From positions 1 to 64,000 of IMG/VR virus record IMGVR_UViG_3300031857_016023: a stretch of DNA of 64,000 nucleotides; one strand, written 5' to 3'. The notes beneath the pieces are model-generated. The model had not been told where the DNA came from. It ran no database searches and worked only from the letters and a program-made list of their open reading frames with translations. Positions 1-64,000 of the stretch are shown in pieces. The DNA comes from a virus. Numbering within the stretch: position 1 is the first letter of the stretch; each line of letters begins with the position of its first letter. Position numbers and translations under genes: made by a program.

Positions 1-996
1 GTTTGTTATGGCTAATAGAGATAATGCTGTCATAATAACAATACCGTCTAATCTATTTGGAGTGGTTTTCAATCTCAAAGAAATTAAATTGTAATATGTT
101 CCAGCAACAGCTAAATCAATTGGGCTATCAACTGGTGTTTGAACGGCTTGCTGCGATCCAAGCAATTCATAACCACCTTCAGACATAATGGATGAACAAA
201 TCTGTTTCATTGTAGAATTACTTGTTGTAATACCTGTATTCTTGATTTCATAACGCAATGGCAAAGAAGCCGTTGTCATATAAGGAACTGTATTTCTATT
301 ATCATTGTGGAATACATGTGCGGGAACCATTTTTCCATCAACAACAAATCCACAACGAACATCGCCAACGCCAAGCCACTCAATATCCATCCAAAGAATA
401 TTTGTTTTACTTACATCAATTCCACCAGTGTGTTCAACGCCACCACTTTGAGATGAGTAACCGGTGCCGTCAAACTTGTCTATACTCCAATTTGTTTGTG
501 CAACTTTTGTTTCTGTAATTGTTCCTGTTGTGTTACTTCTCAATACAAAATAGTTTGTTGTACCATCATTTTCAAAGAAGATGCCATTCTCAGCTCCATA
601 ATAACCAACTCTTTGACGAACATTTGCTTTTGGTGTTTCCATGGCAAATGATGACAACATCAACAAAGATTTACCTGGTTGATATGAAAATACTCTTGTT
701 GTTTCACGAATAATTTCTGCATTTGCTGTAGTTCCTACAGTCATCACAATCATGCTTTGGTTATTCACAAAAGCATAAGAACTATTTCCTGCTGTATTTG
801 ATGTTGCCCATAAACCATTATCAGAAAAACGATGTGTGCTATCAAAAAGAGTATATGTATCTGATGTTCGAAGCCGACCAAAAGCATCTGTCATTGTGCC
901 AGACGGTGAAAGACGGTCCGACAACATATTCACTTCATAACGAGTGAATACTTGTCCTGAATCTATCTTGTGTAGGTCGGTTCTAAACTGTGCCAC
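1..996 (-). CDS. Conserved phage hypothetical protein, probably virion-associated (runs off the left edge)
   Basis: Not in the ORF track. GTG at 996 abuts the TAA of the upstream gene and the frame is open to position 1: MAQFRTDLHKIDSGQ...DAFGRLRTS...YQPGKSLL...DIEWLGVGDVRCGF, a motif set I recognise from T4-like aquatic phages. Confidence 0.8.
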   Translation of the reverse strand, partial: MAQFRTDLHKIDSGQVFTRYEVNMLSDRLSPSGTMTDAFGRLRTSDTYTLFDSTHRFSDNGLWATSNTAGNSSYAFVNNQSMIVMTVGTTANAEIIRETTRVFSYQPGKSLLMLSSFAMETPKANVRQRVGYYGAENGIFFENDGTTNYFVLRSNTTGTITETKVAQTNWSIDKFDGTGYSSQSGGVEHTGGIDVSKTNILWMDIEWLGVGDVRCGFVVDGKMVPAHVFHNDNRNTVPYMTTASLPLRYEIKNTGITTSNSTMKQICSSIMSEGGYELLGSQQAVQTPVDSPIDLAVAGTYYNLISLRLKTTPNRLDGIVIMTALSLLAITN

Positions 997-1653
997 TTAG
1001 CAGTTCCACTTCCTTAATGCTTTGTTGATACGGCTATCTGGATCATTGGCAGTTTTAGCAGATGTTAAACGCTTCTTCATTCCACCCATACGAGCACAAA
1101 ATGATTTACGGCGATTGGCTGACTTTGAACCAGGTTTTAATTTACTTGGCTTTGTAGTAACTGCCATAGAAAGTTTTGAACCTGGATTTTCACGGCGATA
1201 CGATTCAATACCTTTACGATTCAAACCGCCAGATTCAGATTTACCTTCTTTGCGTTGCCATGCAGCAACTTCATCCAAATATTCTTCGTGTAATTCTTTT
1301 ACACTTTTAATAGTTTTTTGTTGATGGTTTGGATGAACTTTTACATGAGAGTTATCAATTACATGCCTTAGAGCATCTTCATGGCTACTGTGCTCATTTT
1401 CTCCTCTAAATTCTACACCTTTAATGTGTTTAAATTGATGGTGTGGAGAACCAGTATGATGACCAGAATGTTGAGAAGTATGGTAGTCGCCATCTTTATA
1501 ATGGTCGACATAACCAATATGATGCACTTCTTTGGAACCATGAGGTTTGTAATAAACTCCATGGGTTGATCCTTCTTTATCTGAATATTGTTTATGCAGA
1601 TAAAGAGTGCCGCCGTTACTTTCTTCCGTGATAAATGATTTAAAAGATTTCAT
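997..1653 (-). CDS. Putative internal head protein: CTS-like N-terminus, His-rich domain, basic C-terminal DUF6321-like domain
   Basis: Starts MKSFKSFITE (compare T4 IPIII MKTYQEFIAE); C-terminal AAWQRKEGK..GGLN..RRKSFCARM..SRINKALRKWNC. Confidence 0.7.
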   Translation of the reverse strand: MKSFKSFITEESNGGTLYLHKQYSDKEGSTHGVYYKPHGSKEVHHIGYVDHYKDGDYHTSQHSGHHTGSPHHQFKHIKGVEFRGENEHSSHEDALRHVIDNSHVKVHPNHQQKTIKSVKELHEEYLDEVAAWQRKEGKSESGGLNRKGIESYRRENPGSKLSMAVTTKPSKLKPGSKSANRRKSFCARMGGMKKRLTSAKTANDPDSRINKALRKWNC

Positions 1654-4184
1654 CCTATTGGCCTTTTAGCTTTAAATGTTTTAATGTTGATACCTTTTTG
1701 TTTCAATACATTATCATTAAAATCACTCATTGATGTAGCATCTTCACCACCGGCACCAATTGCTTCTTCAAATGGTTTTTTATTCTGTTTTGTTTTCAAT
1801 GACGGCCTCTGTGCATTTTCTCCACCTGCCGACAAAGATAAACCAGGTTCAATGCCTTTGTCAATTGATTCTTTTACTTTTTCTTTTTGGCGGGAGCGGA
1901 TTTGCCCGAGCGTGATTTTTGGGGTTGGGGTTTCTTTGTTGGTGCCTTGGATTTCGATGCCGGTGCCTTTGGCGTACTCGTTGGCGCTGGTGAGCTCGGT
2001 GTAACCTTCTGAGATAAGTTGTCTGCTCTCTCCTGTGCTACTCTGGTTGATCCGTCTAGCGGATGAGTTTGACTCTCTGATTTGCCAAAAAGGTTTTTGA
2101 TTAAGTTCAACATCTTCATTCTCCTCATTTATTTTAATAACATAGCCATTTTTATAAGGCATGACTGTACCATTACTTGTATGTGCTTCTCTTGCAGCTG
2201 CGGCACGAAGCATAAATGTTCTTACTTTACCACTTTTATCTTTTAGAAGTTTAATTTCTTTTTTCTTTTCTTCTTCTAATTCAATCTCATCGATTCGTGT
2301 ACCAAGCAATAGGAGGTTTAATGATGACGAATCAGACAACTGATATGATTCTGATAATTTACCTTTGCCAAAGTTAGATACATTAATTGGTGCACCTTTA
2401 CGCTCTGGATCTGGATCATGTCGGCGTTTGGCAGAAACAGCAGATGCTCGTTCTTTCTTACTCAACTTAGCACGCTTTTCATTCGACATACATTTTGGTT
2501 TTGCTTCGCCTGGTTCACGAGCACATGGACCAATTGCTTCGCCTTTGCTGTTGATTCTTTTCCATCCACCTTTTGGATGTTTTGGATCAAACCATTGGCG
2601 CAAATCTTCGGTGAATACTTCTTCAAATTCTTCATTAACACCTTTCTTTGGTGCACCAGAAGAACTCGATACAGGAATATTTGGTTGCTGTGGTTCTTCT
2701 CTCTGTACCTCAACAAGTTTATCATGGATAGAACGATATGTAACTTTACCATTTTTACCGTAGCGGCCAAATCCATAATAAGTTAATCCTAATTTTCTAG
2801 CTTCTTCAGCAGCTCCAGAACCTGGATGTGGTGGCATTTCAGCACCTTCTTTTGGTACAGGCAATTTATCTGACAAATCTAATTCATGTGCAACCCATAA
2901 AGATGCTGCTTCTGATTTTGGTGGATCTGCTACGAATTGTTGAATATTTTTAAACAACTCTGTCATTTCATCTTTTTTAGCTTTAACAACATCCGGTGCG
3001 GCCGCTCTTAAATCTTCTGAGTTATCAAATTCAACATAACGATCACCAAACATTTTTGCTAATTCTGGTCTTGCGTTCTGAACTGCTTCCCATTTTTGAC
3101 GGCGAATATCTTCTGGTACTGTTCTACCACCACGCTGTCCTCTTTCAACATTTCTTTGCGCTGATACTTCATCATTTGTATTGACCATAATCATTGAAGT
3201 ATCATAACCAATTTCTTCTAAGCGATCTTTAATGCGACCAATCTTTTCATGGTCATCACCTGTGCCGTTAATGATAAGACCATTACGACCCATCAACGCT
3301 AAACGCTGACGTAATTCGGTCATATTTTTGGCTTTACCACGAACAACATCACGCTTTTCTTTTTCAGCTTCAGGCATTGTTTTATCAAGACCTTCTTTGT
3401 CCATCAAAAACTCTAAAGCTTTATCTGAATTGATTTCAGTAAGACCGTGACCATCAAGTGTGTTGCTAAGAACATAATCTTTACCAGAACCAGGACCACC
3501 TGCTAAAAAAACTGCTTTGAAAATGGCCTTATCATGCACACCTTCAATAAGCAATTCTTGGAAATCTTCGTTTACATCTTCGTTCATTCCCATGCCTTTG
3601 CGAACATGGTTAAACATTTCTTTTGCATGAGCATCAGTCATCGCTGAAGGAACACCTTTGCGAAATTCTTTGTAATTGCCATTTGAAGCATGCTCACGCA
3701 TTTTGCTTGCTGACATACCTTCTACGCCTTCAGCATCTGGATCACGCTCACCGGCAGAATGAACTTCAATGTGTTTAAAGTTATAAGAACCATGTGGTCC
3801 TTTTACACCATTATATTTGTGTAGAAGTTTATGATATTCTTCGGCACGGTCTGAGCCGCCAACCATGTGGAAATGTGTTACACCTTGTTTGTGTAACTTT
3901 GCGGCTTGTGCTAGGAAATTTGGTGCAGATGCGTCAGATGACGATACATTGACGCCAGGAAAAGCACGCTTAGCATGCTTGAGTTTTTGTGCGGGAGAAA
4001 GAGGATTTTTCTTTGGATCTTGTGAGTGCGAAACAACGATATGTGCAGAACCACCAACTTTTTTGGCAATTTCTTGTACTTTATTGACAAGTTTTTCATG
4101 GCCAACTGTAATTGGGTTCATACGCCCAAAGGCCATTACTGCATGTTTTTCTTTCTGCTCTAGCAGAAAATCGCTAAATTTCAT
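1650..4184 (-). CDS. Multidomain protein: HIGH-family (cytidylyl/NMN-adenylyltransferase-like) nucleotidyltransferase, P-loop kinase and small basic domains
   Basis: FGRMNPITVGH and MSASKMR motifs; Walker A GGPGSGKD with RNVER lid; MKFSDFLLE N-terminus; late promoter upstream. Confidence 0.8.
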   Translation of the reverse strand: MKFSDFLLEQKEKHAVMAFGRMNPITVGHEKLVNKVQEIAKKVGGSAHIVVSHSQDPKKNPLSPAQKLKHAKRAFPGVNVSSSDASAPNFLAQAAKLHKQGVTHFHMVGGSDRAEEYHKLLHKYNGVKGPHGSYNFKHIEVHSAGERDPDAEGVEGMSASKMREHASNGNYKEFRKGVPSAMTDAHAKEMFNHVRKGMGMNEDVNEDFQELLIEGVHDKAIFKAVFLAGGPGSGKDYVLSNTLDGHGLTEINSDKALEFLMDKEGLDKTMPEAEKEKRDVVRGKAKNMTELRQRLALMGRNGLIINGTGDDHEKIGRIKDRLEEIGYDTSMIMVNTNDEVSAQRNVERGQRGGRTVPEDIRRQKWEAVQNARPELAKMFGDRYVEFDNSEDLRAAAPDVVKAKKDEMTELFKNIQQFVADPPKSEAASLWVAHELDLSDKLPVPKEGAEMPPHPGSGAAEEARKLGLTYYGFGRYGKNGKVTYRSIHDKLVEVQREEPQQPNIPVSSSSGAPKKGVNEEFEEVFTEDLRQWFDPKHPKGGWKRINSKGEAIGPCAREPGEAKPKCMSNEKRAKLSKKERASAVSAKRRHDPDPERKGAPINVSNFGKGKLSESYQLSDSSSLNLLLLGTRIDEIELEEEKKKEIKLLKDKSGKVRTFMLRAAAAREAHTSNGTVMPYKNGYVIKINEENEDVELNQKPFWQIRESNSSARRINQSSTGESRQLISEGYTELTSANEYAKGTGIEIQGTNKETPTPKITLGQIRSRQKEKVKESIDKGIEPGLSLSAGGENAQRPSLKTKQNKKPFEEAIGAGGEDATSMSDFNDNVLKQKGINIKTFKAKRPIG
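1874..2113 (-). CDS. Nested out-of-frame small basic protein (amphipathic N-terminus, Pro/Ala/Lys-rich tail)
   Basis: GAGGAG SD at 2121-2126, 7 nt before ATG 2113; MLNLIKNLFGK...HPLDG...KAPAKKKK-type composition. Confidence 0.55.
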   Translation of the reverse strand: MLNLIKNLFGKSESQTHPLDGSTRVAQERADNLSQKVTPSSPAPTSTPKAPASKSKAPTKKPQPQKSRSGKSAPAKKKK

Positions 4185-4219
4185 ATCTCTCCCGCCTCTA
4201 CAGCGTTACATTGATATGC

Positions 4220-4227
4220 TATTTATA
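4220..4227 (-). promoter_or_regulatory. T4-type late (gp55) promoter TATAAATA
   Basis: Exact consensus 35 nt upstream of the 844-aa gene; gp55 is encoded in this window. Confidence 0.75.
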
Positions 4228-4231
4228 CGGT

Positions 4232-4939
4232 TTAATCTGTTCTAAATGTAACAAAACCACCATGCATTTTAGGAACTGAGTCTGGTTGCATGACTATTCT
4301 TGACATTCCTATCTCCATAGGAATCTTTTCGCCAACATTGCCTTTATCAAAAACAATGATAGAATCGTACACAGACATACATTTAACATTACGAGTGAAA
4401 TAATCAGGTTCTTTCTGGCCTCTAGCATGATCTGCATTGATACTATCAATCATACCTTTTGCGACATTATTAATTGATTCTGGTTCTTTAATACTTCCAC
4501 CATGAGAATCCCAATATGCTGCATGAGTATCTTCAATGAAGTAAATGCCATCATCTGCCAATTTTGGAAATAAAAATTGAAAGGTTTTATTAACATGAGC
4601 AACATGATGTGAACCATCATCAATAATCAAATCGAAAGCTCCAAATTCATCAATTAGACTTTGTAGAAATTTTTCATCAGTTTGATCACCAATACGAACA
4701 TTTATGCCTTCTTGTTCATGCTGCTTGCATAAAGGATTAATATCTATGCCAACGATTGTAGCTTCTGGAAAATAATAACGCCACATTTCTAAAGAACCAC
4801 CATTTAAAATACCAATTTCTAGTATCTTAATTGGTTTATTACGAATAGGAGTAAAATGCTTTTCGTAAATTGGAAAGTAATGTTTCCATTTTGTAATTTT
4901 TTTACCTTTATTTGTTGTAAAATAGTTCCATAGTTCCAT
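4232..4939 (-). CDS. Class I SAM-dependent (sugar O-)methyltransferase
   Basis: ILEIGILNGGS motif I, GIDI, IGDQ, DLIIDDGSH, GIYFIED. Confidence 0.85.
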   Translation of the reverse strand: MELWNYFTTNKGKKITKWKHYFPIYEKHFTPIRNKPIKILEIGILNGGSLEMWRYYFPEATIVGIDINPLCKQHEQEGINVRIGDQTDEKFLQSLIDEFGAFDLIIDDGSHHVAHVNKTFQFLFPKLADDGIYFIEDTHAAYWDSHGGSIKEPESINNVAKGMIDSINADHARGQKEPDYFTRNVKCMSVYDSIIVFDKGNVGEKIPMEIGMSRIVMQPDSVPKMHGGFVTFRTD

Positions 4940-5649
4940 TAGTATTTCTCCGTTTCACCTGATCCAGCAACAATGCCAGAGCATTTTATTCTATCAAATT
5001 CAATAACATATCTTCTATCTAGGCACAAGTAATGAGCATGTTCAGTATCAATTCCGTGTGTCATAACATTACTTATCATTGGTCCTATTGTTTGTAAGTA
5101 ATTATCTAATAAAGATGGGCAGAAAGAATACATTCGTGTAATATACAAATGGTCAGTAATGTTTGTTTTTCTTTCTGGTGACATCCAAGAAGGGATAGAT
5201 TTTTTAAAAACATATTTGCCATACATGTTATTATATTCTGAAATATCAAAATCTTCGTCTAATAAAGTTCTAGCAGAGTATTTAAAAATTCTTTTTACAC
5301 CATGTAAAAAACCCATCAGTTGAGGATTTTGCTTGAATTGCATGAGTGTATTAAATAACATCAACAATTCAGCTTCACTTTTTTTGCCTGTTTTAGCAAA
5401 GTTATTAATATCTGGATGAGTAGTAAACCATAAAGCTTGACAATAGTTACCAATTATTTCCTTTATTTTATCAGGAACAGGTTCAGGAGATCCATCAACG
5501 AAAAGAACTGCCGCTTCAGGCACTCTATCTCTTAAATTATTTAAGGTGTTTATTGTTTGTTCTAAACGATCATCACTATTAACAACACCAATGTTAGCAT
5601 TTAATGCTGAAGTGACGATGAATAGGTTTCTATCCGGTATAAAGCTCAT
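4939..5649 (-). CDS. Putative glycosyltransferase-like protein
   Basis: FIVTSAL..RLEQTINTL..LFVDGS..IFKYSAR GT-A-like pattern; lies in a sugar gene cluster. Confidence 0.5.
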   Translation of the reverse strand: MSFIPDRNLFIVTSALNANIGVVNSDDRLEQTINTLNNLRDRVPEAAVLFVDGSPEPVPDKIKEIIGNYCQALWFTTHPDINNFAKTGKKSEAELLMLFNTLMQFKQNPQLMGFLHGVKRIFKYSARTLLDEDFDISEYNNMYGKYVFKKSIPSWMSPERKTNITDHLYITRMYSFCPSLLDNYLQTIGPMISNVMTHGIDTEHAHYLCLDRRYVIEFDRIKCSGIVAGSGETEKY

Positions 5650-6640
5650 AATTTTGTTTCATTGATTCAATCATTAATGATTCAATGTCCTTGTTTGGTT
5701 TCCAATTTAATAATTCCTCGGCCTTTTTCGTGCAGCCTAACGAAAACTTTTTTACTTCATTTTCAATTACAAAATCTTGTATGGGTTTGGTGCCTTCATA
5801 TAAATCATCGTATCCTGACCAATATTTAGCAGGCGGATCAAACTTATAATCAAAGCTGCCAAAAGCCTTCTTCGCATATACAACAATATCACTTACAGAA
5901 GTTAATGTACCAGTACAAACATTAAAGATTTCTCTATCAGTTCTTGGCAATACTTTTTCAATCATTGACACCACATCATCAACATGAATATAATCTCTTG
6001 GATGATTACCAGAAGAATAGAGTGTGATTGGTTCTTTTCTTTTGACCTGACGCACAATATAATTCATCAGAGGTGGTGATTTACGGTGAATATCTTGCCG
6101 TGGGCCAAACACATTGAAGAATCGTAATGTAGTAATGTTCATATCATAGTTGCGTATGAATGATTGTATTGTTTCTTCCATTAGTTTCTTTGACAATGGA
6201 TAAAACAACTTCGGCGTTACAATAGAAGATTCTTTAAATGGCGCTTCTTTTGGATCATTGTTCTCATAGATTGCTGATGTGCTAGCAACAATGACATGGA
6301 TACCTTTACGGCGTGCTGCATTAAGTATATTGGCTGTACCGCCAACATTTACATCAATACAAGTGTGTGGATCTATTTCACATTGAGGCAAAGAAGAAAT
6401 AGCTGCAAGATGAATCACCACATCAATCTCATGGTAATCAAAGTAATTTGATAATTGTAGATAAGGGAGTCTAATATCACCTTTGATAAATTGACAAAAG
6501 AATTCACCGTTCTCTTTTAGATTTTCTTCGTAGCCGTTATTCAGATTATCATAGGCAATCACTTTATGGCCATTCTGTGACAACTTTAATGATAGCGTAG
6601 AACCAATGCCGCCTGCAGCTCCTGTAATAAAGATATTCAA
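5630..6640 (-). CDS. NAD-dependent nucleotide-sugar epimerase/dehydratase
   Basis: GAAGGIG Rossmann motif, HLAA, YPLSK (YxxxK), LRFFNVFGP, RDYIHVDD. Confidence 0.9.
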   Translation of the reverse strand: MNIFITGAAGGIGSTLSLKLSQNGHKVIAYDNLNNGYEENLKENGEFFCQFIKGDIRLPYLQLSNYFDYHEIDVVIHLAAISSLPQCEIDPHTCIDVNVGGTANILNAARRKGIHVIVASTSAIYENNDPKEAPFKESSIVTPKLFYPLSKKLMEETIQSFIRNYDMNITTLRFFNVFGPRQDIHRKSPPLMNYIVRQVKRKEPITLYSSGNHPRDYIHVDDVVSMIEKVLPRTDREIFNVCTGTLTSVSDIVVYAKKAFGSFDYKFDPPAKYWSGYDDLYEGTKPIQDFVIENEVKKFSLGCTKKAEELLNWKPNKDIESLMIESMKQNYELYTG

Positions 6641-7650
6641 ATCAAATCTCCTAAATCTTCACTATCTCTTTTGATATTGACAGCAAGGGCAGTAGGATAT
6701 GGGTTTGAACTTGCATAATCATTTATCAATATTCGTTTGCTATGATGAATACCCATAATCAAAGGACAACCACCAAAACCCAATTCGTCTAGCATATTCA
6801 TTGTCAATATGCCATATTTGTCCGGTCTGGATGTGGTAAATACAATCTTACATCCTCGCCTTTTTTCTTTTAATAGAGCAGTCACATTGTCCCAAAGTGG
6901 TTCACATGGCTCATTGTAGTCCCATTTTGATTTAACAATAGTGCCATCAATATCACAGAAGTATGTTGGTTTATTATTGAAATCAAACCAATCTTCTGCG
7001 GTGCCAACATCGATAAAGTTTTCTACTTCACTTTCAAAAAATATATTGTTTTGCGAAATCATGTAATCTACAATATTAGAAACAAATATTTCACCAGTTG
7101 TAGATAGTTTATCGAAAGCATCAACGAAACTTTGTGCTGTTTCAAACTGATAGCCACCAACACAGAAATGGTCACTTACAATTCTTTTCTCTACAACTGA
7201 ATTGATGATGCCTTGGTCATTTGTAAGTGTGTAACTTTTGGCACCTGCCGTTCTTATACTTGGATGTTTTGAAAGGTTAGCAACATAGATTATATTACCT
7301 TCTTGTTCGTTTGTTTCATAAAAACCATCACAGTCTTTAATGAGTAAAGCAGAAGATAAATTGACACGACCTCGTTTGATTGCTTGATAAACGGTATCTG
7401 CTGGGCCTGAAGTAAGTTTATCTAGTATCACAATATCAATTTTATTACCAAATGCCTCATTTAATTTTTTTCGAGCCATGTATTTTTCATCATGCTCCTT
7501 TAGAATGACAATTGTAACACGGTTTTTGCCTATGTAATGTTCTGCTGCATTTTCAACCATTAATCGACCAGAATAATCTGTCAGTAGGTATTTTGGTCGC
7601 ATATTAGGAAACCGTGATGAAGCACCGGCGCAAGGAATAATTACTTCCAT
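6637..7650 (-). CDS. Sugar-phosphate nucleotidyltransferase fused to a HAD-like phosphatase
   Basis: IIPCAGASSRF..PKYLL N-terminus, DVGT, then FCDIDGTI HAD motif I and INDYA. Confidence 0.8.
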   Translation of the reverse strand: MEVIIPCAGASSRFPNMRPKYLLTDYSGRLMVENAAEHYIGKNRVTIVILKEHDEKYMARKKLNEAFGNKIDIVILDKLTSGPADTVYQAIKRGRVNLSSALLIKDCDGFYETNEQEGNIIYVANLSKHPSIRTAGAKSYTLTNDQGIINSVVEKRIVSDHFCVGGYQFETAQSFVDAFDKLSTTGEIFVSNIVDYMISQNNIFFESEVENFIDVGTAEDWFDFNNKPTYFCDIDGTIVKSKWDYNEPCEPLWDNVTALLKEKRRGCKIVFTTSRPDKYGILTMNMLDELGFGGCPLIMGIHHSKRILINDYASSNPYPTALAVNIKRDSEDLGDLI

Positions 7651-8384
7651 AATTTTCTTATCTCACTTTCAACAAAATACTTATCATCATTAACATGCGT
7701 ATAAGGTAAAACTCGCATCAACATTAGTATTAACAAATAATCACTATAATAGCAGGTGTATGTTTTAAGTGTATCTTCTAATACTTTTAGTTTAGAATCA
7801 AAAAAGAGAATATCTTTACGAATGAACCATTTACACTTAATATCCTGCATCAACTTTGCTAAATCAAATACATATGAATCATATTCTGTGGTCAATGGGT
7901 CAATCAATATAAAACCACCATTCACCTCATATAAAATGTTTTCTAGTGTCAAATCACCATGATATTCGGAAGATGGTAGTGTTTTTGGCAATTTAGCATA
8001 CAACTCACTTGCAGTAAAAGGTAGTTCATATTGATTCCAAGGAAATACGGAAAGTTTTTGGTCATAAATTTTAGAATAATCTTTTTCTATCGTTTGACTG
8101 GACATTATGTTTAAAGTGTTTGTCAGAAATTCACAAAGTTTACTCACATCATGTGTTGTTAGATATGTTTTAATATCTTGGTGTTGGATGTATTCCATAT
8201 CATATGCATCACCATATACATCCAACAATTTTGGTATTGGTAGATGAAGTCGAGAAAGAGCATCATATCGTTCCAAATTACGGCCAACGCCGCCAGTCTT
8301 TCGAACAAAGATACGATGGTCTTTCTGCATCAATTCAACTTTACTCATTGAATGGCCTTTCAATTGTTTTATTACTTTTGCCAA
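7641..8384 (-). CDS. Aminoglycoside/choline kinase-fold phosphotransferase
   Basis: GHS glycine loop, VRK, HGDLTLENIL Brenner motif, LIDP. Confidence 0.8.
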   Translation of the reverse strand: MAKVIKQLKGHSMSKVELMQKDHRIFVRKTGGVGRNLERYDALSRLHLPIPKLLDVYGDAYDMEYIQHQDIKTYLTTHDVSKLCEFLTNTLNIMSSQTIEKDYSKIYDQKLSVFPWNQYELPFTASELYAKLPKTLPSSEYHGDLTLENILYEVNGGFILIDPLTTEYDSYVFDLAKLMQDIKCKWFIRKDILFFDSKLKVLEDTLKTYTCYYSDYLLILMLMRVLPYTHVNDDKYFVESEIRKLWK

Positions 8385-9076
8385 AATTCAAAATCTTCTC
8401 TCAACAATGAATGCCATGTTCCGTTGTGTGGGCCTGGTGGAAATGGATGATTTGGATTAAAGTAAACTAAATTTTCACCAACCAATCCTTTTTCACGCCA
8501 ATTTGCAGCCATCATTTCTTCACCAATCATAATTGTGCCACGGTCATAAAACTTTTCAATTTGATTAAAACAATCTGCGTATTTGTCCATATTAGAAGAA
8601 GATGAAAAAGCAAACTGGTCATTACCAAAATCTCTCTGTGGTGTCATTCGACAATTTGGAATATAAAGTTTACTATTGTCCAATTCAGTAAAAGGTATTG
8701 TAAGATTGATAGCAAAATCGTAGCGAGAACGAATAACCCAATCGTAAGTTTTAGTTTTTTCTTCTTCATGTATAATTTTTAGTTCATTAGCTTTCATCAG
8801 AGAGTATGTTAGATTCCATGCAGCACGAGCAGGATCTTTTACTTTCCAATTTGGTTGTGGTGGCGGAACTCTAGTAAACTTCGACAGGTCATTTGTTAAA
8901 GGTTTTTCTATCATTGTTGCAACTGGTGCATAAGCAGAAACATCTTCTACACCAGGTGAATCCCACACATGACAAAATACATCTACATCATAAAGGTCTA
9001 ATAAATTATTTTTGTGATATTCATAACCTTGTTTAACACATCTTGGTTGTCCACTTAAACATAATGCAATTTTCAT
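8372..9076 (-). CDS. Putative glycosyltransferase (KIALCLSGQPR family)
   Basis: MKIALCLSGQPR, DVFCHVW, YDWVIRSRYD, NDQFAF. Confidence 0.65.
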   Translation of the reverse strand: MKIALCLSGQPRCVKQGYEYHKNNLLDLYDVDVFCHVWDSPGVEDVSAYAPVATMIEKPLTNDLSKFTRVPPPQPNWKVKDPARAAWNLTYSLMKANELKIIHEEEKTKTYDWVIRSRYDFAINLTIPFTELDNSKLYIPNCRMTPQRDFGNDQFAFSSSSNMDKYADCFNQIEKFYDRGTIMIGEEMMAANWREKGLVGENLVYFNPNHPFPPGPHNGTWHSLLREDFEFWQK

Positions 9077-9085
9077 TTTTTAATT

Positions 9086-9790
9086 TTACCTTTGTATTGA
9101 TAGCGATAAATTACCTTCAAGTAAAGAGTATATGTTTTTTTCAAAATAGTTTTTTAAAATTAACATATGGGGGCAATATCTCTGCTTATTGTGTATTTCA
9201 ATATTTGATTCTGATATTTTAACTAATTCTTTTAAATATTTAATAAATCCTTCACTAAAAGGAGTTCCAAATAAATCAACTATATTAGGATATAAAAAAT
9301 AATCTGAAGCAAATTTATTAGGGATTATAGAAAAAATATCAGAAACCATACCATAAGAATGCTCACTTGGAGTTATGACTTGATCAGGATGAGCATTTAT
9401 CATGTCTAAAACATTAATTTCTTTTTTAATGTCAATATCGTATCTAGTTGAAACAAAAAAATCATATTTTAAATTAACCAACTCAAAAGCTTTTCTTTTA
9501 CCATAATGTAATGAGATAGAATTTATAAGTTTATCAGGAGTAACTAAATTTTTTGGATTTTTTTGTTGAATTTCTTTTTGCATTTCTTCAAATAGAGGAA
9601 CATTAACATCATAATTTTCTATTAATTGTTTTGTAGGAATTAACACTTCATTTACAAGATTAACATTTGATTCTTGCCAATTATGGCAATATACATCTAA
9701 ATTATTAAATTTAACAAATTCTGATATTTTTTGCCAAGTTTGCGTAAATGATCTTAATTGACCAGAGAGAAGTAAAGCTCCTTTTTTCAT
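9086..9790 (-). CDS. Putative glycosyltransferase, paralogue of the downstream gene
   Basis: ALLLSGQLR, DVYCHNW, YDFFVSTRYD, SDIFSI; start could also be 9799. Confidence 0.6.
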   Translation of the reverse strand: MKKGALLLSGQLRSFTQTWQKISEFVKFNNLDVYCHNWQESNVNLVNEVLIPTKQLIENYDVNVPLFEEMQKEIQQKNPKNLVTPDKLINSISLHYGKRKAFELVNLKYDFFVSTRYDIDIKKEINVLDMINAHPDQVITPSEHSYGMVSDIFSIIPNKFASDYFLYPNIVDLFGTPFSEGFIKYLKELVKISESNIEIHNKQRYCPHMLILKNYFEKNIYSLLEGNLSLSIQR

Positions 9791-9791
9791 T

Positions 9792-10631
9792 TTATCCATA
9801 TTTTGCCTCTAATATTTTTCTCCAATTAGGAATCCTATCATATTGATGAACAATTGTAAAGGGTATCCCGGTAGATGTTGTAACAATATTAACACTCATT
9901 TTTGGTTCCGCTTCTATTAAAAATGGCCTGAACTTTTCAATCTTTGTTGGATCTCCTGTCGTGCCAAGTTGTGCAGCCCAAGCATCTTCCGACCTCAAAT
10001 ATACAGAAGTTTCTTTATACGGCGACATTGAAATCATAAAGTTGAATGTAGATTGGTCACAAATAGGAATTGGTCTGCCTTGCGTGGCAACAAAGATATT
10101 ACAAATCAAATCACGCAGAGCATGACCACGACCTGCAAGAACACCCACATTATAAATTTCATTATCTTTAAATTTACTGTAAATGAAATCACCAAAAGTT
10201 TGGTGTAGATTTTCATTTCCCCATGGTTCATCTTTGTAATACATGCTCTCAGAAGCAAACATCAGGTTCTTATCGTCAGTCAAAGCCTTTTCGATATAGT
10301 GAATCGGATTTTGTTGGAAAATAACATCTTTCACATCAGTAGTGATAGCATACCGATATTCATTTTGTGAAAGGTAATTGTAGATATGCAAGAATCTTTC
10401 CACATGCGGAGCTCGACCCGTTTGTGGATAAGTTAGATTTCCTTGTGTGTCTTGTTGAAAACCTACAACAATAAAACCGGCGTCAGAAACTTTCTTTACC
10501 GTATCTTTGTCGCAGTTCATTAGAATCAGGACTTTATCACCTTGAAATCCTGATTTGTTGATTGAGTTAACCCAATACTTTAAAACATTCCAATCGTAGT
10601 TACTGGCACCACCAATTATCAAATCTTTCAT
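9792..10631 (-). CDS. GT-A fold glycosyltransferase-like protein
   Basis: RFLHIY, TTDVKDVIFQ (DxxD), YNVGVLAG, DQSTFN, IVHQYDR. Confidence 0.7.
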   Translation of the reverse strand: MKDLIIGGASNYDWNVLKYWVNSINKSGFQGDKVLILMNCDKDTVKKVSDAGFIVVGFQQDTQGNLTYPQTGRAPHVERFLHIYNYLSQNEYRYAITTDVKDVIFQQNPIHYIEKALTDDKNLMFASESMYYKDEPWGNENLHQTFGDFIYSKFKDNEIYNVGVLAGRGHALRDLICNIFVATQGRPIPICDQSTFNFMISMSPYKETSVYLRSEDAWAAQLGTTGDPTKIEKFRPFLIEAEPKMSVNIVTTSTGIPFTIVHQYDRIPNWRKILEAKYG

Positions 10632-10652
10632 AACGACCTCATTGTATATTAA

Positions 10653-10979
10653 TTACTTATGCTTGCTATAGTCCTTAAACCGTTTAATTTCTTGGCCTGG
10701 TGTTGCATTTTGATAATTTCGCCGAAGTGTGTCTGTTCCCCATTGGCCCGCACCAGCAACAGGCAATATATCAGGTTTTATTTCTTCGCTCACACTTTTA
10801 TGAAGTTTCACATTGGTAACAGACTGCACATGTTTCCAAGCAGCTTGAGTATCTTTATTCTTTATATGTTGTTCGAGCTTCTTCTTTTGTTCTGCGTTGG
10901 CCTTTTGATGAAACTTAAACATTTCCATCGCACCAATATTGCCAACATAAGCGGCTTCGTCTACCTTACTTTTAAACAT
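10653..10979 (-). CDS. Small hypothetical protein, probably an internal head protein
   Basis: Start moved to ATG 10979 (TAATG coupling, GAGGGG SD); VDE/A and VSE/E sites, GAGQWGT..Y...TPGQ motif. Confidence 0.6.
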   Translation of the reverse strand: MFKSKVDEAAYVGNIGAMEMFKFHQKANAEQKKKLEQHIKNKDTQAAWKHVQSVTNVKLHKSVSEEIKPDILPVAGAGQWGTDTLRRNYQNATPGQEIKRFKDYSKHK

Positions 10980-11251
10980 TAACCCCTCGTCAACTTTAAT
11001 ATTTTTTGCATTTGTTTTTCGATGATTGGTCCACGGTTTGGCCAATGAATATATGGTTGACTAGCAGTTTTATAAAGATTGGTAAGAAAAGGCATAATAA
11101 TTTTTTCTACTTGTTCTAGCCTTGCTTTATATTCTTCAACTGTTTCATCTTTTTCGGCAATAACTGCCTGATATTCGGCCTCGTCAACTGTGGTAAAACC
11201 AAAGTCATCATCACCATATTGTTTAAGAATGTCATTGATGTTGTATGTCAT
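10979..11251 (-). CDS. Conserved phage hypothetical protein
   Basis: Start moved to ATG 11251 (TAATG coupling); DDFGFT..PFLTNL..YIHWPNR motif. Confidence 0.7.
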   Translation of the reverse strand: MTYNINDILKQYGDDDFGFTTVDEAEYQAVIAEKDETVEEYKARLEQVEKIIMPFLTNLYKTASQPYIHWPNRGPIIEKQMQKILKLTRG

Positions 11252-12477
11252 TATTTGTCCCAATTCTTTGCTGCATTGAAGTTTGCTTGACTGAATTCTA
11301 AACGATCAACCAATTTAACAGCATTACCTTTTAATCTATCTACTGCAACAAAACCTTCTGGTGCAGTAATTCTGAAACCACTATCTGTTTTTACAAATGT
11401 GCCAATTGTTTTAACTGTTTCTAATTTACGAATAATCATTAGTTTAGCATCCACCAATAAATTTTGTAAATCAAAAATTGATCTTAGTTGCGCTGCATTT
11501 TGACGAAAAAACCGCATAAGTTCTGTTTTTGCTGCAATTCGTTTTCGTTTTGTTTCTTCTTTCTTTACATCAGCAATATCTTTATTTAGCTTAGCTTCAA
11601 TCCAACGTATCAATTCAAGTGTGTGCTGGTTTGTATTGGTAATTTTTGCACCTTGGCGAACTTTAGCATTATTAAATGTTTTAATGTAAGTTTTAATTGT
11701 TTCGTTTGAAGAAATACGATTCAAAGTCATCGAGGACATACTTTGAAATGTGCGGCCCGCCAGTGAAAGAATTGTGGTTAATTGTTTTGTTTCTTCTTCT
11801 GTAAATGTAGCAGAACCAGAAATGTCAACAAATGAGGCATCACGGAACCAAATATCTTTGGTATTCGTAAGGCCACCAATATCAACATTAAAAGATGCCT
11901 TCATATCCTGCATCTTTTTGCCTGTATATGATGTATGAAACACCACACCTACCTGAGCATCTAGCATCGAGCGAGCCAGTTTAGTATCAGAAGGTACCGC
12001 ATAGACAATGGTATTTGGTTGAAATGTAATGTAAGATTGATTATCGATTACTTGCTTGTCAATATCACCTTTTGTAAACATCATATCGCCTTGCAGGACA
12101 CCTTTGATGCCAAGTTTTGGTAGATAACGCAAAGCTATTTTGAGTTTTTTATTCAGACCTTCTGTTGGATGGTTCTCATCAATGTCATCTTCTGTATAGT
12201 TTAATTTTGGATTGACATTGAAAACGCCTTTGGTGCCAACAAAGAACTTACCATTTTCTGGATTAATGCCAGCAAAAATAGCAGGTGCACCATCCCATTT
12301 GGTGGTGACATTTACTTTAGTATCAGCATGACCTGCTAACATATTGCGAAGTGCTTGTAGAAAGTTGATGGCAGACCTGGCACCTGATACGCCAAAATTT
12401 AGAACTTCATCCTCAATATGCTCGAGGTGAACATTTTTACCTTCTTTGCTTTCCGTTAAGTATTCTGTAAAATTCAT
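11251..12477 (-). CDS. DUF6267-like protein with ATP-dependent ligase/nucleotidyltransferase motifs
   Basis: HLEHIED, KWDGAPA (KxDG), QGDMMF, PEGFV, VKLVDR; MNFTEYLTE N-terminus. Confidence 0.7.
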   Translation of the reverse strand: MNFTEYLTESKEGKNVHLEHIEDEVLNFGVSGARSAINFLQALRNMLAGHADTKVNVTTKWDGAPAIFAGINPENGKFFVGTKGVFNVNPKLNYTEDDIDENHPTEGLNKKLKIALRYLPKLGIKGVLQGDMMFTKGDIDKQVIDNQSYITFQPNTIVYAVPSDTKLARSMLDAQVGVVFHTSYTGKKMQDMKASFNVDIGGLTNTKDIWFRDASFVDISGSATFTEEETKQLTTILSLAGRTFQSMSSMTLNRISSNETIKTYIKTFNNAKVRQGAKITNTNQHTLELIRWIEAKLNKDIADVKKEETKRKRIAAKTELMRFFRQNAAQLRSIFDLQNLLVDAKLMIIRKLETVKTIGTFVKTDSGFRITAPEGFVAVDRLKGNAVKLVDRLEFSQANFNAAKNWDK

Positions 12478-13583
12478 TAGCTATACTTTATAAAAATACT
12501 ACTGTTTTTTGTAGCAGATGAAGCATATTCAAAAATGTATTTGCAGAATTCATCTTCTTTTTTAGATTGTAATACTGCATAAACTAAACTAATACCAAGG
12601 TATTTGGACATCCACCAAGTTTTATCTTTTCTATGGCCAGCTTTTGCTTGCATTATTAAATCTTCTAAACTTTCTTTAGATTTTGACAAATATTTAAACA
12701 TCGTAGCAAATTCTTTGAAATCGGAATCTTTTGGTTTTTCAATTGGTACTTGATTGGGTTGTGTTAACTTTGTTCTAGGAACTCCAGCTTCTATAGCACC
12801 AGACATTACAACTCCACCACCAATTTTTCCGCCTGCTGCACTTTTACCTTTAATTTCACCTTGCCAAGAAGATGGTTGTGGTCTACTAGAAAAATTTCGA
12901 AATTGAATTTCACCATCTACACCTTCTGATTTATATTGAATGTAAATATCTTTTGAATCAAACATATTTGCGCCAAGTTTTATTCCTTTAAACTGTGCTA
13001 TAAGTGGTTTACCATTATTAAAAATTTTAGAGTGTGCTTCAGTTGCTTTAGGATCTAATTTTTTCAGAGAAATACCAATTAAATTGGTTTTCGCAAATTC
13101 ATCATAGATGTAACGATTATAATCTCTGAGAGTTGGCCACCCTTCTTTTAATCTGAAATCTTTTTTGGCCATCCAAATATCAGCAGGATTCCATTTATCA
13201 TCACCACTAATGCCACTATCTTTTTTAAATTTTCTCCATTGATCATAAATGGAATCTACGAACCTACCGCCACGATAAAATTTAAATCTTTTTCCTGTTT
13301 TAGCACCAGGCACTTCTTCAAAAATTTTATTTGATGTTTTTACAATGCTGAGAAACCACTTTTCATCCAAACCTTTCATGCATTGTTTTAGTGTTCTATC
13401 ACAGTCGGCGTCAGAAATTGTTCTTTCTGTAACTTGTGAAATATCACCAAGAGGTTTACCATAATGCTGTCTTGTAGCACAAGCATAAGCTTGTAAAGAT
13501 TCAGCAAGTGCAGTTACTTCTGCGCCGGCACCAGATTGGCCTGAAGTATCAGTATTAACTTTAGTAGGAATTTTCATATTCAT
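12477..13583 (-). CDS. Putative PD-(D/E)xK restriction-endonuclease-like protein
   Basis: AESLQA..KWNPADIW..LIGISLKK pattern. Confidence 0.55.
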   Translation of the reverse strand: MNMKIPTKVNTDTSGQSGAGAEVTALAESLQAYACATRQHYGKPLGDISQVTERTISDADCDRTLKQCMKGLDEKWFLSIVKTSNKIFEEVPGAKTGKRFKFYRGGRFVDSIYDQWRKFKKDSGISGDDKWNPADIWMAKKDFRLKEGWPTLRDYNRYIYDEFAKTNLIGISLKKLDPKATEAHSKIFNNGKPLIAQFKGIKLGANMFDSKDIYIQYKSEGVDGEIQFRNFSSRPQPSSWQGEIKGKSAAGGKIGGGVVMSGAIEAGVPRTKLTQPNQVPIEKPKDSDFKEFATMFKYLSKSKESLEDLIMQAKAGHRKDKTWWMSKYLGISLVYAVLQSKKEDEFCKYIFEYASSATKNSSIFIKYS

Positions 13584-13591
13584 GTGCCATA

Positions 13592-14662
13592 CTATATTTT
13601 TGAAAAATTTATTTGATTATTGAAATTTATATCTGGTTCAAACTCAAAAAATTCCATAATTCTTTTTATTCCACCTTTTAACCATTCTATTACTTTTTCA
13701 AAAAGATCTGTAACAAAATCTTTAATTTTTTTAAAAATTCCAGTAATTATATTTTCTGTTAAAAATATACCATCATAATAATCAAATTCTTCTTTTAATT
13801 TTTTAGCTATCAAACCAACAACACCATAATAATGGTATCGGCCAGTTTTAACTTTTTCAATTTTTTGGGACATTGTTTTAAATCGGCAATCTACATTTGT
13901 CACTTCAGAAACTTTTTTAATTAGTTGTTTATTTTTTATTTTAGCGAATTTATTATTTTGCCCATTTTCGTCCGTAGAAAGTAACCAAATAGCCTTAGCT
14001 TTAGAATCACCAAATTTAACTTCACCACTCATAGCTTCATATACGAAATTATATTTAAATTCTTGATTTTCATTAAATAAATTTTCTAACATATTTTTTA
14101 TTTCATGGTTTATTTTATTTGCTTTTTCAAGAACAATATCATTTCCTTTTTTTAAAGCTTCTCTGGTACCTCCTTCTTTTGTAAGCGTTAGTTCACTAAG
14201 CTTGTTCAATTTTAAATATATTTCTTTTGCTAAGTTTTCTGATTGCACACTTGGGGTGTTTTTAACCGCTGCATAAAAAGTAGCTTTGGCTTCTCTTTTT
14301 CCACCAGACATTAATTGTGCATCTCCCATTTTTATTGATATTCTTTCGTTACCTATTACAATATCAGTTTTTGGTGTTTTGGTTCCTCCTGCTACATTAT
14401 ATGGTTTCCAAAATTCTGCCCATTCATCAGTAACTTCCATACTTTTTAATTTATAAGCTTTTGTTCCAGTTACACCTTGTTGTTTTAAAAACTTAACAAT
14501 GTTTTTTCCAGCCTGAGGTGATATTTTAGTTTTTTTTGAAAGTTTTGGAGGTTCAGTATTATTCCACGCAGAAACAATAACTAATTCCATTTTAGAACCC
14601 TCAGAATTAGATTCATTCAAAAACTGAATATCCTCAGAAATAAATTGTTTGAATGGTTTCAT
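13592..14662 (-). CDS. Putative PD-(D/E)xK nuclease with CTS-like N-terminus
   Basis: MKPFKQFISE; TPKTDI...RISIKMG. Confidence 0.55.
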   Translation of the reverse strand: MKPFKQFISEDIQFLNESNSEGSKMELVIVSAWNNTEPPKLSKKTKISPQAGKNIVKFLKQQGVTGTKAYKLKSMEVTDEWAEFWKPYNVAGGTKTPKTDIVIGNERISIKMGDAQLMSGGKREAKATFYAAVKNTPSVQSENLAKEIYLKLNKLSELTLTKEGGTREALKKGNDIVLEKANKINHEIKNMLENLFNENQEFKYNFVYEAMSGEVKFGDSKAKAIWLLSTDENGQNNKFAKIKNKQLIKKVSEVTNVDCRFKTMSQKIEKVKTGRYHYYGVVGLIAKKLKEEFDYYDGIFLTENIITGIFKKIKDFVTDLFEKVIEWLKGGIKRIMEFFEFEPDINFNNQINFSKI

Positions 14663-14690
14663 AAATTAATCTCTCTATAAGTTAATTTAC

Positions 14691-14698
14691 TATTTATC
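14691..14698 (-). promoter_or_regulatory. Late promoter variant GATAAATA
   Basis: ATAAATA core 28 nt upstream of the 14662 start. Confidence 0.55.
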
Positions 14699-15809
14699 TT
14701 ATAATATCTATCTCTTTGTCACCTGTCCACACCTCAATCTCTGTTCTCAGTCGATTCTCTGTTTGGAGTGTTCTAAATCTACTACAAGCCTTCTTTTTCC
14801 ACCATTCTACGATGTTTTCCAAATGGTGTTTATCATAGTTCTCCTTGTCTGGCACAAGTTTATCTGTCTTTCCAAGAACCACATCTTTAAAGTTGGAGAA
14901 GCCATAATTTGAATAGTAGTATCGTTTTTTTTCAGTCAAACCTTTGGCCTTTTCAATAGTGTTCATAAACAAGTCATAATCAGTCTTATGATTCTTTAAT
15001 GATGCTTTGGTCATAGCAATAATTGTGTTGCTAATTTTTAATTTGCGACTAGATGCGTCAGCAGGAACAAATTCACCAACGATGCCTTCAACATAGTTTT
15101 TCAAATCTTCATAAGGTTTGCCGTGCATCATTGGTAGAAAATTGGATTCAGTTACACCGCCAAAACGCAAATAAGGTTTCATGCCATCATATTGTGATAC
15201 GGCTTTTGTGGTGCCATATAAACTGGTCGTTTCAAACAAGCAAGTATTCATATTATATTTTTTGTCCAACATTTCTCTTACTTCATGTGAACAACAGATA
15301 CCTGCAAGTAACTTTCCACCAAGATAATTGAAACCAAAAGGTTGTGCTGGTACAATTACGAAACCCATACCTGCAGCACGATTGAAAGCCTTTGTTGTTT
15401 CTAGTTCATTGGTCATTACACATTGAAGCAGTTCGTTTCTTGGTTTCATCATAATTGTTGGCGAACCAATACGAATAAAACCAACCCATTTCTTTGTTTT
15501 CTTTTCCATTACTGCAAGGCGAAGATTGCGACCAGGACTACTAAGGTTGTTGTGTGATGAAATTATATCCAAATACAACTGCCATCTTGCTGATTCCAAT
15601 TCAACAACTTCAAACTCCATATCTTGTGGATTGATTGTGAAGTCATCAAATAAATCTGCTTCAGGTCCACAACCAGGCAGAGTAAAAGGCATCTCAGCAA
15701 GAGAGTTTAGTTTTTGCTCACGCATATATTCATCGATTCGGTTGAAGTCACCAAAATAATCTTCAAAGACCTTGGCACAATGTAAGGCCTGTTCATAATT
15801 TAAATTCAT
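14694..15809 (-). CDS. DUF4338/DruA-like protein (probable GNAT-like fold), paralogue 1
   Basis: PGRNLR, GFIRIGS, IVPAQPFGFNYLGGKLLA, ETTSLYG, SQYD. Confidence 0.7.
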   Translation of the reverse strand: MNLNYEQALHCAKVFEDYFGDFNRIDEYMREQKLNSLAEMPFTLPGCGPEADLFDDFTINPQDMEFEVVELESARWQLYLDIISSHNNLSSPGRNLRLAVMEKKTKKWVGFIRIGSPTIMMKPRNELLQCVMTNELETTKAFNRAAGMGFVIVPAQPFGFNYLGGKLLAGICCSHEVREMLDKKYNMNTCLFETTSLYGTTKAVSQYDGMKPYLRFGGVTESNFLPMMHGKPYEDLKNYVEGIVGEFVPADASSRKLKISNTIIAMTKASLKNHKTDYDLFMNTIEKAKGLTEKKRYYYSNYGFSNFKDVVLGKTDKLVPDKENYDKHHLENIVEWWKKKACSRFRTLQTENRLRTEIEVWTGDKEIDIIR

Positions 15810-17209
15810 ACTTTTAGTCCACCAAAATCACGATTAAATTTATTTTCTCGATTGCCAAATGTATTAATTGGGCCATTATCTTCATCTTGTCCTGAATCGG
15901 TAATGCCTTGTTGTGCTGATTCTTCTACATCATACAAGCGCATCTTAGACCTATCAACACCAACCACAAATCGTTTGAAGGCATTTGGATCAGAGTAACG
16001 ATTTTTCAACTGTTTGACAAGTATCTGATTCAGGCTTTCTAATTCTTCATTTGTAATCAAAGCAAACATGAAGTCAGCAGTTGCAGGCAGACCAAACGAT
16101 TCACTTGTATCTTCCAAACCAGGATCAGAATTCGTAAAACCACTTCTTGTTGTTTGTGTCGCAGAAACAATTGGTAGATTATTTTCTACAGCCAGACCAC
16201 GAAGTTCTTCAGCAATTGATTTAATATAAGTGTAACTGTTCACATTACCGCCAGGTTTGATTCGAGCAGAAGCACAGATGTTAAGATAATCAATAAAGAT
16301 AATATCAGGCTTAAATGATTTCTTCAATGCAAGTTCATTCAGCAAAGCACGAAAATGAAGGGCAGAGGCCGATGCGGTTGGATATTCTTTGATAATTAAT
16401 TTGCCGTGTGTTTTAACTTTGAGTGATTCAAACTTGCGTTCATAATCATTCTTACTCATGGTATGTAGCTCATTGAAATCCACATTCAGCAAGTTCGCAT
16501 CGATTCGTTCTGCAATCTTTTCTTCTGCCATTTCCATGGTAATATACAGAACATTATGACCTTGTGACAAACAACTGCCAGCCATATGACACATAAACAA
16601 TGATTTACCAACACCAGTACCAGCAAGTGCGATATTCAAAGTCTTAACTGGTAAACCACCTTTTGTAATCTTGTTGAAAATATCCAAATCAAAGCGAACA
16701 CGGCTTTCTACACGGTGATAAAAGTCATATCGGTCATCAAAGTCCTGCATATAATCGTGACCAACATTACTGTCAAAAGAAACACCAAGAGCATCACTTA
16801 ATAGCTTTGGTATTTCTCCTTTGCTTCTTTTGGATTGTTTGTCATCTAAGATATGGACAGATTCCATGATGGCATTGTAGATGGCTTTATCTTGGCAAAA
16901 CTTTTCAGTTTGCTCAGTAATCCATGCCAGTTCTACAGTTTCATCTTTGGTTTCTTTGATTGAATTGAGAAGTTCAATCGCTGACTTTACCTGTGGTTCT
17001 GTCAGCGATTTACTTTCGGTGAGATTAATTACAAGGGCTTCGTGTGATGGAAGATTTTTATATTTGTTGGTAAAATCAAAAACTTCTTTAAAAACAATTC
17101 GCTCCGCATCATCACTAAAATAATCAGAACGAATAAAGGGAATTACTTTGCGTGTAAATGCCTCATTGTAAATTAAGTTCTTCAGTATCGTCTGTTCCAG
17201 CCTCGTCAT
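15806..17209 (-). CDS. gp41: Replicative DnaB-like helicase gp41
   Basis: AGTGVGKS, ITMEMAE, IKEYPT, IFIDYLNI, SATQTTR, SESFGLPATAD, QLKNRY. Confidence 0.95.
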   Translation of the reverse strand: MTRLEQTILKNLIYNEAFTRKVIPFIRSDYFSDDAERIVFKEVFDFTNKYKNLPSHEALVINLTESKSLTEPQVKSAIELLNSIKETKDETVELAWITEQTEKFCQDKAIYNAIMESVHILDDKQSKRSKGEIPKLLSDALGVSFDSNVGHDYMQDFDDRYDFYHRVESRVRFDLDIFNKITKGGLPVKTLNIALAGTGVGKSLFMCHMAGSCLSQGHNVLYITMEMAEEKIAERIDANLLNVDFNELHTMSKNDYERKFESLKVKTHGKLIIKEYPTASASALHFRALLNELALKKSFKPDIIFIDYLNICASARIKPGGNVNSYTYIKSIAEELRGLAVENNLPIVSATQTTRSGFTNSDPGLEDTSESFGLPATADFMFALITNEELESLNQILVKQLKNRYSDPNAFKRFVVGVDRSKMRLYDVEESAQQGITDSGQDEDNGPINTFGNRENKFNRDFGGLKV

Positions 17210-17516
17210 CTAATTCTTTCTTTTTCAGAATGTTATTATCAAAAATAGACACTAATATGTCACCCATCATTGTATCAAACTTTTTGTTTGATTGCAAGTC
17301 TTTAAATTCAAATTTACCTCCATCATCCAAAAAATAATCAAACTTAATTCTTGGAGGATCTTCTTCTACAACTTCAATTGTACCATAATGATAAACTACT
17401 CCTTCAAATTTTCCTTTTAATATGCGAATAGATGTTACTTTATCAACACCATCCATATCAACGAATCCATAATCTTCGCCTTCAACAGGCCATTTTTTCT
17501 CAGGCCGTAATTTCAT
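17163..17516 (-). CDS. Hypothetical protein in the T4 gp40 position between uvsX and gp41
   Basis: Likely start MKLRPEKK at 17516; IRILKGKFEGVVYHYG motif; synteny. Confidence 0.55.
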   Translation of the reverse strand: MKLRPEKKWPVEGEDYGFVDMDGVDKVTSIRILKGKFEGVVYHYGTIEVVEEDPPRIKFDYFLDDGGKFEFKDLQSNKKFDTMMGDILVSIFDNNILKKKELDDEAGTDDTEELNLQ

Positions 17517-18546
17517 CTTGTTCTTCCTGTATGATAGATCCAAAAGAAATGGAGTATTTTTGTTTAATAAACTCTTTAAACTTCTTATCGTTTAAAATAT
17601 CTTTCCAAAATTCTTTAGTGTTGGTGTCCGATTCACGCAATTTAGCACCAAGTTCTCCGGTCTTTTGGTCAACTTTTGCATACCAACCCGCTGATGGTTT
17701 CTGAACAAAATTACCTTCTAATGCAATTTCTAATAGACCTGAATACCTTTGAATGCCGCCATCAAAAGATACTGTGACAGGAATTTTGGACTTCTCACGC
17801 ACATAGCGAGATTTTTCAACATTGATAATGAAATTATAACCAGTAAGTTCACCAGCAGTTTTCTCTTGTTGGCGACCAAGAATCCAAATGGTATCAGCTG
17901 AGTAATAAGAACCTGTGCCACCACCCACAATATCTTTTGGAAACATACCAATCTCTTTGTATGTGTGATTCACAACAACCATTGGCACATCTTTAATTGT
18001 GAGATGTGGTGTAATCATACGAAACAATGATTTGATTTGCTTAGCACGGGTCATATCTGCAACAGATTTACCTTCAAGCGAATCTTCAACTTCTTTGCGT
18101 GAGGCCAAATTACCAATCGAATCAATGACAATAATCACTTTGTCATCTTTGTCGAGGCCTTGCAGCTGATTCATAATGTCGTGTTTCAGTTCTTCAATGT
18201 CGGTAATTGGCGTATGTAATACTTTATCCATATCGATATTGAATGTTTCAAAGTATTTCTGCGGTGTGCCAAACTCTGAATCATAAAACAAAACAACCGC
18301 ATCTTTATATTTCTTTTGATAAGAAGATGCCATCAAAAGAGCAAACGCTGTTTTAAAGTGTTTAGAAGGGCCTGCCAGCATGGTAAGACCTGGTGTAAGG
18401 CCGCCATCTAATTGACCTGATAGTGCCACATTTATCATTGGCACATCGGTTGGTATCATATCCTTTTCATTAAAGAATTTTGATTTAGCAAGAATAGACG
18501 AATCTTTAATCGTTGTATTCTTTTTCAATTTATCTAATAAACTCAT
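17500..18546 (-). CDS. uvsX: RecA-like recombinase UvsX
   Basis: AGPSKHFKT Walker A, FYDSEFG, IDSIGNLAS, DMTRAK; start MSLLDKLKK. Confidence 0.95.
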   Translation of the reverse strand: MSLLDKLKKNTTIKDSSILAKSKFFNEKDMIPTDVPMINVALSGQLDGGLTPGLTMLAGPSKHFKTAFALLMASSYQKKYKDAVVLFYDSEFGTPQKYFETFNIDMDKVLHTPITDIEELKHDIMNQLQGLDKDDKVIIVIDSIGNLASRKEVEDSLEGKSVADMTRAKQIKSLFRMITPHLTIKDVPMVVVNHTYKEIGMFPKDIVGGGTGSYYSADTIWILGRQQEKTAGELTGYNFIINVEKSRYVREKSKIPVTVSFDGGIQRYSGLLEIALEGNFVQKPSAGWYAKVDQKTGELGAKLRESDTNTKEFWKDILNDKKFKEFIKQKYSISFGSIIQEEQDEITA

Positions 18547-18547
18547 G

Positions 18548-19357
18548 TTAAAATGAACCTCCGTCAAGTCGTGTAATTTTATCTTTAGGTATAATTTCGT
18601 TTGAAGTTGTTTCTAAGTATGATTTAAATGGTACATCATTTTCAGGCTGATTGTCAAGCTTTTCATCTAAAATAGATTTATCTTTACCAATATGTCTGCG
18701 GTATGATTCTTGAGCTGCAATCAATAATAGAATGGCAAGTGGGTCAAATACGATGATAATTGTAATGATGACCGCTCTTACAGCTTTATCTATGAATGAT
18801 GGATCTTCTTTATCATAGAACATTTCGGCGATATATTTGATGGGACCAATTTCTGCTGCCAATTTGTTTTCTTCTGCCATCAGAGGCAATTTTTCTTGTG
18901 ACAACTTTTTTAGTTCTGCTTGAGCAGCACGAATGTCACGGTCAACTCTAGCACTTGTTTTTTCAGGATCAGATGCTTGTTTAAGCAAATAATCTAATCT
19001 ATCTTTAGCAATTTTTTCTTGAGCCTCAATAGTTCGTAATTGAACGGAATTAGCACCAAGAGTTACATTAGATTCTAAATGAGCTTTTGAAAGATAACCA
19101 AAAATACCCATTGATGTGATTATCATTAACAAAACAACCGCAGCACTAAAATAATATTTCATTATCTTTGCTGTTGTGTGCCAATTATTGTAAACCCACG
19201 ATACAGTAACGAGTTTAGCAATCTCTAATACTGCACCCATAATGATAATTGGCCAAAAAGAACCAGGAAATATTTGTGCTAAACCAATCACAGAATAAAA
19301 TGCAGCAATGGCAGAAAGTGCCAAAGCAGTAATAAGTGGAAAAATAACTTGTATCAT
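18548..19357 (-). CDS. Membrane protein with several transmembrane helices and a coiled coil
   Basis: Three N-terminal hydrophobic segments, ITSMGIFGYLSKAH, EIGPIKYIA, IIVFDPLAILLLIA; start moved to ATG 19357 (ATGA overlap with gp43 stop). Confidence 0.75.
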   Translation of the reverse strand: MIQVIFPLITALALSAIAAFYSVIGLAQIFPGSFWPIIIMGAVLEIAKLVTVSWVYNNWHTTAKIMKYYFSAAVVLLMIITSMGIFGYLSKAHLESNVTLGANSVQLRTIEAQEKIAKDRLDYLLKQASDPEKTSARVDRDIRAAQAELKKLSQEKLPLMAEENKLAAEIGPIKYIAEMFYDKEDPSFIDKAVRAVIITIIIVFDPLAILLLIAAQESYRRHIGKDKSILDEKLDNQPENDVPFKSYLETTSNEIIPKDKITRLDGGSF

Positions 19358-21888
19358 CCGAAAAAGTCCTCGATTGAATTTTGTTTTTCTGTTTTCCAAC
19401 CCATGCAATCTAAGACTACACGGATTGGTTCTAAGAAGGCTTTGTCAAACTGCATATCATAATCGATAAATTCTTGTAAATCTAATTCTTTTGGCAATCG
19501 TTGTGGAAAACTAATCACCGTATCTTTAACTGGATTTGGCATTTTAAGATATGCAAACTTTAACTTTTCGCCTTCTTGTATCATAGGATACTTATTCTCC
19601 AGTCCTAGACGCTTTACATGAAAATTGTAAAGAATTGCGCCTTTGACATGAATTGGTGTACCTTTTTTGTACAATGTTACTGAATCAGAATATTGTGCGA
19701 TGCCATTACACCCTCTTGGTGATGAAATATCTTCTGGAGGCAATTTCATAAATTGTGATTTGAAATCATCGATAAACGCATGTACATCTTCTTCGGTGCC
19801 CATCATCATCAGATTTAAAACTTTTTTCATCTTTTCACGGATAACAGATGGTGTAGATGACTTCACCATTTCTAAACCCATCACTTTGAGTTTTGGTTCT
19901 TTATATACAACACCTTCGTTGTTATACACATTCAGCGCATAGCGTTTCTTGGCAGTCCACAAACCTTTGTCTGCCAAAGCTTCACGTTTCATAATCATTT
20001 TTTGAGAATGTGCGTGGACATATTCAGCAAGCTCTTGATAACTTTCGTCAATAAACGGTTGTATTTTATCTTCACAGACCTTGTCCATGAAGGTGATGAT
20101 TGAATTAGTGTCCGTCTTTTCTTTATACACTTTATCAACGAGTTCACCAAGACGTAGGTAAATCGAATCTGTATCTGAGGCGATAACATAATCTTTTTCC
20201 GTTTTCAATAATTTGTTCATAAACTGATTGAGTTTTTTCTCAATCCAACGAATACTTAATTGGCCTGCTTGTGTAACTGCCAATGCCTGACGCAAATCAT
20301 AGAAACGAAAATACTGTGAGCCTAGAGCACCGTAAGCGGAGTTTAGTGAAACCTTCTTTGCAAGTTGTAGATTATTATAACGAGCAATTAGTTTATCTAA
20401 TTCTGCTTTCTTTTTAGCGTCAGTTTCAACTTGATAATCTTGTTGTGCCTTAATCATTAACTTCTTAAACTTCTTACGATCCTCATACATTTCTTCCATC
20501 ATTGTAGGAAGAAAACCTTTTTTCTTTGTAGTGAAATATTGGCCGTTTGGTGTCAATGTAACACCATCTAGTTTGCTTGTATCAACTTTCTTATCAAGCA
20601 TCTTATCAACACTTACACCATCAGAGATGATACGCCGCATTTCAAGTGTGTATTCGTGAGGTTCAATAATAGTTTCTGGTGAAATGTTATACTGAATCAA
20701 TAAGTGTGGATAAAGCGAGTTCAAGTCAAACGATGCAACCCAATCGTGCTTGCCAACTTGTGGTTCTTTTACATATGCACCTTCAAATGCAGAATCTTTT
20801 TCTTTGCGTTCTTTTGGCGGAACAATAATCTTTTGTTCCATCAGATAACAATTAATCAAAGAATCCCACATACGAGTTTGAGCAAATACATCCTCAAAGT
20901 TCGTTTTTGTATCATAGGCCAGAGTTGCAGCCAATTCAATTAACTTCAACTTATCTTCCAAATCTACGATAAGTTCTACGTCTTTAATGTTATACTCAAT
21001 AAACTTTTGATAATTGAGTTTATAGAGTTGATGTAGATTATCGTATTCAGAATAATCTAATTTGTTTGTGCCAAGTTCTACTGAGGCAATATGATCAAGC
21101 TTGTATGATTCCTGTGACTTACCTGCAGGAGCATACCAGCGGTATAACTCAATATAATCAAGACAAGAAATGCCGAAAATCTCATATGTTATCTGCTTTT
21201 TACCTTTAATAATCTTTTCACGTTCTGCTATATTATTCCATGGCGAAAGTTTCTTAGTCAAATCTGGCCCAAGAATCCGCTGCATACGATTGTGTAGATA
21301 GGGAATATCAAAGAACTTAATATTCCAACCAGACATAATATCTGGTGTATTCGCTTCCCAATCCATCAGAAAGGTTTTAAGAAGGGTATATTCGTCTTGG
21401 CACTTAATATAGTCAACATCATCACGGGTATTGTCAAAATCCCCGCATCCGTAAACGCTTAACCTTTTATTTAGTCTTTTCACAGCTACGGCGGTCACCG
21501 GTTCGCTGGCGGTCGCTGGGTCCGGGAACCCGTTTTCAGACCCCACCTCAATGTCGATGATAGCTATGTCGAGGTCTTTAATGTCCCAATCTATGACCCC
21601 CTTTTGAGTGTCGGCAATATAGGCATACTCGAGCCTGGTGTTGCCAAACATCTTAAAGTTTTGAACTTCTTCGTACCTCTTGATGAACTCTTTAGCCTCC
21701 CTGATCGAGCCAAACGATTTAGGCTCAAGCACATCTCCTTGCAAAGAACGCCATTCGGTATTCTTGTTCGTAGGAAAATACAAAGTCGGAGAGTATTCGA
21801 TCTTCTGTTTTACTCTCCGACCATTGTTGAGGCCTCGGTACATAATGTAGTTACCGAAGCATAGAACGTGTGTGTAATACTTACTCAT
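19354..21888 (-). CDS. gp43: Family B DNA polymerase gp43
   Basis: DIEV ExoI, FDIPY, YNIKD, SFDLNSLYPH, KVSLNSAYG, SDTDS, KKRY, C-terminal clamp-binding SIEDFF. Confidence 0.97.
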   Translation of the reverse strand: MSKYYTHVLCFGNYIMYRGLNNGRRVKQKIEYSPTLYFPTNKNTEWRSLQGDVLEPKSFGSIREAKEFIKRYEEVQNFKMFGNTRLEYAYIADTQKGVIDWDIKDLDIAIIDIEVGSENGFPDPATASEPVTAVAVKRLNKRLSVYGCGDFDNTRDDVDYIKCQDEYTLLKTFLMDWEANTPDIMSGWNIKFFDIPYLHNRMQRILGPDLTKKLSPWNNIAEREKIIKGKKQITYEIFGISCLDYIELYRWYAPAGKSQESYKLDHIASVELGTNKLDYSEYDNLHQLYKLNYQKFIEYNIKDVELIVDLEDKLKLIELAATLAYDTKTNFEDVFAQTRMWDSLINCYLMEQKIIVPPKERKEKDSAFEGAYVKEPQVGKHDWVASFDLNSLYPHLLIQYNISPETIIEPHEYTLEMRRIISDGVSVDKMLDKKVDTSKLDGVTLTPNGQYFTTKKKGFLPTMMEEMYEDRKKFKKLMIKAQQDYQVETDAKKKAELDKLIARYNNLQLAKKVSLNSAYGALGSQYFRFYDLRQALAVTQAGQLSIRWIEKKLNQFMNKLLKTEKDYVIASDTDSIYLRLGELVDKVYKEKTDTNSIITFMDKVCEDKIQPFIDESYQELAEYVHAHSQKMIMKREALADKGLWTAKKRYALNVYNNEGVVYKEPKLKVMGLEMVKSSTPSVIREKMKKVLNLMMMGTEEDVHAFIDDFKSQFMKLPPEDISSPRGCNGIAQYSDSVTLYKKGTPIHVKGAILYNFHVKRLGLENKYPMIQEGEKLKFAYLKMPNPVKDTVISFPQRLPKELDLQEFIDYDMQFDKAFLEPIRVVLDCMGWKTEKQNSIEDFFG

Positions 21889-22224
21889 TCATTTTTTTGT
21901 TTTCTTTGAAACTTTCTGTGGCTTTGTTTCTGCAATTTCAATGCTAGAATTAGGTGTCTTATCCCACATTAATTTATTGTATTGAGCTTCAAGTGTTTCA
22001 TTGGGTGTGGTAATACACAAAATGTCTGACATATTAAATTTAATGCCTGTATCAAATTCTAGTGTATACTCCAAGAAAGGAGCAAAGCCCAATTGCAAAC
22101 CTTCTTTAATTACCTGTTGAAGAACTTGAACAGGTGCTTTTACAATAATTGTTTTGTCATCAACGCAATCGACTTGAGCAAGAATTGTTTGATTGGTTCT
22201 AAAAGTAACTAATTTGTTTTTCAT
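21889..22224 (-). CDS. Hypothetical protein, Sm-like beta-rich pattern
   Basis: Abuts gp43; LVTFRTNQTILA..IIVKAPV..LGFAPF. Confidence 0.55.
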   Translation of the reverse strand: MKNKLVTFRTNQTILAQVDCVDDKTIIVKAPVQVLQQVIKEGLQLGFAPFLEYTLEFDTGIKFNMSDILCITTPNETLEAQYNKLMWDKTPNSSIEIAETKPQKVSKKTKK

Positions 22225-22439
22225 ATTTTAATCTCCGCAGATAAAACTCCGATTGTAATCCATCTTTTAGGGAACAGCATTTCTCTACCTTGAAAATCCT
22301 TCATATCATAGTTGGGGTCTTGTACCCAACCAACAACTTCAACTTGATTATCAAAATCACGAAGCACCAAGTCATACTTCTCAGCTCTTGGCATTTTATG
22401 TTCAATGGCAAGTTTTTTAGCAAGTTCACGCAGATTCAT
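22221..22439 (-). CDS. Hypothetical protein
   Basis: ATGA overlaps on both sides within the operon. Confidence 0.65.
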   Translation of the reverse strand: MNLRELAKKLAIEHKMPRAEKYDLVLRDFDNQVEVVGWVQDPNYDMKDFQGREMLFPKRWITIGVLSAEIKI

Positions 22440-23083
22440 TTTGTTTCCTTAAAGTCATAAAAAAAGTCATTGTTGTTTCGTGCAGAGTGTTTACTAAATT
22501 GCTCTACTGAATACAACTTTGTTGCTATTTTAAAATCTGGCATTTTAAATTCAGGTACTGTCAAAGAAGAATCAAAGAACAATGTTTTATTATTTGGCTG
22601 TGCGGCGAACTGACCGTTGTCCATCTTAATAAAATTATAACTCTTATGTTCTTCTACTGTTTCAGAAAATCCTGTATTCAAATAACCAGGGTCGTTTTGG
22701 CAAAAGTCAACGGTAAACATATATTGACCAAACTGCCACTTTCTATCTTTGTCTAAGAATTTACACTTCAATAACCGAAGATTATCTTTTTCAATGATAG
22801 TAACATTATAACTCAAACAGTCCCATATTTGCAAGTAATCCAAAGGTAAAGTTGCGTTTTTGAGGTCTGTTTGCCTTGATACAAAGGCATGGAGTGGAAG
22901 TTTATCGTATAGGGCACCGTAGTTTGGTAACAGCACCTCTATACGAAAGGCTTGATTCTTAATACACTTCAATGTCATCCATATACAAGGTTCATATTCG
23001 CCATGTCCTTTTTCAAAGTCATAGAGAAACTCCTTCTTTACGAAGCATTGTATTGGTGGCAAATTGTGAACAAGGAAAGCCAT
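22436..23083 (-). CDS. Conserved phage hypothetical protein
   Basis: MAFLVHNLPP..GALYDKLPLHAF..LQIWDC..YMFTVD..EHKS..NGQFAAQPNN. Confidence 0.75.
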   Translation of the reverse strand: MAFLVHNLPPIQCFVKKEFLYDFEKGHGEYEPCIWMTLKCIKNQAFRIEVLLPNYGALYDKLPLHAFVSRQTDLKNATLPLDYLQIWDCLSYNVTIIEKDNLRLLKCKFLDKDRKWQFGQYMFTVDFCQNDPGYLNTGFSETVEEHKSYNFIKMDNGQFAAQPNNKTLFFDSSLTVPEFKMPDFKIATKLYSVEQFSKHSARNNNDFFYDFKETK

Positions 23084-23086
23084 ATT

Positions 23087-23521
23087 TTATTTGTTTTCTG
23101 CTTGATAAGTTTCTAAAGTTTTTTTGAATTTACCTGCATGTGAACGCTCAGCTTTAGCAAGAGTTTCAAACCAATCTGCAATCTCATCAAAGCCCTCATC
23201 ACGAGCAGTTTTAGCCATACCAGGATACATGTCGGTATATTCATGTGTTTCACCTTCGATGGCAGATTTCAATGCTTCTTCAACAGAATGTACTTGCTCT
23301 CCTGTTGCTGGATCACCTGCACCACCTTTAAGTAAATATTCCATATGTCCGTGAGCATGGCCTGTTTCACCTTCAGCCGTATTACGAAATACATTCGCAA
23401 CTTCTGGTGCACCTTCTACATCGGCCATATTTGCGAAATACAAATAACGGCGGTTTGCCATTGATTCACCTGCAAATGCTTCTTTCAAACACTCAGCGGT
23501 TTTTGTTCCTGCGAGTTTCAT
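23087..23521 (-). CDS. rbr: Rubrerythrin (short, ferritin-like di-iron)
   Basis: [41 protein letters not shown]. Confidence 0.92.
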
Positions 23522-23693
23522 TGTTACTCTCCTTTGTTAAATTTTTAATAACTACTGATTTACCTACTATTTCATAATCCAATTTGTCACCAACATTCCA
23601 ATCTAATTCTTTTACCATTTCTTCTGGCAATTCTAAAATTGCATCACCAAAACAATCTAGTGCTAATACTTTAGCTTCATATGTCTTTGACAT
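23493..23693 (-). CDS. AbrB/MazE/SpoVT-like DNA-binding protein
   Basis: AILELPEEMVKELDWNVGDKLDYEI. Confidence 0.7.
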   Translation of the reverse strand: MSKTYEAKVLALDCFGDAILELPEEMVKELDWNVGDKLDYEIVGKSVVIKNLTKESNNETRRNKNR

Positions 23694-24117
23694 GATTCAC
23701 CTCTATTTTGCATTGATTGAGAAAGTTTAAACCTTCTTCACTTCTATAATGACTACGAAAATAAAACCTTTTAATGCCTGCTTGATGAATGAGTTTAGCG
23801 CAGTCTAAACACGGCGCATGAGTACAAATCATATCAGCCCCATCGGTTGAATTGGTCGACCGAGCTACTTTAGCAATTGCATTTGTTTCAGCATGTAATA
23901 CTTCAGGTCTAGTTTTTAATATTTGGCCGCCATCTTCATGTTGCTCTATCAATTCTTCACAATTATTATCCCAACCACTTGGCATTCCATTATAACCAAT
24001 GCCAATGATAGTATTATCTTTTACAATTACACAGCCAACTTGCAAGCGTTTAGCAGAAGATAGGTGTGCATAAACTTCTGCGGCTTTTAAGTGTGCTTTG
24101 ATAAATTTTTCTTTCAT
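23677..24117 (-). CDS. cd: dCMP deaminase
   Basis: VGCVIV, GYNG, HAETNAI, PCLDC zinc motifs. Confidence 0.92.
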   Translation of the reverse strand: MKEKFIKAHLKAAEVYAHLSSAKRLQVGCVIVKDNTIIGIGYNGMPSGWDNNCEELIEQHEDGGQILKTRPEVLHAETNAIAKVARSTNSTDGADMICTHAPCLDCAKLIHQAGIKRFYFRSHYRSEEGLNFLNQCKIEVNHVKDI

Positions 24118-24935
24118 TGTAACACTACCAAAGGAACCTGTATTCGTTTTAATGAATTAGCATAAACAAAGAATGGAAAAAATCTTTCGCCTAAAAATCC
24201 TGGGTATCTCCAAGGATGAATTTCAGATGTTGTTTGAACTATTGGATAAACGTCTTTACAGTTTTTCCAAATATATTCCAATATAGAAAATAATTCATTT
24301 GCATAACGAACAAATAAATCACGCCTCATAATATATGTTGTTTCAAAATTAATTATATTGTTATGTGTAAACCATGTCATATGTTGACGATATTGTGGAT
24401 ATAAATGCACAATTGCATCTTTAAAAAGATTCCAATATTCTATAGGTTCATACATTAAATATTGTTGTTCAACTGAATAAGGTAATGCAATGGAATGATT
24501 TGTCAACACTTCAGCTGTCTGTAAATATTCTAATGCTAAATCTTTTTCTTCGTCTGTGCCAAATAAACTAGCAACTTGTTGATCAGCTTGTACTTGAATT
24601 TTTGCTATATTCTTTTCAGCTTTACGATCCAACAGTAGATAACGGCGATAAGTTGTACAACCAACATAATCGTGTGTACAATTTTTCATCATCCAATATT
24701 CTGTTGCTTGTTGACCTAATGCACGGAGAAATTGATCTTCTGTACAACCATGATAATGTAATTGAAATTTGTGTATATCTTCTTTGCTTCTGTTTACATT
24801 CGTAAATGGTTTGGATTCATCAGGTGATTGCCAAGAAAAAGGTTCTAAACCTCCTGCATAAGTTGGAACAATCCATTTAGAATTCCAATTGAATGGAAAA
24901 TCCTTATGAAAATGCGAATACATTACTAAGGACAT
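24114..24935 (-). CDS. DUF4422-like glycosyltransferase
   Basis: YWMMKN..DYVGCTTYRRY, YIMRRDLF..Y..LFSIL, RYPGFLGER. Confidence 0.7.
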   Translation of the reverse strand: MSLVMYSHFHKDFPFNWNSKWIVPTYAGGLEPFSWQSPDESKPFTNVNRSKEDIHKFQLHYHGCTEDQFLRALGQQATEYWMMKNCTHDYVGCTTYRRYLLLDRKAEKNIAKIQVQADQQVASLFGTDEEKDLALEYLQTAEVLTNHSIALPYSVEQQYLMYEPIEYWNLFKDAIVHLYPQYRQHMTWFTHNNIINFETTYIMRRDLFVRYANELFSILEYIWKNCKDVYPIVQTTSEIHPWRYPGFLGERFFPFFVYANSLKRIQVPLVVLQ

Positions 24936-25108
24936 TATTCTTCCTTAGGTGCGTTCTTATTTTTCTTTTCGTGTTTAACTGGAATTGAAGCAAGAATTTC
25001 AGCTTCAATCATTGTTTTTTTAAACTCATTAGGATTGACACAGAATTTGCCTGCCATCATCCGTTTGGTCGATTTACTCAACCGAAAGTTTCTATCTCGC
25101 TTGTTCAT
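24935..25108 (-). CDS. Small basic hypothetical protein (57 aa)
   Basis: Below the track cutoff; GGAGA SD, MNKRDRNFRLSKSTKRMM...FKKTMIEAE; TAATG coupling to the next gene. Confidence 0.7.
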   Translation of the reverse strand: MNKRDRNFRLSKSTKRMMAGKFCVNPNEFKKTMIEAEILASIPVKHEKKNKNAPKEE

Positions 25109-25121
25109 AATATCTCCATGT

Positions 25122-25143
25122 AAAGCGGGGCAAAAGCCCCGCT
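25122..25143 (-). terminator. Stem-loop / intrinsic terminator after hsp20
   Basis: AGCGGGGC-TTTT-GCCCCGCT followed by a short T run. Confidence 0.6.
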
Positions 25144-25146
25144 GAG

Positions 25147-25632
25147 TTATGCTACTTTCTTCTCTTGTAGAAGTTGCGGCTTAAACTCTTTAAGTTCATT
25201 ACCAATTTCAATCTTGCGTGGTTTCTTGTGTTCAGGAATTACATTCTCTAAACCAATACGCAAAATTCCATCTTTAAACTCTGCACCTTTAACTTCTACG
25301 GTGTCAGCAATAGTCAATTGTTTTGTAAATGACCGAGTGCCAATACCACGATGCAGATAAGTCACATCAACATCTTTTTCTTTTTTCTCACCTTTGATAG
25401 TCAATGTACCATCTTCTGCTGTAATTTCAATATCTTCTTTACTGAATCCAGCAATAGCAAGTTCAACGACATAGTGAGTGTCTTTTAACTTGATGATGTT
25501 ATGTGGTGGAAAAGATTGGGTTACTTTTGTTGCATTATCTACATTCAAAAGTCTTTCTACATCATCAAAGAAACGCTCAAAACCCAATGTTGTGTGAGCC
25601 AATGGCCCAAATGAAATATGACCGAGTGTCAT
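25147..25632 (-). CDS. Small heat-shock protein Hsp20 (IbpA-like)
   Basis: FPPHNIIK, ELAIAGF, YLHRGIGTRSF, AEFKDGILRI, PEHKKPRKIEI. Confidence 0.93.
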   Translation of the reverse strand: MTLGHISFGPLAHTTLGFERFFDDVERLLNVDNATKVTQSFPPHNIIKLKDTHYVVELAIAGFSKEDIEITAEDGTLTIKGEKKEKDVDVTYLHRGIGTRSFTKQLTIADTVEVKGAEFKDGILRIGLENVIPEHKKPRKIEIGNELKEFKPQLLQEKKVA

Positions 25633-25640
25633 GTTGTTTT

Positions 25641-25655
25641 CTCCTATTAAGCGAG
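25641..25655 (-). promoter_or_regulatory. ROSE-like RNA thermometer hairpin over the hsp20 SD
   Basis: mRNA CUCGCU-UAAU-AGGAG: U(U/C)GCU pairs with the SD leaving a bulged G; a GC-rich hairpin lies upstream at 25667-25685. Confidence 0.6.
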
Positions 25656-25690
25656 TTAATCAAATAGCGGCCCATTAGGCGCCGCACCAT

Positions 25691-25698
25691 TATTTATA
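25691..25698 (-). promoter_or_regulatory. T4-type late promoter TATAAATA upstream of hsp20
   Basis: Exact consensus in the intergenic region. Confidence 0.75.
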
Positions 25699-25705
25699 CA
25701 ACAAT

Positions 25706-26110
25706 TTAATAATCGGATGTTTTTTTGCCAATGTTGTATTTGGCAATTAAATCCCAATCATCTTTTTCTTTAAACGAAATAATCTTTATTTGGTGTAAAG
25801 GTGCTATATTACCTTCAATCAATCTACGGTTCAATATCTTTACAAGACCCCATTCTTCCAATAGATTAGCAATTGCATTCCGTCTTTGTATATCATTCTC
25901 TGAAATATTGGATGGTTTACCATCTAGTGCAAATAATTCTTTGAAATGTACAATATAATACTTGCCTTGTTTATGTAAAATATGGCAAGATTGGTATAAT
26001 ACTTTTTCTTTCCGTGAAGAAACACCAATACGAGTAAGAGTTTCCCTTACCTTTAAAAAATCGTCTTGTTCGTTAAGGCTTACCTCAACAAACTGAGTCA
26101 AGTCAACCAT
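25706..26110 (-). CDS. regA: Translational repressor RegA
   Basis: DDFLKVRETLTRIG, LYQSCHILHKQGKYYIVHFKELF. Confidence 0.96.
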   Translation of the reverse strand: MVDLTQFVEVSLNEQDDFLKVRETLTRIGVSSRKEKVLYQSCHILHKQGKYYIVHFKELFALDGKPSNISENDIQRRNAIANLLEEWGLVKILNRRLIEGNIAPLHQIKIISFKEKDDWDLIAKYNIGKKTSDY

Positions 26111-26111
26111 A

Positions 26112-26495
26112 TTACTTCCTTAATCCACCGGTATCGGTTTGTTCTTTTAGTTGTTGGATCTGGTCTTTGCTTAGTAAGCGGAGTGCCTCACGGGCCTTTG
26201 AATCAGAGAAACCATAGACTTGTTTTATACATTCTAAATCATCACTTTTCTCAGACTTAACCCACTTCGCAAATGGTCTTTTTTGGGACCTGACGGTATT
26301 TAGTAAAAAGTCATTTTGCAACTTCTTATCCAGAAAATGGCGTCTGTTCATTTCATTTGCATACAGAACGCAATCTTTATGGTAAGATAAAGAACGATTA
26401 ATAATGAATGAATTGTATTCTTTTTCTGTCAGGTCGTCAACAATTAACTGTTTTTTACCTTGTAAAATCTCTTTGACAAAATCGAATGGGTTCAT
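26112..26495 (-). CDS. gp62: Clamp loader small subunit gp62
   Basis: YNSFIINRSLS..ANEMN..KRPFAKW..YGFS..KAREAL; synteny 45-44-62-regA. Confidence 0.92.
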   Translation of the reverse strand: MNPFDFVKEILQGKKQLIVDDLTEKEYNSFIINRSLSYHKDCVLYANEMNRRHFLDKKLQNDFLLNTVRSQKRPFAKWVKSEKSDDLECIKQVYGFSDSKAREALRLLSKDQIQQLKEQTDTGGLRK

Positions 26496-27424
26496 ACAAA
26501 CTCACAAGATACCATTAGTTCAGTCAGACAAGCCACCGTATTCACTTCTTGATCAGCAACAAACGCAGCCTTGTATTGATAGTCAGCGAGAATGATGACC
26601 GCTTGTGGAATTGATTGCGGTTTCATTACATCATAAAGAGAATCATAAATCTTACGATACAAAACCGTACTATCAATTTCGTGTGTTGCAACCCACTTAC
26701 GAATAGAAGCAAAGTCTTTTGATGAAATAGATTTGGTTAGTTCATCAATAGATACATCAGCAATCTGTGTAAGAATACCTGTATCGATTTTACCAAACTG
26801 AGAATAACGCTGAAGTTCATTCAGCACACGGCGAAAATCTGGGAAATGTTTTTTGATTAACTCAGCAAGAACCTTGTCATCTGCGTCAACGGATTCACTT
26901 TGCAAAATTGTTTGAATTCGCTTGAAGAACGCCGCAGCCATCTTGGCCTTCTCACCATTCTTGAGGCCAAAGTCGATGACGGCACAACGACTATGAAGCG
27001 GATCTATAATGCGATTTTTGTAATTACAAGTAAATATGAAAGAACAATTACCTGCAAATTCTTCTATCGCATTACGGAGAGCCGGTTGAGTTGAGTTTGG
27101 ATTTAGATAATCCGCTTCGTCAATGATGATGACCTTACGGCCACCAGAGAGTGACATTGATGAAGCATAATTTTTAATCTTGGTTCTAAATGTGTCAATA
27201 CCACTTTCATCAGAACCATTGATTACCATGAAGTCGCAACCGATTTCGTTGCACATCGCTTTCGCTATCGTGGTCTTGCCTACGCCGGCTCCACCACTCA
27301 ATAGGAGATTCGGTATCTCCTTTTGATTCACATATTCCTGAAACGGCTTTTTCAGACGGTCTGGAAGAATACAATCTTCCACCGTCTGAGGCCGATACTT
27401 CTCTGTCCATAACAAATGTTCCAT
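26492..27424 (-). CDS. gp44: Clamp loader large subunit gp44
   Basis: WTEKYRP, GAGVGKTT, IIDEAD, HSRC, FPDFRR. Confidence 0.96.
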   Translation of the reverse strand: MEHLLWTEKYRPQTVEDCILPDRLKKPFQEYVNQKEIPNLLLSGGAGVGKTTIAKAMCNEIGCDFMVINGSDESGIDTFRTKIKNYASSMSLSGGRKVIIIDEADYLNPNSTQPALRNAIEEFAGNCSFIFTCNYKNRIIDPLHSRCAVIDFGLKNGEKAKMAAAFFKRIQTILQSESVDADDKVLAELIKKHFPDFRRVLNELQRYSQFGKIDTGILTQIADVSIDELTKSISSKDFASIRKWVATHEIDSTVLYRKIYDSLYDVMKPQSIPQAVIILADYQYKAAFVADQEVNTVACLTELMVSCEFV

Positions 27425-27453
27425 AAGAACCTTTCACATATATCATAATTTAA

Positions 27454-28140
27454 TTAAGCTACTTTTTCAAATTTAGAACCTTGCTCAGTTGTAATCCAAT
27501 ATTGCAACGGAAGGTTTTTGTTTTTAAAATGTGAAATGCCTTTAGATGAGATAGAAACTTCGTAAGTGCCTGCCAATACCTTTGTAATGTTTTCTGTTTT
27601 GAAAATCATTTTGTATTTGTTGCCATTACCATTTGCAATTTCCAAAGCATCGGTGTGAGCAGAATCATTCTGCAAGTCAAGTGTAACAACACTTACTTTT
27701 TTGCCATCTGATTCAATTGCAATCTGTGGCGAAGCAAGAACACCAGCAGCTCGCAAGACCCAATCAAAATCTTCAGCCGTCAAATCAAATTTGATTTCTG
27801 CATCTGGCATTGTCAACGCTTTTTCTGGAGGTGTGACAATCATATTTGCAGGAGTGAAACGATACTTGATTTTAGAGCGACCTTTGTTACCAACAATCGT
27901 AACTTGTTTGTCATCGAATTCAAATGACGGGTCATCTTTGTGTAGAGAAATGACCGACAAGAAATTGTTTAGGTCATAGATGCCAAACTCAGCAGGAATA
28001 TCTTCTTTGATATCCACTTCAGCAAGAATATTCTTGTGTGAAGATACTGTCTTTAGCGTTTTACCTTTTTTGAAAAGGATACCTTGGTTAATTGCACCAA
28101 AGTTTTTGAGAACCGAAATGGTTTCGTTTGATAATTTCAT
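27454..28140 (-). CDS. gp45: Sliding clamp gp45
   Basis: MKLSNETISVLKNFGAINQGI, FGIYDLNNFL; synteny. Confidence 0.94.
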   Translation of the reverse strand: MKLSNETISVLKNFGAINQGILFKKGKTLKTVSSHKNILAEVDIKEDIPAEFGIYDLNNFLSVISLHKDDPSFEFDDKQVTIVGNKGRSKIKYRFTPANMIVTPPEKALTMPDAEIKFDLTAEDFDWVLRAAGVLASPQIAIESDGKKVSVVTLDLQNDSAHTDALEIANGNGNKYKMIFKTENITKVLAGTYEVSISSKGISHFKNKNLPLQYWITTEQGSKFEKVA

Positions 28141-28155
28141 TTGTACCTCTCATAA

Positions 28156-28494
28156 TTAAGATTTATCAATAGAGTATATTGTATCATGTTCGTATAGAAA
28201 CATGAGGCAACACATAGCATGGGCTAAATGATGTTTACCAGATTCAGGATCTAATTGTTCACCTTCTTTCCATGCCCATAGGTGGCGATTTAAAGCATCA
28301 AAGTAACGGCGTTTAGAATCTGGCACATACTTCCAATTGTCAGGTTCATACTTCTCTGCGCCAAATGTTAAAATTTCCACCGTTGCTTTGAGCGCCGCAG
28401 GTGGTAATAAACCATATTGTAATTTACCGCCATCAAATTTACGGCCACCTGTTGTAGCCGTTTGTGAAGCTTTGACTACATCTTTATTTTTCAT
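28156..28494 (-). CDS. dATP/dGTP diphosphohydrolase domain protein (DUF5664-like)
   Basis: GRKFDGGK..LLP..LTFGAEKY..NW..RH..DPESGKHHLAHA. Confidence 0.8.
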   Translation of the reverse strand: MKNKDVVKASQTATTGGRKFDGGKLQYGLLPPAALKATVEILTFGAEKYEPDNWKYVPDSKRRYFDALNRHLWAWKEGEQLDPESGKHHLAHAMCCLMFLYEHDTIYSIDKS

Positions 28495-29312
28495 TACAGT
28501 TTGCCTGTAAATTGTGCAACTGAAGGCATATTTCCTGTAAAAGCATATGTACCAATGTGCTGAGTTTTAACCCAAGGACACAAATATACTTGACCGCCAA
28601 TTTTACGCCACATTTGACAGAACATATAATCTTCACTTAGATAACGATCAGAACCACCACCAGTAATCGAATCTTTACTGTCAATTACAGTATCAAAATA
28701 TGCATGAATGTATCTTGAACCATCAAAGTGAGCTTGACCAACATGATCTGGTTTATAATGAATCATTGGATAAGCATTTTTCATCTTATCAAATACATGT
28801 CGTTTGACCATCATATAGCCTGTACCAATTTCCAAAACTTCTAATGGTTCAGTCACTTGAAAAGAAGAAGTTCCTTTTACAACATTAAACACATATTCAC
28901 CAACCAAATTTTCTAGCTCTCTTGGATCCATATCTGGATGTTTTCTTGCAGCTAGAGCTACGTTACCCCAATTAATAGATTTTTTAGGATAAGGACCGCC
29001 AATCACATCTTTATCCAATGCCAACATGGCCAAGACATCTTGAGGATTAAAGTGAATGTCACTATCAATGAAAAGTAGATGAGTAAAATTTTCTGAGCGG
29101 AGAAATTCATCTACCAAATAATTTCGTGCTCTTGTGATAAGAGATTCGTTAAAAAGAAAAGAAAATTTGGTTTCGATACCATACTGGCCTAAACTTGTTT
29201 GTAGATCTAGACATGATTTGATATAGAGGCCGTGAGCCATACCACCATACATTGGTGTGGCAATAAATATTCTATTCTTTTTTAAATCTTCAATTTTTGC
29301 TTGAATTTCCAT
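28494..29312 (-). CDS. GT-A fold glycosyltransferase-like protein
   Basis: IFIATPMYGG, ESLITRARN, LLFIDSDI (DxD), GTGYMMVKR, YLSEDYMFC, HIG. Confidence 0.75.
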   Translation of the reverse strand: MEIQAKIEDLKKNRIFIATPMYGGMAHGLYIKSCLDLQTSLGQYGIETKFSFLFNESLITRARNYLVDEFLRSENFTHLLFIDSDIHFNPQDVLAMLALDKDVIGGPYPKKSINWGNVALAARKHPDMDPRELENLVGEYVFNVVKGTSSFQVTEPLEVLEIGTGYMMVKRHVFDKMKNAYPMIHYKPDHVGQAHFDGSRYIHAYFDTVIDSKDSITGGGSDRYLSEDYMFCQMWRKIGGQVYLCPWVKTQHIGTYAFTGNMPSVAQFTGKL

Positions 29313-29328
29313 GACAACTCCATAAACG

Positions 29329-29366
29329 AAAAAGAGGAAGTAACACCTATATGTATTACTTCCTCT
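29329..29366 (-). terminator. Intrinsic terminator
   Basis: 11-bp stem AGAGGAAGTAA/TTACTTCCTCT followed by TTTT. Confidence 0.7.
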
Positions 29367-29385
29367 ACGCTTTTCCTAAACTATT

Positions 29386-29661
29386 TTAGGCAAAAGCACG
29401 CTCTCCCTGAGCACGCAGAGCAGCAATTCCTGCTGCTACGAGGCGTTTGGTCGGCTGACCAAGGCGATAGAAAGAAACTTTGTCGCCATTCGCATTGATG
29501 CGAGTGTTCAGGTAAATTGCATGACCTTCGTTACGCAACTCATTGATGGTTGCGGAAGGATTTGCAATACCAAAAACAGACTGCATCTTAGCAACGGTGA
29601 GGGTGTTGTAGTCGCTGTCTTTCGAAAGATAGGCGAGAACTTTAGCTTTAGCTGATTTCAT
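29386..29661 (-). CDS. Winged helix-turn-helix protein
   Basis: KVLAYL..LTV..FGIANPSATINELRNEGHAI..YRLG; start moved to MKSAK (GGAG SD). Confidence 0.75.
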   Translation of the reverse strand: MKSAKAKVLAYLSKDSDYNTLTVAKMQSVFGIANPSATINELRNEGHAIYLNTRINANGDKVSFYRLGQPTKRLVAAGIAALRAQGERAFA

Positions 29662-29681
29662 TACAAATAACTCCATAAATT

Positions 29682-29726
29682 GGTCTCAACAAGGTAAACA
29701 TTTGAGAGGAGACCGTTCTCTCAAAT
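29682..29726 (-). promoter_or_regulatory. H-type RNA pseudoknot in the 5' UTR of the wHTH gene
   Basis: S1 AUUUGAGAG/CUCUCAAAU; loop GGUCUC pairs with GAGACC 12 nt downstream. Confidence 0.6.
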
Positions 29727-29737
29727 TCGATAATATA

Positions 29738-29766
29738 ATTATAACATTTCTAAGTAAGTAAGTCAA
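29738..29766 (-). promoter_or_regulatory. Sigma70-type early promoter
   Basis: TTGACT-17 nt-TATAAT with TG extended -10. Confidence 0.8.
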
Positions 29767-29787
29767 CACTTTTATAGGCAAATGTGT

Positions 29788-29815
29788 AAAAAGGGGCCTG
29801 TGTTGCCACAGGCCC
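29788..29815 (-). terminator. Intrinsic terminator after the MoxR ATPase gene
   Basis: GGGCCTGTG-GCAA-CACAGGCCC followed by CTTTTT. Confidence 0.85.
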
Positions 29816-29836
29816 AAGTGCCGAACTACAAACTTA

Positions 29837-31033
29837 TTAGAAAGGTTGTGATGCATCAGTACCTTCAACCTTAACTTCTTCTACTACAGGTTCAGGCTGA
29901 GGTGCCAAAATCTCATCGGCAGAAGCACCTGCATCAACTTTGGTATACAGGTCAACAAAGGATGCTTTAGTGTCATCATCAAAGCGATTCAAACACAAAG
30001 TAATTGCCTTCATTTTATCACCAAAGATGCCGTATGTTTCAACGATATGTACTAAACGGCGAGTAGAAATCACTTCATCGCAACCACCATCGGCGAATGT
30101 TTTACGAATCACATCAGCCCATGTAACCAGTTTCTCAGCGAAATCTTCATCAGATTTGCCAGCAGAAGTAAGTTCCTTTTGAATAATCTTACACTCAGTT
30201 TTTACTGGCGGAAATTCTTGTTCCATTGTGGTACGAAAACGCTCGAGAAATGCTTCGTTCAAAACATTGGTGAACATATAACGACCATCATCTGAACCTT
30301 TACCTTTTGTATTCGCAGTAGCAAACACGGTGAAACCAGGTGCAGGTGAAATTAATTCACCTTTCTTTTTCAACATAAACGGTTTGCCTTCTAATACACG
30401 CTGCAAACTGGAAAGATTCTGAGCACCGTAATCAATCTCATCGATACACAGAACGGCACCTTGACGAGCGGCAGTAGTTACAGGACCATCACGCCATTCC
30501 ATATTACCATCAATCAACACATAGTTACCAAGAAGGTCACTCTCATCGGTTTCAGGTGTCATTGATACGCAAATGAACTTGCGTTTTGCCTTAGCACAGG
30601 CTTGTTCAATTGACATGGTCTTACCGTTACCAGAATGACCAGAGATGAATACAGGAAAGAACCGCATCGATTGAACGATTGACAATACATCATCAAAGTT
30701 ACCAAACGGTACATAGTTTTTGTAAGCAACAGGAACTAGATTCGTTACATCTAGGTCGGTAGTCACATTACTGATTTTGTGGTTTGATTTTTCTACTTGT
30801 TTAGCCATAGGAATCACTTGTGCTTGTAGAGCAGGTTGCATATCAATATTGGAACCTGGTACACGATACTGACCACGACCAACACGGTTAGAATCTTCTT
30901 TAGTGAAGAATTGGGTTGATTTAAGACCAATCTTGGTCGCAATCGCTTTGATTTCTGATTTAGTGATTGTTTGTTTGCCAGTAGCAATCAAGGCATCAAT
31001 AAACTTTTGTTTTTGTTCGGCACGACTAATCAT
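29837..31033 (-). CDS. MoxR/CobS-like AAA+ ATPase
   Basis: GHSGNGKT, LCIDEID, ATANTKGKG, NEAFLERF, ISTRRL. Confidence 0.88.
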   Translation of the reverse strand: MISRAEQKQKFIDALIATGKQTITKSEIKAIATKIGLKSTQFFTKEDSNRVGRGQYRVPGSNIDMQPALQAQVIPMAKQVEKSNHKISNVTTDLDVTNLVPVAYKNYVPFGNFDDVLSIVQSMRFFPVFISGHSGNGKTMSIEQACAKAKRKFICVSMTPETDESDLLGNYVLIDGNMEWRDGPVTTAARQGAVLCIDEIDYGAQNLSSLQRVLEGKPFMLKKKGELISPAPGFTVFATANTKGKGSDDGRYMFTNVLNEAFLERFRTTMEQEFPPVKTECKIIQKELTSAGKSDEDFAEKLVTWADVIRKTFADGGCDEVISTRRLVHIVETYGIFGDKMKAITLCLNRFDDDTKASFVDLYTKVDAGASADEILAPQPEPVVEEVKVEGTDASQPF

Positions 31034-31083
31034 AATGTAAAACTCCTATCAAAGAAAAATAATTATATCAAATAAACCACAAG

Positions 31084-33465
31084 TTATGCGGCAATACCTT
31101 GGATGAACCGAGATACTAACACACGATTTACTGCCCGTTTCTTATTGTATTTGGCAAAGGCAGTTGCCAATTTACGAGCAGAGAATTTGCCTTCTACTTC
31201 AATACCATCATCATCGTTGGTGGTAAGTTCTTCGCCACCTGAAATGAAAAAGAAATTCTCATAACCAGGTAGTTTACAAGCAAGATACTTTTCACTCTTA
31301 AACTGTTTGACGGCCTGCTTACGCATATCATCAGCAGCTTCACGACCAATATCTTGACTTAATTGCCAGTAGTCTTTATTTCCATTGTAAAGATACCTGT
31401 TAGTTAGAATCCATTTGGTTTCACGGGTAGGTACAATAAAGAAACCAAACACACGAGCACCAGTTACTTTTTGAAACCACATCAATAGATTTTTAGGAAT
31501 ATCTTCGTTATAACTAGAAAGTTTCATTTCAAATTTGTTTTGACGGTCACGCATCATAATAACTTTTTCACCAGTCCAATAAGCTTCTTGTTTTTTAATT
31601 TTCTCCATTAAACCAGTATCACTATTCAAAACTTCTTTTTCAATCCAATAACTATTGGTACTATCAGCATCACCGTCATGGATTACAACCAAACTACAAA
31701 TGTCCAGATTGTTAACCTTCTTAAAGGTTTTCATAATCTCAGCCGTAGCAATAATCGCCTGTGACATTGGTGTATTGTTGAGTTGCTCAGATTCTGGTCT
31801 AGGCGAACGCCGATAGTTTATTTCTTTGTATGAATCCATAAGCAAACACATATTCTTTAATGCAGCCGTAAACTCAGAACCAGACATTTTAGAATTTAGA
31901 TATTCACGCAAATGAACATTACCAAACTCCATTTCACCAAAGTTTTTAGTGAACGAATTATATTTACTATCTCCTTTATAGTTAGCGTATTCATGCTTAA
32001 AGATATTATATTCTTGATTTCCGTATTCACAATTAAAACCTAAATCCATAGCACGAACGGCACCTGATTCAGTAAAACCATAAACAACAAACGGAATGTT
32101 CACTTTGCGGCAGAACATCGACAATACCAAAATCTGCTCAATAGAACCAGACATATTCTTTGACATTGAACCTGAACGGTCAAGTAACAATACCAGGCCA
32201 TGCGATTTGCCTTTGGGTGTCATCATTACTTTACGGAAAATGTTGTCATCAAATTTGTACGATGATAATTTGTTAATGTCAATATCGCCTGTGTCAGACA
32301 GTTTAGATTTACTAAATGCTTTGGCAGCCTTACGCATTTCAAATTCTTTCGCAAGTAGACCAATGTACCGCTCATTACGGCGTTTGAATTCATTGACCAA
32401 CTCCATTGCTTTTTCTGGTTTAAGGTATTTCTCTTTAACGAACTTGGCATATTCTTTTGTCATCAACTCCTGAACTCGCTTCGCAGGTGTAATGATATTG
32501 TTCATGTTTGGCTTAGGAATATCCACATACAAAAACTCTTTGCACTTATCATCAAGCAATTGCACTTCGTTACGGCGATAGTTTTGATCCGTTTCACAAG
32601 TAGGGTCAAATTGGTCAACATCACCAGGATGAGATTCTTTATCGTGGTTAATGCTATTACCATTCTCTAATTCATCGTCACCTGGTTCTTCACCACCAGC
32701 TTGACTGCGTTTAGATTTAGTATCGCCTTCTTCAAACTCATCACTTGGAGAATTGCCTTCACCTTTACCATCTTCATCATCTTCACCGTCATCACCATAG
32801 TCAGAATCATAATCAGACATATCATAGCCGTCATCATCGCTTTCATCGGCCATATTCGCCATCATGTCATCATAATACTGTAATGCCATTTCATGTTGTT
32901 CTTCTTTTGAATACTCATACACCTTGTTAGTGATACGAACAACATCGTCCCAGGTTTCTGCAGCCTGAACTTCTTTCACCAATAATTCTTCTTTAGCAGA
33001 GAATTGAATCCATGTGGAAGACCATTGTGATTTGCTGAATAGATTCAGTCGGTCAATAAATGGCATTTCGTTTACCTCACGACCTTTAATACCAAAGAAA
33101 TCACGGATATTTAATTCTTGGTATGCTTGACGGAAAGAAGAATTTAAACCAGGATATTTGCGTTTAACTTTCTTTTCGATACGAGCATCTTCAATGACAT
33201 TCAAAAAGTTTTTGTAATTTTTGTTCTTGTCATTGTCCATCACCGCATCGTGCCAACCTTCGGCAGGAGTATAGAGAGCATGACCAACTTCATGGCCAAC
33301 CAACAGGTCATAGATAATACCTGTCATGTTTTGCCAGATAGGCAAATAGAGAATACGATTCTTGGTATCAAATTTAGCGGTGTTGATTTTCTGGTGCTGA
33401 ACCGAAAGATTCTCGGTTGCCAGTAATTTCGCTAATTGGGATTTTTGTTCGGCAGTAAAAGACAT
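31084..33465 (-). CDS. CobT-like protein: HExxH metallopeptidase-like domain, acidic linker and vWA domain
   Basis: HEVGHAL, NVIEDARIE, D/E-rich linker, LLDRSGSM (MIDAS), NTP, HDG; start moved to MSFTAEQK (GAGGG SD). Confidence 0.82.
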   Translation of the reverse strand: MSFTAEQKSQLAKLLATENLSVQHQKINTAKFDTKNRILYLPIWQNMTGIIYDLLVGHEVGHALYTPAEGWHDAVMDNDKNKNYKNFLNVIEDARIEKKVKRKYPGLNSSFRQAYQELNIRDFFGIKGREVNEMPFIDRLNLFSKSQWSSTWIQFSAKEELLVKEVQAAETWDDVVRITNKVYEYSKEEQHEMALQYYDDMMANMADESDDDGYDMSDYDSDYGDDGEDDEDGKGEGNSPSDEFEEGDTKSKRSQAGGEEPGDDELENGNSINHDKESHPGDVDQFDPTCETDQNYRRNEVQLLDDKCKEFLYVDIPKPNMNNIITPAKRVQELMTKEYAKFVKEKYLKPEKAMELVNEFKRRNERYIGLLAKEFEMRKAAKAFSKSKLSDTGDIDINKLSSYKFDDNIFRKVMMTPKGKSHGLVLLLDRSGSMSKNMSGSIEQILVLSMFCRKVNIPFVVYGFTESGAVRAMDLGFNCEYGNQEYNIFKHEYANYKGDSKYNSFTKNFGEMEFGNVHLREYLNSKMSGSEFTAALKNMCLLMDSYKEINYRRSPRPESEQLNNTPMSQAIIATAEIMKTFKKVNNLDICSLVVIHDGDADSTNSYWIEKEVLNSDTGLMEKIKKQEAYWTGEKVIMMRDRQNKFEMKLSSYNEDIPKNLLMWFQKVTGARVFGFFIVPTRETKWILTNRYLYNGNKDYWQLSQDIGREAADDMRKQAVKQFKSEKYLACKLPGYENFFFISGGEELTTNDDDGIEVEGKFSARKLATAFAKYNKKRAVNRVLVSRFIQGIAA

Positions 33466-33492
33466 AATACCCTCATTCATTATTATTTAACC

Positions 33493-33521
33493 ATTATAAC
33501 ATTACCCGGCCTGCCTGTCAA
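33493..33521 (-). promoter_or_regulatory. Consensus sigma70-type early promoter
   Basis: TTGACA-17 nt-TATAAT, perfect consensus. Confidence 0.88.
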
Positions 33522-33595
33522 CCACTTTGTTGTATAAAAACAACACTATATGGCGTAGACCTGGTCTATGTTAGTGAACACTTACTTACATTGAA

Positions 33596-33659
33596 TGGAG
33601 CGGTTAACAGGAGTTAAACCTGTCTGCCTACGGGGGTAGGCTGTTCTCGGACTCACCGC
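33596..33659 (-). ncRNA. tRNA-Gly-like RNA lacking a D-arm (64 nt, encoded CCA)
   Basis: Acceptor GCGGTGA/TAACCGC + T + CCA; T-arm ACAGG-TTTAACT-CCTGT; central hairpin GCCTAC-CCCC-GTAGGC; TATAAT at 33670-33675. Confidence 0.7.
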
Positions 33660-33681
33660 ATGAAAGGATATTATACGCTAC

Positions 33682-34959
33682 TTATCGACCCACTTGAGGC
33701 AGATATTTAGCCTTTGTTTCTTCCCATGATAACACGGTAAGGTCATCATAGAAAAGAGTGTCAGAAGAAACTCTGCCTTTTTTAACCAACTGCTTGATTC
33801 TTGGTTTGGCGTGCTTCTCTTTCCATATATTACTTAGGCTTTCTACATCAGTATTAAACAACTTTTTCATATCTTTGCCATCATTATCGCCTCGGAGAAA
33901 TTCACAAGTCTTATCATACAGAGGCGCAAAGTAAATGCCTCTTGCATGTTCAGAACGAATCAAATCTTTTGGCACACTTAACTTAGCATAAGCAAAAGAC
34001 AATGAACGATTTTTGTGGTCACGCTTATGAGGTTGACCACTTGGTTTCTTTGCAACATACCATTCAAAATACTTCCGTGTATGATTCACTTTCAACCACT
34101 CACGAATCATATACCGAGTTTCTTGTAATGGTTCAAACGATACTGAACCTGAGGTAAAGCCCATTGGCTGCCAGAAATCCAGATTATCATATTGAGATAA
34201 ACCACCAGCTTTTGTTTTACCATAAAGTGATGTTGTTGTGATACTTACCAACTTATCACCATATAGTTTCTCCCATAATTGTTGTATGGGTGTGGCTAAA
34301 CAAAGCAAAGCCAACAATTTACCACCAACATAATTAAAACCAAGAGGTTGTAATGGCACAATCGTAGAACCAATTGCAGTATGGTTAATCATACCACCTT
34401 GTGTTTTCTTTTCTCTACTCCAACCAATAAAGTTATCTCTTGGTGTTAAATCTAAAAAGTCAGATGAAATACAAATAACACCAAGGTATTTCTGTGTTGG
34501 TTTATCTTTAACAATAAAGTTTAGATTACGACCAATGTTAGCATTGTTTTTCATTGTAGAAGAAAAGGTACGAATACAATTCCACAATTCAGGTAAGTCA
34601 TCCTGTTTATTCGCATACACCAGTTCAGGTTCTAATGCCAAGTATGCTTCGGGATCATTTGGTATCCAAAAGTTATTTTTTATTTCCTGAATAGCACGGC
34701 GTTGGCCTTCATCTTCCAATAATCGTTCTTCACCCCATAAAGTTTGTGATACGATAGATGGATATTTCTCCTGCACCTCACACCACTTCTGAAACAAGGT
34801 ATACTCTTTCACATCCATTTGTGAAACATAACCTAGTTCTTTAATGGTCTGCTCACGCAGTTCATCTTCGGTGAAAGACAATGGTTGAATTGGCGTTTGT
34901 TCTTGCCATTTTTGCCATTGGGTTTCTACATCATCTTTTGGATCAAAGCTGTATGCCAT
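33682..34959 (-). CDS. DUF4338/DruA-like protein (probable GNAT-like fold), paralogue 2
   Basis: IGRNL, YLGVICISS, PRDNFIGW, IVPLQPLGFNYVGGKLLA, TTTSLYG, SQYD, WQPMGFTSG. Confidence 0.72.
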   Translation of the reverse strand: MAYSFDPKDDVETQWQKWQEQTPIQPLSFTEDELREQTIKELGYVSQMDVKEYTLFQKWCEVQEKYPSIVSQTLWGEERLLEDEGQRRAIQEIKNNFWIPNDPEAYLALEPELVYANKQDDLPELWNCIRTFSSTMKNNANIGRNLNFIVKDKPTQKYLGVICISSDFLDLTPRDNFIGWSREKKTQGGMINHTAIGSTIVPLQPLGFNYVGGKLLALLCLATPIQQLWEKLYGDKLVSITTTSLYGKTKAGGLSQYDNLDFWQPMGFTSGSVSFEPLQETRYMIREWLKVNHTRKYFEWYVAKKPSGQPHKRDHKNRSLSFAYAKLSVPKDLIRSEHARGIYFAPLYDKTCEFLRGDNDGKDMKKLFNTDVESLSNIWKEKHAKPRIKQLVKKGRVSSDTLFYDDLTVLSWEETKAKYLPQVGR

Positions 34960-35533
34960 TGCCTGTCTTTTTATGGTTGCGAATTGCTTTTTTAACTATC
35001 TTATTTTGTTTTCGTTTAGCGACTTGTAGTGCGACTGGTCCTACATTGTCAGTAAATTTTTTACCATTCATGTGTTCTAATTCATGGACAAAACACCGAG
35101 CAGTTATTCCCTTTAATGTTGTTTGTTGTAATTCCCCATTTTCATCGGTATATTCAACAACAACTGATTCTGGTCTTGCTATTTTAAGATATAAACCAGG
35201 GTAGGAGAGGCAACCTTCATCTATTTTAACAACATCATCCAAAACCGATATTACTTTTGGGTTAATACAAGCCATTTGGAAATCATCAGTACCAATTACA
35301 AACACCCTTTCATATACACCGCATTGATTAGCAGATAATCCAATACCACCATAAAGTTTTCTGGTTAATTGTAACCGCTTAATCAAGTTTGACATATGTG
35401 GATTTGGTAGAGAACCTTTATACTCAGGCATTTCAGCAGCTAACATCGGATGATCACCTTCATATAAAGGTAATCTGTTTATAGGTTCTTCTACTATGCC
35501 TAAACCAGTATCAATTTTTAAAATATCATTCAT
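34943..35533 (-). CDS. def: Peptide deformylase
   Basis: GIGLSANQ, EGCLS and HELEH motifs are intact. Confidence 0.94.
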   Translation of the reverse strand: MNDILKIDTGLGIVEEPINRLPLYEGDHPMLAAEMPEYKGSLPNPHMSNLIKRLQLTRKLYGGIGLSANQCGVYERVFVIGTDDFQMACINPKVISVLDDVVKIDEGCLSYPGLYLKIARPESVVVEYTDENGELQQTTLKGITARCFVHELEHMNGKKFTDNVGPVALQVAKRKQNKIVKKAIRNHKKTGNGIQL

Positions 35534-35712
35534 TTTTTAAACACCCACCTTTCTGCAAATCGTTCAGCTTCTTCTAATGTTTTAAACCAAGCATTTTGGT
35601 GATAATCACTAGAGGCTTCGAACATAATTATTTGATATGTGCCATCATTACATGGTAAAATATCTATGGTTCTTTCGTGACCATCTGTAATTCGTATTTG
35701 ATCTTTTGTCAT
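35530..35712 (-). CDS. Hypothetical protein
   Basis: ATGA overlaps with both neighbours. Confidence 0.6.
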   Translation of the reverse strand: MTKDQIRITDGHERTIDILPCNDGTYQIIMFEASSDYHQNAWFKTLEEAERFAERWVFKK

Positions 35713-37421
35713 TTTACAATCCTCGAAAAATTTTTCTCTTTATCGAATCGTATTACATTCATAAATTTGTCCTGTAATATATCTCCTTTATGTGAGATAA
35801 CAAACAGGTTTACACCTTCTAACATTTGTAGTATCTTCATCAATTCTTCTGTGCCATTTGTATCGAGGCTAGAATCAAATGTTTCATCAAGTATCAACAG
35901 ATTAGTATTTGATGAGTTCTTTAACTTAGCAACAGCACGCCAAGTTAACATCAATGCCATATCAATTCGTTGTTTCTCACCTTCACTAAAGTTATTGTAA
36001 GTAAACTCGTCACGATGCCTAGATTTAATTGTTTCTTTAAATGATTCATCTAAGTTAAAGTTTACAAAGAAATCTAGTGATGCTAAATACTTATTGACCA
36101 GTTTGTTGATGACTGGTAGATACTGCCTTACAATTTTTGTTTTGATGCCAGTATCTTTTAACAGATTACTTGCCACTTCATAATATGTTTTTTCTTCTAT
36201 CAGTTCTTTTAATGCAGCTTGCAACTCTGTCAATGAGTCCTTTAGTAATTTTAATTGCTGCTCTTCTAAGTCTGTCACTACTTTAGAATCCTTTAACTCA
36301 TCTACCAACTTACGCAAGCGAGCAATCATTTTGTTTGTTTCGGTAATTGTTGTATTGTAAGTAGCAATCTCAACCTGTTTTTTGTTAATGAGTTTTTGTT
36401 TCTCATTAATGTCATTCAGTTTTTCTTGTTCTTCATTTAGTTTGGTTTCTAACTGTGATAGACCGTGTTCACACTCACCAACTTTGGTGTCGAGGGTTTT
36501 AAGCTCTTCTTCTTTAAAAGAACTGGCAATGGCTTGCCTACATGTTGGACAATCATCATGTGATTGGAAGAAACTAATATCTTTGCGAAATTTGGATAAG
36601 TTGCTTTCAATTTGAGATTCAAGTTTTGTAATCTTCTTGACCTTAGCCTCTGTTTCAATCTTATTTGCAACCACAAATTGAAGTTCTTCCGTTTCGGCGC
36701 TGAGGGTCCCAACATTTGCGAGTAAGGTGGATACGGTATCATTATGCAATTGAATCTCATCATCATATTCTTTTACCTTATCATCATTATTCTGTTTCAA
36801 TTCTTCAATATGCTTTTTCTGCATATCGTGCTTCTGTGATGCTAAATCAATCTCATGTTTCTTTTCTGAGATTAGGTCTTTATTGTTTGATATTTTATCT
36901 CTAACCAATCCATTCATTGTAGAAAAGATTTGAATGTCTAATAAATCTTCAATGATAGCACGGCGGTCTGATGCCGACAACTGCATGAACGGAGTAAACG
37001 AAGCACTACCAAGAATTACAATCTGTGTAAATGATTTATAATTTAATTTAAGAATGTATTTCTCAAGTAACTCTTGGTAATCTCTACTTGCAGCTTCTTG
37101 ATTAATGAGTTCACCGTTGCAATAAATTTCAAACACATTTGGTTTGATGCCACGAACAATGCGATAGTTCTTGTTGTTGGTGTCGAGTGAAACCTCAACT
37201 ACACAATCTTTACCATTGATTGAGTTGACCAGTTGTGGTTTATTGATTGAACGGAATGGTTTACCAAACAAAGCAAAACACAACGCATCGAGCATTGTGC
37301 TTTTACCAGAACCATTTTCACCAACAACAAGAGTGTTTGGTGTACTGTCTAGTTTAATCTCTGTAAAATAATTACCTGTGCTTAACAGGTTTTTCCACTT
37401 AACATTACGAAATATAATCAT
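35709..37421 (-). CDS. gp46: Recombination endonuclease subunit gp46 (Rad50/SbcC-like)
   Basis: GENGSGKST, CPTC zinc hook, FSEGEK signature, LILDETFD, VISH. Confidence 0.95.
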   Translation of the reverse strand: MIIFRNVKWKNLLSTGNYFTEIKLDSTPNTLVVGENGSGKSTMLDALCFALFGKPFRSINKPQLVNSINGKDCVVEVSLDTNNKNYRIVRGIKPNVFEIYCNGELINQEAASRDYQELLEKYILKLNYKSFTQIVILGSASFTPFMQLSASDRRAIIEDLLDIQIFSTMNGLVRDKISNNKDLISEKKHEIDLASQKHDMQKKHIEELKQNNDDKVKEYDDEIQLHNDTVSTLLANVGTLSAETEELQFVVANKIETEAKVKKITKLESQIESNLSKFRKDISFFQSHDDCPTCRQAIASSFKEEELKTLDTKVGECEHGLSQLETKLNEEQEKLNDINEKQKLINKKQVEIATYNTTITETNKMIARLRKLVDELKDSKVVTDLEEQQLKLLKDSLTELQAALKELIEEKTYYEVASNLLKDTGIKTKIVRQYLPVINKLVNKYLASLDFFVNFNLDESFKETIKSRHRDEFTYNNFSEGEKQRIDMALMLTWRAVAKLKNSSNTNLLILDETFDSSLDTNGTEELMKILQMLEGVNLFVISHKGDILQDKFMNVIRFDKEKNFSRIVK

Positions 37422-38488
37422 TCAGCTACTTCTGTATTCAATGCCTCAACATATAACTCTCGCATAAGAGTTTTTAATTTATCGGGTTCAACATCCAATT
37501 CCAAGTTATCAATATACTTAGAAAGAATTGTCATCGTATCTTCAGCCTGATCAATGATTTCTTGGTCATTATCAACTATCGTATCACTAAAATCTTCTAC
37601 AATGGATAAATCAGCAATACCAACCTTGTAAAGGTTATCTACTACATGGTCAAACAAAAATGGATTCTGTTTGTTCAACACCACAACTTTTACATAGGTA
37701 TCTTTTAGAGCATCAAACTCATATGTTTTCCACCAATCAAAGTCATAAGCAGTATCGTCATACACCACTTTGTTAAACATCGTAAATGGGTTGCGAACAA
37801 ATTCCAACTGCCTAGTTGATGTATCAAAGATATGAAAACCTTTTGGGTCATTGTAATCGGCCCATGTCATTTCATATGGTGTGCCCACATATACAATGTT
37901 ATGGTCTGACGATTTATGATGAAAATGGCCAGACAAAACAATATCATAACTCTTTAATAGGTCTTTGTCAATCCCTACTTCTGAAACATTGCCACGATCC
38001 ATTTCAAAACCACGAATCTCAAAATGCCCAAAAGCAATCTGTGAGCTAGAATCTTTCATCGCCTTTAGAATATGCTCGGCGTTCTCATCACACATCCAAG
38101 GTACAACATCAACTTGAACACCATCAAACTCTATTGTGGTAAATTCATCATAGTATTGGACATTGGAGTATTCATTCAATAATAGACCTGTTGAATTTAC
38201 TTCTAATGTATTTTTGAAAGCTACATCGTGATTGCCAAGAAGTGTGTGAACTTTAATGCCTAATTCTTTGCACTTATCAAAGAAATATTTACGGCATAGA
38301 TAGAGTGAGTTGAAATTAATAAACTTTCGTCTATCAAATAAATCACCCATCTGAAAAATAACATTGATATTATTTTCTACTAGGTATGGAAAAAACACTT
38401 CATCATAGAAGCGCTCAAAGTATTTGTGGAAGTCTAATGAATCACCTCGAGCACCGAAGTGTGTATCGCCAAGAATACAAATTTTCAT
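37418..38488 (-). CDS. gp47: Recombination endonuclease subunit gp47 (Mre11/SbcD-like)
   Basis: GDTHFG, GDLFD, GNHD, GHFE, SGHFH. Confidence 0.95.
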   Translation of the reverse strand: MKICILGDTHFGARGDSLDFHKYFERFYDEVFFPYLVENNINVIFQMGDLFDRRKFINFNSLYLCRKYFFDKCKELGIKVHTLLGNHDVAFKNTLEVNSTGLLLNEYSNVQYYDEFTTIEFDGVQVDVVPWMCDENAEHILKAMKDSSSQIAFGHFEIRGFEMDRGNVSEVGIDKDLLKSYDIVLSGHFHHKSSDHNIVYVGTPYEMTWADYNDPKGFHIFDTSTRQLEFVRNPFTMFNKVVYDDTAYDFDWWKTYEFDALKDTYVKVVVLNKQNPFLFDHVVDNLYKVGIADLSIVEDFSDTIVDNDQEIIDQAEDTMTILSKYIDNLELDVEPDKLKTLMRELYVEALNTEVAE

Positions 38489-38489
38489 A

Positions 38490-39119
38490 TCAATAATTAG
38501 TTACTTTATAATCGGACAAACAATATAAAGAATCACGAGCACCATCAAAAATTTTGTTGTAACCTATATCTTTCATTAGCTGGTCAAATTCACCACGATT
38601 GGTGCCTGTTAAATAATGTTCAAATGTTACCACTTCAGCCCAAACACATTTAGGTTTACAATCACCAACATTTTGAAATACTTTTAATTCAGCACCTTCA
38701 ACATCGATGTGAACAAAGTCAGGTATGACATTAAACCTTTTGCAAAATGTTTCTAAACGAATTGCTTTAGCATCATATGGTTCACCATAAATTTTACCAT
38801 GATTGTCTTGTGGATTTACTGTAAAGATACTGCCAGAATCTGGATGATGGTGGCCGTTTTGTGTTAGTGATGGATTAAATGGTATTGTTCCATCAACATG
38901 ACAAACAGCAGCATGAAAATAATGGATGCCATTATCAAATGCTCGTTTAGAATTGTTTTCATACCATTCATTCGAACATTCAAAGGCATAGATTTTAGCC
39001 CTTGGAATTTCTTGTCTAACTTTTATGGAATCATCCATATTCATACAACCAACATCAAAGAAAACAAAATTGTTCTCATCAAAATTTTGTTTGACCCAAT
39101 TTAAATTTAAATCACTCAT
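38490..39119 (-). CDS. FkbM-family methyltransferase
   Basis: FFDVGC, IYAFE, HIDVEGAELKVF. Confidence 0.82.
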   Translation of the reverse strand: MSDLNLNWVKQNFDENNFVFFDVGCMNMDDSIKVRQEIPRAKIYAFECSNEWYENNSKRAFDNGIHYFHAAVCHVDGTIPFNPSLTQNGHHHPDSGSIFTVNPQDNHGKIYGEPYDAKAIRLETFCKRFNVIPDFVHIDVEGAELKVFQNVGDCKPKCVWAEVVTFEHYLTGTNRGEFDQLMKDIGYNKIFDGARDSLYCLSDYKVTNY

Positions 39120-39294
39120 TTATTTTTACCTTTAAACTTTGTATTTCGTCTTTAAGCCTAAGTTTTCTTTTCTTAATCATGGTAACTAATCTATCTTCAC
39201 CATAATGTTTTATTTGTTCAGCTAATTGAACATCCAATTCATCATGTTCTTGCTGTAAATGTTTGATATGATTTTTTATTTTTTCTGCATCCAT
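39112..39294 (-). CDS. DUF465/YdcH-like small coiled-coil protein
   Basis: HLQQEHDELD..IKKRKLRLKDEI. Confidence 0.75.
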   Translation of the reverse strand: MDAEKIKNHIKHLQQEHDELDVQLAEQIKHYGEDRLVTMIKKRKLRLKDEIQSLKVKINE

Positions 39295-39388
39295 TTACCA
39301 CTCCAAAGCTTTAATATCTGACATATCACATGGGTTTTCTTTACTGCAATTCTTATGCACATAATAGATTAAAGGTACACAAGCGGTC

Positions 39389-39417
39389 ATTGTAACACAA
39401 ATAAACAAAATAATCAA
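39389..39417 (-). promoter_or_regulatory. Sigma70-type promoter
   Basis: TTGATT-17 nt-TACAAT with TG extended -10, just after the gp55 stop. Confidence 0.55.
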
Positions 39418-39422
39418 GCGTT

Positions 39423-39965
39423 TCAAGGCAAATCTTCTTCAATAAATTTTTCTAAACCTTTAGTCTTGCCTTCTTTCTTCTTGCGTTTATTTTCTTCAAA
39501 ATTGTAGATGAATTCGGAGATGTTTTCATAAAGTTCAAACTGCCTCATATTTCCGTTCTCATCTTCCATCATTTCAAACTCATCTAATATACCAAACTGT
39601 TCTGTTGCCTTATATTTGACATACAGTTGTTTCTTTTCTTTCATAATACGGCGAAGAAATGCGTAGTAGATGATCTGTGTAAAGTAAGCAAATGGGTTCT
39701 TTGATTTGTCAGGATCAAAGTTACGAAAATACATAAGGCAGTTTTCAATACCATCTGCAATCATCTCATCTCGGAAAGAATATGATATGAAGTTGGGTTT
39801 GCGTGACAGGTGGTCAGCAATCTTTAGAAAACACTCACCAATATAATTTGGTATTTGTGGATCTGGCTTGTTTTTCTTTTTGGCCTCATCACAAGCCTTC
39901 TTGTATTCAATCAATGCTGATAGAAAATCGGCATTGTTCACATAATGTTTAGTTGCTTTTGTCAT
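39423..39965 (-). CDS. gp55: Late-transcription sigma factor gp55
   Basis: HYVNN, YIGECFLKIA, EMIADGIENC, NPFAYFTQI..AFLRRI.KEKKQ. Confidence 0.95.
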   Translation of the reverse strand: MTKATKHYVNNADFLSALIEYKKACDEAKKKNKPDPQIPNYIGECFLKIADHLSRKPNFISYSFRDEMIADGIENCLMYFRNFDPDKSKNPFAYFTQIIYYAFLRRIMKEKKQLYVKYKATEQFGILDEFEMMEDENGNMRQFELYENISEFIYNFEENKRKKKEGKTKGLEKFIEEDLP

Positions 39966-40404
39966 CTTCGCCTCTTTTTACGCTTGACATATGTAATAAT
40001 GGTGGTGTTCCGGTTGCAAGTAATTTATTACTAACTATATCCAGGAGCTTAAACACTCTCTTTCTATAATCAAATCCTAACATTGAAGCTTTCTCCCCTT
40101 TATTATAAGGTGGTGTTCTTCCTGTTGAGTGATACTGATCCGCTGTAATGTCAATTCTTTCTCCTTCTTTAGTAACTGCCCACCAATGCCAGATACCTTC
40201 ATCATCCAAACCACGGTATAACTTAATGTTCTTACTACCAAACAATTTCTGTAAACAAGCAGAAGCGGTATGACAATGACCAAACATAGGATTTGTAGAG
40301 TTTCTTTCCACCCACTTCTTAGGTAAAAGGTCTGGCGTTAAGTGTTTGGTAATTATATCACAAGCCTTATCTAAAAGCAAGCGGTTATATTCAAACATTT
40401 CCAT
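39949..40404 (-). CDS. Conserved phage hypothetical protein
   Basis: NPMFGHCHTAS..HWW..IDITADQY motif (Cys/His/Asp, transglutaminase-like arrangement). Confidence 0.6.
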   Translation of the reverse strand: MEMFEYNRLLLDKACDIITKHLTPDLLPKKWVERNSTNPMFGHCHTASACLQKLFGSKNIKLYRGLDDEGIWHWWAVTKEGERIDITADQYHSTGRTPPYNKGEKASMLGFDYRKRVFKLLDIVSNKLLATGTPPLLHMSSVKRGEDDKSN

Positions 40405-41314
40405 ATTTGGTATTCTTTAGCATGGCATATCCTTTAAGTAACTCTTGAATACCCATATCTAAATCAAAGTTAGGTTTAAATCCTTCCTTTTCAATCTTTT
40501 CATTGGAGACCATGTAGTTTCTTTGGTCTTTATCTTTACCAATTTCTGCTTCAACAATTTCAAATCGTGGTACATATTTTTTAATCGTATCACACAGTTC
40601 ACGCTTTGATACATTGGCAGATGAAAGGCCTATATTATAAATTTGGCCTCTCATATTCTTATTTTCTAATGCCATTGTAAATGCTTGGCATACATCTAAT
40701 ACATGAATATAATTTCGTTTAAAGTGTGATTCAAATAACACAACGAAACCATCATTGACAGCACGGTAAGTCATATCATTTACCAACAAATCAATTCTCA
40801 TTCTTGGTGACATACCAAATACAGTTGCAAGCCTAAAACTTGTGGCATTTGGATGTTCCATCAAAACCTTTTCTACTTCTACTTTATCTTTAGCATATCT
40901 AGAAATAGGATTCAATGGTGAATTTTCATCACAATAATCACCTGTACCATAAGCACTATTGGTAGTAGGCATCAAAACAATTTGTTCTTGTGACAGGTAC
41001 TTCATCATCATAAAAATAGCATCTCTGTTTGTAGAAGATGCTCCAATTGGATCTCTATCACATAAAGGTGCACCAACATAAGCTGCAAGAGGTATAATTA
41101 TATCAGCTTGTTTTAGAATTGGCAATAGGTCTGCTTCTACTCTTACATCACCACGATAAATCCTAAAATTTGGGTGATAGCATAATTGGCCAAGTGATGA
41201 TTGTTGGTACATAAAATTATCTAACACAGTAACATTATGACCTAAACCTAATAGGTCTTGTGATAACATCGACCCAATATAACCTGCACCACCTGTAACT
41301 AATATATTTGCCAT
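40391..41314 (-). CDS. NAD-dependent epimerase/dehydratase
   Basis: GGAGYIG, YAKDK, FRLATVFG.SPRMRIDLLVN, RNYIHV. Confidence 0.9.
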   Translation of the reverse strand: MANILVTGGAGYIGSMLSQDLLGLGHNVTVLDNFMYQQSSLGQLCYHPNFRIYRGDVRVEADLLPILKQADIIIPLAAYVGAPLCDRDPIGASSTNRDAIFMMMKYLSQEQIVLMPTTNSAYGTGDYCDENSPLNPISRYAKDKVEVEKVLMEHPNATSFRLATVFGMSPRMRIDLLVNDMTYRAVNDGFVVLFESHFKRNYIHVLDVCQAFTMALENKNMRGQIYNIGLSSANVSKRELCDTIKKYVPRFEIVEAEIGKDKDQRNYMVSNEKIEKEGFKPNFDLDMGIQELLKGYAMLKNTKYGNV

Positions 41315-41315
41315 A

Positions 41316-42485
41316 TTAAGCCTCGTTTAATGTTTTGGTAATAAAATCAATTTCATCTAATTGCATTGATGGGAAATTACCAATATAAAATCCATAAAAA
41401 TGAATATGTTCAGTATTTGGAAAATTCAAATGATAGTTTTCTGGCACAATATTTTTAAGGTATGGTTGTCTTGTTTGATTACCACCACCTGCACTTCCAC
41501 GGCGAAATTCAATGCCTTCTTCTTTCATTCTCGTCATAATTCTATTTGCGAAATCTTGGTCTTTATCATTGAGTATTAGATTGAAAGCATAGTTACTAGA
41601 GCCTATTAATTTAAAGCCAGTAAAAAATTTCTTTGGGCTTAACTTAGATAAAAACCTTTCGTGATTTCTATTCCGTAGTTTAACATTTTCATTTAATTTT
41701 GGCAACTGTGAAAGACCAAGTATACCGCCTAAATCGGTGTTACGCATATTGTATGCTGGGTAAGCAAAGATAAAATCAGGATTCAACTGTGGGTATTGTA
41801 TCTTGTAAGCCAGTTTCATTTTTTCATTACCACATTCTCTGACCATACCATGTGAACGAAGCATGCGAATTGTATTGTAAACTTCTTCATCGTTGGTACA
41901 AACCATACCGCCTTCAATCGTTGTCATATGGTGTGCGTAATAGAAAGAGAAATTGGACATCCATCCAATACTGCCGCAAAGCTTCTCTCCGTGTCTTGCG
42001 CCATGCGACTCGCAAACATCTTCAATCAATGGAATGTTGTTTCTAGCTAGAGTTGATATGAGATCATCAGTTAATGCATTAAACCCTTGAATATGTGATA
42101 AAAATACAGCACGGGTATTTGGAGTAATTGCACGAATGATAGAATCAGGATTCATACCTAAAGTGTCCATATCCACATCAACGAATACTGGTGTAAATCC
42201 ACATTGAATCACAGAGGCAACATCAGATATCCATGTTAAAGGTGGAACAATTACTTCACCGCCTTGTGGATATTTTATCTTCAACATGGTCATTGATAAT
42301 AAATTGGCAGATGCGCCAGAGTTTACAAATACGGAATACTTTACGCCTAACCATTTCGACCAAGCTTCTTCAAACTCTCGGCATTTTGGACCGTTAGTTA
42401 GAATAGGGTCATCTTGTTTTAGATGCTCAATCATGGCATCTAAATCTTGTCTTGTAACATTATTTCTCATCAAAGGAAATTTCAT
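41316..42485 (-). CDS. DegT/DnrJ-family PLP enzyme (3-dehydratase-like, His in place of the catalytic Lys)
   Basis: VNSGASANL, IEDVCESHGA, SFYYAHHMTTIEGG. Confidence 0.88.
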   Translation of the reverse strand: MKFPLMRNNVTRQDLDAMIEHLKQDDPILTNGPKCREFEEAWSKWLGVKYSVFVNSGASANLLSMTMLKIKYPQGGEVIVPPLTWISDVASVIQCGFTPVFVDVDMDTLGMNPDSIIRAITPNTRAVFLSHIQGFNALTDDLISTLARNNIPLIEDVCESHGARHGEKLCGSIGWMSNFSFYYAHHMTTIEGGMVCTNDEEVYNTIRMLRSHGMVRECGNEKMKLAYKIQYPQLNPDFIFAYPAYNMRNTDLGGILGLSQLPKLNENVKLRNRNHERFLSKLSPKKFFTGFKLIGSSNYAFNLILNDKDQDFANRIMTRMKEEGIEFRRGSAGGGNQTRQPYLKNIVPENYHLNFPNTEHIHFYGFYIGNFPSMQLDEIDFITKTLNEA

Positions 42486-42492
42486 TTTAACC

Positions 42493-43482
42493 TCACGAAT
42501 TGTTTAATATAACTTGAGTACCATGATTATCGAACTTAAATGGCACCCATACCTTTATTTGTTCCATCTTTAACTTGAATTCTTTTTGTTGATCTGGCGG
42601 CACAAGAAACATAAAGAAACCGCCGCCGCCTGCACCCATTAGTTTACCACCATAAGCACCACTTTCAATGGCTGTATAATATATGTCATCTATCCATGGT
42701 TCAGTAACACCATCTGCTAGACCTCGTTTAATTTCCCAAGCTTTGTGCATCAACTCACCTATTATAAACATTTCTTTTTCTTTGGCAAGCATATCGATAG
42801 CTTCGTTTGCTAAGTTTACCGTTTCTAATAAAAGACTATCTGTTTTGCCTTCTTTGATATTATCTACCTTTTTCTTTGCTTGAATTTCTGAGTGTCGAGA
42901 AACACCAGAAAAACCAAGCATGATGTGTGATTCTAGATATGTTTTATAATCTAAATTCATTTTAAATGATTTGGCATCCCAACCTTCACTCGACATAGAA
43001 ATAACTTGAATACCGCCAAGTGCAGACATAATTTGATCTTGTATGCCAACATTTTCGCCAATAATATCTTGTTCAACTTCAATGGCTCTTTCTGCTAATT
43101 CTTTCTGTGTTAAATTATATTTCTTTAAACGATAGATTGCATTTAACAAACCTACTGTAAAGGTTGATGATGAACCAATACCAGACCTTGCAGGTAAATC
43201 ACCTTCATGGCTAATAGAAATGTTTTCTGTTATATTGGTGTATTGCAAACAAGCACGTATAGCTGGGTGATCAATATCTTCTATTGAATTAACATTTTCT
43301 ATTTTTGAATAAGTTAAACGAATGGTATGGTCAAAAAATGGCGGCAATTCTTTTATATGAACATAACAGTAATGTGCCATTGCAGCAGATATACATTTAC
43401 TTGGATGTTTTGAAAACCAAGCAGGGTAATCGGTGCCGCCACCAAACAAAGAAAGTCTATAAGGAGTTTTTGTAATAATCAT
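42493..43482 (-). CDS. GHMP sugar kinase (HddA-like heptose-7-phosphate kinase)
   Basis: PYRLSLFGGGTD, PARSGIGSSS, GIQDQ, GGKLMGAGGGGF. Confidence 0.88.
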   Translation of the reverse strand: MIITKTPYRLSLFGGGTDYPAWFSKHPSKCISAAMAHYCYVHIKELPPFFDHTIRLTYSKIENVNSIEDIDHPAIRACLQYTNITENISISHEGDLPARSGIGSSSTFTVGLLNAIYRLKKYNLTQKELAERAIEVEQDIIGENVGIQDQIMSALGGIQVISMSSEGWDAKSFKMNLDYKTYLESHIMLGFSGVSRHSEIQAKKKVDNIKEGKTDSLLLETVNLANEAIDMLAKEKEMFIIGELMHKAWEIKRGLADGVTEPWIDDIYYTAIESGAYGGKLMGAGGGGFFMFLVPPDQQKEFKLKMEQIKVWVPFKFDNHGTQVILNNS

Positions 43483-44009
43483 TTTTCATTGTAATAGTCA
43501 CCCCACTCTACAAGAATTGTTGAACGATTATCATCACGCAACAATGCTTTTACATAAGCAGGAAAAATTTGAAAGGGTTCATCTAAACGGATAACTTCAA
43601 CCGTTTTACACATCGATTTAAATGCTTCAGTAAAATCTCCCACATGTTGACATTGTGGGTGTAAAGGTCTTTCTGAACCAATACTGGTACGAATAATCAC
43701 ATTGGCCTTATACTTAGACATTAAGGAAAGTTTATCCACATGATTTACTAATTGACTAACAGCACATAGTAAAAAGTTCCATCGTGGATAAATTGAAATT
43801 GGAATACGACCATGTAATGCCATACCTAATGACATACCCATTTGCATTTCTTCTGCAACAGGCAATTCAATAAGTTTATCTTTCGATACATCTTTTAGTG
43901 TGTTAGACATTCCTGTGCCTGGTACAGCAACCGCTTGGCCAAGAAAAACAGTTCTATCATCGTTAGCCAAATATTCCATTGACCGTTTTAATTCATCAAA
44001 GTATTTCAA
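43479..44009 (-). CDS. TPP-dependent dehydrogenase E1 beta / transketolase pyrimidine-binding domain only
   Basis: VFLGQAV, ELPVAEEMQMGMSLG, QLVNH, HPQCQH; no C-terminal domain. Confidence 0.8.
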   Translation of the reverse strand: MKYFDELKRSMEYLANDDRTVFLGQAVAVPGTGMSNTLKDVSKDKLIELPVAEEMQMGMSLGMALHGRIPISIYPRWNFLLCAVSQLVNHVDKLSLMSKYKANVIIRTSIGSERPLHPQCQHVGDFTEAFKSMCKTVEVIRLDEPFQIFPAYVKALLRDDNRSTILVEWGDYYNEK

Positions 44010-44605
44010 AATTGTACCCTCACTCCAGCACCAGCATGTGGATATTTGGTTTCGTATTTGTAATAGTAAATCATATCGGTATTATAATTTTCATAAGACA
44101 ATTCTTTATCATTCCATACTTCTCTTGTATCTGTACAAACTGATTTACCATTATCTTCAATAATAAATTTAATAGGTAAATTATATTGAATTGCATACTT
44201 CATTGATTCATATGCAATTCCTGTTTCTGAAGTCATATCACCTAAAAAACAATAAACTTTAGAATCACCATTACTTTTTTTAATTGACATAGCTGTACCT
44301 ACTGCAATTGGCAAAACTCCACCCACAATAGCAGAAGAATATATTTTATATTCTGGAAAACAAAGTGAGATAGAACGACCTTCTAAAATTTCTTTTTCTA
44401 TTTCATCAGCAGGCACACCTTTTAGTAAGCATTGATAGTGTGAACGCCAAGAACAAAATACCCAATCTTGTTGGCGAACATCTTTAAATACATTAATTAG
44501 TTCATCTTCATTACCATAATAGAGATGAACCGGTGATCGTATTTTTCCATTATTAAATTGGTCAGCAATACGATTTTCAAAATCAATTAGTTCTTGTTTA
44601 GTCAC
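44006..44605 (-). CDS. TPP-dependent dehydrogenase E1 alpha-like (short)
   Basis: VHLYYGNE, WRSH, AIVGG..PIAVG, GDMTSETG..EDNG TPP-binding motif. Confidence 0.85.
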   Translation of the reverse strand: MTKQELIDFENRIADQFNNGKIRSPVHLYYGNEDELINVFKDVRQQDWVFCSWRSHYQCLLKGVPADEIEKEILEGRSISLCFPEYKIYSSAIVGGVLPIAVGTAMSIKKSNGDSKVYCFLGDMTSETGIAYESMKYAIQYNLPIKFIIEDNGKSVCTDTREVWNDKELSYENYNTDMIYYYKYETKYPHAGAGVRVQF

Positions 44606-46112
44606 CTAATATTTTCCTTTTCAAACGAATCTTTGACATTTCCTCTACATTCTGCCTTGATTGTAGGCCAAATTTATTTTCTACTAATTCTAAAAATGGT
44701 TTGTGTGAGAAGTAAGTATGCCATGCATCATCACGAAACTTTAATACTTCGGCACCAGATAACGATTTAGTTCTCAATGGTTTACAATCATATGATAAGA
44801 AAGCAAACTCATCAAAAGTTTGTGGCAATTCCCAATTATTGTTTTTGGCTTCCATATACAATGGACTACCAGGTAATGCCATTGCTGCATAGAAGTTTGC
44901 GTGTTCACAGTTTAATTCTAAAGCTAAATCTAAAGTTTCTTGCATCGTTTCTTTGGTATCTTCTGGAAATCCAAACATATAATTACCAAGAACATTAATG
45001 TCAGCGTCTTTAATTTGTTTTACAACTTCACGGATGTTTACTTGTTTGAATCTACCTTTGTCAATTTCTAAACGCACTTGTTGATTACCTGATTCAATGC
45101 CAAGTGCCAACCAATTTACGCCAGCATCTTTAAACAATTTCAGTTGATCTTCACGAACAGAATCTACTCTTGCATAAGCCCAAAAGTTAAATTTCATTCC
45201 TCTAGCCACAATGCCTTGTAATATTGGCACATAATATTTTTTATTTAAAAAGAACATCTCGTCTGTAAGGCGAATAGTTCTAACTCCATTTTCATACAGG
45301 TACTCTAATTCTTTTAACATTAATTCTGCTGACCAGAATCTCATACCACGACTATCAGCTGATACGATACCTTCTTCGTATGAAGTTCTATTCACGATGT
45401 TAATCATACAGAAGTTACAACCAAATTGGCAACCTAATGATGTATAAATTGCCGCAAACGGTGTACGGCCTTCTTCTAAAAAATTAGTATGCCAATAGTG
45501 AGCTCTGTATTTGTCTAAAAGGTTCTTATCTTTAGGTAATAAGTCCCAAGCATAACCTGGCATTATAACATCCATGTCATCAGTCTTTACTATACAACCG
45601 CTTGTTGTAGGTCTTGGAAGTCCATGTTTTTTATACCACATACCACGAACATTATCTAAATCATTTTCTAAATCTGTTTCTAATAAATCTAAAAGACCAT
45701 ATACACCTTCATTGATAAAAGCAAAGTCAACATACTTGTATTGAATTACCTCATGTGGTAATGCAGATGTATGTGACCCAATAAATGCAGTTTTTAAATT
45801 TGGATGTGATAATTTGAGTTGAGTAGCCAGAGATTTGGCACCAATCATCATTGTGGTGCCTGAATTTGGATTTTGTCCGTAGAGAACAAATACTACCAGT
45901 TTTGGTTTTGTTGCTGCGATTTGTTCTGCCGCATCTTCATCAGTTGCAGGACAAGCATCAAAATCTAAAATGCATGGATCATGGCCTTTAACACGAACTG
46001 CGGATGCCAGCAATGCTGCCCATGTAGGCATTTCAATTGCTGAATATGTTTTTGCTAAATCTTGGTAGGCTTTTGCGGCACTACTTGGTACCACGAAACA
46101 CACATTTGCCAT
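44598..46112 (-). CDS. Cobalamin-binding radical SAM enzyme (class B methyltransferase-like)
   Basis: N-terminal B12-binding-like domain (GSHTS..EG), SLGCQFGCNFC, DEMF, GIESG, MFGFP. Confidence 0.88.
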   Translation of the reverse strand: MANVCFVVPSSAAKAYQDLAKTYSAIEMPTWAALLASAVRVKGHDPCILDFDACPATDEDAAEQIAATKPKLVVFVLYGQNPNSGTTMMIGAKSLATQLKLSHPNLKTAFIGSHTSALPHEVIQYKYVDFAFINEGVYGLLDLLETDLENDLDNVRGMWYKKHGLPRPTTSGCIVKTDDMDVIMPGYAWDLLPKDKNLLDKYRAHYWHTNFLEEGRTPFAAIYTSLGCQFGCNFCMINIVNRTSYEEGIVSADSRGMRFWSAELMLKELEYLYENGVRTIRLTDEMFFLNKKYYVPILQGIVARGMKFNFWAYARVDSVREDQLKLFKDAGVNWLALGIESGNQQVRLEIDKGRFKQVNIREVVKQIKDADINVLGNYMFGFPEDTKETMQETLDLALELNCEHANFYAAMALPGSPLYMEAKNNNWELPQTFDEFAFLSYDCKPLRTKSLSGAEVLKFRDDAWHTYFSHKPFLELVENKFGLQSRQNVEEMSKIRLKRKILGD

Positions 46113-46133
46113 AACAACCTCATTATAATAAAA

Positions 46134-46140
46134 TATTTAG
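46134..46140 (-). promoter_or_regulatory. Possible late promoter variant CTAAATA upstream of the sugar cluster
   Basis: The same variant sits upstream of gp19 and gp67. Confidence 0.4.
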
Positions 46141-46586
46141 TGTAACTTTTTATTCTTCTTTTCTTTGATTAATTCTAACAATTCATCAACATTAAAATCT
46201 TTTGTTTCAGTTGTTTCTTCTTCATCTTCACCATCTTCTTCATCACCATCTTCCGATTCTGAAATAAAATCAACTTCATCCATTCTTTTTTGAGCTTCCA
46301 TTACAACTTCACCATAATGTTGTATAGCAGATTCTTTTGGATCAACAATTGTAAGTATATCTGAGGTATAAAGTACCGCTTGATTATTTTCAATGATTTC
46401 AATTGGCAACCAAGGCATCATCATCATTACTGTTTGACCAGTAGTAGGTATTCTTTTAAAAATAACTTGCATTGGGTCATGTAGTATGGCAGTTTCTTTA
46501 TCTTCTGATTCAATAAAGTTAGCTATAATATCTTCACCGCCATGTAGGCGAATAATCTTGATGTTATTGTTGTTGGTTGTTTCCAT
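46137..46586 (-). CDS. Conserved T4-like hypothetical protein (Sm-like fold, acidic tail)
   Basis: IKIIRLHGGEDIIA..PMQV..MMPWL; follows uvsW. Confidence 0.65.
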   Translation of the reverse strand: METTNNNNIKIIRLHGGEDIIANFIESEDKETAILHDPMQVIFKRIPTTGQTVMMMMPWLPIEIIENNQAVLYTSDILTIVDPKESAIQHYGEVVMEAQKRMDEVDFISESEDGDEEDGEDEEETTETKDFNVDELLELIKEKKNKKLH

Positions 46587-48045
46587 CTTTTAGCTCTATG
46601 TTATAAAATTTGTATTTGAATTTTTCTTCATCATATATTTTTACTCTCTCTATAAAATGTTTTAAGGTATAATTTGTAAACTTACCAACACGAAAATCAT
46701 CAGCTATATCAAACAATGTTGCTTCTGTTTTGTTATCACCTTTTCTTAACCCACGACCTATTGATTGAAGATTACGAATCCTGGATTTGGAGGGTGAGGC
46801 AAATATAATATTATGAAGGTTACGGATGTTAACACCAGTACTAAAAGTACCGTATGAAGCAACAATAATAGCATCAGTTTCTTTTTCAGTAATTGAACGA
46901 ACTGATTCCCGTATTTCAACATCTGTGCCGCCAAATACAAAGAACACATGACGCTTACTTGTTGCAGTTTTGATAATATTGTGTAAATCTTTTCCATGTT
47001 TCTCCACAAATTGAAATAAAATTAATGTGTTGCCTTCTAAAGACAATGCCAAATTTTTAATAAATTCATTTCGAGCTTTATTCTGAACAATATAATCAAT
47101 CTCTGTATTGTAATCCCAATCACGAGCCATTTTACAGATAGGTTCAGGATATTTTAATACAAGGCACTTAATAAAGAATTCTGCTAGATGCCCTTTCTCA
47201 ATCAATTCTGAGGTGGTTGTGGCCTTATAAACTGGACCAAACAAACCTTCTAATACTAGGCGATGTGTTTGTGTACCATCTAGTGTACCTGTGGTGCCTA
47301 TTCTATATTTAGCGTTAGTACAACCAGACAGTATCGTAGTAAGTGATTTGGCCTTAAACTGGTGTGCTTCGTCACCCATCACATAATCAAACTGTTCAAA
47401 GTAATCTTTTTCATTCTTATAGATTGATTGCCATGTGGTGATAGTAAGAAACTTGTTTGTGTGTTTCTCTTTACCAGAGTATTGACGATGGCAGTATTGG
47501 TCTGAATCATAACCATAAGAAGCAAAGTCACTATACATTTGTTCTACTAATGATGTAGTAGGAACAATTAACAACCCTCTTTTAAAATCTGCTTCTTGTA
47601 ACCAACGAACAATCAAATAAATGATAAGAGATTTACCTGATGCAGTTGGTGATAGAATGAGTTGGCGTTTATTGCGTACAGCCTGTAGAAAACATTTCCA
47701 TTGATACTCACGCAATTCATGTGGCAGTTTTAGTGTTTGTATAAACTCTAATGCCTCAACACCTGAGAATTCTTGTGTAAGCTTGATAGCATCGGCTATC
47801 TCTAAACTATAATCTCTTTCGGCACAAAATTTTTCTATGTATGGGATTAGACCATGATATATGGTAAATGTGCGTAAGTCCGCCAGGCGAATCTTTCCAT
47901 CCCATACACGGCTCTTATATGCAGGTGTAAATTGGTAATTTGGTACAAAGAATGTGAAGTAGTCTGACAGTTCTTGTGCTATACTTCTTTCACATTCAAA
48001 CTGTATAAACGCTTCATTCTTTTTGGTTAATAATAAATCAGACAC
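46564..48045 (-). CDS. uvsW: SF2 DNA helicase UvsW
   Basis: SPTASGKS, VPTTSLVEQM, DEAH, TTGT, FSTGVNI, QSIGRGLR; likely GTG start at 48045. Confidence 0.95.
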   Translation of the reverse strand: MSDLLLTKKNEAFIQFECERSIAQELSDYFTFFVPNYQFTPAYKSRVWDGKIRLADLRTFTIYHGLIPYIEKFCAERDYSLEIADAIKLTQEFSGVEALEFIQTLKLPHELREYQWKCFLQAVRNKRQLILSPTASGKSLIIYLIVRWLQEADFKRGLLIVPTTSLVEQMYSDFASYGYDSDQYCHRQYSGKEKHTNKFLTITTWQSIYKNEKDYFEQFDYVMGDEAHQFKAKSLTTILSGCTNAKYRIGTTGTLDGTQTHRLVLEGLFGPVYKATTTSELIEKGHLAEFFIKCLVLKYPEPICKMARDWDYNTEIDYIVQNKARNEFIKNLALSLEGNTLILFQFVEKHGKDLHNIIKTATSKRHVFFVFGGTDVEIRESVRSITEKETDAIIVASYGTFSTGVNIRNLHNIIFASPSKSRIRNLQSIGRGLRKGDNKTEATLFDIADDFRVGKFTNYTLKHFIERVKIYDEEKFKYKFYNIELKDGNNQQQ

Positions 48046-48472
48046 CTTGTATAAATTTTTCCCAATCAATAAATGATCTAAGTTGATATGTTCTACTATT
48101 TAGCTCTTTTAAAATAGACTGGCATATCTCAACAACTTCTTCGTGTATGGCCTTCTTCGCCATATACTTGTTTAAATCTTCATCACTCTCCAGATATGTA
48201 GACAGATCGGATTTGATAACAAATGGAAATGGTTCCCATCCATGTTTCTCTAATGCCTCATCATCTAACTTACCTGTGTAATACTCCCACTTAATTTTTT
48301 TCCATTTATTATAATTGAATTCTGCTTGCTTGGCAAGCATACGATGTTGAGATAATACGTTTAGGTATTTACTATGAAGTTTGGGTATATCTAACAATGC
48401 CTTACCTGGTTCGGTACGGTCAATATTGGAATCTTTCCGCCATTCTTCTAACACTTCATCCAGATTTTTCAT
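48038..48472 (-). CDS. uvsY: Recombination mediator UvsY
   Basis: W.KDS.ID..IPKLHSKY..WEYYTGK..IDWEKF; start MKNLDE after AGGAGG. Confidence 0.9.
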   Translation of the reverse strand: MKNLDEVLEEWRKDSNIDRTEPGKALLDIPKLHSKYLNVLSQHRMLAKQAEFNYNKWKKIKWEYYTGKLDDEALEKHGWEPFPFVIKSDLSTYLESDEDLNKYMAKKAIHEEVVEICQSILKELNSRTYQLRSFIDWEKFIQGV

Positions 48473-48495
48473 GCCAATAAACCTCCTGTTATAGG

Positions 48496-48524
48496 AGTAT
48501 AACAAAAAACGGTTAGAATGTCAA
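48496..48524 (-). promoter_or_regulatory. Sigma70-type promoter for uvsY-uvsW
   Basis: TTGACA-17 nt-TATACT. Confidence 0.8.
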
Positions 48525-48530
48525 GCTGTT

Positions 48531-49079
48531 TTAGAACAATTTTTCAACATCATAATAACTATACCGAAATGTGGCATCGGCAGTTAATATGGTATCAGGC
48601 CCATCTTGAGCATTCATTATGAAAGTTGAAAGTGTTGTTGGGAATACTTCGTAAAATTTAAAACGGTAGTATTCTTTATTTGAGGAAGAAAACAATGTTA
48701 AAGAGGCATCACTAAATTGTGGAAACTTATTACTAATATCATTCTTTGCTGATTGATATTTATTTAATTTGGATAAATTTCTATACTCTTTAAACTCCAC
48801 AGGGAAAGTCATCGCACGAATCCAATCGTGTATTTCTAACCAACCTTTTAGTTCTTCATCAATGATGAATGTGACATTTAATAAATCATAAATGGCCTTT
48901 TCGCCTGGAGAATATATGTCAACGAATGGGTTTGTAATTACAGCTTCAGATAAAGACAGACCTGGCACGGTAACATTTTGGCAAAAGTATTGCATATTTG
49001 GTACACGACCAAATGTCAATAAAAACTTATTAGGTTGTAATGGATTAGGATTACTTGGGTTGCGTGTGAGTGCGGTCAT
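48531..49079 (-). CDS. gp3: Tail tube terminator / tail completion protein gp3
   Basis: NPLQPNKF..YFCQ.V.VPG..FIIDEEL..WLEIHDW..FPTTLS; synteny after gp23. Confidence 0.85.
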   Translation of the reverse strand: MTALTRNPSNPNPLQPNKFLLTFGRVPNMQYFCQNVTVPGLSLSEAVITNPFVDIYSPGEKAIYDLLNVTFIIDEELKGWLEIHDWIRAMTFPVEFKEYRNLSKLNKYQSAKNDISNKFPQFSDASLTLFSSSNKEYYRFKFYEVFPTTLSTFIMNAQDGPDTILTADATFRYSYYDVEKLF

Positions 49080-49282
49080 AAAGTTTTCTTAATATGCAGA
49101 CCAATATCAATGACATGTTCTTTTTCAATCATGTTAATAATACGATTTGTTAGTGTTATTTCCTGTTGAATAAAAGTCATCTTTAATTGGAGTTCTTTTA
49201 ATTGTTGATTATAGAAATCCAATTCTTTTAGTTTTCTGGCTCTTATATCGAGCAAGTCAGACATTACTATAATATCGGTCAT
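49076..49282 (-). CDS. Small coiled-coil hypothetical protein
   Basis: ATGA overlap with gp3; late promoter-like CATAAATA at 49288-49295. Confidence 0.65.
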   Translation of the reverse strand: MTDIIVMSDLLDIRARKLKELDFYNQQLKELQLKMTFIQQEITLTNRIINMIEKEHVIDIGLHIKKTL

Positions 49283-49298
49283 AAGGTTATTTATGTAT

Positions 49299-49330
49299 AA
49301 AAAAAGACCCGCTTTTTAGGGCGGGTCTTT
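49299..49330 (-). terminator. Intrinsic terminator after the major capsid gene
   Basis: AAAGACCCGC...GCGGGTCTTT followed by TTTT. Confidence 0.85.
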
Positions 49331-49381
49331 AAGTTTTAGCGGGTATCTTATAGTTATTCTTATTATGATACCCTAGTTAGA

Positions 49382-50719
49382 TTACATTAGGTTAGCAATC
49401 TGGAATGCACGATAGTAGAAGTTGGACTGTGCTGTCAAAGCGCCTGAACCAACATTTGTACCTTCTGCAAACGGATTAGCAACTAGACCGTAACGAGTCT
49501 TGAAGCCAATTTTTGGTTGGAAAGTACCTGTATCTACTGCACGAACCATTTGCAGCGGAACATATGGGCAGTAGAAAATACCTGCGTCATATGCATTAGA
49601 TCCTTTGTAGCCGAGAACAGCAAACTCGGAAGTCGAGGACGTTGGAGCATACGGATCGATATACACTTTGATACGACCAAACAGCGTACCAGCAAATGTA
49701 TTGCCAGTATCATCAACTGTCAGGTTAACTTGACCTTGCAGAGCAGATTGATAGTCGAGGATGCCAGCCATTGCAAGAGCAGAAGCAACATCAGACGAGC
49801 AAATCATAACATTACCTTTACCTCTACGAGTCGTTTTAGCAATTGTATTAGCTTCACGCTCGAGTTGGAAAGCAAGACCTTTAACTTTTTCAACCATCCA
49901 ACGACCGTTTGAATCGGTGTCGAGGTCAAATTTACCAGCAGTAGTAGTACCTACTTGGCAACCAATCTTAGCTACACCGTAGATTGTACGGATAACTTCA
50001 CGATTGATTTCAGCAAGAATTTCTGTAGACAGAATGTTTGCGAGCTCGGTTTCTGCATCGAGACCATGAACTGCTTTCAGGTCTTGTGCAAGTTCCATCG
50101 AGTATTCTGCTTTGAGAGCACGGGTCTTTGCAGTAACCGTAACTTTCTCAATTGAGAATGCCATTTCTTGGAATGTGTTAGCAGCTTGGCCATCACCAAG
50201 AGCCTCACCACGAGCTGTTGTCATAGCAGCAACAGCAGCAGCGTTAGAAGTAAATACTTCAGTTGGCAAAGTGCCAGTAGAGATAGCTGTTTGTGCGGTA
50301 CCAAGACCAGCAAAACCGGTATTAGCTTCGTTGTAGAAAGCCTCTGTGCCGCCTTGCGTTGCATAACGGGAACGCATAGCGAAGATCAGTCCTGTAGGAC
50401 CAGTCATCGGCTGAACTCCTGCAACATCATAAGCAATCAGGTTTGGCAGCGAACGGCGAACCAACGAGATAAGGATTGGGTCGAAACCAGCAACTGGAGT
50501 TGTAGCAGAACCAGAGAAACCGGTCTGTGTACCACCAGCAGATGCTGAGTTAGTTGGCGTGGCTTCCATAAGGATGCCAGAAGCCTTTTGCATTTCTTGA
50601 GCTTGATTCTCAAGAATAACAGCCGTAACGGCTTTACGATATGGATCTTTAATAGACGGCAGATCTGCGTGATCTAGAACGCCTTCCCATTTCTTTTGTA
50701 GATTTTCGGACAAATACAT
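49382..50719 (-). CDS. gp23: Major capsid protein gp23
   Basis: LENQ, DPILISLVRR, GVQPMTGPTGLIFAMR, RALKAEYS.ELAQDLKAVHGLDAE, YCPYVPL, QPKIGFKTRYG. Confidence 0.98.
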   Translation of the reverse strand: MYLSENLQKKWEGVLDHADLPSIKDPYRKAVTAVILENQAQEMQKASGILMEATPTNSASAGGTQTGFSGSATTPVAGFDPILISLVRRSLPNLIAYDVAGVQPMTGPTGLIFAMRSRYATQGGTEAFYNEANTGFAGLGTAQTAISTGTLPTEVFTSNAAAVAAMTTARGEALGDGQAANTFQEMAFSIEKVTVTAKTRALKAEYSMELAQDLKAVHGLDAETELANILSTEILAEINREVIRTIYGVAKIGCQVGTTTAGKFDLDTDSNGRWMVEKVKGLAFQLEREANTIAKTTRRGKGNVMICSSDVASALAMAGILDYQSALQGQVNLTVDDTGNTFAGTLFGRIKVYIDPYAPTSSTSEFAVLGYKGSNAYDAGIFYCPYVPLQMVRAVDTGTFQPKIGFKTRYGLVANPFAEGTNVGSGALTAQSNFYYRAFQIANLM

Positions 50720-50743
50720 TTAAATCTCCTTAATTGTTATTAC

Positions 50744-51799
50744 TTAAATTTTTGTTTTAGAAATTGCTTGGGATACTGCTGCAACGAATGGGTCAGCAAT
50801 GACTTTCTTCTCGCCTTCAGCATCTTCTACTTTTTCGTGCAGTTGCTCTTCATCTGCTTTTTTAACGCCAGATGGGAAATAGTTCTCACGAATTGTTTCA
50901 AGCTTCTCTTTGTATTCTTCCTCTGTGGAGAATTCAACACTCTCTGCGAGCTGTTTTACTTTTTCAGCTTGTGTGGTTGTGAGGCCTTCAGTAACTTCAC
51001 GGGTAATTTCATTCTTGCGGGACTCTACGAGAGCCTTGGCAAAACCAATGCCACGCTCAATTTCTTCGTTGAGTTTGCTTTCGAGTTCATCAACTTTACC
51101 AGCAAGCTCATCAACGAGGTCAACCTTCTCAGCAGGAACATCGATATAATGCTCAGCAAAGAGGTTACGCAGACCAGCAATGAATTCTTCGGTGAGTTCA
51201 GAACGGAGTCCCGACTCAATTGCAATTTCGTTATCTGCCAACCATTGCTCAACAACATAGTTGAGGTAGTCATCTACTTTGGTTGTCAGATCAGATTTGA
51301 TTTGATCGACTGCTTCGGAAAGCATATCAGCATATTTTGCTTCAGTTTCTTCCTGAATTTGAGCAACACGATCAGCAACCCGTGCTTCAAAAATGGTAGA
51401 AACTTTTGATTTGAATTCTTCAGAAATGGTAGAATCATCTGCAAAGAGGGCATCAACATCCTCTTTCATTTTCTTCTTCTTCATTTCTTCTTTATCATCT
51501 TCGTCTTCCATTTCATGGGACTTTTCAGCGATGATTTCTTCTTCGGTTTCAGCTTGTTCTTTTTTCATCTTAAGCTGAGTATCTGGAGAAGCATTAGAAG
51601 CTTTGGTTGTTGGTGCCGTAGCACTCTTAGACGATGGTGTAATCTTTGCAGAATCATCATCGGGTTTTGAATTTTGTGGTGTTGGGCCGCCAGCATCGTG
51701 AATCTCTGCTGCTAGTTTTTCAGCAGGCATAGCTGTAGCTTTGCTTTTTGATCCTGACAGGATCTCTGCTGCGGCTTCCATGAGTTTTGATGTTGCCAT
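50744..51799 (-). CDS. gp22: Prohead scaffold (core) protein gp22
   Basis: FKSKVSTIFEA, KVDDYLNYVVEQW, LFAEHYI, IRENYF; between gp21 and gp23. Confidence 0.92.
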   Translation of the reverse strand: MATSKLMEAAAEILSGSKSKATAMPAEKLAAEIHDAGGPTPQNSKPDDDSAKITPSSKSATAPTTKASNASPDTQLKMKKEQAETEEEIIAEKSHEMEDEDDKEEMKKKKMKEDVDALFADDSTISEEFKSKVSTIFEARVADRVAQIQEETEAKYADMLSEAVDQIKSDLTTKVDDYLNYVVEQWLADNEIAIESGLRSELTEEFIAGLRNLFAEHYIDVPAEKVDLVDELAGKVDELESKLNEEIERGIGFAKALVESRKNEITREVTEGLTTTQAEKVKQLAESVEFSTEEEYKEKLETIRENYFPSGVKKADEEQLHEKVEDAEGEKKVIADPFVAAVSQAISKTKI

Positions 51800-51821
51800 T
51801 AGGAATCTCCTTATGATTTCT

Positions 51822-51829
51822 TATTTATA
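51822..51829 (-). promoter_or_regulatory. T4-type late promoter TATAAATA
   Basis: Exact consensus upstream of gp22. Confidence 0.8.
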
Positions 51830-51832
51830 AAA

Positions 51833-52483
51833 TTAAAGTTTTCTGAGGTAATTTTCGAATAATTTAAGAGCGGTTTCCTCTATTTTTGCCTTAGAAACCC
51901 TCTGAATTGTTTTCTTTGTACGGTCAAAATCCGCCTCTACAAATTTGCCGTCAATCATCATCCATTCTTTGTTTTCCATAATGCCTTGAACAAATGCACC
52001 AGGTGCAGATGGATCGGCAACAATGTCAGCTGCCGTGGCCAGTCGCAGATCGTCTTGTACCAAATTATAACCCTCTTTGGTCTGTTGTAGAGAACCAAGA
52101 GCTCTGGAAGATACACCAACTTGAATGTCATTGTTGATAAAGTTCTCAACGATTTGACCGTATGGTGTGCCAAGAATAAGTGCTTTGCCATAGAAAGTGT
52201 TGCCATCTTCTTTTAGAGATACAATCTTATGTGATACACGCTCAAGGTTAATTGATGGTGTATCTGGATGACCTAGTTCACCAAGCGCACGATTGGTGTC
52301 AATGAATTCTTCTGTATAACGAGTAACTTCATTACGAAGTGTGTCCATTTTATACATGCGATTGTTCTTGTTAACTGCATCGCCAACAAGAAATGTTCCT
52401 TCAATGTAAAGTTTTTTCTTACCATCTTCTGTTTTTTCAACAAGGTATTTTACATTTTCTATGGATTCTCTAATAAGTTTCAT
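51833..52483 (-). CDS. gp21: Prohead protease gp21
   Basis: YIEG.F, N.NNRMY, ALGELGHP, GVSSR, ADIVADPSAPGAFV. Confidence 0.95.
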   Translation of the reverse strand: MKLIRESIENVKYLVEKTEDGKKKLYIEGTFLVGDAVNKNNRMYKMDTLRNEVTRYTEEFIDTNRALGELGHPDTPSINLERVSHKIVSLKEDGNTFYGKALILGTPYGQIVENFINNDIQVGVSSRALGSLQQTKEGYNLVQDDLRLATAADIVADPSAPGAFVQGIMENKEWMMIDGKFVEADFDRTKKTIQRVSKAKIEETALKLFENYLRKL

Positions 52484-52842
52484 ATTGTTTGTCCTGTATA
52501 TGGGTCAACATTATATGTGGCTTCTTTTGAAACTTCCAAGAAAATAGTTCCGCCTGTACCAATTGTAACAACTATATTTCCAGTATTGTTGCTAGTAATA
52601 GCACCACCAAATTCATCAAATCTCATTTCACCAGATTGATGTAAACTTAATGCTGTTACACCGCCTCTAGCTACTGAGATACTGCCACTTGTTGACCAAG
52701 TTACTCTTTTGATCGCTGCATTTGTTACCAATTCTGTAGTAGCATTTGATCTTAAATCGTTAAGTGTAATTGTATAGGTGCCAGCATCAACAGCTCGAAT
52801 GATTGATGGCCCTCTTGTAGAATTATTAATATATGCTGGCAT
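52480..52842 (-). CDS. Hypothetical structural protein in the head module
   Basis: Coupled to gp21; beta-rich composition. Confidence 0.6.
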   Translation of the reverse strand: MPAYINNSTRGPSIIRAVDAGTYTITLNDLRSNATTELVTNAAIKRVTWSTSGSISVARGGVTALSLHQSGEMRFDEFGGAITSNNTGNIVVTIGTGGTIFLEVSKEATYNVDPYTGQTI

Positions 52843-52843
52843 T

Positions 52844-53281
52844 TTATCTTAGTCCCATTGATGTTCGCCTACGCATTGACATTTTTCTTTTCAATAAGCT
52901 TCGGCGAAGTTTAGCTCTTCTAGTTGTTTTCCATGATCGCTTTAATAAGCGAGCCTTCCTTAATCTTGCAGCTGCAGGTATACGGCGAACAGTATTACCT
53001 ACAATCCTATAACCTTTAATGCCTGACCGTCTTTTATTTTTCTGAACAACTATACGGCCTTTTGCATTACGCCGAATACGCCGGCGAATTTTTTGTATTC
53101 TACCTTGACGAATGATATTAGGATTTCTCCTAACTGCTTCATCGAGTTCTTCAAAAACATCTGCTTGCACATAACGCTTTGCTTCTTGCAACCGTTTACC
53201 GGCAATTTCATTTAAGCGAGAACGCAATTGTTCTCTTGCCTCATCTAATTTACCAGATACAATTAAATCTATAAAATTCAT
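52844..53281 (-). CDS. Prohead core protein (gp68-like position), extremely Arg/Lys-rich C-terminal part
   Basis: Synteny; FEELDE/A followed by a protamine-like segment. Confidence 0.6.
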   Translation of the reverse strand: MNFIDLIVSGKLDEAREQLRSRLNEIAGKRLQEAKRYVQADVFEELDEAVRRNPNIIRQGRIQKIRRRIRRNAKGRIVVQKNKRRSGIKGYRIVGNTVRRIPAAARLRKARLLKRSWKTTRRAKLRRSLLKRKMSMRRRTSMGLR

Positions 53282-54090
53282 TTTGCTCTACTAAAAGCAA
53301 AGTCAGAAGCTTTTGCTAAGTGTGCAGGCGATTTATGAACCATATCCGCAAACTTCTTTTTGTTATCATCATTCAAAGCTTTATGTACTTGCGTAATAGC
53401 AGAAGCTGTAAAATGGTCTACCTTCTTTGATTGACCATTACCAAATTTAACTGTTTGTGCCTGTTTATCAGCAACAATTTTATGAAGCTGATCCATAACA
53501 GCTTCTTCTATTTGTGTTTCTTCTGCCTGTATAGCAGCACCAAGAGGGCCGCCATACGGTACAGAGAAATACTTATCTAATGTTTTACTGTAATACAACG
53601 CAACTTTTGTTTTATCAGGATACAATCTGATGGCTCTGCGTTTCAAAACCAAAACAAAAGGTGGGTCATTATCAAAATCTACTGGTGCTTCAACTAATTC
53701 AAAATCTTCTTTAATATCTTTTTCAACACCGTAAGCAAGATCACCTATTTTAATACGATGTGCTCTTACTTTACGGCCAGAAGGACCAACTTTAAAATCT
53801 GATGTGTCAACAACATCTTCTTCTAGTTCTTCTTTTACTGCCTGTCTTGTCTTTTGAAAAACTTGTTTATTATTGGCAATTAAATCTACCATACGATTAA
53901 ACAAATTTCTCACAATCTCTTTATCAGCATTATTGAACTGTGGCCGCTCTTCGGTCATCTTATCCAAAATGCGATGAATTCGTGCCAGTTGTGCCTTATT
54001 GGCAAGACCAGCACGAACAAGCATATCAAACTTTGTGTAGTCTGACTTTTCTTCTTCTACAAGATTACGAAATTCTTGTAAATCTTTCAT
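53278..54090 (-). CDS. Putative internal/core head protein
   Basis: MKDLQEFRNLVEE N-terminus; repeated [VLI]xE linkers; lies in the prohead core cluster. Confidence 0.6.
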   Translation of the reverse strand: MKDLQEFRNLVEEEKSDYTKFDMLVRAGLANKAQLARIHRILDKMTEERPQFNNADKEIVRNLFNRMVDLIANNKQVFQKTRQAVKEELEEDVVDTSDFKVGPSGRKVRAHRIKIGDLAYGVEKDIKEDFELVEAPVDFDNDPPFVLVLKRRAIRLYPDKTKVALYYSKTLDKYFSVPYGGPLGAAIQAEETQIEEAVMDQLHKIVADKQAQTVKFGNGQSKKVDHFTASAITQVHKALNDDNKKKFADMVHKSPAHLAKASDFAFSRAK

Positions 54091-54290
54091 TCTTCTGCGG
54101 CAGTTTCTTCTGTATCTTGTACTTCAGGCTCTGAGGTTTCTTCTTCGCCTGTAAATAGTGTTTGTGCCATTTCAATTTTTTTAGCATCAAGTGCTTCAAA
54201 AGCTTTAGCAGCTAAAAGATCATTTAGCAAATCTTTTGCACTCGCAGCATCACCTGCTGCAACTTGATTAATAAATGTTTGCGTATCCAT
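54087..54290 (-). CDS. gp67: Prohead core protein gp67-like
   Basis: Small acidic protein directly after the portal gene; FINQVAAGD..A..K..EAL..KKIEMA. Confidence 0.65.
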   Translation of the reverse strand: MDTQTFINQVAAGDAASAKDLLNDLLAAKAFEALDAKKIEMAQTLFTGEEETSEPEVQDTEETAAEE

Positions 54291-54302
54291 AGTATTCTCC
54301 GT

Positions 54303-55958
54303 TTAGCGCCTATTTAGTAATGCTGAATATTTTTCTACCTCAGCATCTAACATTGGTGTCATTGATTCATTTGCAGCACCAGTATTATCTTCTGGTGGGT
54401 ACTGTTGTTCCATTGCCTGTTGTTGTGCTTGTGCTTCAGGCGGCATTGTTGGTCCACCATTACCTGCATCCGACTCTTGTTTGATTTGTTCATCAATAGC
54501 TTCAATTTCTTCTTGTGTTTGTTGAAGAATATGTTTACGAACCCATTCAGCAGAGAAGTAACGACCAACATATGGATCAACAACTTGAAGTGTTTGAACA
54601 CGATTCTGTAAAAGCTCTGCATCACGCAGTTCAGTAAAGTTATTATCTTTTACATAATCATAATAGATTTGTTCTTTAAAATTTTGCCATTCTTCTCTAG
54701 TACAAATACCTTTAAGAACTAATTGTTTCTCTAAAGCGTGGTCAAAAATTTGTGAGAATTTATTGCGTAGACGAATGATGAATTTAAGAAACTTAACCTC
54801 ATCACGGGTAACCTCAGTTGTACGACCAAGACCAATCATACCACCTTGTTGTGGTTCTAAACGACTGATAGGTACATTAAGTGATTGTAGAAGTTTTTGA
54901 CGGAAGTATTTTACATCTTCCAACTCACCAAGGTTTTGGCCTGCTGGTAATGTGGTAATCTCTGTGCCTTTACCACCTTCACGGCGTGGTAACCAAAAAT
55001 CTTCAAGCATCGAGAGATGTTTACGATCATCACGCAACTCACCAGTGTTCGCATCGTAAACCATTTTGTTACGATATTTGACCATGATCGATTGAATATA
55101 CTGTTCAGCCTTACCTCTTGGTAAATTACCTACATCAATATAAAATATACGGCGTTCTGGTGCTCGTGAGAGGCGATAGATTACAACCGCATCTTCAATC
55201 ATTCTTAACTGATTAAGTGGCTTTATCGCCTTATGAAGAAAAGAAATAACAAATGTGTTTTTGGCATCCATCAAACCAGAGTTTACATTTACAATCGCAT
55301 CTGGTGCAATACGAAGGCCAGAGTTTACTGATGCACCATAAGATTGTGTTGCAGTACCACGATCACTATAAACATAATACTCAGCAATCGATTTGATAAT
55401 GTCTGCACCAGTTTTTGGGTCACGTTCTTTTTTAACTTCACGCACTTTACGAATCTTGCGTGGGTCGATGTACCGTAGTTCTTGTATGCCTGATTTTGGA
55501 TCGTTTTCGTCTACAACCACATGGTAGTAAATACGACCATCAATATACCAACGCTTAAACAGGTCATCTGAAAGATTACCAAAGTTTAGCATACGAAGAA
55601 TGTTTTCGAATTCTTCCGTAATTTTTTTCTTAACTGCATCTGGTTGTTTCAGTTTATCTAATACGATATTGACTGTACGACCAGATTCATCGTGTGAAAT
55701 GGCTTCATTGACAATATCATCAATTGCCATTTCTAATTCTGGATGATTTGCCATTTCACGGTACCGAGTAATGAGTTCTAATTCATTACGAATAGAACCT
55801 TCTAGGTCAACATATGTACCGTAATAGGCATTTTGTGTGATTGTAACTGCACCATCATCGAGTGCAGGAGTTGGAAGTGCAAAAGAGGGTTGCTCAGGTG
55901 ATTGAACCTGAACAACATCTTTTTTGCCTAGGGTGAAGCCGAAGAGCTTAATAGCCAT
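54303..55958 (-). CDS. gp20: Portal protein gp20
   Basis: WYIDGR, LRYIDP, LHKAIKPLNQLRMIEDA.VIYR..RAPERR.FYIDVGN, EDFWLPRREG. Confidence 0.97.
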   Translation of the reverse strand: MAIKLFGFTLGKKDVVQVQSPEQPSFALPTPALDDGAVTITQNAYYGTYVDLEGSIRNELELITRYREMANHPELEMAIDDIVNEAISHDESGRTVNIVLDKLKQPDAVKKKITEEFENILRMLNFGNLSDDLFKRWYIDGRIYYHVVVDENDPKSGIQELRYIDPRKIRKVREVKKERDPKTGADIIKSIAEYYVYSDRGTATQSYGASVNSGLRIAPDAIVNVNSGLMDAKNTFVISFLHKAIKPLNQLRMIEDAVVIYRLSRAPERRIFYIDVGNLPRGKAEQYIQSIMVKYRNKMVYDANTGELRDDRKHLSMLEDFWLPRREGGKGTEITTLPAGQNLGELEDVKYFRQKLLQSLNVPISRLEPQQGGMIGLGRTTEVTRDEVKFLKFIIRLRNKFSQIFDHALEKQLVLKGICTREEWQNFKEQIYYDYVKDNNFTELRDAELLQNRVQTLQVVDPYVGRYFSAEWVRKHILQQTQEEIEAIDEQIKQESDAGNGGPTMPPEAQAQQQAMEQQYPPEDNTGAANESMTPMLDAEVEKYSALLNRR

Positions 55959-55975
55959 TAATATATCATCCTATA

Positions 55976-56004
55976 AAAGTGAAGAAAGGCCGAAGCCTTT
56001 CTTC
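55976..56004 (-). terminator. C(UUCG)G tetraloop hairpin / terminator after gp19
   Basis: GAAGAAAGGC-TTCG-GCCTTTCTTC followed by ACTTTT. Confidence 0.8.
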
Positions 56005-56550
56005 TTACACTACACCGTCTGCTACTGATTCCCACCATTGATAGGTGAGAGTAACTGAAAACTCCTCAATTGTATCATTTGAACCCCAATCAACATCAAT
56101 TGGAGTAACATCGCTTGGAAAGAGTCCAACAAACTTGTATTTCTTTAGAGTGTTGCCTGTTTTACCAAACTGCGTAACATCACCATCAACAGTATAACCA
56201 AGTGGTGAAAGTGCAGCTGGGGTGCGAACATTAAGATTGTGTGAATTGATGCCGTTCATCCAACGCTCAAATGCGTTACGAATAACGAAATCTTCATCAT
56301 TGATAACCGTAATTGTCCAGTCAGCAAATGTTCTGTTACCTACAAATTTGAGTTCACGACCAAAGTATTGAACAGGCACAACACCTAGCGTAGCGCCAGG
56401 TAATTGTGCTGTCTTACACATGAATGTTAATTTTGTTTGTGCGTTACCTGGTGCAGAGAAACCAGGGAACGGCATAGAAACTTCAAACAGATTAGGACGA
56501 GCACCGTCTCCAATCATTTGACTTCTAAATTCGTTTACATTAAATGCCAT
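56005..56550 (-). CDS. gp19: Tail tube protein gp19
   Basis: GARPNLFEV, CKTAQLPG, GR.LK..G.RTF.DWT.TVIND, IEEF.VT..YQWW. Confidence 0.95.
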   Translation of the reverse strand: MAFNVNEFRSQMIGDGARPNLFEVSMPFPGFSAPGNAQTKLTFMCKTAQLPGATLGVVPVQYFGRELKFVGNRTFADWTITVINDEDFVIRNAFERWMNGINSHNLNVRTPAALSPLGYTVDGDVTQFGKTGNTLKKYKFVGLFPSDVTPIDVDWGSNDTIEEFSVTLTYQWWESVADGVV

Positions 56551-56573
56551 TTAATTTTCTCCCGTTTCTCTAT

Positions 56574-58250
56574 TTAGAACTGTCCTACAACCTCATCAAA
56601 CGAAACACCTGTGCGAACGGCCACAAAGTTAAGTTGAATGAAGTTGATCGAACGAGCAGGTTTAATATAAATGTCACCAACAAATTCGTTCCGGTCAATA
56701 ACTTCACCGGTATTATTTGTTTCATCGCAAACAACACGGAAGTCTGTGATACCACGGCGACCTTGTACATCACGCAAGAATGGTTCTACGAGCGCTACAA
56801 ACTGAGCACGGGTAAATTGATCATTAAATTCGAATAGAGAGAAGCGGGCTGCACGAGCAATTGCTTTCTCCAGAACAATGAATAGTCGGCGAACATTAAT
56901 GCGGTCAAACGCAGATGGTTTACTTAACATTGTTTTATCGCCAAACAGAACCGTACCTTCACCTTGGAAAGAAACAATTGGATTAATTCCTTTTACATAT
57001 AAGTCATCACGGTTTGTTTTGGTTGGATTGTAGGCCAACTTAATAACATTTTTTAAAATACCACGATTTAGTCCACCAGGTGAGAACCAAGGATCACGTT
57101 CTAAATCTGTACGAGCACAAAGACCAGCAACATCACCATTGCATGGTACCCAACGATACACATCATTGTATTTGTCGTATTGATATTTCCAGTTGCCATC
57201 TAATACTGCATATGAAGATGAAGTAAGAGTATTGCGATAAGCAACTGTATCGGTAACTTCATCACCAGGATTGTTTACACAATCTGCTTTTTCTGGTGAT
57301 AAGAAAACTAAACAATCTTTACGTGATATTGCCATTGAAATCAATGAGTCAGCCAAAGTTTGTTCTGCTGGTCCAGAAATAACTAATGAAATATCTACTG
57401 ATTCAGCAGAATCAAAAGAATCGTAAGCGGTAACTACGTTAGCAGTACCAATTGTGCCATCAACACCACCAGTTAAAGAAACTGTTACATTTGAAGATAG
57501 ATTAGCAAATGCTTTAGCTGAAACCGTTGTTCCCCAATTTGTAGCACCATTTGCTATTGCATGGTCCATCCAGTAAACATATTTTGATTGTGCAGAAATT
57601 ACATTTCTATAATAACTAGAATTACCAGAATCATCTTTTGCATCTGAACCTTTGGATACAAATGCATATTTTTCTAATACAGTACCTTGAGTGCCACTTA
57701 TTAGTCCATCTTCATCAATAACAATTACATGTAATTCATCAAAAGAACCACCTTGTTTTACAGCATAGGCTGAATTAGCTGGTGCTGAAGTAAATTGTGA
57801 AGCATATGTCCAAGTGCTGTAAGTAGCAGCATCGGCCATGGAAACTTTAAGTGAGTTACCTATAGAACCAGCATATCTTGCAGCAAATACACCATAGGCG
57901 TTTGAGGAACCTCCTGCATAGGTATTTTCCCAAGAATCTTCATTTTTAATTAGAATAGCTGTACCACTTGTAGCGTTTTTGCTAGTACCTTCATTTATAG
58001 CTCGAACAACTTTTAAGTTATTTGAATATGCCAAAAAATTTGCAGCAGAGAACCAGTATTCATAATTTGTAGAGTCAGGTTTGCCAAATGTATCAACAAG
58101 ACGGACCTCATCGGAAATAGTGATGATTTCACCAGCTGGACCCCAAGCAAATGGACCGGCAAATGCTCCAATCGAAGTGGAGACTGATGGGACAATTGTA
58201 GTCAGATCGATTTCTGATACATTCACCCCAGCGGATAATTGAAATGCCAT
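56574..58250 (-). CDS. gp18: Tail sheath protein gp18
   Basis: AGVNVSEIDLT, F.WGP, PWFSPGG.NRG, LFGDKT, FDRINVRRLF, FEFND, IKPARSINFI. Confidence 0.96.
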   Translation of the reverse strand: MAFQLSAGVNVSEIDLTTIVPSVSTSIGAFAGPFAWGPAGEIITISDEVRLVDTFGKPDSTNYEYWFSAANFLAYSNNLKVVRAINEGTSKNATSGTAILIKNEDSWENTYAGGSSNAYGVFAARYAGSIGNSLKVSMADAATYSTWTYASQFTSAPANSAYAVKQGGSFDELHVIVIDEDGLISGTQGTVLEKYAFVSKGSDAKDDSGNSSYYRNVISAQSKYVYWMDHAIANGATNWGTTVSAKAFANLSSNVTVSLTGGVDGTIGTANVVTAYDSFDSAESVDISLVISGPAEQTLADSLISMAISRKDCLVFLSPEKADCVNNPGDEVTDTVAYRNTLTSSSYAVLDGNWKYQYDKYNDVYRWVPCNGDVAGLCARTDLERDPWFSPGGLNRGILKNVIKLAYNPTKTNRDDLYVKGINPIVSFQGEGTVLFGDKTMLSKPSAFDRINVRRLFIVLEKAIARAARFSLFEFNDQFTRAQFVALVEPFLRDVQGRRGITDFRVVCDETNNTGEVIDRNEFVGDIYIKPARSINFIQLNFVAVRTGVSFDEVVGQF

Positions 58251-58297
58251 GGATTTCTCCTTTTGTTATCGGGTCAAATTCTTTTCAATTTATAGTG

Positions 58298-58305
58298 TAT
58301 TTATG
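58298..58305 (-). promoter_or_regulatory. Late promoter variant CATAAATA upstream of gp18
   Basis: ATAAATA core in the intergenic region. Confidence 0.6.
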
Positions 58306-58308
58306 TTT

Positions 58309-59931
58309 TTACAATCTTGACGAAATATAACCTTTTTCCGACCAAACATCACCTGAATCCACAGTAACTTCTGGTTTTAAACCATCATCTATGAATCCAA
58401 CTGGTGCCATATCTTCATCACCAAGCATATCGTTTTCTTCCAAAAGTACCTTACGAATGTCAATATTCGTAGAATCTTTGAAGTATGTCTGTGCGGTAAG
58501 CCACGCAAACAGTACCAGACCCATCACTATGTCGTCATTATTACCTTCTTCAGCCGCATATGAATCCCTTACACGAACAAAAGTATTCAATTCTGCTATT
58601 GTATCAAAGTCTTGGATGAGTAACTTGTCGGACTCAATGAGGGTTTTGAGGTTAGCACAACCAATTTTCTTAACGGTTTTGGTAGTTTTAATGCCAAAAC
58701 CAGAGGACTTTCTAAATCCACCTGAGATTGTTTGACCTTTGATGTGGTGATGATCAATCTTATAAACATATTCATACTCCAAATCATAATGTAAAATATC
58801 TACCACCTGTTGACCCACATTATTCGTTTCAATCAATGCGTAGGCCTCATTGTATCTCTTGCACAGGCTATAAATCACCGTTGGAAAGAACAAAAGTGGC
58901 AACTTGTTATTTCTATATTTAGCGACCTGCCTATAGGGGGTTTCAGTTACATCTAAAACATTAATTGTATGATAGTCTAGGCCAACACCTTCTGAACAAT
59001 CTACGGTGGCAATATACATTCTGCCTTGTTGTGGTTGTTCATAAATGTCCAAGCAATCTTCTTGCCATGGCGGGTCACGAAATGCTAATGACCTTAGTTT
59101 GGCGCCAGTGATCAAAGTGGCAGAAGAACCAATAAACTCCGTTTCAAACTCTTGGCGAAATTGTTCTTCTGAGGTATTACGAATCGTTTCTTCTTTCCAC
59201 TTTGCATCACGACCTGGTACCTGTGACCAATGAATCTCAATTGGTTTATAGAGGCTACGTTTTTCTGTGGCATCCACCCACATCTTATAGAAATGATTGA
59301 GGCCACACGGTGTAGAAACTATAATAACCTTAGAGGTTTGACCAGAAGAAATAACCGGGTAAGTAGATGTGAAGAATTCATCTGCCATATTCTTAGGTAC
59401 GAAAGCAAATTCGTCTAAGAAAATTAAATTGTATGTACCGCCTCGAACACCGGCTGCAGATGTTGCGTATGCAAAAATCTTTGAACCATTTTCTAGTTCA
59501 ATGTTTCTTTTATTCCATGTGATAATACCTTGTTGTAACCACAATGGAAGATATTCGTAAGCCTTTTGAACCCGAGATAGAATCTCTTGTGCTAATTGAC
59601 CTTTGTTAGCAAGAATAGCAATATTGTATTCTTCTTGGAATAAAACACACCACAACATATAACCAACCGTTGTAGTAGTTTTACCAACCTGCCGAGGCAT
59701 TTTACAGATAGAGAAACGATTGGCATGAAAGTCACGCACCATTTCTTCTTGGAAATCCCACATATTAAAAGGAATAAGACCTGAGTCCACATTCACAATT
59801 TTTACATAGGTTTTTATGAAATAAACAGGATCAGAAGCACACTTAATAAACTCTTGTGCTTCTTCTTCGGTAAATGATATAGTAACTCCAACCCTTTTTA
59901 GGTTGGAATTTCCCAAATAACCATCGTTCAT
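58309..59931 (-). CDS. gp17: Terminase large subunit gp17
   Basis: YLGN.NLK, PRQVGKTT, LDEFAF, STPCG, F.QEFE, DCSEG, NDDIVM. Confidence 0.97.
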   Translation of the reverse strand: MNDGYLGNSNLKRVGVTISFTEEEAQEFIKCASDPVYFIKTYVKIVNVDSGLIPFNMWDFQEEMVRDFHANRFSICKMPRQVGKTTTTVGYMLWCVLFQEEYNIAILANKGQLAQEILSRVQKAYEYLPLWLQQGIITWNKRNIELENGSKIFAYATSAAGVRGGTYNLIFLDEFAFVPKNMADEFFTSTYPVISSGQTSKVIIVSTPCGLNHFYKMWVDATEKRSLYKPIEIHWSQVPGRDAKWKEETIRNTSEEQFRQEFETEFIGSSATLITGAKLRSLAFRDPPWQEDCLDIYEQPQQGRMYIATVDCSEGVGLDYHTINVLDVTETPYRQVAKYRNNKLPLLFFPTVIYSLCKRYNEAYALIETNNVGQQVVDILHYDLEYEYVYKIDHHHIKGQTISGGFRKSSGFGIKTTKTVKKIGCANLKTLIESDKLLIQDFDTIAELNTFVRVRDSYAAEEGNNDDIVMGLVLFAWLTAQTYFKDSTNIDIRKVLLEENDMLGDEDMAPVGFIDDGLKPEVTVDSGDVWSEKGYISSRL

Positions 59932-60366
59932 TTATTTTGTGATGCTACGAAGCATCCATTGGTGTTTACTATGAGTATCAATACGACCTGCAATAAAATC
60001 AGCAAGCCCTTGTTTGTCAAATTGATCTGCTAATTTAAAAGCAACATTTAAAGTGGCAAGAACTCTTTCGTTATCAGTCATTAAACGGCGAGCCATTTCT
60101 ACACCTGCAGGTACAGAAGTTTCATCTTCAATCTCTGATAGTTCCATAAAACGAGTGAAAGAACCTGGTGCATATGTGTCTAAAGAACGAATCTGTTCGG
60201 CAATTGGATCTACCGCACCATGCAGTTCTTCATAGAGATTACCAAAGAATTCATGGTATTGTGGAAAATTAGAACCTTCCACATTCCAATGGTAGTTGTG
60301 AGCTTTAAGGTATAATGCAAAAGTATCTGCAAGAACCTTCTTCATTATTTCTTGTAAAGTTTCCAT
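59932..60366 (-). CDS. dps: Dps DNA-binding ferritin-like protein
   Basis: KAHNYHWNVEG..F..HEFF..LY..D.IAE.IR..H.K..WML. Confidence 0.93.
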   Translation of the reverse strand: METLQEIMKKVLADTFALYLKAHNYHWNVEGSNFPQYHEFFGNLYEELHGAVDPIAEQIRSLDTYAPGSFTRFMELSEIEDETSVPAGVEMARRLMTDNERVLATLNVAFKLADQFDKQGLADFIAGRIDTHSKHQWMLRSITK

Positions 60367-60370
60367 GGTT

Positions 60371-60757
60371 TTATTTATTTTCTTTCAATTGTTTAAGTAG
60401 TTCTGCCGTAGATCCAACAAATACAGCTTTATCTATGTTCAAATTTTGAGTATTGTTTGTGGTCTTTGGTTGTAAATCTTGTTTGCGTTTCTGTACCTCT
60501 AATAAATCTTTATTCATATCTGCAAGGTTTTTCAACATACCTGCTACAACCTCAAATGCTCTTGGGTGATCAGATTGTTTGGCAACAGAAATGATATGGT
60601 CTGCTGCATCATTACCTTTTTCAATTAAATCACGAAGGTTTTGTCTAGCAAACTCAGCATCATCTTCAACAGTATCTTTTACTTCTACAATTTCTGTTGT
60701 TATTGGTATTGGTTCTATCTCTAATGCTTCAGATAATTTCTCATTTAATTTTTTCAT
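60371..60757 (-). CDS. gp16: Terminase small subunit gp16
   Basis: DAEFARQNL, HPRAFEV, NNTQN..VFVGSTAELLK. Confidence 0.88.
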   Translation of the reverse strand: MKKLNEKLSEALEIEPIPITTEIVEVKDTVEDDAEFARQNLRDLIEKGNDAADHIISVAKQSDHPRAFEVVAGMLKNLADMNKDLLEVQKRKQDLQPKTTNNTQNLNIDKAVFVGSTAELLKQLKENK

Positions 60758-60790
60758 ATTAAAGTATTATTAACTATTATGTTTTAATTT

Positions 60791-63700
60791 TTAATATTCT
60801 GGAAGATCATTACCATTTTCGGGATCAACATTTGCTTTTTTGATAAACAAAACTAACGATCCACCAGGCTTTATATCAACCCATTTATCATAAGGGCTAA
60901 TATATCCTACTTGTACAGGACTACTCCTATAGGCATTAGAATTGTCAACAGTATAACCATGAATTCCGACATTCCCACCCCAGGCCCACATAGTACCATT
61001 GGTTTTCATAGCTCCAGCTGCACCGTGAGCATCAAATGTCATATGCCAATTAGTATTGGCACCAATTTGATTAGGTGAAGATCGGCTAACGCCACCCCCT
61101 TCAGAATTACCTGTGATGCCGTATAATTGACTCCCAGTCGCCCAAAGTGTTCCATCTGTTTTAACAAAAAGAAGGTTTTGGTTTAAAAGTGTAACCGATT
61201 TCCAATTAGTTTCAGTACCTAATTGTGTTGGAGATGACCTTCTTACAACTACTCCTTCATTTAATCCAAGTTTACCGTAAGCATTTCCACCCCATAACCA
61301 AAGTGTTCCATCATCTTTTAAAGCAGCTTTGCCACCATTTCCTATTCTGTCCGAAAATAATTTTTTCCAACCAGCATATGTTCCAACTTGAGTTGGACTT
61401 GATCTATTGGCTGTATCATTAAGACCTAATTGAGCAACAGCATTTTTTCCCCAAGTCCATAAAGTTCCAGTACCTTTTAAAGCCATTACACTATCAACAC
61501 TAGCTATAACATCTGTCCAAGTATTACTTGTTCCTATTTGCACAGGTGAAGAAAATGCAGCATTAAAAGCACCATCTAAACCTAATTCTCCACTTGATTG
61601 TGTGCCCCAACCCCAAAGTGTTCCATCCATCTTTAAAGCAACAGTAAAATCTAATCCTTTACTGACAGTTCTCCAACTACCACCTCCAAGGACTTGTACA
61701 GGAGAACTTATATAATTAGTTGCATTATCACCTCTTTGACCACCAGTTCCCGTTCCCCAAGACCATAAAGTGCCATCTGTTTTGATGGCTGATCCTGTTT
61801 TTATTTGGGTATAACCTGCACCTGTAGCCAATTTTTTCCAATTTGTAGCTGTTGTAAGTTGAACTGGTGAAGAAATATTTTGGCCTGGACGTCCTAGTAA
61901 AATACCATTACTGAAACCGTCACTACCAATTCCCCACAATTGTCTTTCAGGACCACCACTACCACTAGAAGCCGCCGCAGCTGCAGCATTGGCCGCAGCA
62001 AAGGCACCGTTAGCATATACACCAGCAGAAGTAGCATTGACATTTGCTGAGTTAGCAGCTGTAAATGCAGCAGTAATAGAATTGTTTTGTGTTATATTTG
62101 TAGTAGTAGCTGCATTAGCAGCAGCAAAGGCACCATTAGCATAAACTCCAGCAGAAGTAGCAATGACACTTACTGTATTGGAATTAGCAAAGGCACCGTT
62201 AGCATAAACTCCAGCAGAAGTAGCAACGGCATTTGCTGAGTTAGCAGCTGTAAAAGCAGCATTAGCATGGATAAAAGAACTGTTAGCATGAATAAAAGAA
62301 CTGTTAGCATGAATGAAAGCAGCATTAGCATGATTTCTAGCAAAACTATCAGAAGCGAATAAAGCTGCATTTGCAGCTGCAAAAGCACCATTAGCGTAAA
62401 TACCAGCAGAATTAGCAGCTATGAAAGCATTGTTAGCATGAATGAAAGCAGCATTAGCAACAGCAAAAGCACCAACACTATTAGCTGCATTAGCTAATGC
62501 AGAATGACTAATAATTACAATATTGCCATTAGAAAAATTAGCTGAAGCTCCGTTTTCATATTTGTAAATTTTACCTTCAGCTGACGTAGGAACTTTCCAA
62601 TATACAGAACCAGCAAATTTAGGGGTACTGCTATAAGATGCGCCAGTTATAGAACTTGTATTAGCAGTAGAAACATAAGCTACATTTCCTGTAAATTCAG
62701 TATTACTATCATCAAGAAGTCTAAAGTAACTAGAACTTCCACTACGATCTTGGTTAAAATTAAAATCAAAAACATATGTTTGACCTGATATAACATATAT
62801 TGTTGGGTAATTTCCTGAATATTGATCTATTTGCCAATTGGCTCCACTAGCTCCTTCAGTAATTCTAAATTTTGTAGCTGCAGGTGTTAATGATCTATAA
62901 ATTGCTGTGTTTGATGCGGTATTAGCAGCACTAAATGCAAGACCACCATCAGCTGGACTTTGTACTCTAATAGAACCAAAAATTGAATTATATGTGGTAT
63001 CACCGTAGCCAAGAGTGGTATTACCAACTAAACTGGTAGGTGCGGTCCAATATAAAATACCATTTGTATATCCAGATGTTGCATTTGAAGTAACTACTCC
63101 AGAAGATGAAACGTGTGTAACTCCTGAGAGAGCACTACCGCTTGCAAAAGGAGAAGCGGTATATAATTTAAAACCACCAAAACCAGAACCTTCTATAGCA
63201 CTAACGTCAAAAGCATATGTTTGCCCAGCAATAACATTTAATGTTGGGCTATTAGCTGTTGGACCAGCAATATCAGGAAATCTATAACGAAAAGAAATTC
63301 CGCCTTCTTGGAAAACAACAAGTCTTTGTTTTGTAGCTGAAATAAAATTTGTTCTATAAGCAATATTAGCAGTATTATTGGCAGTATTTGCTGTCAAAAA
63401 CGCTGCGTTAGCAGTATTTCTTGCAACTTGATCTGCTCCACTAGCATTGTTAGCAGCTAAAAATGCAGCATCAGCAGTATTTTGTGCATTGGTAATATTG
63501 GTATTCTGTGTAGCATTAACACCAGCTTCATTGTTAGCTGCTGCAAAAGCAGCTGTAATGCTATTATTTTGTGTAGTGTTTATACCATCAATATTATTAG
63601 CAGAAGCAAAAGATGCATTTGCTGTATTATAAGCACCATCAATATATGTTTGTAAATTTTGGTTGTTTAATGTAATTAATTGAGTTTTTAAGTTAGCATT

Positions 63701-64000
63701 AAGAGTTGCTTTTTTGAATGAAGGATCTGTAATAATAACGTCATTATTCGCACCAATTTCACCTGTATAACCTTCAAACAGTTGCCACTCTTTTGTTCCG
63801 TGATCTCGAATTAAACCAGTATGAGCATTGACACCATCGTTATAGTGTGCTGAAATACCAATATCTAATAAATCGGAAGTATAATTGCCAGCACCAAGAA
63901 GAATAACAGTATCATTAGCAACGATTGTTGTAGCACTTATAGTAAATGTATTTCCTAAAACACTTAGGTTACCTGTAATGCTAACATCACCAGTAATTGT
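60791..64000 (-). CDS. Large fibre/structural protein with Ala-Asn heptad stalks and C-terminal RCC1-like repeats (5' end outside the window)
   Basis: The frame stays open from 63397 to 64000, so the track start is artificial; AN.AF..AN heptads; repeated K.DGTLW.WG..G.LG..SSPVQ. Confidence 0.85.
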   Translation of the reverse strand, partial: TITGDVSITGNLSVLGNTFTISATTIVANDTVILLGAGNYTSDLLDIGISAHYNDGVNAHTGLIRDHGTKEWQLFEGYTGEIGANNDVIITDPSFKKATLNANLKTQLITLNNQNLQTYIDGAYNTANASFASANNIDGINTTQNNSITAAFAAANNEAGVNATQNTNITNAQNTADAAFLAANNASGADQVARNTANAAFLTANTANNTANIAYRTNFISATKQRLVVFQEGGISFRYRFPDIAGPTANSPTLNVIAGQTYAFDVSAIEGSGFGGFKLYTASPFASGSALSGVTHVSSSGVVTSNATSGYTNGILYWTAPTSLVGNTTLGYGDTTYNSIFGSIRVQSPADGGLAFSAANTASNTAIYRSLTPAATKFRITEGASGANWQIDQYSGNYPTIYVISGQTYVFDFNFNQDRSGSSSYFRLLDDSNTEFTGNVAYVSTANTSSITGASYSSTPKFAGSVYWKVPTSAEGKIYKYENGASANFSNGNIVIISHSALANAANSVGAFAVANAAFIHANNAFIAANSAGIYANGAFAAANAALFASDSFARNHANAAFIHANSSFIHANSSFIHANAAFTAANSANAVATSAGVYANGAFANSNTVSVIATSAGVYANGAFAAANAATTTNITQNNSITAAFTAANSANVNATSAGVYANGAFAAANAAAAAASSGSGGPERQLWGIGSDGFSNGILLGRPGQNISSPVQLTTATNWKKLATGAGYTQIKTGSAIKTDGTLWSWGTGTGGQRGDNATNYISSPVQVLGGGSWRTVSKGLDFTVALKMDGTLWGWGTQSSGELGLDGAFNAAFSSPVQIGTSNTWTDVIASVDSVMALKGTGTLWTWGKNAVAQLGLNDTANRSSPTQVGTYAGWKKLFSDRIGNGGKAALKDDGTLWLWGGNAYGKLGLNEGVVVRRSSPTQLGTETNWKSVTLLNQNLLFVKTDGTLWATGSQLYGITGNSEGGGVSRSSPNQIGANTNWHMTFDAHGAAGAMKTNGTMWAWGGNVGIHGYTVDNSNAYRSSPVQVGYISPYDKWVDIKPGGSLVLFIKKANVDPENGNDLPEY
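61975..62470 (-). repeat. Coding repeats in the fibre gene
   Basis: 21-nt tandem units encoding ANSSFIH/ANAAFIH (about 62260-62335) and four dispersed SAG(V/I)YANGAFA copies. Confidence 0.8.

What the first reader, a model, noticed from the sequence alone, without database searches (positions are those of the whole stretch)
33596..34959. D-armless tRNA-Gly mimic directly behind a GNAT/Mom-like DUF4338 gene: possible dedicated glycyl-donor RNA plus transferase system
Seen in sequence: minus-strand 33659-33596 reads GCGGTGA GTCCGAGAACA GCCTAC-CCCC-GTAGGC AG ACAGG-TTTAACT-CCTGT TAACCGC T CCA. It has a 7-bp acceptor stem (one G.A mismatch), an encoded CCA and a 5-bp/7-nt T-arm, but no D-arm and no canonical 7-nt anticodon loop. 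A TATAAT lies 10 nt upstream and the DUF4338-like gene stops 22 nt upstream. Established: bacterial GlyRS identity elements are G1-C72, C2-G71, G3-C70, U73 and anticodon CC; the acceptor ones are all present and the central loop is a run of C. A49-U65 and A51-U63 T-stem pairs weaken EF-Tu binding, as in the non-proteinogenic staphylococcal tRNA-Gly used by Fem transferases. Phage Mu Mom, a GNAT-fold enzyme, has been reported to use Gly-tRNA to hypermodify adenine. Inference: this RNA is charged by host GlyRS, kept out of translation, and donates glycine to the neighbouring enzyme for DNA (or other) modification. Alternatively it is a decoy for anticodon nucleases.
Basis: partly seen in the sequence, partly recalled or inferred. 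Interest (0 to 1): 0.88.

Follow-up and report, generated by a model that had tools for sequence, protein, structure and literature searches.

The report
Phage mini glycine-tRNA beside DruA enzyme
A T4-like aquatic phage encodes a conserved, shrunken copy of glycine tRNA that keeps the marks for being loaded with glycine but cannot read codons, placed just behind an acyltransferase-fold (DruA-family) gene, so it may be a private glycine carrier for a chemical modification that is still untested.

Summary
The 64-nt RNA at 33659..33596 (minus strand) is there as described. It folds far better than shuffles. Three of its four helices show compensatory changes in 26 distinct relatives; the fourth, a 3-bp mini D stem, varies only between sequence types.

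It is a miniaturised tRNA-Gly, not strictly D-armless. ARAGORN and Rfam do not call it.

Relatives carry at least three sequence types at this spot. They share only G1-C72, C2-G71, G3-C70, U73, an encoded CCA and CC in the middle loop, which is the bacterial glycine identity set. Loop size (4-7 nt) and position 33 vary, so decoding is unlikely.

The neighbouring gene is a DruA/DUF4338 family member with a GNAT fold. Its best structural match is phage Mu Mom, which uses Gly-tRNA-Gly to modify DNA. There is no sequence-profile link to Mom.

- it is adjacent in every window-clade locus with enough flank;
- related mini-tRNAs often lie kilobases from the DruA gene;
- three complete phages with a DruA-like gene have only canonical tRNA-Gly.

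The glycyl-donor idea is plausible but unproven. This scan noted the same system before on other DNA (26 notes, at least 21 genomes).

The parts
33596..33659 (-). 64-nt mini tRNA-Gly-like RNA (type A), made of: acceptor 5' strand 33659-33653; mini D arm 33652-33643; middle ('anticodon') stem-loop 33641-33626 with CCCC loop 33635-33632; T-like arm 33623-33607 with UUUAACU loop 33618-33612; acceptor 3' strand 33606-33600; U73 at 33599; CCA at 33598-33596.
   Evidence: Sequence. Fold z-score -3.54. Covariation. Covariance model R1 scores it 86.6 bits, E 3e-20, and it is the only copy in the 123.8-kb record.
33670..33675 (-). -10-like TATAAT hexamer, 10 nt before G1 of the RNA. No -35 is recognisable in this phage.
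   Evidence: Relatives carry a full TTGACA-17-TAtAAT ending 8-12 nt before G1 in 40 of 73 type-A contexts and 5 of 7 type-B contexts.
33682..34959 (-). DruA/DUF4338-family gene, 425 aa, standing alone without Druantia partner genes in view.
   Evidence: Pfam PF14236 E 2e-20. PADLOC DruA E 1e-17. phrog_19197. 904 relatives in the representative library. AlphaFold2 model with pLDDT 94.7.
33886..34650 (-). GNAT-fold core of the DruA-like protein (about residues 104-358), with a three-helix insertion at residues 279-326.
   Evidence: VIA-align whole model: Mom 8bv8_B Z 9.6, rmsd 4.1, 174 residues aligned. Domain model: Mom Z 11.7, rmsd 3.9, 169 aligned, against 10.7 for the next GNATs. BFVD: Mom is the second non-DruA hit, E 3.7e-3.
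34943..35533 (-). Peptide deformylase gene, overlapping the DruA-like start by 17 nt. Context only.
   Evidence: Pfam Pep_deformylase E 4e-32. The same gene order is seen in the relatives.
33493..33521 (-). Perfect sigma-70-type promoter (TTGACA-17-TATAAT) of the next gene. It marks the end of the RNA's transcription unit.
   Evidence: 12 of 12 matches.
31084..33480 (-). 798-aa gene downstream (phrog_459, annotated 'peptidase'; no Pfam family). It is the constant downstream neighbour of the RNA in this clade.

Best explanation
The RNA is a phage-encoded, miniaturised descendant of tRNA-Gly. It is 63-70 nt long in its various types.

It has its own early-type promoter and an encoded CCA. It keeps the acceptor-end and CC-loop determinants that bacterial GlyRS reads. 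It has lost what a decoder needs: a 7-nt anticodon loop with U33, the G18-G19 D loop and the T-Psi-C loop.

Proposed mechanism:
1. It is made early in infection.
2. It is trimmed to G1...CCA.
3. Host GlyRS loads it with glycine.
4. It stays outside translation.
5. It hands its glycine to an aminoacyl-tRNA-dependent GNAT transferase. The best candidate is the adjacent DruA-family enzyme, acting like Mom, which uses Gly-tRNA-Gly on adenine N6 of DNA.

Shown here: the RNA is real, its structure is conserved, it derives from tRNA-Gly, the glycine identity elements are selectively retained, and the enzyme has a GNAT fold.

Inferred: glycylation, exclusion from EF-Tu and the ribosome, the partner enzyme and the acceptor substrate.
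For: RNA structure:
- Compensatory changes occur in 7 pairs spread over the acceptor, middle and T helices.

Presence in relatives:
- Every DruA-like locus of the window's clade that has enough downstream flank carries such an RNA.
- At least three sequence types sit at this spot. They share only GCGG.../...CCGC-U-CCA and a C-rich middle loop.
- Loci L005, L006 and L012 have 98% identical DruA and flanks nearly identical to the window's but a type-B core. So selection acts on the shared ends, not on the body.
- CC lies in the middle loop in 62 of 64 variants. The 2 misses are misfolds.

Link to glycine:
- Variants with 7-nt loops read as the Gly anticodons UCC, CCC or ACC.
- Published bacterial Gly identity is U73, G1-C72, C2-G71, C35 and C36 (PMC9976931).

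Not needed for translation:
- Complete relatives G001 and G002 also carry canonical tRNA-Gly genes in separate tRNA arrays.

The enzyme:
- GNAT fold with Mom as top solved match (Z 9.6 for the whole model, 11.7 for the domain). Mom is also the second non-DruA hit in BFVD.
- Mom transfers Gly from Gly-tRNA-Gly to DNA and appears to be directed by the tRNA 3' end plus the amino acid (PMC13219725).

Linkage:
- In the type-A scan, 78 of 80 listed loci have a DruA-like gene upstream on the same strand. The other 2 have under 30 nt of flank.
- Among 16 large records whose type-C match is not adjacent to a DruA-like gene, 13 encode a DruA-family protein elsewhere in the record.

T stem:
- The window's T stem has A49-U65 and A51-U63. 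The same pairs occur in the S. aureus non-proteogenic tRNA-Gly species, which bind EF-Tu weakly (PMC7826273).
Against: - No biochemical datum exists for charging or transfer.
- Adjacency in the window's clade is conserved synteny of related phages, so it is not independent evidence.
- In the type-C scan, 61 of 115 loci have at least 600 nt of upstream flank and no DruA-like gene directly upstream. Seven more have one only 7.0-9.3 kb away.
- DruA-like genes exist without any mini-tRNA nearby: 0 of 44 clade-2 loci within 2.5 kb and 0 of 8 clade-3 loci within 3 kb.
- Three complete clade-2 genomes have only canonical 74-nt tRNA-Gly.
- The two cultured Pelagibacter phages have no tRNA-like RNA in the intergenic region behind the DruA-like gene. 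Their 74-nt aberrant tRNA-Gly(ACC) lies 3.9 kb (HTVC008M) and 6.5 kb (Mosig) downstream.
- DruA and Mom families show no profile similarity: hhalign probability 1% and 0.18%, and 0 of 56 members hit Pfam Mom.
- Mom's lead over generic GNATs is only about 1 Z unit.
- The base rate of DruA-like genes in this phage group was not measured, so genome-level co-occurrence is uncontrolled.
Confidence: 0.4

Rival explanations
1. Decoy or sponge for host weapons that act on tRNA-Gly or Gly-tRNA-Gly. Examples are TacT-type GNAT toxins, which acetylate Gly-tRNA-Gly, or tRNA nucleases. The mini-tRNA would present the recognised acceptor end (U73 plus G71) or the CC loop, soak up the attacker and spare the translational tRNA-Gly pool.
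For: - TacT recognition is specified by U73 and G71, both invariant here (PMC9976931 passage).
- Only the acceptor end and the CC loop are conserved, while the body is swapped freely.
- The RNA has early-type promoters.
- It occurs away from DruA-like genes in many relatives.
Against: - A stoichiometric decoy for an enzyme is inefficient.
- The 4-nt loop of the window type is a poor mimic for anticodon nucleases.
- No host toxin of this kind is known for these uncultured hosts.
- It does not explain the persistent co-occurrence with DruA-family genes (13 of 16 records).
Confidence: 0.2
2. Regulator or titrator of glycine or tRNA-sensing machinery. As a non-decoding GlyRS substrate or competitor, it would change the charged-to-uncharged tRNA-Gly balance, GlyRS availability or a tRNA-sensing pathway during infection.
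For: - Retained GlyRS determinants and loss of ribosomal features.
- Independent promoter.
- Variable genomic position within the early region.
Against: No sensor target was identified in any call. The idea makes no specific prediction that the data here support. Co-occurrence with DruA stays unexplained.
Confidence: 0.1
3. RNA-processing signal. The tRNA-like fold would recruit RNase P or 3' trimming enzymes to cut and stabilise the flanking early mRNAs, and the small RNA itself would have no role.
For: - It sits between two early genes.
- In the window it has only a -10 element, so it may be co-transcribed with the DruA-like gene.
- One metatranscriptome contig ends, with adapter, exactly at 33659. 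This is a weak hint only.
Against: - Most relatives give it its own full promoter ending 8-12 nt before G1.
- A processing signal does not need glycine identity elements, U73 or a CC loop.
- Tandem pairs of two different types occur.
Confidence: 0.07
4. A decaying or still-decoding tRNA-Gly gene: either a pseudogene or an odd translational tRNA.
For: - It clearly descends from tRNA-Gly.
- HTVC008M's 74-nt relative is still called tRNA-Gly(ACC) by ARAGORN.
Against: - Compensatory changes and invariant ends across at least 64 variants show purifying selection.
- A 4-nt loop cannot decode.
- Canonical tRNA-Gly genes coexist in complete relatives.
- ARAGORN and Rfam reject the RNA.
Confidence: 0.04

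Closest known systems
Phage Mu Mom with host Gly-tRNA-Gly (Pfam PF25680; PDB 8bv8; PMC13219725)
   Same: - A phage GNAT-fold enzyme combined with a glycine-specific tRNA species.
- Mom is the top solved structural match of the DruA-like protein (Z 9.6 and 11.7).
- According to the paper, Mom appears to read the tRNA 3' end plus glycine. That end is the part conserved in the mini-tRNA.
   Different: - No sequence-profile similarity to Mom.
- The protein is 425 aa with extra N- and C-terminal regions, against 241 aa for Mom.
- Mom uses host tRNA, whereas here the phage encodes its own non-decoding carrier.
- The gene lies in a block with sigma-70-type (early-type) promoters, whereas Mom is made late (from recall).
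- The acceptor substrate is unknown.
Non-proteogenic tRNA-Gly (NP1-NP3) of Staphylococcus aureus, donors for FmhB/FemA/FemB (PMC7826273)
   Same: - Glycine-accepting tRNAs kept out of translation.
- Weak EF-Tu T-stem pairs. A49-U65 and A51-U63 are also present in the window RNA.
- Both lack the G18-G19 D-loop signature. For the staphylococcal RNAs this comes from recall.
   Different: - The staphylococcal RNAs are full-size cloverleaves with a UCC anticodon, and they are cellular.
- The phage RNA is 63-70 nt with a 3-bp D stem and often a 4-nt loop.
- FemA is only a mid-rank structural match (Z 7.9 at rank 29 and 9.8 at rank 18).
DruA of type I Druantia (Pfam PF14236, PADLOC DruA)
   Same: Same protein family by sequence: E 2e-20 in Pfam and E 1e-17 in PADLOC. 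All 56 of 56 aligned relatives hit DruA.
   Different: - The neighbours called in this phage are a peptide deformylase, gp46/47-like genes, a 798-aa 'peptidase' and a CobS-like ATPase, not Druantia partner genes.
- The function of DruA itself is not described in the papers found.
TacT-type GNAT toxins acting on Gly-tRNA-Gly
   Same: A GNAT fold acting on glycyl-tRNA-Gly, with specificity set by U73 and G71 (PMC9976931). Both nucleotides are invariant in the mini-tRNA.
   Different: TacT is a small acetyl-CoA-dependent toxin of a toxin-antitoxin pair. No such pair and no TacT similarity was seen or tested here.

Membership tests
Canonical tRNA (Rfam RF00005 / ARAGORN) | Recognised by tRNA detectors | tested here: not met
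   ARAGORN finds 0 genes in the window and 0 in the 15 relative loci scanned. No Rfam hit. RF00005 gives 0 hits in the whole record.
Canonical tRNA (Rfam RF00005 / ARAGORN) | 7-nt anticodon loop with U33 | tested here: not met
   The window loop is CCCC, 4 nt. Relatives have 4-7 nt, with U, G or C at the position-33 equivalent.
Canonical tRNA (Rfam RF00005 / ARAGORN) | 4-bp D stem with a G18-G19 loop, and a T-Psi-C loop (U54 U55 C56) | tested here: not met
   The D stem has 3 bp and a 3-4-nt loop without GG. The T loop is UUUAACU.
Bacterial tRNA-Gly identity set (PMC9976931) | G1-C72, C2-G71 and G3-C70 | tested here: met
   Invariant in 26 of 26 aligned type-A sequences. Also present in every unfiltered intergenic region printed. 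One tandem second copy begins GCGA... and still keeps G1, C2 and G3.
Bacterial tRNA-Gly identity set (PMC9976931) | Discriminator U73 followed by CCA | tested here: met
   TCCA is invariant, and sequence diverges right after it.
Bacterial tRNA-Gly identity set (PMC9976931) | C35 and C36 | tested here: inconclusive
   CC lies in the middle loop in 62 of 64 variants. In 7-nt loops it sits at positions 35-36. In the 4-nt loop the numbering is undefined.
Bacterial tRNA-Gly identity set (PMC9976931) | Glycylation by GlyRS | not testable with these tools
   Needs an aminoacylation assay.
Mom family (PF25680) | Match to the family profile | tested here: not met
   0 of 56 DruA-like relatives hit PF25680 at E<=1. 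hhalign gives probability 1% against Mu Mom and 0.18% against a 31-sequence Mom alignment.
Mom family (PF25680) | GNAT fold with an extra helical insertion | tested here: inconclusive
   Mom is the top structural hit. The model has a three-helix insertion at residues 279-326. Residue-level equivalence to Mom's 175-209 insertion was not obtained.
Mom family (PF25680) | Catalytic R111 and S124 equivalents | not tested
   No residue-level superposition was available. The DruA family has its own near-invariant R130, R174, S244 and R340.
DruA (PF14236) | Match above the curated cut-off | tested here: met
   73.6 bits against a cut-off of 27. PADLOC DruA E 1e-17.
Type I Druantia system | DruA together with DruB-DruE | tested here: not met
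   The ORFs within about 4 kb of the gene are a peptide deformylase, gp46/47-like genes, a 798-aa 'peptidase' and a CobS-like ATPase. The 798-aa protein has no PADLOC hit. The rest of the record was not scanned for DruB-E.
S. aureus-type non-proteogenic tRNA-Gly | Weak EF-Tu T-stem pairs (A49-U65, U50-A64, A51-U63) | tested here: inconclusive
   The window has A-U, C-G and A-U. Pair 51-63 is A-U or U-A in 26 of 26 sequences. EF-Tu binding was not measured.

The most novel reading that the evidence does not exclude
DruA-family GNATs, including DruA of type I Druantia, would be aminoacyl-tRNA-dependent glycyl transferases. A large group of aquatic T4-like phages would have evolved an orthogonal, ribosome-blind glycine carrier RNA to feed their own copy. 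That would be a virus-encoded, minimal (63-nt) aminoacyl carrier dedicated to non-ribosomal chemistry, such as DNA hypermodification.
Probability: 0.25. Interest if true: 0.9.

Novelty: new variant of a known kind. Interest (0 to 1): 0.78.

Why it matters
- If it is charged, this would be the smallest natural GlyRS substrate with a dedicated gene.
- It would also be the first virus-encoded non-decoding aminoacyl carrier.
- It would give a concrete, testable hypothesis for the unknown chemistry of DruA/DUF4338 proteins, which occur in a widespread anti-phage system and in many phages and giant viruses.
- The natural series is an evolutionary experiment on which parts of a tRNA matter outside the ribosome. 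It runs from canonical phage tRNA-Gly, through the aberrant 74-nt Pelagibacter-phage form and the 67-70-nt type C, to the 63-nt type A with a tetraloop.
- Annotation pipelines miss these genes. In phage Mosig a 31-aa ORF is annotated over one.

Tried and rejected
Detectors
- Rfam at gathering and at E<=10 gave only chance snoRNA, miRNA and sRNA rows.
- ARAGORN found nothing in the window or in most relatives.

Covariance model R1
- It is specific to type A. It scores types B and C weakly (18.8-25.9 bits, or not at all) and finds nothing in the Pelagibacter phage loci or clade 2.
- The missing hits were therefore settled by reading the intergenic regions and by pattern searches.

Sequence link to Mom
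- Rejected by phmmer and by a profile search of the PDB, by hhalign twice and by Pfam Mom.
- Foldseek against the PDB on the whole model gave only weak GNAT rows (E >= 6.7e-3).
- The protein atlas gave one sub-threshold lead, PF22559 GNAT-phage-like at score 0.83.

Wider linkage census
- The search for related loci with P0028 and P0036 found no viral loci.
- Alignment A2 could not seed a genome-contig scan, so bacterial DruA loci were not examined.
- The earlier scan note of a mini-tRNA-Gly beside DruA in a 100-kb soil phage was not verified.

Expression
- Only Logan contigs with small shares were available.
- Contigs from two freshwater RNA libraries cover the RNA, and one ends with adapter at 33659.
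- Contigs cannot show transcript ends or strand, and DNA carry-over is possible. I draw no conclusion from this.

Other points
- The idea that the RNA is tied to the downstream 798-aa gene rather than to DruA was dropped. Small ORFs are also inserted between the RNA and that gene (L061-L066).
- The inserts between DruA and the RNA are antisense ORFs that look like homing endonucleases.
- Literature searches found no description of a phage mini-tRNA-Gly or of DruA chemistry. Supplements were not opened.
Full report
**Where the window lies.** The window is part of a 123.8-kb IMG/VR virus record, estimated 69% complete. It is a T4-like myovirus. Its nearest cultured relatives are Pelagibacter phages Mosig and HTVC008M of the Kyanoviridae. 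Around the finding the minus strand carries, in order:
- gp47- and gp46-like genes;
- a peptide deformylase gene;
- a 425-aa DruA/DUF4338 gene (33682..34959);
- the RNA;
- a 798-aa 'peptidase' gene (phrog_459);
- a CobS-like AAA gene.

**Checking the observation.** The quoted 64 nt are at 33659..33596 on the minus strand. TATAAT lies 10 nt upstream and the DruA-like stop codon 22 nt upstream. The RNA folds into a three-way junction at -22.9 kcal/mol. The z-score is -3.54 and 0 of 200 shuffles fold as well. ARAGORN and Rfam do not recognise it.

**Conservation and covariation.** A protein-anchored scan of IMG/VR found 347 relatives of the DruA-like protein. Of these, 80 loci were kept, at 74-100% identity. 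nhmmer found the RNA full-length in 56 of 81 loci, always downstream of the gene on the same strand.

The 26 distinct sequences show compensatory changes in 7 pairs across the acceptor, middle and T helices:
- 90.6% of cells are paired, against 78.4% in shuffles;
- there are 47 double-change cells, against 13.6;
- 0 of 500 shuffles reach the observed values;
- slid controls give 37-53% paired.

Sequence diverges immediately before G1 and immediately after CCA. The conserved unit is therefore exactly the tRNA-like molecule.

- Only five acceptor pairs are conserved Watson-Crick pairs. Pair 6 is G.A in 23 of 26 sequences and pair 7 is unpaired in 9 of 26.
- The '11-nt unpaired segment' forms a 3-bp mini D stem. 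Its third pair changes compensatorily between sequence types: GUC/GAC, GUA/UAC, GUG/CAC and GUU/AAC.

**One family, several types.** Loci that nhmmer or model R1 missed were read directly. Every locus with enough downstream flank has a tRNA-like RNA at this spot. It comes in at least three sequence types:

| Type | Where seen | Mini D | T loop | Middle loop |
|---|---|---|---|---|
| A | the window and most relatives | GUCCGAGAC | UUUAACU | CCCC or CCCA; rarely CUUCCCA, CACCCA, UCCCC |
| B | L005, L006, L012, L044, L041, L061-L066 | GUAAUAGUAC or GUGAUAGCAC | AGCAxAG | (G)UCCCC(C), AUACCCU, ACACCCU |
| C | L021, L026, L027, L030, L056, L057, L074, L075; also the second tandem copy in L071, L073 and L077-L080 | GUUxUAGAAC | UGCGAAU or UGCAAAU | UGUCCAA or UGACCAA |

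In all, 64 distinct variants were collected.

What all types share is G1-C72, C2-G71, G3-C70, U73, an encoded CCA and CC in the middle loop. CC is in the loop in 62 of 64 variants, and the two misses are misfolds. The ends were demanded by that script's regex. Where the loop has 7 nt, it reads as a glycine anticodon (UCC, CCC or ACC).

The identity review (PMC9976931, passages read) gives U73, G1-C72, C2-G71, C35 and C36 as the bacterial glycine set. So the features that survive are those read by GlyRS. The features the ribosome needs are lost or free to vary: loop size, U33, G18-G19 and T-Psi-C.

Loci L005, L006 and L012 have a 98% identical DruA-like protein and flanks nearly identical to the window's, yet a type-B core. 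The body of the RNA is therefore exchangeable by recombination.

**Descent from tRNA-Gly.** Complete relatives that carry the type-A RNA also carry large tRNA arrays. G001 is 214 kb and G002 is 157 kb. Their arrays include canonical 74-nt tRNA-Gly (UCC, and GCC in G001) that begin GCGGGAUU and end AUCCCGCUCCA. The mini-RNA is therefore an extra, non-canonical glycine species outside the array.

The two Pelagibacter phages have no such RNA behind the DruA-like gene. They do carry a 74-nt aberrant tRNA-Gly(ACC) that is not annotated as an RNA gene. Its D and T loops are non-canonical. It lies 3.9 kb downstream of the gene in HTVC008M and 6.5 kb downstream in Mosig, in the same gene block. ARAGORN calls only the HTVC008M copy. 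In Mosig a 31-aa ORF is annotated over it.

**Transcription.** In the window only a -10 hexamer is present. A full TTGACA-17-TAtAAT promoter ends 8-12 nt before G1 in 40 of 73 distinct type-A contexts and in 5 of 7 type-B contexts. This suggests an independent, almost leaderless early transcript.

**The neighbouring enzyme.**
- The protein is a DruA family member: Pfam E 2e-20, PADLOC E 1e-17, and 56 of 56 aligned relatives hit DruA.
- A paper from the Aravind group calls DUF4338 a GNAT domain (PMC10853773, passage read).
- An AlphaFold2 model (pLDDT 94.7) shows a GNAT core at about residues 104-358.
- VIA-align ranks phage Mu Mom (8bv8_B) first: Z 9.6, rmsd 4.1, 174 residues aligned. Generic GNATs follow at Z 9.0 and below.
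- With a domain-only model (pLDDT 94.2), Mom scores Z 11.7 (rmsd 3.9, 169 aligned) against 10.7 for the next rows. FemA scores Z 9.8 at rank 18.
- In BFVD, after four true DruA-family hits, an uncharacterised Halorubrum virus protein is next (E 2.6e-3). A Salmonella-phage Mom follows (E 3.7e-3).
- There is no profile-level similarity between the DruA and Mom families.

The protein is thus 'Mom-like' in fold only and is not a Mom family member. Mom has been shown to transfer glycine from Gly-tRNA-Gly to adenine N6 in dsDNA. It accepts all three isoacceptors but not Gly-tRNA-Ala (PMC13219725; abstract and section 10 read). An earlier preprint had proposed acetyl-CoA and iron instead (10.1101/861617, passages read).

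**How tight is the linkage?**
In the 80 loci listed, 78 have the DruA-like gene upstream on the same strand, 31-773 nt from the pattern. The 2 without have under 30 nt of flank.
- The longer gaps are caused by antisense HNH/NUMOD3 ORFs that look like homing endonucleases.
- This is synteny within one clade, so it is not independent evidence.
- A type-C pattern scan hit at least 120 stretches, of which 115 new loci were analysed. It gave a different picture: 40 loci have a DruA-like gene 152 nt or less upstream, 7 have one 7.0-9.3 kb upstream, 61 have at least 600 nt of upstream flank and none directly upstream, and 7 lack flank.
- A few of the 61 are full-size 74-76-nt tRNA-Gly or chance matches.
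- I picked 16 of the non-adjacent class, mostly the larger records. Of these, 13 encode one or two DruA-family proteins elsewhere. The three without are a chance match, a provirus with a full-size tRNA-Gly, and a 9%-complete fragment.
- Conversely, DruA-like genes occur without a mini-tRNA. There are 0 of 44 clade-2 loci within 2.5 kb and 0 of 8 clade-3 loci within 3 kb.
- Three complete clade-2 genomes have only canonical tRNA-Gly.

In this sample the mini-tRNA is nearly always in a genome that has a DruA-family gene, but the reverse does not hold. Adjacency is a feature of the window's clade only. The base rate of DruA-like genes in this phage group was not measured.

**Reading.** The safest statement is that this is a conserved, phage-encoded, non-decoding miniature of tRNA-Gly under selection for GlyRS recognition. 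I hold this with high confidence. That it is glycylated and kept off the ribosome is a well-founded inference. The closest precedent is the non-proteogenic tRNA-Gly of S. aureus, whose T-stem pairs A49-U65 and A51-U63 recur here (PMC7826273). That it feeds the DruA-like GNAT is plausible but unproven, and I put the whole chain at about 0.4. Rivals are a decoy for tRNA-Gly-directed toxins (TacT reads U73 and G71), a GlyRS or tRNA-pool regulator, and a processing signal.

**Novelty.** My searches of the held literature found no description of such an RNA or of DruA chemistry. Supplements were closed. Earlier notes of this scan describe the same pairing in at least 21 other genomes, and I reached the same reading independently. 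One note reports a non-T4 soil phage with the pairing, which I could not verify.

Noticed in passing
L373 1054-1120, minus strand (G004:C1:61653-61719): A clade-2 phage has an RNA gene of about 67 nt with its own TTGACA-17-TATAAT promoter. It starts GGGGCU and ends CCACCUCC-A-CCA, and its T loop is UGCAAAU. It looks like a miniature tRNA-Ala or tmRNA tRNA-like domain (possible G3.U70, A73) with no tag-coding part. RF00005 scored it 20.5 bits, below the cut-off.
   Followed up: partly
KC465899 91140-91213 (+), which is L374 341-414; MT647606 7779-7852 (-), which is L375 980-1053: Both cultured Pelagibacter phages carry a 74-nt aberrant tRNA-Gly(ACC) with non-canonical D and T loops. No RNA feature is listed over it in either record. 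In Mosig a 31-aa hypothetical ORF (Mosig_000011) is annotated over it. ARAGORN calls only the HTVC008M copy.
   Followed up: partly
L008 4259-4705 (-) and L014 4258-4923 (-): Antisense ORFs are inserted between the DruA-like gene and the RNA, overlapping the DruA stop. One is a 221-aa ORF that looks like an HNH plus NUMOD3 homing endonuclease. The other is a 148-aa version with no visible nuclease motif. The domain names are read by eye from the translations, and no family search was run. Such elements could drive the exchange of RNA types by co-conversion.
   Followed up: partly
L005 4301-4367, also L006 and L012, compared with window 33596-33659: Phages with 98% identical DruA and flanks nearly identical to the window's carry a type-B core in place of type A. 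The recombination borders lie inside the acceptor strands.
   Followed up: partly
L248 1488-1562 and 6633-6706 (G001 tRNA array): ARAGORN calls tRNAs with CUA and UUA anticodons (amber and ochre suppressor-like) in the 28-gene tRNA array of a complete 214-kb relative. This hints at stop-codon reassignment or suppression.
   Followed up: no
window about 33525-33545 (-): A hairpin of the form UGUUG-U-rich loop-CAACA lies between the RNA and the next early promoter. It recurs in the relatives' intergenic regions. The scan does not score it as an intrinsic terminator.
   Followed up: no
window 34943-34959 (-): The peptide deformylase stop overlaps the DruA-like start by 17 nt. The deformylase-then-DruA-like order is kept in the window's clade, in clade 2 and in Mosig. 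An acceptor other than DNA, such as protein N-termini, is therefore worth considering.
   Followed up: no
G006, G008, G009, G012, G014, G017: Several relatives encode two DruA-family paralogues, one about 420-430 aa and one about 370 aa, placed 17-22 kb apart.
   Followed up: no
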